Origin: Escherichia phage vB_EcoP_ZX6
Length of the DNA stretch: 43,510 nt
Direction: 5' to 3' (one strand)
Sequence record: MZ424864.1
Part shown: positions 1-43,510 of the stretch, piece after piece
How positions within the stretch are numbered: the first letter of the stretch is position 1
Layout of the letters: each line of letters starts with the position of its first letter
The notes under the pieces: generated by a model
What the model was told of the DNA's origin: nothing
What the model saw: only the letters and a program-made list of their open reading frames with translations
Databases searched by the model: none
Position numbers and translations under genes: made by a program

Positions 1-9900: not shown

Positions 9901-10681
9901 TGAGGATTTCCTCCCCCTCTCCTACTCCGGTAACATTAGCATCCCTAGCTGTACGAGTTGTAGGCGCATCCGGGTCAAAAGCAGGCTCACGCCCAGTACG
10001 GGCCCTAGCAGCAGCCTTAGCGGCCCTAGACATATCCCAGAGCTGGTCCAGTCCTGCTACCCCAGCAATTAGCGCCGTGACCACGGCAGATTGCCCCAGT
10101 TGGTCCTGGGCATACATTGCTGTACCTACGTCAGCAGCACGGATAGCGGAGCGTACGGCCAGGCCGGTGCGTCCAGCAATACCCGCCGCAGACACAGGGG
10201 CCAGGATGAATGGGGAATCGCCTACCAGAATACCAGCAAACCCAGCCACTGCATTGTCGGCCATTAAGCGGTCACGGTCACGCTGCTCAAGCATCTGCTG
10301 CATACGGTAGTTATAATCTTCAATCGACACAGAGTCGTGCAGATACTCAATCTCTTCCTGACTTGGGGCGTACAGCTTAGCACGGGTATCGCTACTCAAG
10401 GTCTGCTTGGCATTAAAGTTCGGGTCTCGGTCAAATGCAGGAGCAGAGGCCTTACGGATAGCGGCGGCAATGATGCTGTTACCCATACCCGATGCAAAGC
10501 TCTCTGCGGCTGTAGTAGCTGGGGTCTTGGCCTGCGCCAGTAAGGAGGCACGATCCAGTGCGTTCAGGCCGTTATCTCCAGCAGCATTCCAATCTACGCG
10601 CTCAGGCGCAGGTTTAATTGTTGCGCCCTTAGCAGAATCCTTTTCCTGTGGATTCGGTTCTTGGTTCAGAAACTGAGCCAT
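6983..10681 (-). CDS. internal virion protein D (T7 gp16-like ejection protein)
   Basis: 1232-aa ORF, the largest in the window, at the position of gp16 after the gp14/gp15 analogues. Contains an HELIH (HExxH) motif near residue 373. Confidence 0.8.
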   Translation of the reverse strand: MAQFLNQEPNPQEKDSAKGATIKPAPERVDWNAAGDNGLNALDRASLLAQAKTPATTAAESFASGMGNSIIAAAIRKASAPAFDRDPNFNAKQTLSSDTRAKLYAPSQEEIEYLHDSVSIEDYNYRMQQMLEQRDRDRLMADNAVAGFAGILVGDSPFILAPVSAAGIAGRTGLAVRSAIRAADVGTAMYAQDQLGQSAVVTALIAGVAGLDQLWDMSRAAKAAARARTGREPAFDPDAPTTRTARDANVTGVGEGEEILTRALDESIPVSRNNTASVNMKAQHVIQFLKTSVHLTAGQKAILDTLGDAVNDIDFKLVAGSANRSRYTYSQRDLALRGEVSLRAPKSANGTTWETAGDALRAMDAGTSRVAVHELIHAATARAIDSNPELAKRLEDIRAAVAANSTLTGRMRYYASDVHEMLAGLGDSPEWVEYLARTQSASGKSILRQVGEYIMNALGIKAKGSALEDVLDAYEDAVKWTAKDYADQAPSFRSEAFQDLAGSTTLNEARGAQAMLDGAKSKFATMFSLYDNIAQGNEDLAKLLVSDATAVGGRKPSVVDFKRNLTLEMDASASIVEDAIIGALRDRGVGMLSRFFHRQSFRTARAELEGRLGTYLDSAYSAEVHGRPVPVPDAEIAPLVDAYRRSGWAGKWYEHMRAAGLVDDGALVKSDYYFPRQYSYDKMRQGIMQGNTLDDYRALFRSALRDVYPSMESETVQRVAKGMVDGIYNGRAGQSGPMWKQLINGMGNDEVVMAMRSAGVDESAIQGFLTANVRESGSTSPARNLRQRTRFNMDKEYLVNGKNMRMQDLMDTDVAKVMHGYTNRMSGRVGMAYAGVQDLGQLGKMIDESKHTLANPAKWEKTVNDTIDFILGGAPADAGQLPDLLRAAGNMANATMLKNSGLYQITDTALAMKEFGMARVLRSMRDQPWFKEGSVAINTPDMASRLDVVLRGNIQRDMRFRWLNTYADDNLDLTRQASWFNVTQNVGQAARHVNGMSMVHRLQVNLNSGIVADELTQMFKGDAEAFKRLERFGLTREVADRAIAANKANPGAMFQPDLQMQVEVVGTRMMDYVVQQVRTGETSHFAQFNPIGKLIVGYQSFALAATNKILRRELNDAGWIGVAHIMAYQFPLMLLATMAKHSMDGKDSDTSRLISEAALGMSAIGGISMLSAAFLGDTPRHSLASMSYITGVLGALQGLATGDSDIKTFLRLVPLIQEFAPTRAIINNFGDD

Positions 10682-10699
10682 AATATCTCCTAAAAGAAT

Positions 10700-10731
10700 T
10701 TTGATAAGGGGAGGCCCCGAAGGGCCTCTAG
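10700..10731 (-). promoter_or_regulatory. intercistronic UUCG-tetraloop hairpin between internal virion protein genes
   Basis: Minus strand AGGCCC-UUCG-GGGCCU, between the gp15-like stop (10732) and gp16-like start (10681); no U-tract follows. Confidence 0.35.
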
Positions 10732-13416
10732 TTAGTGCGTTGCTTCAAAGAGCCAATCACGTAGGTTTTGTTCCAGGTACTTCTTACGCTCAGGCTGGGC
10801 CTGCTTGTACGCCGGGGTATTCCGTAGCGCTTGCCAAGCCCTACCCTGGGCCTCAGATACAGGGTACTGATACGCCCCCACCGGGGACTTAGCAGCCTTG
10901 CGTACCTGTGCCATCGCCTCTGCTACAGGGCCAGAGCTACCGTTACCACCGTGATAGTTCAGGTCCACCATTACCTTTAACGCCTCGTCGGAGGCATTCA
11001 AACCCTGCCCCTTGAGTTGCTTCTGCACGTTCGGGATGTACTGCTTCTCCATGGAGGACTTGAGGATACTGATACCGTCGTCAATGGTTACTTTCTGAGG
11101 GACCGGCATGCCTGAGTTAACGTGCAGACCGAAGCCTACGCTACCCTTGCCCTCACCTTCTCGGAACCCTTCGAACTTCATAGTGGTGGCGAGGATATCA
11201 CTAAACAGCGACGGTTCCAGCCCCACCGCGTTACGGCCGTTGACCTGTACGCTGACAGCACGTCCGTTGTCGTGGTCGTAGAAGGTAGCGGGACGTACAC
11301 CTACTTGTTCACTGCCAATCTTCATGGCCCCAGCTAGTGCTGAATCATACGCAGCCTGTGCAGTAGCCTGAACGTCGCGAAGGTTCACAGACATGGTCTG
11401 GAATGTGCCCTTCTTGTCGAACACGGTTACGGTCATATTCTGACCTGCGTTGCCCGCGGTGGCGGCCTGCACCACTACACGTTCCATGTTGCTAGGGTCG
11501 GTGATAGCCTGAACTTGGTTTTGAATCTGCTGTTGCAGAGTAGCCTTGAACTGCTCCTGGTCGCCCTTGTAGTCACCCATGATAGACTGCAGAGAGGTGC
11601 CTGCAGGCAGATACACATGCCTAGGTTTACCGGCAATTTCCAGCTCGAGCTTACGGGCTTGGATATTACCTTTGAGCATTGTGTTTATGTCCTCGGCATC
11701 CTTACCTACCAGAGATTCTGGGTTGCGGCTGTACGTGTAACGGTACTCCTCTTCCATAGCAGCACGCGCTTCCTGACGCTGCGCATCCGCTGTACCAAAG
11801 AAGCTGAACCAGTTACTGGTGCCGCTAGGGTCCACCATCTTGTCCGTAGGGTTACTCTGGATGTTGCTGTAGCGACCGCTGGCCTTGTTACGCGCCTGGC
11901 GGCGCAGGTCATCCAAGATAGTATTGCTGGCATTACTCGGGTTTTGTGCAATAGCTTTCTGCACCACCCCCTGCCACTCGGACGGGACCTCAGACAGCAG
12001 CGCCATCTTCCCTAAGTCCGTACTGGCGCTATAAGCCTGTGCCCACAAGTTGATGCTGCTGACGTTCTCACGGGAAACCTCACCGTCCTCACCGAGCTGG
12101 TCCAGCGTAGTCAGTGTACGTGCCATGTCCGAAGACATACGCTTGTGCGCCTCATTGACGGCCCACGCATCCTTGCTGTTGCTCCCGTATGCTAGCAGCT
12201 GCAGGTTCCCTTCCGGGGTGTCCGGAAAGCTCTTGAGCAGCTCATTGCGTGCCTTACCCAGGTCCCCCTTGTACATCCCCGCCAGGGTGGAGCTTGGCAT
12301 GTTCCCAGTAATTGCTGTGCGCAATGCTTGGGTGTCCGCCGCCTTCTCGCGAATGGTCTGGGCCTTGTTCCAGAACTCCATGCTGGTCCCAGCGCTGAGC
12401 ACATCCGATACCGACAACTCAATGACGCGACTACGAATGCGCGCCATCGTCTGTTCCTGCTGCTCAGGAGTCTGCCCTTCTAAGGATGAGATTGCGTCAG
12501 AGATTTCAAAACGGGCCTGGGTCTCAATCTGAGCACCGGCGCGCTTGAACTCCTGATACAGTGCTGCGTTGACATCCACGGAGTTGACGCCGAGTTCCTT
12601 GGTGGCCATTTCCTGCAGCTGGTTAATTACCAGCGGGTCCTGCGTCTGCTGCGCTACACTAACCAGATACTGCTTAGCCCGGTCCAGCTTCTTGTTCTTG
12701 TCCAAGTGCTCCGCAGCCAGGATACTGTCTAAGCCCGTCTTAATGGACATCTGCGCGGCGGCACCCTGTCCTGCCTGCAGACGCTGATAGAACTCATCGC
12801 TGGACGCACTCAGTCCACGGTCAAGGGAACGGTCAGCCTGGGCCAGGGCGAACGCAGCACGTCCTTTCTGGAAGGCTGTATAGTTAGCCATACTGGTAGC
12901 GCGGAGCTGCTGCAGTATATTCGTAGCAGACTGCTTGGACATATCCGGGAGATACATCCCGAGCTTGTCTGACATTGACTGTACGTGCTCTTGCTCCTGC
13001 TGCTGGAATTCCTCGTCAGTCAGCCCTGCCTCGGCAGCTTTCTTAGCCCTGGCGATGCTGTCTGTGCGCCACTTGGCTAGAGTGTCGTACGCGGCGGCGG
13101 ATACGTAGCCGTCCTGGTAGGCTTCGCGCACGAAGATGTTTTGCTTCTGTACAGCCTCGTCCTTGGAGGCCATTGCATCTACTGCGCCCTGAGCATCCAT
13201 AGCGCCGCGCACGGTGGCGGCTGCGGCGTTTTCTTTTACTGCCTCGTCGAAACCTACGCCGAAGTCCTGCACGAATCCAGACAGGGCGGCTAGGCGTTTT
13301 GCTTTGGAGGTATCAACAGATACTTCACTTACCGTTGACGGTAAGCTAACATCGTTGGACTGCAGTTGCACTCCTCCGATATTTAACCCCTGTCTACCGG
13401 GTTGAATTACAGGCAT
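10732..13416 (-). CDS. internal virion protein C (T7 gp15-like)
   Basis: 894-aa largely alpha-helical ORF between the gp14-like and gp16-like genes. Confidence 0.75.
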   Translation of the reverse strand: MPVIQPGRQGLNIGGVQLQSNDVSLPSTVSEVSVDTSKAKRLAALSGFVQDFGVGFDEAVKENAAAATVRGAMDAQGAVDAMASKDEAVQKQNIFVREAYQDGYVSAAAYDTLAKWRTDSIARAKKAAEAGLTDEEFQQQEQEHVQSMSDKLGMYLPDMSKQSATNILQQLRATSMANYTAFQKGRAAFALAQADRSLDRGLSASSDEFYQRLQAGQGAAAQMSIKTGLDSILAAEHLDKNKKLDRAKQYLVSVAQQTQDPLVINQLQEMATKELGVNSVDVNAALYQEFKRAGAQIETQARFEISDAISSLEGQTPEQQEQTMARIRSRVIELSVSDVLSAGTSMEFWNKAQTIREKAADTQALRTAITGNMPSSTLAGMYKGDLGKARNELLKSFPDTPEGNLQLLAYGSNSKDAWAVNEAHKRMSSDMARTLTTLDQLGEDGEVSRENVSSINLWAQAYSASTDLGKMALLSEVPSEWQGVVQKAIAQNPSNASNTILDDLRRQARNKASGRYSNIQSNPTDKMVDPSGTSNWFSFFGTADAQRQEARAAMEEEYRYTYSRNPESLVGKDAEDINTMLKGNIQARKLELEIAGKPRHVYLPAGTSLQSIMGDYKGDQEQFKATLQQQIQNQVQAITDPSNMERVVVQAATAGNAGQNMTVTVFDKKGTFQTMSVNLRDVQATAQAAYDSALAGAMKIGSEQVGVRPATFYDHDNGRAVSVQVNGRNAVGLEPSLFSDILATTMKFEGFREGEGKGSVGFGLHVNSGMPVPQKVTIDDGISILKSSMEKQYIPNVQKQLKGQGLNASDEALKVMVDLNYHGGNGSSGPVAEAMAQVRKAAKSPVGAYQYPVSEAQGRAWQALRNTPAYKQAQPERKKYLEQNLRDWLFEATH

Positions 13417-13433
13417 TTAGTATTCCTCCTAAT

Positions 13434-14021
13434 TTACCAGGTGTGAACTGGGCTATTGCCCTTACTCCCCCATAAGTCATAGGAGGATGCCATGCTCTGC
13501 GTAGCTGACGCTCCGCTCCCAGGCGAAGAGCTGCCAGAGTCTGAAGATGACGCAGCGTTACCGGCGTACTGCCCAACAGCGGATGCCCCGACACTCAACA
13601 GTGAGTTAAACATGTTATCGTACGGGTCCTCCATATCCATGTTAGCCAGGCCGCTATCCACGGCCTTATCTGTCATTAGACGGAAGCCCTCTTCCTGAGT
13701 TGCCTGCTGGTCACGCACGCTGACCTCTTGCCTCCCGGCTACAGTGTTAACCGTGGCTACGGCGTCTTTAACAGAGGCTCCCACAGTGCCGGAAGCTGCT
13801 GCCTGCAGCCCTACTTGGCTCTGTGCCTGCAGCTTCTGCTGCTGAATGTTAAACAGAGACACCTCAGTCCGGTCCCTGGACTGGGCGCGCTGTAGCGCGA
13901 TGTCGTTTAGCTGTTTGGCTGTCTGTTGAATCACAGCCTTGTTCCTGGCCTTGGACACTTCAATCTGAGCACCCTGCCCCAGAACGGTCTTAGCGGCCAT
14001 GGCCGCAACCATCCACCACAT
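13434..14021 (-). CDS. internal virion protein B (T7 gp14-like)
   Basis: 195 aa, immediately downstream of tail tubular protein B (stop/start adjacent); helical Ala/Gln-rich composition. Confidence 0.6.
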   Translation of the reverse strand: MWWMVAAMAAKTVLGQGAQIEVSKARNKAVIQQTAKQLNDIALQRAQSRDRTEVSLFNIQQQKLQAQSQVGLQAAASGTVGASVKDAVATVNTVAGRQEVSVRDQQATQEEGFRLMTDKAVDSGLANMDMEDPYDNMFNSLLSVGASAVGQYAGNAASSSDSGSSSPGSGASATQSMASSYDLWGSKGNSPVHTW

Positions 14022-14022
14022 A

Positions 14023-16371
14023 TTAAATTCTCCGTCTGCGTTGGTTGTAGCGCAGGATGTACGAGATATCCAGCACGTTCAGTTCCATAGAACCGTCAGT
14101 AAATAGTGACACCTCGGTTGTGTCTGCGTTGGTACGACATGGCACGGTAATCGTAGCCAGGTCCATACGCAGGGCCTGCCCAAGCGTCAGCTCCTTTGAG
14201 TTCATCAGGATACCGGTTAGTTCTCCACCCCAATTAACGTCCCGCGGGGTGTCTAGTACCTGTACGTCGAAGTGCCCAGAGTTACGTACTGCCACGTCCA
14301 GACGCAGCAGGCGCACATGCCCACTTCCCACGAGCTTGTCATTCTGGTCCCGTAGAATAGGCGCAGTTAGCGTGAACGTACTACGGTAACGTCTCCCGAT
14401 TACATAAGTGCCATCAGGTACGCCGCGCACAACCCGTAGGGTGTTCTCCCCGGCAATCTCCTTGATGCCAACCTCAGTAGGCCCCATAGGGTTGCTGGGT
14501 AAGTACGTTAGGATAAGCTCTTCCTTGTAGTTGTCCGCCCACCCAACCGGGCGCAATACCGCCGGAACAGTGAACACTCCGCCCTGCACTTGAACTTGCT
14601 TCTGCAAATCCGAGTAGGCTTCGCGGTATTCTGAGCCCAGCTGATAACCTTCACGCGGGTCCATAGACACAATCAAAAGCTTGTTGCTGGGACTGGGCCC
14701 TTGCATGTACAAGAACACCTCATCCTCCAGCGCCTGTACACTCAGGATTGGATACGGGAACGACCACTTATGCCACGCCGCCTGCATCTTCGCGCCGTCA
14801 CTTCCGCCCCACATGAACTCGTAGACCAGCAGACTATTACGCTCTCCAGACATGCGCGAGAAGGCCATATTGGTGACACTGGAGTTTTGCATCTGCAATA
14901 CCCTGCCTGGGATATACCGAGGTAGGTGCACCGTGGCATCCTGCGTAGTGTACTGCGCCGCGGTGTAAGGCGATGGGATTAGCTCCAGAATACCAGCGTA
15001 GCTGTCGTTGCGCTTGTTCGGGTATATTACTGTCTGCCCAGCCATTACCGGGGTAACACGGCTGTCACAATCGTAGGTGCTGGTAATGCTAATGCTTGCG
15101 TTGGTAGGCGTAAGCACTGCAGAGCCCGGCACAACAGCCTGCATGCTGTTAGCGAATAGGACCAGGTCTCGGTTGAACTGCACAGCGGTGCGGTACACAG
15201 AATCCTGCGCAGACGCAGAGCTAATGCTGATACGGTCCGTATCCAGCAGAGATGTCACGGTAGAACGATAGAAGCGCTGATACAGGCCAGAGGCCGACAT
15301 ATCCACGGAGCTACCACTAAGCAGGACCAGGCGGCCCTGAAAAGCTGCGATACCAGTGATGTAGCCATTCTCTATGAAACCGGGATTGCTGTTATTATCG
15401 TCGTTACCTGCTAAGCGCCCCTCCCAATCCCGCGCAATAATGTTGTCGTCCGCAGCAAGCTCTCTGGGCATATTCGTAATCTTGGTGATACTGCCGTATG
15501 CCCCAACCTCATACCAGGTACGTTCGCTGTAATTGAACTGATACCATGCAGTCTCCGACGAGGCCGTACCTACTCGGCACATTGCCCCATCGGCTTCTGC
15601 GGGGAGCTGTGCAGGCAGGTCCTGTTCCTGGGGAACCCTGCTCTGCCCTGACGCCACTGCATACGTAGCACCAGAAGACGTACTCACTACTAAATTAGGT
15701 AGCCCGGCTATGTACATGTACGCCCCAAAGCCGACTACTGTACCCCCAGCCGCTGTGATAGCCGCACCTATACCATACCCGTTAGGGTCTCCATTAATAA
15801 GTGCGTTTATCACGAATGACGCAGATGCCCACTCTGCTGACTCTGTGCCACTACTGGCGTCAGGTACGTTATAGTACCCTGTGACGGATCCCCCCGACCA
15901 AGTCACCGTAACCTCCCAACGCTTCTGGAAAGCCGCAGCCTTGACGTAGAAGAATCCAGTAGTGCTGGGGTCAATACGCCCAGTATTGTCCACGGCAGTG
16001 ACCGGAGCCATCTCCATGTTTAAAATATAAGTCAGCCCCGCAATGCTGGCGGTCTGCAAGGAGGTCTGCCCTGCTGTTGCAATAAAGTACGGGTCGTTGC
16101 CCGAGTTAACGACGGTCTTTCCATGCTTAGCCAGCAGCCACCAGTTACCGTTGCTGGTGTTAATCAGCAGGTGCCTACCGTCAGTGCCACGCTCGACGTA
16201 TTCAGTGAACAGGGAGTCAAGCCCCAGATTATCAATCGTACTCTCCCAGACAATCTCGCCCGGCGGTCTACGGCGGATACCCGAAACCGGGTCGCTTAGC
16301 ATGTTCAGCTGCGCCCCCAGCTGCCCGGGCTGGCGCTCTCTTGGAACCTGCTGGGAGACCCCCTGCAGCAA
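14023..16371 (-). CDS. tail tubular protein B (T7 gp12-like)
   Basis: 782 aa; size and position match gp12 of T7-group phages. Confidence 0.85.
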   Translation of the reverse strand: MLQGVSQQVPRERQPGQLGAQLNMLSDPVSGIRRRPPGEIVWESTIDNLGLDSLFTEYVERGTDGRHLLINTSNGNWWLLAKHGKTVVNSGNDPYFIATAGQTSLQTASIAGLTYILNMEMAPVTAVDNTGRIDPSTTGFFYVKAAAFQKRWEVTVTWSGGSVTGYYNVPDASSGTESAEWASASFVINALINGDPNGYGIGAAITAAGGTVVGFGAYMYIAGLPNLVVSTSSGATYAVASGQSRVPQEQDLPAQLPAEADGAMCRVGTASSETAWYQFNYSERTWYEVGAYGSITKITNMPRELAADDNIIARDWEGRLAGNDDNNSNPGFIENGYITGIAAFQGRLVLLSGSSVDMSASGLYQRFYRSTVTSLLDTDRISISSASAQDSVYRTAVQFNRDLVLFANSMQAVVPGSAVLTPTNASISITSTYDCDSRVTPVMAGQTVIYPNKRNDSYAGILELIPSPYTAAQYTTQDATVHLPRYIPGRVLQMQNSSVTNMAFSRMSGERNSLLVYEFMWGGSDGAKMQAAWHKWSFPYPILSVQALEDEVFLYMQGPSPSNKLLIVSMDPREGYQLGSEYREAYSDLQKQVQVQGGVFTVPAVLRPVGWADNYKEELILTYLPSNPMGPTEVGIKEIAGENTLRVVRGVPDGTYVIGRRYRSTFTLTAPILRDQNDKLVGSGHVRLLRLDVAVRNSGHFDVQVLDTPRDVNWGGELTGILMNSKELTLGQALRMDLATITVPCRTNADTTEVSLFTDGSMELNVLDISYILRYNQRRRRI

Positions 16372-16396
16372 GCTCTGTATAGTACCTTCTAATGAA

Positions 16397-16885
16397 CTAG
16401 CTATGATACACCTCCAAGCACGCTCTTAGATATGCTGCACGAGCATCCAGCATGCACTTAAAAGAACCAATGTCAATCTGACTTGAGCGTCCTGGCTTAC
16501 GGATACGTACCCGCCATACATTACGCCGCGCGTACCAGCTGAAACCCACAGCCGATACACATAGCTGCCCCTTTCTAACGTTAGCCTGAGGGGTTATTGC
16601 CTGCAGACTATCTGGGTGGGGGTTGTATTTATTACCGTCTATGGGGTCAATAACTAAACCTTCCGGTATAGGGCATTTGTGCTTTAGCATCCACACGGCT
16701 TGGTGTACCAGCACTCTGCGTTTCCCTATAGATACCGACGGGTACTTACCCGTCATACTTCCCGCAGGCTTACCTGCAACTGCCTGACAGTTACCCTGGC
16801 GCTTACTAGTGTACGCCCAACGTAACATAGTGGGGCTGGAGGTATCGAGCACCAGCGCGGCGCTTACCATCTCAAACTTACCCAT
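16397..16885 (-). CDS. HNH homing endonuclease with AP2-like DNA-binding domain
   Basis: 162 aa. HNH core ..HQAVWMLKH..IDPIDGNKYNPHPDSLQAITPQANVRK.. and a C-terminal AP2-like segment ..WYARRNVWRVRIRKPGRSSQIDIGSF... Inserted between tail tubular protein A and B genes. Confidence 0.7.
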   Translation of the reverse strand: MGKFEMVSAALVLDTSSPTMLRWAYTSKRQGNCQAVAGKPAGSMTGKYPSVSIGKRRVLVHQAVWMLKHKCPIPEGLVIDPIDGNKYNPHPDSLQAITPQANVRKGQLCVSAVGFSWYARRNVWRVRIRKPGRSSQIDIGSFKCMLDARAAYLRACLEVYHS

Positions 16886-16894
16886 AACCTCTCC

Positions 16895-17455
16895 TTAAAC
16901 CATAAAACGAGCGTGGCGGATTCTGCGTGCAAAGCGTGTCTTACGGGTGCTAAACTTCTGGTTGCGCAGATGCTCACGCAGCACCATGCTCTTGTAACGC
17001 TCAGCTTCCTGTGCGTAATTAGCGTAGTTGCTGTCACCACCCAGGTCGTTGAGATATACCTGCGCAGTGGTGTAGTTAGCCACCCACATAGCCGCGTGCT
17101 CCGGCAGGTCCTCAAAATCCAAGTCCAGGACTATTTTGAGCTTAACGGAGCTGTCGAAATATTGGTTCTGCTCCATTAGGTCGTACAGGTTCCCATCACG
17201 TACTCCGTATTTGGAGTCGGAACCAGCATCGTATACGGCCAACTGGTTCCACGGCACTTTAATAAAACCGTCAGTAGTAGGCGTAACTTCACGCTCCACC
17301 ACGTTAAACCAGAACCCCGTGCTGAGTAACCCCCGACGGTTGCGTGCAAGTGCAGAGCGGGCTAGCCCCGCACTTGGGTTGCTGGTAGATATGTCCATAA
17401 CGCGAGACTCCCCCAGGGCTTCCAGCGTCATGTTAATGGCTTCGAGTTCTCTCAT
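16895..17455 (-). CDS. tail tubular protein A (T7 gp11-like)
   Basis: Track ORF 16895..17530 begins with a GTG inside the upstream terminator hairpin. The likely true start is the ATG at 17455, preceded by AGAGGAA with a 5-nt spacer, giving ~186 aa (T7 gp11 is 196 aa). Confidence 0.8.
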   Translation of the reverse strand: MRELEAINMTLEALGESRVMDISTSNPSAGLARSALARNRRGLLSTGFWFNVVEREVTPTTDGFIKVPWNQLAVYDAGSDSKYGVRDGNLYDLMEQNQYFDSSVKLKIVLDLDFEDLPEHAAMWVANYTTAQVYLNDLGGDSNYANYAQEAERYKSMVLREHLRNQKFSTRKTRFARRIRHARFMV

Positions 17456-17501
17456 ATTTGTTCCTCTATTAAAGACCCCTTGGACCCTTAAGACAGGGAC
17501 A

Positions 17502-17541
17502 AAAAAAAAGCCCCCGGCACCCGAAGGCACCAGGGGCGCGT
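17502..17541 (-). terminator. intrinsic (rho-independent) terminator downstream of the capsid gene
   Basis: Minus-strand RNA GCGCCCCUGGUGCC-UUCG-GGUGCCGGGGGC followed by nine U. GC-rich ~12-bp stem with a UUCG tetraloop. Sits between the capsid/60-aa ORF and tail tube A, like T-phi of T7. Confidence 0.75.
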
Positions 17542-17542
17542 A

Positions 17543-17725
17543 TTACTCTTCCGCAGTATCAGCGGCTACGTCAGCCGCCTTACGGGTTTTCTTGGTAGCC
17601 TTGCGGCCAGATTCAACCGAAGCCACCTGGATGTTCTTCGCTACATCGGTGGCGGCCTTAACCGCCTCCCGCTGAGCTGCGTTGGCCTGAAGAGTCTCTA
17701 GACCAAACTGGGCGATTACTGCCAT
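17543..17725 (-). CDS. hypothetical protein (60 aa) downstream of major capsid gene
   Basis: Small Ala/Lys-rich minus-strand ORF between the capsid gene and the terminator; coding status uncertain. Confidence 0.4.
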   Translation of the reverse strand: MAVIAQFGLETLQANAAQREAVKAATDVAKNIQVASVESGRKATKKTRKAADVAADTAEE

Positions 17726-17736
17726 TGAACCTCCAA

Positions 17737-18759
17737 TTAGGCCGTCTTGGTGGTGAGGGTGAACTTGGTCACTGCAGCGGTGTCCGGACGACGCAGACCG
17801 ATGTTATACATCGCGTAGCAGTCCAGCACGTTACTGAACTCGCGCTCATCATCCCAGATACGGGAGGTGAACGGCTTCGCTTCAACAGTCACCAGAGTCT
17901 TGGACTTGCTGAAAGTCACCATACGGCACAGCGCGTCGTCATCGGTGACGGTGTAAGCAGAGCCCAGAGGGTGCGTACCAGCCGAGGTCGGGAACTCGGT
18001 GCACTCTACTACAGGCACGCCGTTCATCTTCACTACACGACGGTCTTTGTAACCGTCGTTGTTGGACGCACCGAAGTCCAGGTTCAGGAGCTTCGGATGC
18101 TCCAGCAGACGCGAATAGGTATCGACATCCACCAGGGTAATCATGTCCGCCAGCGGGGTCTTGCGCTTGATGAGTTCATCGATACCAGCCTTGTGGGCCA
18201 GGTTGATGTTCATGGCGTTCGCCTCCATCTCAGCCTGAGTCAGCTGCGTGGCGGTAGTGGTGCCAGGAACCAGGATAGCTGCGCCCACCTCAATACCGTC
18301 ATTGAACGCCGGTTTCAGGTGCGCCGGGGCAACCCAGGAACGGCCCTTGATGAGCTGAATCAGGTGCGCCCGGTCGAAGACCTCTGCGAACTCAGAGCCG
18401 TTGTTCTGACCCATCTCGGTCAGGAAGTCCGGACCGGTCCAGTCATCCTGGTAGTCAATCGGGTTACGGATATACAGCACCGTATCCACCACGATAATCA
18501 TCTTATCGTTACGGACCGGGGTGCTATCCAGCGCCCCACCAGAGCGACGACCCTTCACCGAGGAGGTGTTCAGGCGGTCAATGCGGTAGGTGTTGGAACC
18601 GCTGATAGAGCGCTGGCTGGAGAGGCCCAGGAACAGAGCTTGGTACTGGAAGCGGGTATCCACTTCGTTCTGGTATACTTCCAGGTGAACGTCTACATCA
18701 GACTGCGCGCCTGCCCAGTGAGGTCTGGTCAAGCCAGCTTTATAGATGGTATCTGCCAT
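17737..18759 (-). CDS. major capsid protein (T7 gp10-like)
   Basis: 340 aa; MADTIYKAGLTRPHWAGAQSDVDVHLEVYQNEVDTRFQYQALF.. is typical of T7-group major capsid proteins; follows the scaffold gene. Confidence 0.9.
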   Translation of the reverse strand: MADTIYKAGLTRPHWAGAQSDVDVHLEVYQNEVDTRFQYQALFLGLSSQRSISGSNTYRIDRLNTSSVKGRRSGGALDSTPVRNDKMIIVVDTVLYIRNPIDYQDDWTGPDFLTEMGQNNGSEFAEVFDRAHLIQLIKGRSWVAPAHLKPAFNDGIEVGAAILVPGTTTATQLTQAEMEANAMNINLAHKAGIDELIKRKTPLADMITLVDVDTYSRLLEHPKLLNLDFGASNNDGYKDRRVVKMNGVPVVECTEFPTSAGTHPLGSAYTVTDDDALCRMVTFSKSKTLVTVEAKPFTSRIWDDEREFSNVLDCYAMYNIGLRRPDTAAVTKFTLTTKTA

Positions 18760-18784
18760 ATCTTACTTTTCCTTTTAAATGAGA

Positions 18785-19627
18785 TTAAAGACCTACGCGC
18801 TTACCAGCTTCACGGCGTGCGAGCAAATCGTTATAACGTTGACTGAACTGCGGAGACGCCAAGCTACGGTTGCCCGCTTCCTGACGGAGTTTGGTATATT
18901 CTGCGCGGAAATCCGCAGCAGACAGTGCATTGTTGCTGGCTACGCCACGTACCATTGGGCTCTGTGTCTTGATAAGACCCATATCCCGGCAGAAGCTTGC
19001 TACCAGCTCAGCGGCCTGCTTGAGCTCACCAGAGTTAGCGAGTACACGAGCTGCGTTACGCAGAGGTTCAGGGGCCTTGGAATTAAACAGCTGCGCTGCT
19101 ACCTCCCAGTTCTCCTTACCGCCCACGATATCGTAAGCTTCTTGTACTGCTTTGGTGGCTTGACCAACCTGGTCTTCCAGGTACGCTTTAGCCAGCAACT
19201 CTGCATAAGCAGCGTGCTCTCCGAAACGTTCCTTAATGAAGGCCGTATCGATTAGGTTAGGGTCCTGATACTCCAGGGCCTTACCAAGTGCCCGCACCAT
19301 ATCAGAGTCAGTTAACCCAGAGACTTTCTGCAACATAGCTACACCGGCGTCAATCGTCGGGTTGCCTGTCTTAGCCAGCTCCTGGGGCTGCTCCTTAGCG
19401 CTATCGCCACCCTTATCCAGGGCCGCTTTTAAGGCTTCGATATCCAGAGGAATCTTAGCAGGTTCAGGGGAATCTTTGCCCTGTTGCTGCTGGGTAGGGG
19501 TCTGTGCACCCTGCACGCCTTGATTGTTCGGGGCGCTAAGGGGAGCACCTAGGCCCGGAATCTTAGGGCCACCTTGGTTCTCTACCTGTGTAGTTTCTAC
19601 GTTTTGACCGTTTTCTACGTTATCCAT
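18785..19627 (-). CDS. capsid assembly (scaffolding) protein
   Basis: 280 aa, acidic, Gln/Ala/Pro-rich, low complexity, between portal and capsid genes. Confidence 0.7.
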   Translation of the reverse strand: MDNVENGQNVETTQVENQGGPKIPGLGAPLSAPNNQGVQGAQTPTQQQQGKDSPEPAKIPLDIEALKAALDKGGDSAKEQPQELAKTGNPTIDAGVAMLQKVSGLTDSDMVRALGKALEYQDPNLIDTAFIKERFGEHAAYAELLAKAYLEDQVGQATKAVQEAYDIVGGKENWEVAAQLFNSKAPEPLRNAARVLANSGELKQAAELVASFCRDMGLIKTQSPMVRGVASNNALSAADFRAEYTKLRQEAGNRSLASPQFSQRYNDLLARREAGKRVGL

Positions 19628-19641
19628 CTATGCCTCTGTTG

Positions 19642-21237
19642 TTAACTTGGTAATAAGCCCAGCTGCTTACCTGCTACTGTCGGGTCTGCTGCTGTCAAGC
19701 CCTGGAGTTGGCCCTGTGCTGCACCTGCGGATACATCAGCAGACGCATCTTGAACCTTTTGCTTCTGCTGCAGCTGCTCTTCGGTGTACATGAACGGCTC
19801 GCTGACGATACCGTAGGCGTCGAAGTACCAATCTACGCACGCATCTTTGTTGAAGCGAGGAGTAATCTGCTCAAGCACCGGGATAGCCAGCTGCATGGAC
19901 TGCGCCGCCTCTAACAGCTTGTCCGCTGCCGCGGCTTTAACTAATGCAGAAGTACCCACAGTAACGTTGATGTTCACTACACCTTCACTGAGATAAAGCT
20001 TAAAGCGAGGATACACTAGTGCAGTATACAGGTACGCCAGCTTACGCAGCCAGGTGTCGCTCAGGATACTGAACCCACCACCCATAGCGGCTTCCGCCTC
20101 TTTGGCATTCTGGCGAATCTCGTAAGCCGTGACGCGCTCACCCTGCCGGGAGTTACCGGTATACATAAACGCACGAGACAGTTTCTGTTCGAGCATCTGA
20201 ATGTTGCTGGCAATCCACTGAATCTTCTGGGCAGAGCCACCCTCGTAAGCAGTGACGGGGGATTTGCTGTTCCCGTTGGAACCACCACCGCCAACCTGCA
20301 CAGCCTCACCCGTCTCCGACGTTGAGAACTCGTCCACGTCTAACCCAGAGCTTGCGTCAATCAGCGGGATTAACCTCGCAGACTCAACCTCGTAGTTAGT
20401 TAACGCTTCCGACAGTACGGATAATCTAGCGAAGTCCCCGGCGTAGTCCTCTACCAAGCCGCGCCCGTAGTGCTCACCACTAACAAGGTTCCACACCAGC
20501 ACGTTATAAGGAAGCTCCAGCTCCGGGTAGGTGCTGCTGTCCCCGATACGGTGCCCGTCTGCTTCTTGATACACCTCGTAGCTTACTACCTCTGCACCGT
20601 CCTCTGTCCGCTTAACTTTGCGACAAGCGGCAGTGTAGATATCAACGTCGCCGTATGGGTCTTTGTCACGGTAGAAGGTGCCACGGAAATCTTCTGGCAG
20701 GTCCTGGACGCTTGCGCGCTCTCTGATAATGAGTCGCAGGACGTTCCCGCTTCCATCCCTTCGAACGGTAAAGTTACGGACTGAGTAGACGATGGATTTA
20801 CCTGTCCGCTCATCAATATACTCCAACGCGTTACCTGTAACCAGCAGCAGCTTCACAGCTTGCAACTTCGCAGCATAACCGTCTTTCTCAAATACTTTCT
20901 GTGACGCCGTGTTCTCGACCTCGGCCAGCTTAGATTCTGCCGTAGCCGCACTGCCCAGAGAACTAATGAACTCGTCCAGGTCCGAACTCTTGGAGAACCG
21001 GAAGAAACTAGTACCTTGTGGGAACAGTGCGCCTACAATCTTAGTGGCTGCAGTGTTGACCAGCTGCGCACCGGTACTCTGGTAGTCCCGCTCCAGTGGT
21101 CTGCGTCTACCGTCCAGGGAATCGTCCCTGGTAAAGATAGTGCTGAGCGTCCACTGCGCGAACTTCTCAGAGGCATCCAAGACGCCCGCGTCCTGGTCCT
21201 TCTTAAAGAGTTCTGCTAATGTTGCTTTTTGTTCCAA
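19642..21237 (-). CDS. portal (head-tail connector) protein, T7 gp8-like
   Basis: 531 aa; size and position are canonical for the portal. Confidence 0.85.
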   Translation of the reverse strand: MEQKATLAELFKKDQDAGVLDASEKFAQWTLSTIFTRDDSLDGRRRPLERDYQSTGAQLVNTAATKIVGALFPQGTSFFRFSKSSDLDEFISSLGSAATAESKLAEVENTASQKVFEKDGYAAKLQAVKLLLVTGNALEYIDERTGKSIVYSVRNFTVRRDGSGNVLRLIIRERASVQDLPEDFRGTFYRDKDPYGDVDIYTAACRKVKRTEDGAEVVSYEVYQEADGHRIGDSSTYPELELPYNVLVWNLVSGEHYGRGLVEDYAGDFARLSVLSEALTNYEVESARLIPLIDASSGLDVDEFSTSETGEAVQVGGGGSNGNSKSPVTAYEGGSAQKIQWIASNIQMLEQKLSRAFMYTGNSRQGERVTAYEIRQNAKEAEAAMGGGFSILSDTWLRKLAYLYTALVYPRFKLYLSEGVVNINVTVGTSALVKAAAADKLLEAAQSMQLAIPVLEQITPRFNKDACVDWYFDAYGIVSEPFMYTEEQLQQKQKVQDASADVSAGAAQGQLQGLTAADPTVAGKQLGLLPS

Positions 21238-21246
21238 GCTACCCCC

Positions 21247-21510
21247 TTACAGGCCCAGAGGATTGCTCTGCCCTGCTTGTCGCCGTTTCTTCTGCTCAGA
21301 CGTAATTGCCTCTGCAGATGCAGAGGCAGCCCCTGCAGGATCAATCTCAGCAATGTTATCTGCGGCGCTATTAGCCTCTAAGGCAGCCTGTTGTTTCGCT
21401 GCGCTAGCCTGCTGCTCTGCCAAGCGCTGCTGCGCCTCTAATCCTGCGTTGTCAGTAAGGCCGAGCATATCCGTGGCCTTGCCTAACAGTTTACCTAAAC
21501 CACCACTCAT
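21247..21510 (-). CDS. hypothetical protein (87 aa)
   Basis: Low-complexity Ala/Gln-rich ORF directly upstream of the portal gene. Confidence 0.45.
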   Translation of the reverse strand: MSGGLGKLLGKATDMLGLTDNAGLEAQQRLAEQQASAAKQQAALEANSAADNIAEIDPAGAASASAEAITSEQKKRRQAGQSNPLGL

Positions 21511-21947
21511 TCTGACCTCACTAAATGATAAGTTGTTTTGTACGTATTACCAGACGTGCTCCGGCTAATGGCGATACGCCCAGCGCGCATGCACTTGGCT
21601 ATTGCGTGCAGACCCTGCATAATCACAGACACTGCCGCGCCGTTGTCCGGTTTCAATACGAAGAAGTCTGTATACAGCACAGGCTCTACGTAATGACAGT
21701 CCTCTACAGCTTCTGGGTAGTAGCTGACAGCACCGACTAAGTCGCCTTGGGAGTCATAGACTCCTAGTATATACTGTTTACCCAGTATGCTGCCCAGTAC
21801 TCTCCAGTAGTGCTGCTCTGGAGCTAGGCCCCGACTAATGCCGTGGCCCAGTTCGTGCAGTTGCTTCACTGCGTCTGTAATGTCGTCTGACTTATACAGA
21901 ACCTTGAGAGTGTAGTTGGAAGTTTTACTAGTGTGTTTTAACTTCAT
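21507..21947 (-). CDS. hypothetical protein (~146 aa)
   Basis: Track ORF starts at 22010 and would overlap the upstream gene by 40 nt. An internal ATG near 21947 is preceded by GGAGTAGGA. No recognisable motif. Confidence 0.5.
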   Translation of the reverse strand: MKLKHTSKTSNYTLKVLYKSDDITDAVKQLHELGHGISRGLAPEQHYWRVLGSILGKQYILGVYDSQGDLVGAVSYYPEAVEDCHYVEPVLYTDFFVLKPDNGAAVSVIMQGLHAIAKCMRAGRIAISRSTSGNTYKTTYHLVRSE

Positions 21948-21970
21948 TCCTACTCCGGTAACATTAAATT

Positions 21971-22309
21971 TTAGTAGGGTACCCAAACTGGTATACCGGC
22001 CTTTCTGCATAGCTCAACCATACCAGCGGTACCCCTTCCACCAGGAAAGGCGACGCAGTATTCTGGAAAGGCCAAGGATATCATGGCGGCGTTCCTGCGC
22101 ATACCTGCAGATTTACCCTGCGCATCCCACAGGGCTGGCATACGCAGAACAAAAATACCAGATTCCAGGGCCCACCTGTCTGCCAGTGCGTCCGCCCCTC
22201 TGGCATTTCCATGTATCACTACAGATGGTTTGTTTGGTAGCATATCCATTGCGGTCTTTAGTGCTAAGTAGTCTGTGTAATCTCGCCCACCAGTTACTAG
22301 TACTCGCAT
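21971..22309 (-). CDS. SLOG-family (DUF2493-like) putative nucleotide-binding protein
   Basis: 112 aa. MRVLVTGGRDYTDY.., ..VVIHGNARGADALADRWA.. and ..AFPGGRGTAGMVELCRKAGIPV match my recollection of the DUF2493 Rossmann-like signature. Recalled pattern, not searched. Confidence 0.55.
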   Translation of the reverse strand: MRVLVTGGRDYTDYLALKTAMDMLPNKPSVVIHGNARGADALADRWALESGIFVLRMPALWDAQGKSAGMRRNAAMISLAFPEYCVAFPGGRGTAGMVELCRKAGIPVWVPY

Positions 22310-22318
22310 ACCATACCC

Positions 22319-24787
22319 TCAGCAGAAGAAGAAAGGTGATTCCAGTACCTGCCGGATGTCCAGAGTACCAACCTCAGGCATATCCAGGTCCGTCAGGTCT
22401 GCCCCAGCTGCTGCTGCCGCGCGAGTAATATCTCCCAGCAGGTCATGCTCTTCGTATAGGCGCACAAACTGTTCGCGGATGTGTCGGTGCATAGCATCAA
22501 CATCAGCTGCATGTGTAGCCAGGGAGTCGTGAATCGGCACAATATCCAGACCATCAGCGGCACATAGAACCATCATCAAGTGTGTACTATCCAGGCTATG
22601 CACAAAGTTCGGGGCAATCCCGGAGGCTGCCTTGCGCTTGTTGCAGGTCTTGAAGTCCCGGTTATGCACGCGCATGATAGTTAGGTTCATGCAGTCAATT
22701 CGTACCCGCACTTCTTCACGCTGTGTGTAGCGGTTCATTACTAGCCCACCCAGCGGCGTATACCACTGCAGGTGCTGGCTTGCCGGTACACGTCTAGCGA
22801 GGTTCTGCAAGTACCCCATAACTGCCGCAGCAGCAGGGTTTGCCTCTTCGATAGCTGTGCGCATACGCGGAGCCAGGTAGCACGACAGGTTCCATAGACT
22901 GTTAGTGTCGGTACCTTCATACCCCTCAGCGCAAGCGCCTTCAAAGATGTAGTCGCTGCAGCTGCGCACCGTGGCGCTGTAGAAGTAGGTCATACTGGGG
23001 CGCTTGGTCATGCTGCGGGTGATTTCGTTCTCTCTCCAGTACGTGCTCTGGATAACGAAATCCTCCTTGTCCAGGTCCAGTATCACCTTCTCGTCCGTAC
23101 GGCGCTTCACATCCATGTACAGGTCCGCTTTCTTGTCGTTGCCTTCCCAGTACAGGTTCGTCAGACGGCCGCCTACAGGGTCTCTCAGGAGCGCTGAGAG
23201 GTGCTGTCCACCTGAGTTCGTAGCGTCCATAGCAACCGGAGTTCTGGAGATGTACTCTTCTGGGCACGGAGAATCCAGAGCAGCCACCAGGTCGAGCACT
23301 GCCGCCAAGAAACACCACGGTGAATCGGCCTGCTTAAAAGCGTCCGAATCAAATGGATTCTCTGCAACTGAGCGGACAACTGCCACATTTTTATCAACCC
23401 AATCTGCGCGGTCTTCGAATAGGGTTTTGTCATAACCAAAGCAAGTGGCGACGTGCACTTTAAGCCAGAACAACCCTCTCTCTCCAAGAGGTTTACCTCT
23501 ACCGAATTCCAGCAGAGCCTTCTGCAAATCAGAACCCTGCGGATGTAGCGAGGACTTGAAGTACAGGCGGTAGCGCCAGTCCACACAAGTTGGGAAGTAC
23601 AGGGCTTTCTCATCTTTGAATTCCTCTGCCATTTCTAACGTAGTCAGAAGGCTGCGCAGTTGCGATACTCGCTTACGGTCGGCGCTATACCATAGAGACA
23701 TACGCGTCTTCCACTCACCGAAGCGGTCAAGCTCTTCCTCGGTGTAATTCTCTTTCGGAACCCCGTCCAGATACCACTCCGGTTTCGGCTCCGGTACTGA
23801 GCGAGGCATACCTATCCCAACACCCAGGGCCCGTGCTTCTTGCACCAGTTCCAGTATGCGCTTATTAATACGGTACGGGGTTTCCTGTGCCTTATTAAGC
23901 GCCTTTTTGATGCCATCCGCGGATTTAAATGCTTCCGCTACTTCACGGAGACGAGCTCTGTCAATGTGTGAGTTATGGTAGGTGCCGCGATTGTCGATAG
24001 GTGTGAGGTACCCACCATCCCACAGAGTAGTGTGCTGCACCGGCGGTACCAGCATAGGTGGCTTCATGGTTACGGTATCAGCGGACTCTACCAGTTTCTG
24101 GAAGGCCTCCATAACGTCGTCAGCCGGATAGAGCATGCTCAGATTCCCGCTACAGTTCTTCCACTGGAACAGTCCCGTCTCAAACACTGCGGCACACAGC
24201 AGACGCCCTACGGAGATGTTCTGGGCATTGGTCCAAGGCTCGTGCCCATAGTGTACGTTCTCGGCACTTGCACGGAGCGTACGCAGGATGTGCGTAGGGG
24301 ACTTCGTACGGCGCTCTGTGAGGTACTCATACACGCGGTCCATGTACGCCGGGGCTACGTTGCGTAACTGCAGAGCCAGTAGCTCTGACTGCACGTTTCT
24401 GCCCAGTGCGGACATTACTGCTTGTGCAGTCTGACGGCGACTGGCGGACTCGCCAGGGGCGACGCTGAACGCCTCAAACATTGTGCACAGGCTCAGGGTT
24501 GTCAGGACATCCAAGGGGATTAAGCGCAGGAACCGGCGGTACTTCCCACCTATGCCCGGGGCTTTGACATTTCGCATCTCATCGATAGCGGTAGCAGCCA
24601 CCTCGTATGCCGAGGTGAGCATACGCTGTGTCATCGGCAGGTTCATAATCCCGCCGTTCTGCAATGCATCCGTAATCAGCTTACGTGCCCGCTCGATTCC
24701 GCGAATCTTATAGGTCTCTTCAAGCTCCAGCTGGCGTTTCACCAGTACTTCCTCTGGTACTACAACCGTATTCAGGGCGCTAATCAT
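22319..24787 (-). CDS. single-subunit DNA-directed RNA polymerase (T7-like)
   Basis: 822 aa; the conserved catalytic region (..VHDSLATHAADVD.. and neighbouring motifs) is recognisably T7-RNAP-like. Located directly upstream of the structural genes, as in phiKMV-like phages. Confidence 0.9.
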   Translation of the reverse strand: MISALNTVVVPEEVLVKRQLELEETYKIRGIERARKLITDALQNGGIMNLPMTQRMLTSAYEVAATAIDEMRNVKAPGIGGKYRRFLRLIPLDVLTTLSLCTMFEAFSVAPGESASRRQTAQAVMSALGRNVQSELLALQLRNVAPAYMDRVYEYLTERRTKSPTHILRTLRASAENVHYGHEPWTNAQNISVGRLLCAAVFETGLFQWKNCSGNLSMLYPADDVMEAFQKLVESADTVTMKPPMLVPPVQHTTLWDGGYLTPIDNRGTYHNSHIDRARLREVAEAFKSADGIKKALNKAQETPYRINKRILELVQEARALGVGIGMPRSVPEPKPEWYLDGVPKENYTEEELDRFGEWKTRMSLWYSADRKRVSQLRSLLTTLEMAEEFKDEKALYFPTCVDWRYRLYFKSSLHPQGSDLQKALLEFGRGKPLGERGLFWLKVHVATCFGYDKTLFEDRADWVDKNVAVVRSVAENPFDSDAFKQADSPWCFLAAVLDLVAALDSPCPEEYISRTPVAMDATNSGGQHLSALLRDPVGGRLTNLYWEGNDKKADLYMDVKRRTDEKVILDLDKEDFVIQSTYWRENEITRSMTKRPSMTYFYSATVRSCSDYIFEGACAEGYEGTDTNSLWNLSCYLAPRMRTAIEEANPAAAAVMGYLQNLARRVPASQHLQWYTPLGGLVMNRYTQREEVRVRIDCMNLTIMRVHNRDFKTCNKRKAASGIAPNFVHSLDSTHLMMVLCAADGLDIVPIHDSLATHAADVDAMHRHIREQFVRLYEEHDLLGDITRAAAAAGADLTDLDMPEVGTLDIRQVLESPFFFC

Positions 24788-24931
24788 AGGCGCTTAGTCT
24801 CCTTGGTTATGTCCGGCACTTCTAACTACTGATTGCGACCTACCCAGAGATTGTACATCTCCAGGTAATCTTTAGCGGAGCTTTCGTCACCCCGCTCTAC
24901 TGCTTTCTGCCACATCCCGTGGCACCATGCG

Positions 24932-25381
24932 CTAGGCGTCAATGCACTTACCTCGGTGTTGCTCGTACAGTTCTGAGTACTTATCGGACTTAGCAATGTC
25001 CTGCTCCAGCTTATCCTTGTTCCCGGCGCGCAGCCGATACTTGAGTCTATTTCCCAAGCAGTATCCATAGAACTGCTCTTGCGTCATACTGCGTGCAATC
25101 ACCTCGATTGCCTCCAGGTCCGGGAAGAACTGGTAGTGCTTAGGTGAATTAACTGCGTCCGAAGCAGCTCCACTTGTCGAATAGAATAGCCGGAAGAATT
25201 CCGCGTTCCAGCTGGTTCTGCACTCATCTAAGGTTAGGAGCCCGTCTTCTACGTGCGTCACTAATCTGGGTGTGCTGGGGTCTACCTGCAGCTGCCCACA
25301 AACATCCGCCCAAACACCCCCTACGTGGCTATCTTTGCGCACAACCAAATCACCTACGTGGAATTTAGTGGGTTTAATCAT
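24932..25381 (-). CDS. DUF3310-like protein
   Basis: 149 aa. ..NSPKHYQFFPDLEAIEVIARSMTQEQFYGYCLGNRLKYRLRAGNKDKLEQDIAKSDKY.. matches my recollection of the DUF3310 signature (PKHY..IE..GN.KY..RAG.K). N-terminal KFHVGDLVVRKD motif is shared with ORF 36739..37209. Confidence 0.5.
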   Translation of the reverse strand: MIKPTKFHVGDLVVRKDSHVGGVWADVCGQLQVDPSTPRLVTHVEDGLLTLDECRTSWNAEFFRLFYSTSGAASDAVNSPKHYQFFPDLEAIEVIARSMTQEQFYGYCLGNRLKYRLRAGNKDKLEQDIAKSDKYSELYEQHRGKCIDA

Positions 25382-25800
25382 TTAATAGTCTCCCGTGCTT
25401 TGCGTCGTGCCCGGGCCTTGCGGGCCTTGAGCTTCTGTGCCTGTGCTAACTCTTCCGGCGTACGTACTGTGTAATACAGCATATCATAAGGCTCTTTGCG
25501 AAGATATGCCACCATGTTCTCTAGGAATTGCAGGATGCCCTCTTTATCCTGCATCCCGTAACCGGCCCACCTAGCGACCGCGTTATACACCTTGCCCTCT
25601 GCCCCGTTCGCTCCACGCGATAATACTCCACGTATGTGCCCTGTGAGGTGGTCGTGATCGAGTACCATACTACTGGCGCTTCCGCGGGCGGCGGAGGTGT
25701 CTATAGGACGTTTAGTAAGAGCACAAACACCACCCTGCTCTTTTAATATCTTTAAGGATACCGCTCTTACCTGTCCCCTCGTTATTCTACGTGTCGCCAA
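25378..25800 (-). CDS. recombination endonuclease VII (Holliday junction resolvase)
   Basis: 140 aa. ..GGVCALTKRP.. and ..VLDHDHLTGHIRGVLSRGANGAEGKV.. match the T4 endonuclease VII-type H-N-H/zinc motif; basic C-terminal tail. Confidence 0.75.
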   Translation of the reverse strand: MATRRITRGQVRAVSLKILKEQGGVCALTKRPIDTSAARGSASSMVLDHDHLTGHIRGVLSRGANGAEGKVYNAVARWAGYGMQDKEGILQFLENMVAYLRKEPYDMLYYTVRTPEELAQAQKLKARKARARRKARETIK

Positions 25801-26249
25801 GTTACCCCCTGTAGCATCAAGCCTATTGCTGCCTTAGACATACCCAATCTACGCGCGATTGCAGACACACCCCAATCCCTGTCCCCCGGTAAATACATAG
25901 TCCGTAGATAGCGTACAGTATCCGGGCACAATTTAACTTTACAGTGCAGACCGTTGTCCACTTGATGTATTACATTAGAACGCCTAGTGACCCACTCTAG
26001 ATTGCTAGCCCTATTGTTTTCCTTATTCCCATCTATGTGGTTAACTTCTGGAAAATTGTGTGGGTTAGGTACAAAAGCCTCAGCAACAGCCCTATGCACG
26101 TAGACGTTCTTGTATATAGTACTTACATACAGATAACCTCCTCCCTGTCTAGCAGGCTTTAACACTTTGCCGGACGGCCCTTTTATCTCACCGTTAGCAT
26201 TTACCAAGTAATCTTTCCTGCCATTAACTAGCGGAACCCAACTTACCAT
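25782..26249 (-). CDS. HNH homing endonuclease
   Basis: 155 aa. ..HRAVAEAFVPNP..VNHIDGNKENNRASNLEWVT.. is an HNH motif, with an N-terminal NUMOD4-like segment. Confidence 0.7.
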   Translation of the reverse strand: MVSWVPLVNGRKDYLVNANGEIKGPSGKVLKPARQGGGYLYVSTIYKNVYVHRAVAEAFVPNPHNFPEVNHIDGNKENNRASNLEWVTRRSNVIHQVDNGLHCKVKLCPDTVRYLRTMYLPGDRDWGVSAIARRLGMSKAAIGLMLQGVTWRHVE

Positions 26250-26443
26250 ACCTGAATCTCCCCCACTACATCCAGCATAGCATTGTCGTGAATGAGAGAA
26301 TCCAAATGATCAACCGTTCTTCTATGTGTTTTGGGTGCTCGTTCACGCAGCGCATCCAGAATAGTTTCAAGTTCATCGTGTTTCCCCTCGTAGTATAACT
26401 CAATCGCCCGCAGGCTCATTTCCTTCGCAGACATCTTCGCCAT
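26243..26443 (-). CDS. hypothetical protein (~66 aa)
   Basis: Track ORF 26243..26512 overlaps the exonuclease gene; a likely internal start gives MAKMSAKEMSLRAIELYYEG... Helical, function unknown. Confidence 0.4.
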   Translation of the reverse strand: MAKMSAKEMSLRAIELYYEGKHDELETILDALRERAPKTHRRTVDHLDSLIHDNAMLDVVGEIQVW

Positions 26444-27368
26444 TGTCTGGGTGCTCCTGTATCCACTGTATGTGCTGTTTATGGTACTCGTGCAGCGAAT
26501 GCACCCAGTCACGTAGACTGGGAGTAGTCAACAGTGACATCAGATACTGATAAGCAGAATCTGACGGGGAGCGCCGCAGGAACAGGCATTCTGCCTCTGC
26601 GAGTACGTCTTGGTTGTTTCTAGCATAAGCCGCTACAACGAATTCTGCGGCGTCCTGCTCTGAGGTAATAGGGTAGATAGCATCAAAGGCCGTTCGCTTC
26701 CCACAGAGCTTCCCATCAAGCAATGTGATGCCTTTGACGTTATCTGCGTCATCTCCTGCTAGCATTTGCCACCAGAAGAACTTAGTGCCGTGCGCTCGTA
26801 CCGGCATAGCCTGGGTATCATCCCACCTAATCCAGCCGAAGGGGTTATCCAAGGCAGGCCACACGGTTCCGGTCGGGATATCGAACCGGGCCATAGGGCT
26901 GAGCCAGGAGTCCTTGTCCTGCGACATCAGGATTCCCCGGTCCCCGAAGCTGTACGAATCCATTATGAACAGGTCGTCGGCCTCAAAATAGTCACTGCTG
27001 ACTACCTGAATACCCTGCTCAGAATACTGGTCTGGATTTTCAATTAGGTGCCGCTTCAATGGCGCCTTGAGCGGTAGCTCCTGTCGATTAGCGCGCTGCC
27101 CCTGATAGGGCTTAGCCGTAGGCAGGTGCCAGCGCAAACACTTAGCACAGCCAGCGGGCGTCAGGTACGCCACTGCTTCTGAGCAGCCGACCAGGAACAT
27201 GTCCTCAAGCACCAGCTGATAGAAGCGGCGTATCGCTGTATCCAGACGTTTCACTGTAGCGGCGGCTTTGTAAACTGCAAAGTCCGCATCGTACAGCAGA
27301 ATCTTCCCAGAGTTCTGCGGAGCTAACTGCTCTGGGAGCTGGGATAAGTCAACCCCGTTGATAATCAT
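26400..27368 (-). CDS. 5'-3' exonuclease (T7 gp6-like, FEN family)
   Basis: 322 aa; ..KILLYDADFAVYKAA.., ..YFEADDLF.. and ..LAGDDADNVKGI.. are acidic motifs characteristic of T7 gene 6 exonuclease / flap nucleases. Confidence 0.8.
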   Translation of the reverse strand: MIINGVDLSQLPEQLAPQNSGKILLYDADFAVYKAAATVKRLDTAIRRFYQLVLEDMFLVGCSEAVAYLTPAGCAKCLRWHLPTAKPYQGQRANRQELPLKAPLKRHLIENPDQYSEQGIQVVSSDYFEADDLFIMDSYSFGDRGILMSQDKDSWLSPMARFDIPTGTVWPALDNPFGWIRWDDTQAMPVRAHGTKFFWWQMLAGDDADNVKGITLLDGKLCGKRTAFDAIYPITSEQDAAEFVVAAYARNNQDVLAEAECLFLRRSPSDSAYQYLMSLLTTPSLRDWVHSLHEYHKQHIQWIQEHPDNGEDVCEGNEPAGD

Positions 27369-27529
27369 TAAACCCCCGTAACCTTCTTAGTTAACTTACG
27401 CGCCCAAGATTCCCAGGCGGCCAGTGCCTTGCTGTTCTCTACCTTCTCAAACAACCAGCACAGGATGGCTACAGGCACTAGAGGGGCCACTAACATAAAA
27501 TAAAATACTTTGGCAAAAACGTTTCGCAT
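27368..27529 (-). CDS. small membrane protein (53 aa), hand-translated, not in ORF track
   Basis: Hand translation: MRNVFAKVFYFMLVAPLVPVAILCWLFEKVENSKALAAWESWARKLTKKVTGV. Its start overlaps the upstream stop (ATGA) and its stop overlaps the exonuclease start (TAATG). One predicted transmembrane helix. Confidence 0.4.
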   Translation of the reverse strand: MRNVFAKVFYFMLVAPLVPVAILCWLFEKVENSKALAAWESWARKLTKKVTGV

Positions 27530-27906
27530 CATTTACCTTCCAGTTCAGACAGCACCAGCACGGTGCCAAGCATGTCCCCGATTACTTCTGGCGTACGCAG
27601 GCTCTGGTCTGCGTCGTAGATGCAGGAGCCAATCTCCGCCAGCCCGATGCTGAGGGTGCCTACGATGCGAATAAGCACCAGGTCATCACCTCGTAGCTTA
27701 TCAGCGTGTGCCGCCAGGTCGTTGTGCTCCCGGAAGGCGGTAGCGGCCAGGTCCAGGTCCATACCGTACAGGGCCGCCAGCTTTTCTAGGGCGGCATAAA
27801 CGCTGTCCAGGCAGTTGATACGTACACCATACACCGCGGCATCATGGACTGCATTACTCACTACAATAGCCAGATTCTTGTATGCGTCTAATACTTTATC
27901 CATCAA
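27529..27906 (-). CDS. hypothetical protein (125 aa), possibly MazG-like
   Basis: Helical protein with ..GLAEIGSCIYDA..EVIGDMLGTVL.. loosely resembling MazG-type motifs; weak. Confidence 0.45.
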   Translation of the reverse strand: MMDKVLDAYKNLAIVVSNAVHDAAVYGVRINCLDSVYAALEKLAALYGMDLDLAATAFREHNDLAAHADKLRGDDLVLIRIVGTLSIGLAEIGSCIYDADQSLRTPEVIGDMLGTVLVLSELEGK

Positions 27907-28161
27907 TTATACCCCCAGGAAGTTAGCTACTTCATCGCGCTTAGCGCGCAGGTTATCAGCACGACAAGCGTGCTCAGCTGCCAACTCTTTGCTGTGCTTG
28001 GAGGCCTCTACTCGCGCCTCGGATTGGGCGGCCAGACGCACTGCGTCGTCTGCGAATTTAACTGACAGCTGCTCGTTAAACTGCGCTTTGGCGTCGGCAC
28101 GTTTAGCTTCGGCTGTGTAGGCCGCGCTCAGGAGTTTGCTAAGGATGTAGATGGTGCTCAT
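27907..28161 (-). CDS. hypothetical protein (84 aa)
   Basis: Ala/Lys/Glu-rich helical ORF; stop adjacent to the start of the downstream gene. Confidence 0.45.
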   Translation of the reverse strand: MSTIYILSKLLSAAYTAEAKRADAKAQFNEQLSVKFADDAVRLAAQSEARVEASKHSKELAAEHACRADNLRAKRDEVANFLGV

Positions 28162-28371
28162 AGGCTTCCTCTAAGGCCCCTATGCGGGGCCTATTAGTTT
28201 AGGTTAGTGTCGTTTAGCTTTAGGTGCAGAATGTGCTTCGGGGCTAGTATGCTTCCCCGAAAGCAGGGCATCACGCCTAGCTTTCATTTCAGCAACAACC
28301 CCGTTAAGGCGCACAGCTAAAGATAGCATGTATTCAAGGCTTCTTTGTTTGTTCACGGGTACCTCCGTATA

Positions 28372-29196
28372 TTAGGCTTGAGGTGCAGCGGGCGCTGCTG
28401 GCGCCACAGGAGCCGCAGGGGCCTCTGATGCAGCCGGTGCTACCGGTGCTGCTGGTGCAGCTGGGGCCGCAGGAGCAGCCGGAGCCTGCATAGCTGACGG
28501 ACTCGGAACCGAACTAGCGTTCAGCATAACGTCCAGAGCACTGCCCGGGAAGTCTACAGCTTTATACATGTCCTCCTGAATCCAGTTCTTGCTTTTGCCG
28601 TCGTCGAAGGTGCCTTCGATGTGCAGGCTATCCCAGGTCTCTTTGGTTGGGTTGTTCCACAGGAACAGCTTAATCTCAGAGGCATCCAGCGCAGGCATCT
28701 TGATAGGCTCGCCGGTGTTCGGGTCGAATTTCGGAATCGGGCGGATACCGGACAGGTCCACGATGTTAGACTTCTTGCCCGCGGCGCTGGTGTGCTCATC
28801 AATCGGGAAGGTGAAGGCCTGGCCCAGACGCTGTGCCGCATGCTTAATGCTGTTGTCGTAGTTGAGCTTGTCGAAGAACTTCTTGAAGCCTGCGCGCTCA
28901 AAGTTACTGATAGCCATCGGGTACGGGCGGATACGCTTCACTTCACCGTTAGGGCCAAACACCACAATGCCGATGCGCACGTTAGCCACTGCAGGCTTAC
29001 CGGTAGGCTTACCACCCTTAGTCGGCAGACGCTTACCAATTTCCACATACTCGGTGAAGTAGCCGTAGTATTCACCCTTCGGCAGCAGCACATCCTCATA
29101 CGCACCACCCTGTGCGGTTTCCGTCATATCAACGTCTTGCGTTTCAATCGCAGCAGCTACCAGGGAGTTCAGAGTGTCCAGTGCATTCATAGTCAT
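28372..29196 (-). CDS. hypothetical protein with C-terminal Pro-Ala repeat tail
   Basis: 274 aa. Globular N-terminal region followed by ..PAAPAAPAAPAAPVAPAASEAPAAPVAPAAPAAPQA, encoded by a 9-bp-periodic tandem DNA repeat at about 28380-28470. Confidence 0.55.
   Translation of the reverse strand: MTMNALDTLNSLVAAAIETQDVDMTETAQGGAYEDVLLPKGEYYGYFTEYVEIGKRLPTKGGKPTGKPAVANVRIGIVVFGPNGEVKRIRPYPMAISNFERAGFKKFFDKLNYDNSIKHAAQRLGQAFTFPIDEHTSAAGKKSNIVDLSGIRPIPKFDPNTGEPIKMPALDASEIKLFLWNNPTKETWDSLHIEGTFDDGKSKNWIQEDMYKAVDFPGSALDVMLNASSVPSPSAMQAPAAPAAPAAPAAPVAPAASEAPAAPVAPAAPAAPQA
28380..28470. repeat. 9-bp-periodic GC-rich tandem repeat encoding a (PAA)n tail
   Basis: Plus strand reads ..gcaggggcctctgatgcagccggtgctaccggtgctgctggtgcagctggggccgcaggagcagccggagcc.., repeating units of GCNGGNGCN. 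Confidence 0.6.
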
Positions 29197-29251
29197 ATAA
29201 TTACGCCCTCGTTTAGTTCAAATGATATTTACGTGCAGATGCAGGCCCGGC

Positions 29252-29461
29252 CTAGCGATTCTTAAGTGCGGACTTAATGCCTGCAGCCGCGGCTGCCGCC
29301 AGGATTGCCAACAGCAAAGCTACACCGCCGTAGAACGGAAGCAGTACCCACCACCAGGACCAGGCGATAACGCCAGTCAGTTTCAAGGTTACAAAGATAA
29401 GGCCCAGTACAGAGCAAATTCCCATTTTCATCATCACCTCTATATTATTTAGAACGACCAA
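29252..29461 (-). CDS. small membrane protein (two predicted transmembrane helices)
   Basis: 69-aa ORF (true start possibly the internal MMKMG): ..ICSVLGLIFVTLKLTGVIAWSWWWVLLPFYGGVALLLAILAAAAAAGI... Lies within the replication module. Confidence 0.45.
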   Translation of the reverse strand: MVVLNNIEVMMKMGICSVLGLIFVTLKLTGVIAWSWWWVLLPFYGGVALLLAILAAAAAAGIKSALKNR

Positions 29462-29948
29462 CCCAACGACCAGCTATCTTACTGCACAATTCCAAGAAGT
29501 CATCGTGGTGCATGTCAGACTTCATGTAGTTGCACGTAGGGCAGCAAGGCACACAGTTGTGTATGTGATAACCTATAGATGAATCCTTTCTATCTATTCC
29601 GTTTGTAGGTACTTCCGACTTGCGAGCCCAGCGACCGCCGCCAATCTCTCGGTACGTACTAGGCGCTGCGCCGCAATAATAGCAGTCCGCACTTACCAAT
29701 GCTTTGGCATCTTCTTTAGTAATGCTTCGGCCTAGTTTGGTGCTGTACTGCCACACCTTGTTAGCGGAGGCTGTCAAATCGGCCAGCTTATTAGGCGGTG
29801 TTCGTCCCTTGTTCTTCTCCCTCTGCCGCAATTTAGTTTGGCATCCACAGTGACCAAGACCGCCGCGCTTACTGGTGTTGAATATCTTAGTTCTGATTGC
29901 CTCAAACTCTTTACCGCAGTAAGGGCAATCCCAGGTATACACCACCAT
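29445..29948 (-). CDS. HNH-type endonuclease with Cys-rich zinc-binding motifs
   Basis: Track ORF 29445..30047 overlaps the upstream gene. Internal ATG at ~29948 gives MVVYTWDCPYCGKEF..HCGC.. and a C-terminal ..GIDRKDSSIGYHIHNCVPCCPTCNYMK.. HNH-like fold. Confidence 0.55.
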   Translation of the reverse strand: MVVYTWDCPYCGKEFEAIRTKIFNTSKRGGLGHCGCQTKLRQREKNKGRTPPNKLADLTASANKVWQYSTKLGRSITKEDAKALVSADCYYCGAAPSTYREIGGGRWARKSEVPTNGIDRKDSSIGYHIHNCVPCCPTCNYMKSDMHHDDFLELCSKIAGRWVGRSK

Positions 29949-29970
29949 ATCCCTAAATCTCTTACCTGTA

Positions 29971-31023
29971 TCAGCCTTTGGTTTTATCTCTCGCACACCA
30001 CCTTCCGGAATCGTCAAGCAGCATTGGGATGATTTGAGGACATCCATCTGTAATCACCATACACCCTAGAATCGGCTTGCTTCTTGACAGCTTTCCGTAA
30101 GCAAACGCCAGACTCTTATTGTCGATTAAACAACCGCAGTGAGCACCAAAGTATAAAGCAGCGCTGCTCGCGGCATACTGTATATCTAACTTCCCATGGA
30201 AGTGTCCAATCACCATAGACTTACGTTCATGGGCTGCGTTGAGCAGCAGGTCCCCAGATACTTGATGTTGGAATCGCACAGTACCCAGCGGAGTATTCAA
30301 ATCCCAAGCATCACCCCAACTCCACCCCGGTGCCCCGTGCTCCGGGAACAGGATGTCCCGGTACTTCTTAATGAACTGTACAGGGAGTCCGTGAGCCTTG
30401 GCCCGGCGGTAGACAAGGGAGCCGTGATTAGAATCACACAGGAGCATGTTAGGAAACAGGTCGTGCAGTTTCTCCAGGCCGAGCTTGGCCTTCTCTAATT
30501 CCACACCAGCGCTGTCTAACTCCGGACTGCTATCGTGAAAGCTAATAGCGTGCCCATCCGTCTCGTCGCCTATCTGCACCACAATGTCTGGGCAGTACTC
30601 ATCCCGCACAGTGCGTAAAAAGTCATACGCGTCCGGATGTGTGTACGGCTCGTGCAAGTCCCCAATAACAAGCACACGCCGACATGTTTCCGGTACAAAG
30701 GTATCCCCAATATCATCCGTTGGGGAAGGTTGAATTAGTTTTCGGGCTTGCATCAGGGCATTGTTAGCCTTTGATTTACTACCATTGTTATCCACGAAGA
30801 TGCTGCGCCAGTAGCGCACAAGCTGGCGGGACACTTGCGGGGCCGGAATACCCATCCCCACAACCGTACGTATTGTCCGAGCACTAATATCTTCGCCAGG
30901 AATCTTACCAAATGCTAGTACATACTCGTACGCCCAGGCAGCTTCGGCGTTACTTTGGAAGCGCTTTAAAATCGCCTGGTGCTGCTCTTTGGTGAATAGT
31001 TTAATCAAACTAATTTTAGCCAA
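29971..31023 (-). CDS. calcineurin-like metallophosphoesterase
   Basis: 350 aa. ..VLVIGDLHEP.., ..VQIGDETDGH.., ..CDSNHG.. and ..GHFH.. match the ordered metal-binding motifs of the PPP/Mre11-type phosphoesterase superfamily. Apparent TTG start preceded by AGAGAGG. Confidence 0.7.
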   Translation of the reverse strand: MAKISLIKLFTKEQHQAILKRFQSNAEAAWAYEYVLAFGKIPGEDISARTIRTVVGMGIPAPQVSRQLVRYWRSIFVDNNGSKSKANNALMQARKLIQPSPTDDIGDTFVPETCRRVLVIGDLHEPYTHPDAYDFLRTVRDEYCPDIVVQIGDETDGHAISFHDSSPELDSAGVELEKAKLGLEKLHDLFPNMLLCDSNHGSLVYRRAKAHGLPVQFIKKYRDILFPEHGAPGWSWGDAWDLNTPLGTVRFQHQVSGDLLLNAAHERKSMVIGHFHGKLDIQYAASSAALYFGAHCGCLIDNKSLAFAYGKLSRSKPILGCMVITDGCPQIIPMLLDDSGRWCARDKTKG

Positions 31024-31184
31024 GGTTGCCTCTCTTGTGTTGTTCCTACTCGTATCACATTAATTCTATGGGAATCACAGAATCAAGCCAGAGTCAACAA
31101 ATAATTTTATTTAATTATTTAGTTGACCCTAGTGTATTTCCATGCTACCCTAACCCCCTACACCACCCAAGGGTACACCTATCA

Positions 31185-31406
31185 CTACTCCTCTATAAAC
31201 TTATACTCCCCAGGAAAGAAAGTGACGCCGTCCCCCGGTCTACTTACTACCAGTCCAGGGTAGCTTAGTTCTATCTCCCCAGTAACAGGGTCGAAGAATA
31301 GAACCGTGTGTCTTGTACCTGGGGTGAAGTAGGCTGCATACCGCGGGTCTATCGGCTCAGGTCCTAGGTCCATCAACTCCACAGTACTACCAGACTTTAT
31401 ACTCAT
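31185..31406 (-). CDS. hypothetical protein (73 aa)
   Basis: Small ORF whose start overlaps the DNA polymerase stop; Pro/Gly-rich. Confidence 0.45.
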   Translation of the reverse strand: MSIKSGSTVELMDLGPEPIDPRYAAYFTPGTRHTVLFFDPVTGEIELSYPGLVVSRPGDGVTFFPGEYKFIEE

Positions 31407-33805
31407 TCAACCTTCTCCTTACTGTACATGCTCGTACCCATCTCAGCCTCTGCTGGGAACGGGACCTCACCAATGATGCCATAGTTAGGCCAGAGCTGGT
31501 GGATACGTTTAGGTGCGTCCTCCATGCACTGCTTAACCAACAGGCTCGCCTCACGTCCAACCTCCGGGTTGGCGCTGTCCAGATACAACGCATCGTGCAC
31601 GTTCGTAATCAGGCACACCTGATTGTCGAACCAGTCACGGGCCAGGAGGGCACGGAGAACCATACCGGCAGCCACTGCCATCAGGAAGAATGCTTCCCCC
31701 TGGCACCAGTAGTTAGCCATCTCGGTTTCCTTGTAGTCCATGACCTTCTGCTTACGCTGCCCAGGCACAACCTCTTTCCACTGCTCCTTCTGACGGAAGC
31801 TATAGCGAGCACCTGCTGGGCTGGTCCAAGTCCCGATGCGGTAGATGCGGTAACTGCCATCGTCAGCTTGTTCCCGGTACATGCGCCCCTCTGCACCAGT
31901 ACGCTCTACTTCTTCCTTGACAACAGCGCGGAAGCCAATTGTTTGCGGGAACAGCGCAGCCTCGTTGTCCAAGAAAGCCTGTGCGAATTCCACCGTACAT
32001 CCAGTAGCAAACGCAATCCCCTTAGCCGTAGCGCCATACTGGGCTGCAAAGCTAGGAGCCTTAATACCTGTGCGCATTGCCTTCCAAAGCGGATGCAGCT
32101 CGTGCTTCTTGTTGTGGCAGCGCTCATATACTTCTTCATACGGCAGTTCCTCACGGAAAGCTAGGCGGTAACAGTGCATATCCGTACCACTCTGCAGCAG
32201 TCCCAGCAGTTTCTTGTCACCAGTGTGGACGCAGGACATAACTACTTCCAGTGCCGAGTAGTCAACCTCAGTGATACGTCCGTTGTCCCCGAATCTACTG
32301 GTGAACACCTGCTTCACCTTGGATTTAGCCACACCGTCGCCATCCTCATCCGGGCGGGGTAGGTTCTGCAGGTTCGGGTTAGAGCTACTCAAGCGCCCGG
32401 TTACGGTGGCGCAAGTATTCAGCCGGTGGTGAATGATGCCGGAACCATCGGGACGCTCCGGGATTACGTACTGCAGCATCCCCTTCCGCTCTTTGACCTT
32501 ACCTTCTGCGTCAAGGACCTCTCGCAAATAGTAAGTGCCGGTATCCTTCTCCAGCGCCGCCAGCTCGTTCACCAACTTACAGAACTCGAACCCTTGGCGA
32601 GCCAGCGCCTCCATTGCGTCAGTGCTGGTGCTGTATACTGGCGTACCGTCCTGCAGGGTGCGCGCCTGTCGGAACTCTCCGCGCTCTGCGTACTTCTCCC
32701 GGATAACTTCCGGAAGCTCCTGGATGTTCACCAGGCCCGGGCAGAAGTAAAGGTCGTCTTCCCATTTAAGTTTCTCTTCCTCGGTATCGAGGCGGAATAC
32801 TTTGGGGAGCCCCTTGTTCTTACCCGCACGATATGTCACTACACGCCACCATCCGCCTTCCGTTTGAAGTTCTTGCATGTGCGTGTCGTGTACAGGTATA
32901 TAGGTGTGCGCGCCCTCTTCGTCCTCGTACTTATAGAAGTCGGCCTTGACGTACTGCGGCGGGTCATATGGCACCTTCTTGCGGTACTTGATAGGCCCGC
33001 CGTACACCAGTGCTGACATATGGAAGTCCGACCCGAAGTTGAAGTCAAGAGTCTCCGGCAAGTCCTTCGGGATGTACTGCTGCAGCTCCTGCTTAATCTC
33101 ACGGATACGCTGCTCCTGCTCCTCCTGGTTCTTGCGTGCAATTGGCATATTAACGAACAGGCCGAACCATTGACAATAGCTCCAAGCTAGTGCTGCCTCC
33201 ATTCGTTCATAGACATACTGCATCTGATTGCGTTGGGCGAATAGGGCGCATTGCCCATAGAAGCACAGCCCGGTATTTGGCACGTCACCGTTGACGAGGT
33301 AATCGTGAAGCAGGTACGGATCAATTTCGGAAGTACGCTTCCCTTGCTCCCATAGTATCTTCACACCATCAACTTTGTGCTGGCCACCCCATTTTGGGGC
33401 GGTCTCATCTAACCCAGGATACATCTCCTGGAAATCTGAGGCTATGTACTGCCCATGCTGCGTACAGTATACCCGGCCGCCGCGCTTTAGGAAGTCCTCG
33501 AAATGTTTCCGCTGGTAGGATAAGAACCAGGACACCTCGAAGCTGCTGTTGTGCGCGACTATCATAGTGCAGTGTTCTGGTATGGAAAACCACCTGTGGG
33601 GACCTGCGTTGTCTTCCAGGAACTCGGCCTTGCTGTTGAAGCGGATACTAAATACGTCCCCCATATGCAACTGCCCGGCGTCATCTACTGTGTCTATGCG
33701 ATATGCGCTTTCTACAACATAGTTATCGGGACAGTACGGGGATGCCACGTTGCCGTAATACTCAAAGTTCTCGACCTCTAAATCCACTATCATAATCTGG
33801 TACAT
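31403..33805 (-). CDS. DNA polymerase, family A, with 3'-5' exonuclease domain
   Basis: 800 aa. Exo motif MIVDLEVEN; pol motif A ..EVDYSALEVV..; motif B ..RTGIKAPSFAAQYGATAKG..; motif C ..ITNVHDALYL... Confidence 0.9.
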   Translation of the reverse strand: MYQIMIVDLEVENFEYYGNVASPYCPDNYVVESAYRIDTVDDAGQLHMGDVFSIRFNSKAEFLEDNAGPHRWFSIPEHCTMIVAHNSSFEVSWFLSYQRKHFEDFLKRGGRVYCTQHGQYIASDFQEMYPGLDETAPKWGGQHKVDGVKILWEQGKRTSEIDPYLLHDYLVNGDVPNTGLCFYGQCALFAQRNQMQYVYERMEAALAWSYCQWFGLFVNMPIARKNQEEQEQRIREIKQELQQYIPKDLPETLDFNFGSDFHMSALVYGGPIKYRKKVPYDPPQYVKADFYKYEDEEGAHTYIPVHDTHMQELQTEGGWWRVVTYRAGKNKGLPKVFRLDTEEEKLKWEDDLYFCPGLVNIQELPEVIREKYAERGEFRQARTLQDGTPVYSTSTDAMEALARQGFEFCKLVNELAALEKDTGTYYLREVLDAEGKVKERKGMLQYVIPERPDGSGIIHHRLNTCATVTGRLSSSNPNLQNLPRPDEDGDGVAKSKVKQVFTSRFGDNGRITEVDYSALEVVMSCVHTGDKKLLGLLQSGTDMHCYRLAFREELPYEEVYERCHNKKHELHPLWKAMRTGIKAPSFAAQYGATAKGIAFATGCTVEFAQAFLDNEAALFPQTIGFRAVVKEEVERTGAEGRMYREQADDGSYRIYRIGTWTSPAGARYSFRQKEQWKEVVPGQRKQKVMDYKETEMANYWCQGEAFFLMAVAAGMVLRALLARDWFDNQVCLITNVHDALYLDSANPEVGREASLLVKQCMEDAPKRIHQLWPNYGIIGEVPFPAEAEMGTSMYSKEKVE

Positions 33806-33806
33806 A

Positions 33807-34286
33807 CTAAACCTCTAAATATCCCAGAGAGTTGGCGGCTGCCGCCCTTGCAGCAGCAGCCTCTTCCAGGGAGGGGAATCTTCCCAAACGCACTTGCTTT
33901 CCGTCACGGTTTACGTATGCCGCCCAACGTTTTCGTCCGGCATCATAAGTCACCCCGGGAACGCCAGAACTGTTGCGCTTATCTATGGTTTTATTTCGAT
34001 TATTTAGTGTAACAGGAACCGCCCTGAGATTGTCGATACGATCATCTTCCCGGTTGCGATTTATGTGGTCTATAACGCACCCACTAGGGATCTCTCCGTG
34101 GTGCATTTCCCAAACAATCCTAGCACGTTTGTATGCCTTCCCATGCAATCCCACGACCCAGCGGTTATGGTGTCTTTCTAGGTATCCCGCCAACTTGCCC
34201 GGCTGACATGCGCCGTTCGGGCTTGTGTGGGTCCAGTATAACTTACCATCCTTGTACGTGAAGTGCTCTTTCCAATTCATTTCCAC
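33807..34286 (-). CDS. HNH homing endonuclease with AP2 DNA-binding domain
   Basis: 159 aa. HNH motif ..VIDHINRNREDDRIDNLRAVPVTLNNRNK.. followed by ..SSGVPGVTYDAGRKRWAAYVNRDGKQVRLGRFPSLEEAAAAR.. (AP2-like). Track start is GTG; ATG two codons downstream. Sits between helicase and DNA polymerase genes. Confidence 0.75.
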   Translation of the reverse strand: MEMNWKEHFTYKDGKLYWTHTSPNGACQPGKLAGYLERHHNRWVVGLHGKAYKRARIVWEMHHGEIPSGCVIDHINRNREDDRIDNLRAVPVTLNNRNKTIDKRNSSGVPGVTYDAGRKRWAAYVNRDGKQVRLGRFPSLEEAAAARAAAANSLGYLEV

Positions 34287-34432
34287 TTAGCCCTCCGAGC
34301 CTTATTGATAGCCAGATGCACAATCAGCTGGCTACTGTCCAACGCAAATTGTTTACGGAAAGTACCTGCAGATGCAGCGTACGCCTTGATTACCTCATCG
34401 TCGATATAGTTGATATCTTCTGGTTTAAGCAT
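34278..34432 (-). CDS. small hypothetical ORF (51 aa), hand-translated
   Basis: Hand translation: MLKPEDINYIDDEVIKAYAASAGTFRKQFALDSSQLIVHLAINKARRAKWK. ATG preceded by AGGAGGAG; stop overlaps the HNH start region. Not in ORF track (<60 aa). Confidence 0.3.
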
Positions 34433-34483
34433 AATCTCCTCCTGTGTACCTACATAGCGCCCTCATATAAGGCGCTAGGGAAG

Positions 34484-35764
34484 TCACCGGTTAATCTGAC
34501 CTTCGTCAAAGCGGCAACGACCCGGCTCGAATCCCACCTCGAATTGCAGGAGCGACTCTTTACCAGACAGTGCCATCTTGTTCTTCGGAGTACTGATACC
34601 GCGGACGTTTTGCATGTGCGGCTGCTCGTTTCTGTCCAAGCATCCCATCATAATAGCCAAGTCCAGGGCACCCTGTACGCCAATCTTGCTCTGCTTCATA
34701 GCGGTGAGCGGCGGGAACAGCATGTTGTAACCTTCGAGTGAAAGTTGCATAGTGCCTACAATAGCGCAGTCGTTCTCGCACCCAAGGATACGCAGCTCCT
34801 GCCAACGTGCTTCGAGGTTCTGGTGCTCGGTCTCCATAGTGCCGCCACGGATATTCGCCACCATGTCTATGATGATTACCGCCGGGCGCATCTCCTCCAT
34901 GAGCGTGGATATCTGGGCCATCGTCAAGGAGTGCGCAGCCTTAACACGAATCCGGTCAGCCCTGCCTACTTTCTTGAGGTAGGCTGGCACGAACTCTTGC
35001 TTACTGTGCCGGTCCTTAATCTCAGCCAGAGTCCAGTGCAGCGCCGCTTGATATACCCGCGGCACTGTGCGCGTCGCCGGACCCTCGTTAACAAGCCAGA
35101 GAATCGGGCGGTCCCCGTATACTTCCGGCTGCTGCTGCATCTGCTCAGCAAAATCCACAGCAATAGCAGCAAGCAGGCTGGTTTTACCAGAGTCCACAGG
35201 AGCAGCCACTGCGATACAGTCCCCGCCGCGTAGACCTCGGATGTTGCTAGCGAGTTGCTCGAACACACCAAGTTTAAGACCGCCGCTCTCGTCAGTCGCG
35301 GCAAGTATTTCGTCAACACTACCGCTCTCCCATTCAAGCAGCGACTCGTGCACCGCAGCGCCGTCACCGTACTTGCGCTGTAGGTGCTTCATTTCCAGCA
35401 GGTAATCAATCTCCTCGCCGTCTTGGTAGCGCTGCGTCAGCGCTGCTACCTCCCCGCTGTAGGCCAGCTCGTTCAGGGTCTGGACAATGCCCACCACAGA
35501 ATCCTGTGGCACGGCTTGTACTCCCCGCATAAGCTCGTCCATGATTACCCGCTCTTCCCGGGACAAGTGCCCAGCCCGGAGGTTGAGCATGCTCTGCATC
35601 GCATCCCACTGCACCTCCTGGTGCTCAGGGTACGTATTCCAGTACAGCCCCACCCAGTCCAGTAGGTTCGACGTGTCCGGCGCAAGCATGCTCTTGGGTA
35701 TCTGCTCTCGCAGTCGGTTCCACACCTTCTGTGTGCACATCGCACGAACAACTATTAGGTCCAA
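34484..35764 (-). CDS. replicative DNA helicase (DnaB-like)
   Basis: 426-aa track ORF with Walker A ..AAPVDSGKTSLL.. and a RecA-like core. Track start overlaps the primase 3' end by ~140 nt, so the true start may be an internal Met. Confidence 0.8.
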   Translation of the reverse strand: MDLIVVRAMCTQKVWNRLREQIPKSMLAPDTSNLLDWVGLYWNTYPEHQEVQWDAMQSMLNLRAGHLSREERVIMDELMRGVQAVPQDSVVGIVQTLNELAYSGEVAALTQRYQDGEEIDYLLEMKHLQRKYGDGAAVHESLLEWESGSVDEILAATDESGGLKLGVFEQLASNIRGLRGGDCIAVAAPVDSGKTSLLAAIAVDFAEQMQQQPEVYGDRPILWLVNEGPATRTVPRVYQAALHWTLAEIKDRHSKQEFVPAYLKKVGRADRIRVKAAHSLTMAQISTLMEEMRPAVIIIDMVANIRGGTMETEHQNLEARWQELRILGCENDCAIVGTMQLSLEGYNMLFPPLTAMKQSKIGVQGALDLAIMMGCLDRNEQPHMQNVRGISTPKNKMALSGKESLLQFEVGFEPGRCRFDEGQINR

Positions 35765-36545
35765 TTAGAGCCTCCAGAATCTCTTTAATTTCTGCGTCCT
35801 TCGGATCCGCAGCGAAGTAGTGCTCTCGGCACTGCATGAACGGGCGCAGTGCTCGGCGTGCTGCTGCTACCCCGGCATGCCCTGCCGGGTCATTGTCCAG
35901 CATCAGAATCACTTCTGGGCGATTCTGAATCAGCCAGGCCCTCAGCGGCGTGGGCAAGCGTGTACCCAGCATAGCTATAGCCTGCACGTTCAACGCACTG
36001 TAGCTCGTAACTGCGTGCTGTATCTTCCGGGCTGATAGATAGTCCTCGGTGAGCACGACCTTTAGGGGTGCGGCCGCAGCTACAGCCGGTGCTACGGCAG
36101 GTGCCGCGACAGCGAAAGCTATTGGATGGCCGTACATTACCCACTTCGGTTGCTGCCTGGCATGTACTGCACGGCCCAGAGCAGCGCTTCCGACGCGGAA
36201 GATTATCCGCTGTTTCTCTTTGCTCCATTCTGCATCCTCCACCATTTCAGGCATGATTCCCTTTGTGGTCAGGAATCCGTAAAGAAAACTCTGCGTTTCC
36301 GCAGGCGCTTGGCTAATGCAAATTGCATCTGCAGGTGCAGAGGGCTGCACCCTCGGCTCTTCCTGTAACTGTATGCGCTGGTACTGCTTGTGCTCCTTGC
36401 CCACCTGTTTACAGCGGTGGCAATAATATTCCCAGGCATCCGGGTTATTGTATAGCACCCCGGCGGCGTCCCTGCCGCAGCACCGAAAGCGTGCCCTCTG
36501 CCCCACGGCTAAGCGCTTGCACGCTCTAAGCCAGGGCTGGTCCAT
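35625..36545 (-). CDS. DNA primase (zinc-finger plus TOPRIM)
   Basis: 306 aa. N-terminal Cys motifs ..RFRCCGRD..YYCHRCK..; TOPRIM region ..VVLTEDYLSARKI.. and ..ILMLDNDPAGHAG... Confidence 0.8.
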   Translation of the reverse strand: MDQPWLRACKRLAVGQRARFRCCGRDAAGVLYNNPDAWEYYCHRCKQVGKEHKQYQRIQLQEEPRVQPSAPADAICISQAPAETQSFLYGFLTTKGIMPEMVEDAEWSKEKQRIIFRVGSAALGRAVHARQQPKWVMYGHPIAFAVAAPAVAPAVAAAAPLKVVLTEDYLSARKIQHAVTSYSALNVQAIAMLGTRLPTPLRAWLIQNRPEVILMLDNDPAGHAGVAAARRALRPFMQCREHYFAADPKDAEIKEILEALIGPNSCSCDVHTEGVEPTARADTQEHACAGHVEPTGLGGAVLEYVP

Positions 36546-36742
36546 TACTTAATCTCTATGTGATTGGCATAAATGATGTCTGGGAGTATCTCTTCTTCTG
36601 ACTCTAATACCTTTGACCCATTAGATAAATAGTAGATGTCCCCATTCTCCACCTTTATAGCCCAAGCATTACACAATCCCCAGGTGAATGGGATGCCGAC
36701 TACAACACTCTTAGGCGCTTCGTACTTAATAATTCTACTCAT
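36545..36742 (-). CDS. hypothetical protein (65 aa)
   Basis: Small ORF whose stop abuts the primase start; start overlaps the upstream gene stop. Confidence 0.45.
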   Translation of the reverse strand: MSRIIKYEAPKSVVVGIPFTWGLCNAWAIKVENGDIYYLSNGSKVLESEEEILPDIIYANHIEIK

Positions 36743-37209
36743 TGTGCTTTCCCCTTACGTTTGATTTCCATAGCCATGCGGCGCAGGTCGTGCGCCAATT
36801 GCAGGGCTGAATCAGGGTCGATGTTAATCCCAATCTCAACCTTTGCCCGAGTGCTTCCCTTCTTAGGAACTACCCCGATGTACATTAAACCTTCCCCATC
36901 CCCGTTATCCTTCTCAAGAACTAGGCGCTGGTCATTTCCCGGGTCGCGCTTGGAGTTCATGTAGGCCACTTTGTCCGGGACAGGCGGCAGCTCGTCCCCT
37001 AGTTCTTGATACAGCTCGAAGTTCCTGACGTACCAGGGGTGTTTGTCAGCCCCGTCTACCCACCCATTCACCTGCAGCCAGTGATCACCAATAACAGAAG
37101 TCACAGTGTAGTAGATATCACGGCCTAACTTAGACAGAAAGTGTTCATCTTTGCCACAATCCTTTATACGCACAACCTTATCGCCAACTTTAAACTTAGA
37201 CATAATCAA
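36739..37209 (-). CDS. hypothetical protein (156 aa) with N-terminal KFKVGDKVVRIKD motif
   Basis: Early-region ORF; N-terminal motif is paralogous to the N-terminus of the DUF3310-like protein at 24932..25381. Confidence 0.5.
   Translation of the reverse strand: MIMSKFKVGDKVVRIKDCGKDEHFLSKLGRDIYYTVTSVIGDHWLQVNGWVDGADKHPWYVRNFELYQELGDELPPVPDKVAYMNSKRDPGNDQRLVLEKDNGDGEGLMYIGVVPKKGSTRAKVEIGINIDPDSALQLAHDLRRMAMEIKRKGKAQ

Positions 37210-43510: not shown

Follow-up and report, generated by a model that had tools for sequence, protein, structure and literature searches.

Homing endonucleases that join an HNH domain to an AP2 domain are proposed ancestors of the plant AP2/ERF domains, and some siphophages are known to use HNH proteins as cofactors in packaging. 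In I-HmuI, the Asp that precedes the catalytic His acts as a metal ligand. A model of intronless homing, together with its hallmarks, has been reviewed (PMC2988022), and marker exclusion by homing endonuclease genes (HEGs) is established in the T-even phages (PMC2988022). Close KP34-like relatives have already been described as differing in their homing endonuclease content (PMC7013548, PMC6115819). Nearest to the genes described below are KP34 gp19, gp24, gp31 and gp36 and other annotated Drulisvirus HNH endonucleases, which belong to the same genus and occupy the same slots as the genes of phage ZX6. Specifically, KP34 gp19 is 60% identical to HNH4 of ZX6 and lies at the same helicase/polymerase site, and an HNH of the KP34 gp24 type is located at the phosphoesterase G-R-W site of HNH3. 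The Drulisvirus HNHs differ from those of ZX6 in that the shared slots hold differing sequence families, each linked to its own flanking allele.

The DNA that we analysed, referred to as the window, is a stretch of 43,510 nucleotides and represents the complete genome of Escherichia phage vB_EcoP_ZX6 (MZ424864.1), a KP34-like phage of the genus Drulisvirus, family Autographiviridae. It shares 90-97% identity over most of its length with more than 200 Klebsiella podophages of the KP34 type. ZX6 is named as an Escherichia phage, yet nearly all of its close relatives are Klebsiella phages. For its central 24.5 kb no record in the phage collection exceeded 96.6% identity, and ZX6 itself is apparently absent there. 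All long ORFs are encoded on the minus strand and follow the order early genes, primase, helicase, DNA polymerase, phosphoesterase, exonuclease, endonuclease VII, kinase, RNA polymerase, portal, capsid, tail tube A, nozzle (tail tube B), internal virion proteins, terminase, lysis genes and tail spike. A variable gene after the large terminase gene (3343-3888, minus strand, phrog_9732) encodes 181 aa in ZX6; its counterpart has about 180 aa in QH1, RCIP0087 and RCIP0046 and 124 aa in F19, KP34 and QL.

An original prediction had named four HNH ORFs in this genome, two of them in intergenic slots between essential genes. Real ORFs were found at all four places, each on the minus strand (HNH1 to HNH4, Table 1), and the neighbours named for two of them were correct as well: HNH1 lies between tail tube A and the nozzle (tail tube B), and HNH4 between the helicase gene, here followed by a 51-aa ORF, and the DNA polymerase gene. 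The term intergenic is imprecise, since all four insertion points fall within the first or last codons of a neighbouring gene. No fifth HNH ORF was detected in ZX6 with 16 HNH or slot-specific proteins of relatives as queries and a family HMM run over all ORFs, and PHROG scans of ten unassigned or neighbouring ORFs yielded no extra HNH. The HNH ORFs have their own start and stop codons, with no in-frame fusion to host proteins. A group I intron or intein context was considered and ruled out, as the ORFs are free-standing and no Rfam family reached its gathering score anywhere in the ZX6 genome, leaving no match to an intron RNA.

Table 1. HNH genes of phage ZX6, their neighbours and related features. 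Copies are full-length copies in records, out of ~225 related records.
Feature	Position	Strand	Copies	Description
Terminase genes	3888-6046			
Nozzle / tail tubular protein B gene	14023..16404	-		first canonical start TTG 16371 (782 aa)
HNH1	16397..16885	-	17	HNH_3 (I-HmuI-type), 162 aa, weak AP2-like C-terminus
Proposed non-canonical coupled nozzle start	16402..16415	-		GGAGG 16415-16411, 6-nt spacer, ATA 16404-16402
HNH1 codon 93	16607..16609	-		AGT (Ser); AAT (Asn) in all other copies; central Asn of H-N-N motif
HNH1 codon 81	16643..16645	-		CCC (Pro); CAC (His) in all other copies; aligns with I-HmuI general base His75
Tail tubular protein A gene	16895..17455	-		upstream neighbour of HNH1
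Endonuclease VII (core resolvase gene)	25378..25800	-		restarts at TTG 25800 inside HNH2 3' end
HNH2	25782..26249	-	9	HNH_3, 155 aa, weak C-terminal HTH
HNH3	29445..29996	-	11	PacI-like HNH, 183 aa from GTG 29996; 167 aa from ATG 29948
Metallophosphoesterase gene	29971..31023	-		new C-terminal tail CARDKTKG* from HNH3 insert
DNA polymerase gene	31403-33805	-		5' ~650 nt (33150..33805) divergent, HNH4-linked; inner boundary approximate
HNH4	33807..34280	-	15, plus 5 with a 66%-identical HNH in the same slot (KP34 gp19 type)	HNH_3 + AP2-like, 157 aa; earlier coordinates 33807..34286

The family searches separated the four proteins into two kinds. HNH1 (25.9 bits, E=7.8e-6), HNH2 (44.4 bits, E=1.3e-11) and HNH4 (62.9 bits, E=2.1e-17) scored above the Pfam HNH_3 cut-off of 24.8 bits, and in PHROG they also matched several families labelled 'HNH endonuclease'. 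A profile that combined the HNH1 family with HNH2 and HNH4 matched I-HmuI (1U3E) across the catalytic core (E=5.9e-14). The family profile was needed for this match; a single-sequence phmmer search of HNH4 against the PDB returned only noise and weak AP2 matches. HNH3 had no HNH match in Pfam, where only zinc-ribbon noise was found, and it matched PHROG 1035 (1.8e-25). The PHROG label 'endonuclease VII' is misleading for this protein, the conserved resolvase being the core gene at 25378-25800. The C-terminal half of HNH3 matched PacI at E=0.0012 as a single protein and at E=4e-9 (3LDY) with a 47-sequence family profile. Residues C89, C92, G117, I118, D119, R120 and Y127 as well as N131, C135, C136, C139, N140 and K143 are invariant in the 47 HNH3 homologs including ZX6. 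HNH3 thus combines two Cys4 zinc sites, a DR...GY...N...CN..K ββα-Me core and a fold match to 3LDY, as is characteristic of PacI-like proteins. For its AlphaFold model (pLDDT 84) PacI was the sole significant Foldseek match in the PDB (E=5.7e-6, prob 1.00), followed by weaker matches to Cas9 HNH, ScoMcrA, Gme HNH and EcoKMcrA. Judged by their sequences, and for HNH3 also by its modelled fold, all four ZX6 proteins are ββα-Me/HNH nucleases, three of them I-HmuI-like members of HNH_3 and one PacI-like. The prediction of HNH proteins thus holds for all four; HNH1, HNH2 and HNH4 are of one family, and HNH3 is of another kind.

Two of the proteins were also expected to carry AP2-like DNA-binding domains. 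HNH4 came just below the Pfam AP2 cut-off of 33.3 bits (32.2 bits, E=1.3e-7), and for HNH1 the match was weak (16.9 bits, E=0.008). Four of 12 family members matched AP2 at E<=0.01, and the family C-terminus showed a weak match to the plant AP2 structures WRI1 and ERF1.

Single-gene searches were run against 50,697 phage records, of which ~225 match the polymerase region. Each of the four HNH genes was present in about 4-8% of these related records, which include GenBank/RefSeq duplicates and near-identical isolates, so the counts do not represent independent events. Among the records listed, a relative carried at most two of the four genes, and two each were found in VLCpiA1n, BUCT790 and cmc20192. 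The closest copies come from different relatives, namely B1 for HNH1, QL or BUCT790 for HNH2, VLCpiA1g or RCIP0104 for HNH3, and RCIP0046 or BUCT790 for HNH4. Other HNH genes of the relatives occupy at least six further slots that are empty in ZX6. Junction alignments with 12-19 relatives revealed clean empty sites at all four insertion points. No private changes in motif residues were seen in HNH2, HNH3 and HNH4, and no stop codons in any copy examined. With each gene in 9-17 of ~225 records and clean sites where it is missing, the expected presence/absence differences between close relatives were borne out, and comparative alignment clearly showed that the relatives are not all identical at these loci.

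The same distribution bears on the suggestion that the HNH proteins may take part in DNA packaging, where one or more of them would act as a terminase accessory factor as in HK97-like cos phages. The argument in its favour is the original suggestion itself. A distance of 10.3 kb separates the terminase genes from the nearest HNH gene, and the HNH families resemble I-HmuI and PacI. Relatives such as KP34 and F19 carry annotated direct terminal repeats, which are ends of the T7 type. Moreover, all four genes are absent from more than 90% of the relatives, and since these are viable, the genes are not needed for packaging. A packaging role is thus extremely improbable.

Identity profiles against 12 whole genomes showed that divergent tracts in the flanks are one-sided and sharply bounded. 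At the HNH4 site this tract forms the 5' part of the DNA polymerase gene. The most likely start of HNH4 is ATG 34280, where an ATGA joins it to the stop of the upstream 51-aa ORF, as annotated in relatives, and a single nucleotide separates the HNH4 stop from the polymerase ATG. In other genomes, the slot that HNH4 fills here, from the 51-aa ORF to the polymerase ATG, holds different ORFs that start at the same ATG. The DH...N...N motif of HNH4 is intact. Identities over the polymerase 5' tract are bimodal, with 19 records at >=91% and 206 records at 60-80%. HNH4 was found in 15 of the 19 records with the ZX6 polymerase 5' allele and in none of the 206 others (Fisher p=4e-20; the Fisher p-values given here overstate the evidence because the records are not independent). 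In F19 and RCIP0087 the tract is unalignable or ~70% identical, and the sequence beyond it is ~100% identical. Two of the four allele-positive, HNH4-negative records, QH1 (L002, ~34716-34750) and RCIP0027 (13887-13925), retain 35-39 nt of the HNH4 3' end adjoining the same polymerase allele, which indicates that HNH4 was lost there by deletion. The deletion in QH1 also takes the end of the 51-aa ORF.

A comparable arrangement was found for HNH2, whose ORF starts with the RBS and ATG that belong to endonuclease VII where HNH2 is missing. In ZX6, endonuclease VII has a new start at a TTG situated 19 nt ahead of the HNH2 stop, and its first ~315 nt (25486-25800) represent a divergent allele found only with the HNH2-type slot. 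All HNH2-positive records fall within the ZX6-type endonuclease VII allele (9/16 versus 0/~209, Fisher p=3e-12, overstated in the same way). A third class of genomes (L002, L007 and L008) contains an unrelated 231-nt ORF (77 aa, hypothetical) at the ATGG point before endonuclease VII, and in these genomes endonuclease VII keeps its ATG start. The motif of HNH2 reads NH...N...N, with Asn-His (VNHID, residue ~60) where I-HmuI and HNH4 have Asp-His.

The start of HNH3 is most likely GTG 29996, because its homologs carry an N-terminal stretch of ~17-25 residues upstream of the position of ZX6 ATG 29948; the 99%-identical P0012 protein is called at 183 aa. A mechanical ORF of 200 aa (to 30047) was ruled out as an extension into the phosphoesterase gene. 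HNH3 is inserted after the codons for G-R-W, six codons before the phosphoesterase stop, and it ends with GRWVGRSK*, the C-terminus that the phosphoesterase has lost to it. Two allele classes exist for the final ~800 nt of the phosphoesterase gene. HNH3 goes with one of these, and the same class is also found in genomes with a different HNH at the same point.

A linked flanking allele, as expected of co-conversion, is thus present for HNH4 (polymerase) and HNH2 (endonuclease VII). It was not seen for HNH1, which is a clean indel with no linked flank divergence and for this reason lacks a co-conversion signature. We consider it likely that the four ORFs are free-standing homing endonuclease genes that have spread by intronless homing. 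Their homology and fold, patchy distribution, exact junctions, allele linkage and remnants, and the purifying selection described below, all enter into this reading, and the prediction of free-standing homing-type genes is strongly supported by the patchy presence, the clean empty sites, the linkage of HNH4 and HNH2 to flank alleles and the lack of intron RNA matches in the genome. By analogy with the T4 seg and mob genes, the enzymes would cleave target sites and thereby home. During co-infection with a HEG-less relative, the enzyme would nick or cut the DNA at a site within the neighbouring essential gene or adjacent to it, and recombinational repair would copy the HEG together with a stretch of flanking DNA into the recipient. 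The co-converted stretch would be the 5' end of the downstream gene, i.e. ~650 nt of the polymerase gene for HNH4 and ~315 nt of the endonuclease VII gene for HNH2, and its divergent allele would shield the HEG-bearing genome. In the case of HNH1, it is the insert that splits the conserved tube/nozzle junction. All four genes are tied into translation signals of their neighbours: HNH1 and HNH2 use the RBS and ATG of the displaced gene, HNH4 overlaps the upstream stop, and HNH3 has taken over the final codons of the phosphoesterase gene. Some observations speak against homing. A block transferred by ordinary recombination could also account for the linkage between HEG and flank allele, no linked divergence is seen in the flanks of HNH1, HNH1 of ZX6 is without its catalytic residues (see below), and HNH2 has Asn for the metal-binding Asp.

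The use of neighbouring translation signals might also be seen as a sign that the genes are not purely selfish and benefit the phage, either by excluding co-infecting relatives or by DNA-binding regulation via the AP2 or HTH modules. Expression from these signals, as suggested by the gene arrangement, would be in line with such a benefit, as would the precedent of marker exclusion in T-even phages (PMC2988022) and the apparent retention and conservation of the HNH1 ORF even where catalysis is lost. Each gene is missing from more than 90% of viable relatives, so that no general benefit is required, and exclusion of competitors is homing viewed from the phage's side and hence not a distinct mechanism. 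We therefore regard a benefit to the phage as a quite improbable explanation, and homing remains our preferred reading.

Our analysis further revealed that HNH1 of ZX6 differs from all of its relatives in the active site. In the family alignment the catalytic D-H is present in every homolog at 32-76% identity and is D-P in ZX6. Ten of ten other phage copies contain DHIDGNKYNPHPDNLQ, and ZX6 alone has DPID...DSLQ; the catalytic D-H...N...N pattern is therefore broken in the ZX6 protein (DPID...DSL versus DHID...DNL) by changes that are private to it. A comparison with B1, the closest copy, revealed no synonymous and two nonsynonymous differences, CAC to CCC in codon 81 and AAT to AGT in codon 93, and the chance that two random amino-acid changes both strike the three residues of H-N-N is ~2e-4. 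Positions 81 and 93 correspond to the His that acts as general base in I-HmuI and to its central Asn. His-to-Pro as a trait of the whole HNH1 clade was ruled out, as His is found in the 10 other phage copies and in all distant homologs. Outside the ZX6 copy, the HNH1 family is under strong purifying selection (dN/dS 0.06-0.08 at dS 0.27). Since two motif residues, the His acting as general base and the central Asn, are gone, HNH1 of ZX6 is probably not an active endonuclease, and this copy is probably catalytically dead. Pro81 and Ser93 may also reflect a sequencing error at two separate codons. The prediction of HNH1 as a homing endonuclease gene accordingly stands for its family and its patchy presence and probably fails for the activity of the ZX6 copy (His81Pro and Asn93Ser).

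The loss of His81 and Asn93 could indicate that the four genes are inert passengers, i.e. former homing endonucleases that no longer cut and are shuffled by homologous recombination and descent. The deletion of HNH4 in QH1 and RCIP0027 and the presence or absence of HNH1 without linked flank divergence point in the same direction. Yet the low dN/dS of HNH1 outside the ZX6 copy, the intact motifs and lack of stops in the copies of HNH2, HNH3 and HNH4 examined, and an insertion site kept across phages whose HNH proteins are just 54-76% identical argue against inert genes, and we consider this explanation improbable.

The junction between HNH1 and the nozzle gene may bear on how a dead copy persists. 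In HNH1-less relatives the nozzle protein has 793 aa from an ATG, and the sequence TAA-GGAGAGGTT-ATG GCG CAA TCA TTA GAA comprises the tube A stop, the RBS and the nozzle start. HNH1 starts with the very RBS and ATG from which these genomes translate the nozzle, and the 486-nt insert replaces CGCAA. On the 3' side of HNH1 the nozzle frame of ZX6 reads GGAGG-TGTATC-ATA GCT AGT TCA TTA GAA (I-A-S-S-L-E-G), where the native start reads ATG GCG CAA TCA TTA GAA (M-A-Q-S-L-E-G), and the HNH1 stop TAG (16399-16397) overlaps nozzle codons 2-3. This junction is invariant in 11 phage copies. Seven HNH1 homologs with 54-76% identity on unrelated metagenome contigs are all located between Tube and Phage_nozzle genes. 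At the position of the nozzle start codon they have ATA, ATT (twice), ATC or ATG (three times), and GGAGG or GAGAGG always lies 6-7 nt 5' of that codon. The first canonical in-frame nozzle start shifts among codons 9, 12, 16 and 35 across the HNH1 family, and KpIITR008, a viable isolate, has no canonical nozzle start before codon 35. In the 11 phage copies, the codons from the ATA position to the canonical start differ by synonymous changes alone; such conservation could also stem from recombination with genomes that lack the HEG.

The best reading of this junction is that the nozzle is initiated at the AUA/AUU/AUC position, and initiation is probably coupled to translation of HNH1. Taken together, we tentatively propose, at somewhat less than even chance, that the HNH1 family took over the RBS and ATG of the nozzle gene, and that the nozzle now starts at AUA/AUU/AUC by means of the GGAGG within the last codons of HNH1 in a termination-coupled manner. 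Initiation at the AUA position would yield a nozzle N-terminal peptide (M/I)ASSLEGTIQSLLQGV. If the capture of the nozzle start is correct, HNH1 would be hard to delete or truncate, and this would explain why the dead ZX6 copy carries active-site missense changes and no frameshift, nonsense mutation or deletion. In HNH1-bearing genomes (loci L013-L019) the annotated nozzle starts at a TTG (782 aa) or at an ATG (752 aa) and is thereby 11 or 41 codons shorter than the 793 aa of genomes without HNH1. The short annotation is probably a systematic mis-call of the start codon caused by the ATA at the native start position; under start capture, the annotations of the nozzle gene in the HNH1-bearing records examined would lack 11 to 41 codons.

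A scan for promoters and terminators around HNH1 detected only the known terminator 3' of the capsid gene and no internal signals. This strong terminator-like hairpin (17510-17537, minus strand, 12-bp stem, T-run) lies 3' of the capsid gene and a 60-aa ORF and corresponds to a terminator in the annotation of KP34. Downstream of it follow tail tube A, HNH1 and the nozzle, and no promoter or terminator signal was found among them. Some relatives have a further HNH gene in the slot that separates the small post-capsid ORF from tail tube A; there, tail tube A is annotated with 504 nt, and with 561 nt where that slot is empty, including ZX6 (17456-17542); the loci compared were L001 26446-27466, L011 30259-31279 and L002 16949-17970. 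This difference is a hint that the start of a second structural gene may have been captured in the same way. The starts of HNH1 (16871-16885, ATGGGTAAGTTTGAGATGGTAAGC) and HNH2 (26235-26249, ATGGTAAGTTGG) both contain ATGGTAAG and encode M-V-S. Such common 5' ends may result from shared ancestry or from a preference for insertion after ATGG.

The presence of multiple variable HNH genes is ordinary and expected, has already been published for KP34-like phages, and the ZX6 ORFs are already annotated as HNH endonucleases. Of modest added interest are the dead HNH1 copy and the capture of the start signals of an essential gene. Homing at these sites would explain why therapeutic Klebsiella phages have mosaic blocks with sharp boundaries in their polymerase, endonuclease VII and phosphoesterase genes, and the junction flags a probable systematic mis-annotation of the nozzle start in HNH1-bearing genomes. 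Furthermore, dead and live HNH1 copies just two codons apart offer a compact natural system for testing whether a mobile gene can make itself undeletable through the start of an essential gene.

When compared to described enzymes, HNH1, HNH2 and HNH4 share with I-HmuI, the intron-encoded nicking HNH endonuclease of Bacillus phage SPO1, an HNH_3 core followed by a separate C-terminal DNA-binding module. Unlike I-HmuI, the ZX6 genes are free-standing without an intron, the C-terminal modules are AP2-like or HTH-like, and in HNH1 of ZX6 His75 and the central Asn are replaced by Pro and Ser. HNH4 resembles the HNH-AP2 homing endonucleases in joining an HNH to an AP2-like C-terminal domain, with the difference that its AP2 score is just under the Pfam cut-off and that of HNH1 is weak. 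HNH3 shares with PacI (3LDY) the core CxxC...G(I/V)DRxDSxxGYxxxN...CxxCNxxKS, Arg in place of the usual His and, according to its model, the same fold. It differs from PacI in that it is a mobile insertion carried by a phage, has an additional Cys-rich domain at its N-terminus and lacks a methyltransferase partner, and there is no evidence of TTAATTAA specificity for HNH3. Similar to MobE, SegF and SegG of T4 (PMC2988022), the ZX6 genes are free-standing between essential genes, their ORFs overlap the neighbours, a segment of the flanking gene is co-inherited, and their occurrence among relatives is patchy. Unlike these T4 genes, they belong to a phage of the Autographiviridae. Finally, HNH1 and HNH2 use the start codon of the very gene that they displaced, a feature that is not described for the T4 genes in PMC2988022.

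Follow-up and report, generated by a model that had tools for sequence, protein, structure and literature searches.

Gene content of the locus

The window, a 43,510-nt stretch of Escherichia phage vB_EcoP_ZX6 (MZ424864.1), derives from a Drulisvirus (KP34-like Klebsiella podophage), as judged from its relatives and gene order. Positions 29445-31023 hold exactly two ORFs, both on the minus strand: a metallophosphoesterase (MPE) gene and, at its 3' end, a gene for an HNH (His-Me finger) protein (Table 1). The two overlap by 26 to 77 nt depending on the HNH start codon that is chosen, the alternatives to GTG being ATG 30047, which opens the longest ORF (30047..29445, 200 aa), and ATG 29948 (167 aa). 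The initial annotation placed them in the replication module, and they do belong to a replication and recombination module, where they lie between the genes for a family-A DNA polymerase and a 5'-3' exonuclease. The small two-TMD membrane protein reported downstream was likewise recovered; its gene has a Shine-Dalgarno sequence (GAGGTG) before ATG 29434/29431, and directly follows the MPE gene in all relatives. T5 also encodes a two-TM protein next to its A1 gene, but the two proteins have no similarity and we treated the parallel as a coincidence.

Table 1. Coordinates of genes and sequence features at and around the MPE locus
Feature	Position	Strand	Remarks
5'-3' exonuclease gene	27368..26400		One flank of the MPE and HNH genes in the replication/recombination module
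Trp-rich membrane protein gene	29252..29434	-	60 aa, two hydrophobic segments; PHROG 1374, E = 9e-22
PacI-like HNH (His-Me finger) CDS, probable homing endonuclease	29445..29996	-	183 aa, GTG start at 29996
Displaced native MPE tail, VGRSK and stop	29445..29462	-	Now the HNH C-terminus; identical to the KpV74 empty-site GTTGGTCGTTCTAAATAA
Right Gly-Arg-Trp codons, GGTCGTTGG	29463..29471	-	Native copy, same as the KpV74 empty site
Probable homing-endonuclease cassette	29463..29997	-	535 bp; runs from just past the left Trp codon to the end of the right Gly-Arg-Trp codons
MPE CDS	29971..31023	-	350 aa, TTG start, TGA stop
Last 8 MPE codons and stop	29997..29971	-	Supplied by the inserted element
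Left Gly-Arg-Trp codons, GGAAGGTGG	29998..30006	-	Recoded relative to empty sites; contain Shine-Dalgarno-like AGGTGG
Native catalytic MPE domain	29998..30687	-	Residues 113-342, with the conserved Gly-Arg-Trp at its end
MPE N-terminal helical domain	30688..31023	-	Residues 1-112, variable loop at about 39-65
Shine-Dalgarno region, AAGAGAGGCAACC	31024..31036	-	Abuts the TTG; same in this and four other Drulisvirus genomes
Candidate sigma-70-like promoter	31114..31143	-	Upstream of the MPE gene
Family-A DNA polymerase gene	33805..31403		Other flank of the MPE and HNH genes

The apparent TTG start of the MPE gene had been flagged as unusual. It is the earliest possible start codon in the ORF, has the Shine-Dalgarno sequence GAGAGG 5 nt before it, and is near-identical together with the 45 nt upstream (at least 43 of 45 bases) in five Drulisvirus genomes, while homologues in other genera have ATG at the aligned position. 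By these sequence features the TTG start is real and conserved in Drulisvirus. Further upstream, the candidate promoter is an exact 30-nt match to a KpV74 feature annotated as 'promoter', and a consensus scan reads it as TGGAAA-17-AATAAT. We considered whether the KpV74 feature could be a repeated phage-RNAP promoter consensus; its sequence occurs a single time in the 43,510 nt and is therefore not one.

A phage-specific metallophosphoesterase with intact motifs

The MPE matched PHROG 221 ('metallo-phosphoesterase') over nearly its whole length (E = 1.8e-105; residues 1-347 against profile positions 14-360 of 367), a family found in 642 phage records, almost all of them Autographiviridae. It shows the alpha/beta sandwich fold of the calcineurin-like superfamily, and the motifs from which a calcineurin-like phosphoesterase had been proposed are all present (GDLHE at 121-125, GDETDGH at 152-158, SNHG at 198-201 and GHFH at 273-276), so that each of the five calcineurin-like motifs (DxH, GDxxD, (G)NH(D/E), H and GHxH), the source of seven metal and catalytic residues, can be found. 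Across an alignment of 84 diverse homologues, D153, N199, H200, H253, H274 and H276 were invariant, D122 and H124 were conserved in more than 90%, and D156 was invariant or conserved above that level. Read from these residues, the active site is a complete binuclear-metal site. Stand-alone homologues of about 235 aa align with residues 115-345, and some homologues carry inteins in motif II.

The N-terminal domain is modelled as five helices (12-21, 25-38, 48-55, 66-78 and 83-97), and R66, Q67, V69, W72 and R73 do not vary among 15 relatives. The conserved helix VSRQLVRYWRSIF resembles an HTH recognition helix, and other family members have HTH_psq, HTH_8, Sigma70_r4_2 or HTH_23 domains at the N-terminal position. 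The N-terminus of this MPE had no Pfam HTH match, even at E <= 10; its HTH-like appearance is read from the relatives and the pattern of helices.

Examples from PHROG 221 are the phosphoesterases of KP34 and KpV74, those of SP6, K1E and K1-5, and Pectobacterium CB5_36. These proteins share the two-domain layout and synteny with the MPE studied here, and the TTG start is shared within Drulisvirus. Database members are 65-97% identical to it, and it differs from its PHROG 221 relatives in the last residues only. The nearest folds are MJ0936/YfcE and PolD DP1, at a sequence identity of only 11-13%. The MPE departs from these in its additional helical domain at the N-terminus, in having SNHG where they have GNxD, and in an insert specific to its family that follows motif II (HAISFHDSxPxLDSAGxELE). 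It did not match PF12850 (Metallophos_2), the family of the compact single-domain YfcE/MJ0936 proteins (about 165-185 aa).

The initial annotation left the choice between an Mre11/SbcD-like nuclease and a phosphatase to a profile search. That search recovered the generic Metallophos model and PHROG 221, but neither subfamily. Among Pfam models only generic Metallophos (PF00149) was matched, marginally and through the N-terminal motifs only (21.8 bits against a cut-off of 21.5; 51 of the 84 relatives also match), and there was no match among NCBIfam or PADLOC models. PDB searches with phmmer and with the family profile returned a single non-significant match, and the names of cluster members held nothing informative. 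That the MPE is an Mre11/SbcD orthologue working on DNA ends in recombination-dependent replication is very improbable, considering that no Pfam or NCBIfam subfamily model was matched, that motif III is SNHG and not GNHD, and that the protein has no capping domain, ending about 70 residues past motif V. The close relative VLCpiA1m, whose annotation is complete, also lists no Rad50/SbcC-like (SMC-like) ATPase.

A lambda-phosphatase-like Ser/Thr/Tyr protein phosphatase of the PPP family, dephosphorylating host or phage proteins, is also improbable, if slightly less so. Searched against the PDB, the family profile gave a single match, to lambda phosphatase (1g5b), which covers motifs I-III and falls short of significance (E = 1.5), and one relative is annotated as 'protein phosphatase 2a-like'. 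However, the PPP signatures GDxHG, GDxVDRG and GNHE, as in lambda phosphatase and PP1/PP2A/calcineurin, are absent from the MPE. The MPE belongs to a phage-specific clade that is neither Mre11/SbcD nor PPP phosphatase.

The HNH protein resembles PacI

An HNH fold with additional CxxC pairs had been proposed for the second protein, and profile matches support it. The ORF matched PHROG 1035 'endonuclease VII' (E = 1.8e-25) as well as several HNH PHROGs, and its family profile matched the restriction endonuclease PacI (3ldy; E = 3.3e-6) through a DR...GY...N...CxxCN..K core. No Pfam HNH model (PF01844, PF13392 or others) was matched at E <= 0.1, which fits the divergent PacI group. The features that define this group were found in the sequence: a beta-beta-alpha-metal core, Asp and Asn as metal ligands, and a flanking Cys4 zinc site, here the CxxC...CxxC pairs around the nuclease core (C105, C108, C152 and C155 in the 183-aa numbering). 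The structure model was poor (pLDDT 68).

PacI (His-Me finger group 20) and the HNH protein share the pattern CxxC...G[IV]DRxDSxxGYxxxN...CxxCNxxKS, including the Asp/Asn metal ligands and the Cys4 site. In both, the position of the canonical general-base His is taken by Arg (R136 of the DR motif), and the invariant Y143 aligns with a PacI Tyr. By comparison with the published chemistry of PacI (PMC5714182, PMC4081073), a single metal ion would be bound by Asp135 and Asn156, Y143 would take over from the absent general-base His, and the two Cys clusters would bind structural zinc. Unlike PacI, the HNH protein is encoded by a phage insertion in a conserved gene, and it has an extra N-terminal zinc ribbon (CPYC...HCGC) and a helical linker.

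A cassette at the extreme 3' end of the MPE gene

We delimited the inserted cassette from BLAST break points against KpV74 and KPPK108.2, two phages that lack a homing-endonuclease gene (HEG) at this site, together with the junction sequences. The left junction reads ...GGA AGG TGG/TGT...TGA and the right ...GGT CGT TGG/GTT GGT CGT TCT AAA TAA, compared with an uninterrupted GGT CGT TGG GTT GGT CGT TCT AAA TAA at the empty site. These junctions amount to a clean insertion with duplication of the target codons. One frame of the cassette gives the MPE eight new C-terminal residues and a stop codon, such that the native VGRSK becomes CARDKTKG and all other MPE residues are unaffected; another frame provides the start of the HNH protein and continues into the original MPE tail and stop. 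Because the HNH gene was inserted into the 3' end of the MPE gene, the two ORFs overlap.

The left Arg codon is AGG in all four genomes with the PacI-like HEG and CGN in all four others (three with empty sites and one with the other HEG described below). In the mechanism that we propose, the HNH enzyme would cut close to the Gly-Arg-Trp codons (GGNCGNTGG/GTTGG) in the empty allele of a co-infecting relative, and the cassette would then be copied into that allele by recombinational repair. Recoding of the left Arg codon to AGG would protect the occupied allele from the enzyme, and may also give the HNH gene its ribosome-binding site.

Site occupancy among related phages

We assessed how the site is occupied among related phages. 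It is empty and uninterrupted in at least 124 related records, and in 30 records it holds a KP34 gp24-type HNH_3 gene unrelated to the PacI-like gene. In IME308, the junction of the HNH_3-type gene, read to the codon, falls exactly after Gly-Arg-Trp. The PacI-like gene (at least 60% identity) occurs in about 16 records, compared with 642 records bearing the MPE. Homologues in Dickeya BF25/12 and E. coli PGT2 also adjoin an MPE gene, with the BF25/12 junction again read directly after Gly-Arg-Trp, and most PacI-like HNH homologues in other phages end in GRWxGRxx. The locus thus shows presence/absence polymorphism at a fixed site, clean empty alleles, and a site shared across genera and with another HEG. 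Sporadic presence, alternation with an unrelated HEG and use of the same site across genera are together typical of free-standing homing endonucleases.

The initial annotation described the phosphoesterase and the nuclease as a pair, which could mean a functional two-nuclease operon for replication or host DNA degradation. The genes are indeed adjacent, overlapping and co-oriented, and about 16 phage genomes, spread over three genera, have the same arrangement. However, as an optional mobile insertion, the HNH gene is missing from most MPE-bearing relatives, is replaced elsewhere by the unrelated HNH gene, and has junctions of the kind left by clean insertion with target-codon duplication. Insertion therefore accounts for the adjacency and overlap, and we consider a functional pair highly improbable.

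A second alternative is that the HNH protein has been domesticated, either as a PacI-like nuclease acting on host DNA or as an accessory in replication or packaging, and is no longer selfish. PacI itself is a restriction enzyme, viral members of its group were put forward, speculatively, as 'viral restrictases' (PMC5714182), and the ORF is intact, with 57-99% identity across genera. Set against this are its sporadic distribution within one genus, the alternation of the site with an unrelated HEG and the identity of the insertion site in different genera, which make domestication unlikely. We conclude that the locus is probably a conserved phage MPE gene whose extreme 3' end was invaded by a free-standing HEG, the two genes forming no functional pair.

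Invasion of the MPE gene by HEGs is ordinary for this phage group, and the kind of feature is already known. The cassette resembles the free-standing HEGs of T-odd, T7-like and T4-like phages (KP34 gp24, T5 HegG, T4 Mob and Seg) in being optional, located between or within conserved genes, sporadic in close relatives, and placed at a fixed site with alternating occupants. It differs from them in lying inside a coding sequence, after the last conserved codon, and not between genes, and in bringing a tail and stop codon for the host gene while borrowing the original ones.

Possible functions of the metallophosphoesterase

The MPE gene is surrounded by polymerase, exonuclease, endonuclease VII and nucleotide kinase genes. 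In two further subfamilies of Autographiviridae, Corkvirinae (represented by Dickeya BF25/12) and Melnykvirinae (by Aeromonas Ahp1), its neighbour is a HAD_PNKP 3'-phosphatase gene; in BF25/12 the HNH gene lies between the two, and in Ahp1 they are followed by a dNMP kinase gene. Three metagenomic look-ups placed stand-alone homologues on phage contigs in varied contexts, with no consistent neighbours.

There are two precedents for phage MPEs that act on DNA. T5 A1, a predicted metallophosphatase, is necessary and sufficient for host DNA degradation, and its reported structural neighbours are DSB-repair nucleases and polymerase proofreading subunits (bioRxiv 10.64898/2026.04.02.716235). The mycobacteriophage cluster-A MPE (A10ZJ24 gp48) is a phosphodiesterase that damages host DNA and counters defence (PMC12287305). 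T5 A1 and the MPE described here are both phage-encoded, have relatives with N-terminal HTH domains, carry Ser and not Gly before the NH of motif III, and share these structural neighbours. Profile-profile alignment of the two families with hhalign was weak (probability 11%, E = 0.0026), though with the five motifs in register over 207 columns; the single-sequence alignment was also weak (probability 4.7%), and tblastn with the MPE found no T5 A1 match. Unlike the MPE, T5 A1 is 556 aa long, with a large extra N-terminal region, and the resemblance is offered as a functional analogy only. The gp48 protein and our MPE are both phage MPEs with all five motifs, but they differ in phage group and host, their subfamily kinship is not detectable, and tblastn with the MPE found no Mycobacterium phage MPE.

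Gene context, the HTH domains and inteins in the family, and the T5 A1 and gp48 precedents argue for a role on DNA or nucleotides. We tentatively favour, at somewhat less than even confidence, a Mn2+/Fe2+-type phosphodiesterase with a role analogous to those of T5 A1 and gp48. Anchored through its HTH-like helical domain, it would take DNA or DNA-derived nucleotides as substrate and serve to break down host DNA or to process ends. It is rather unlikely, though the most credible of the other readings of its activity, that the MPE is instead a small-molecule nucleotide phosphodiesterase (cyclic nucleotides or oligonucleotides, Ap4A, alarmones), that is, a counter-defence or metabolic-reprogramming enzyme that does not work on DNA. 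We know of no anti-CBASS or anti-Pycsar enzyme with an MPE fold. The MPE matched no PADLOC model, and the HTH-type N-terminal extension, consistent DNA-metabolism gene neighbours and inteins in homologues point away from a small-molecule substrate.

A broader proposal extends the DNA-directed phosphodiesterase that we favour to the whole family, and is more doubtful than it. In Autographiviridae, the PHROG 221 MPE might play the part that A1 plays in T5, as a DNase of MPE type, tethered by its HTH, that degrades or processes host DNA, and the conserved 3' end of its gene might be a shared homing hot spot into which HEGs bring a replacement tail and an embedded ribosome-binding site.

Implications for KP34-like and related phages

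Nothing in the findings at this locus is conceptually new, and their value is mainly practical. KP34-like Klebsiella phages are widely used phage-therapy candidates, and the MPE is a conserved gene of their replication module. That it is phage-specific, catalytically intact as judged by sequence, and neither Mre11 nor PPP narrows the choice of useful experiments. Once the HNH gene is seen as a mobile insertion, mis-annotation can be avoided (at present it is labelled 'endonuclease VII' or taken as part of a two-nuclease module), and the differences in MPE 3' ends and neighbouring ORF calls between near-identical genomes are explained. The three states of the site (empty, PacI-like HEG and HNH_3-type HEG) also make it a convenient natural system for the study of homing-endonuclease competition. 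If the MPE were the counterpart of T5 A1, its products could supply the salvage pathway encoded next to it (3'-phosphatase and nucleotide kinase), or its action could silence the defences of the host, and a gene found in over 600 sequenced phages of therapeutic type would gain a function.

Locus and start of the phosphoesterase gene

The segment is 82–96% identical to many Klebsiella Drulisvirus phages (Autographiviridae, Slopekvirinae; KP34-like) and shares their gene order, and its initial placement inside the replication module is correct because of this match. The stretch 29445-31023, described as a metallophosphoesterase (MPE) gene and an HNH nuclease gene, coincides exactly with two open reading frames (ORFs) and is followed, as previously noted, by a small protein with two hydrophobic segments (about 60 aa, matching PHROG 1374). 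All genes of the region lie on the minus strand.

Features of the MPE region
Feature	Coordinates	Strand	Remarks
Family-A DNA polymerase	33805..31403	minus	upstream of MPE
Small conserved ORF		minus	upstream of MPE
AT-rich imperfect palindrome	~31095-31125	minus	in 160-nt gap upstream of MPE
MPE ORF	31023..29971	minus	350 aa, TTG start
HNH ORF, longest possible reading	30047..29445	minus	200 aa
Insert	29997..29463		535 bp
Small hydrophobic ORF	realistic start ATG 29434 or 29431	minus	3' of HNH; GAGGTG Shine-Dalgarno before start
PHROG 862 protein	28372-29196	minus	further downstream
5'-3' exonuclease	27368..26400	minus	further downstream
HNH_3 gene	25782-26249	minus	further downstream; between exonuclease and endonuclease VII genes
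Endonuclease VII		minus	further downstream
DUF3310 nucleotide kinase		minus	further downstream

The apparent TTG start of MPE, flagged initially as unusual, is the earliest possible for its ORF and lies 5 nt past GAGAGG. Five Drulisvirus genomes share this codon and the leader before it almost unchanged, conservation between genera extends to the N-terminus of the protein (MAKISLIKLFTKEQH...), and in alignment the homologues of BF25/12 (a Dickeya phage) and Ahp1 (an Aeromonas phage) have an ATG start where MPE has TTG. The start position is therefore right, and TTG is a peculiarity that this lineage conserves. The palindrome upstream, AAATAATTAAATAAAATTATTT, overlaps the 3' end of a sigma-70-like promoter candidate (the identical sequence carries the annotation 'promoter' in KpV74) and extends just beyond it. 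The leader as far as TTG is nearly invariant among Drulisviruses, and the palindrome may be a regulatory element. Further downstream, the PHROG 862 protein, elsewhere annotated 'large tegument protein', has a low-complexity Pro/Ala repeat at its C-terminal end (~28372-28480; PAAPAAPAAPAAPVAPAASEAPAAPVAPAAPAAPQA). The HNH_3 gene, a second gene of homing-endonuclease type (Pfam HNH_3, PHROG 59), has a counterpart at a like place in the relative VLCpiA1m, which carries another in its structural module.

An HNH gene inserted in the 3' end of the MPE gene

No gene separates MPE from the small membrane protein in KpV74 and KPPK108.2. The empty site reads ...GGT CGT TGG GTT GGT CGT TCT AAA TAA (...G R W V G R S K stop). 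The edges of the insertion were read directly at the junctions and from break points in BLAST alignments. The left junction in the window is ...GGA AGG TGG / TGT GCG AGA GAT AAA ACC AAA GGC TGA, MPE now terminating GRW-CARDKTKG, and the right junction is ...ATA GCT GGT CGT TGG / GTT GGT CGT TCT AAA TAA; the insert lies between these two differently coded Gly-Arg-Trp copies. Because the HNH frame crosses the right junction into the native MPE tail and stop, the HNH protein ends ...IAGRWVGRSK. W342 is >90% conserved in the MPE family, with no conservation beyond it, and the cassette therefore sits directly past the last codon under constraint and does not disrupt the enzyme. The initial observation is borne out, but not its reading of the two genes as a pair: with clean junctions and absence from some relatives, the HNH gene is an insertion in the MPE gene and not a partner.

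The left-junction Arg codon is AGG, creating AGGTGG, in four of four genomes with this cassette, and CGN in all four with an empty site or with the other homing endonuclease gene (HEG). We infer that the recoding would be part of the element: AGGTGG would serve the HNH gene as its ribosome-binding site, and the altered target would let the occupied allele escape cleavage.

The HNH protein matches PHROG 1035 and several HNH PHROGs, and none of the Pfam HNH models. Its family profile matches restriction endonuclease PacI (3ldy, E = 3.3e-6) over C-x2-C ... G-I-D-R-x-D-S-x2-G-Y-x3-N ... C-x2-C-N-x2-K-S. PacI defines a His-Me finger group without the canonical general-base His, with Tyr in its role, one metal ion bound by Asp and Asn, and Cys4 zinc sites around the core (PMC5714182, PMC4081073). 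At the corresponding positions the window protein has D135, N156 and C105/C108/C152/C155, with R136 in the His position and an invariant Y143 that aligns with a PacI Tyr, and it also has an N-terminal CPYC...HCGC cluster; "Cys-rich HNH fold" was accurate, though strictly this is a His-less PacI-type variant. Its start is ambiguous: GTG 29996 (183 aa) fits the homologue N-termini and is also the start called in a cluster of 142 sequences at 99% identity, and ATG 30047 and ATG 29948 are possible alternatives.

A probable homing hot spot

Most HNH homologues in other phages also end GRWxGRxx; the junction likewise follows Gly-Arg-Trp in BF25/12 (subfamily Corkvirinae), and the gene also adjoins MPE in E. 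coli phage PGT2. An unrelated gene of HNH_3 type, present in 30 phage records (KP34 gp24 among them), follows the very same Trp codon in IME308 (GRW/RSRVQP stop). The PacI-like gene occurs at ≥60% identity in about 16 records, and the uninterrupted site in at least 124. The site is a hot spot common to two HEG families and, judged from sequence, the pattern is the signature of free-standing HEGs exploiting it, since three states occur at one site, distribution is sporadic and the same site is used across genera. The IME308 gene (3277-3669 of locus L002) has an AP2-like C-terminal part, and a third HNH gene lies just upstream of MPE in that phage.

MPE as a separate phage clade

The MPE motifs reported initially are all there (GDLHE, 121-125; GDETDGH, 152-158; SNHG, 198-201; GHFH, 273-276), and motif IV is H253. 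The binuclear-metal active site is intact because, among 84 homologues (34–78% identity), the motif residues are conserved, being either invariant (D153, N199, H200, H253, H274, H276) or kept in >90% (D122, H124, D156). The PHROG 221 profile matches MPE over its full length (E = 1.8e-105). MPE barely passes the generic Pfam Metallophos model (21.8 bits versus a cut-off of 21.5) and has no match in NCBIfam, PADLOC or PDB sequence families. An exhaustive HMMER search gave 1,591 family representatives, most of about 235 aa and aligning to residues 115-345; residues 1-112 are an add-on present in the podophage group. The catalytic domain occurs in 642 isolated-phage records, almost all Autographiviridae of 41–47 kb, including Drulisvirus, Phimunavirus, SP6/K1E/K1-5 relatives and Ahphunavirus.

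In KPPK108.2 (locus L004) the annotation divides the MPE region into two adjoining CDSs, of 93 aa (2756-3034) and 332 aa (1761-2756). Aligned as DNA with the window, this region shows a break at the variable loop of the N-terminal domain, suggestive of an indel or replacement there. The homologue of Escherichia phage K1E is seemingly split into two proteins (A0A2I4Q1Y4, 237 aa; A0A2I4Q1Z7, 104 aa; BFVD), which may reflect an insertion or frameshift.

Discrimination between the Mre11/SbcD and PPP phosphatase identities proposed initially gave a clear answer, neither. Unlike Mre11/SbcD, MPE has no capping domain and no GNHD at motif III, and the annotation of the close relative VLCpiA1m includes no Rad50-like partner; the PPP signatures GDxHG, GDxVDRG and GNHE are all violated. 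Fold comparison scored MJ0936 at 15.6, PolD DP1 at 15.5 (202 residues aligned), YfcE at 15.2, LpxH at 13.3, Vps29 at about 13, SbcD at 12.7, Mre11 at 12.3, PP5 at 11.7 and lambda phosphatase at 10.5. MPE is its own phage clade inside the metallophosphoesterase superfamily.

Likely role of MPE

To judge from context and analogy, DNA or DNA-derived nucleotides are the leading candidate substrate of MPE. The gene is constantly found amid polymerase, exonuclease, endonuclease VII and nucleotide-kinase genes, and in two other subfamilies it adjoins a stand-alone HAD_PNKP 3'-phosphatase (with the HNH gene between them in BF25/12 and a dNMP kinase following them in Ahp1). N-terminal domains in the family include HTH_psq, HTH_8, sigma-70 region 4 or HTH_23; no HTH model matched the window N-terminus, where the sequence pattern of helix VSRQLVRYWRSIF is like that of an HTH recognition helix. 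In several homologues an intein-like insert interrupts motif II directly after GDE, and inteins are typical of replication, repair and nucleotide-metabolism enzymes. The longest structural alignment is to PolD DP1, a proofreading exonuclease. A small-molecule nucleotide is a serious rival as substrate, because the top fold matches are MJ0936 and YfcE and the genomic contexts of stand-alone homologues are uninformative. For action on DNA there are analogies among phage MPEs whose membership of the same subfamily is not demonstrable: T5 A1, which is necessary and sufficient to degrade the host's DNA (bioRxiv 10.64898/2026.04.02.716235), and mycobacteriophage A10ZJ24 gp48, which is active as a phosphodiesterase and disrupts the genomic DNA of its host (PMC12287305).

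In T5 (locus L013, 1706-3670) the A1 gene adjoins that of T5.005, a small protein with two transmembrane segments, an arrangement mirroring that in the window; T5.005 has no detectable similarity to the window membrane protein. The intein-like insert (~290 aa) in homologues P0125, P0284 and P0166 (586–637 aa) lies exactly within catalytic motif II (GDE/C...GN/CDxH), with Cys at both splice junctions, at a point equivalent to the E154/T155 boundary in the window MPE (~30562/30561); the 637-aa phosphoesterase of Proteus phage RS8pmA (BFVD match) may carry the same insert.

The region is an ordinary conserved Autographiviridae MPE gene with an ordinary, neatly resolved HEG insertion at its 3' end; of note is the MPE family, which is widespread in therapeutic phages.
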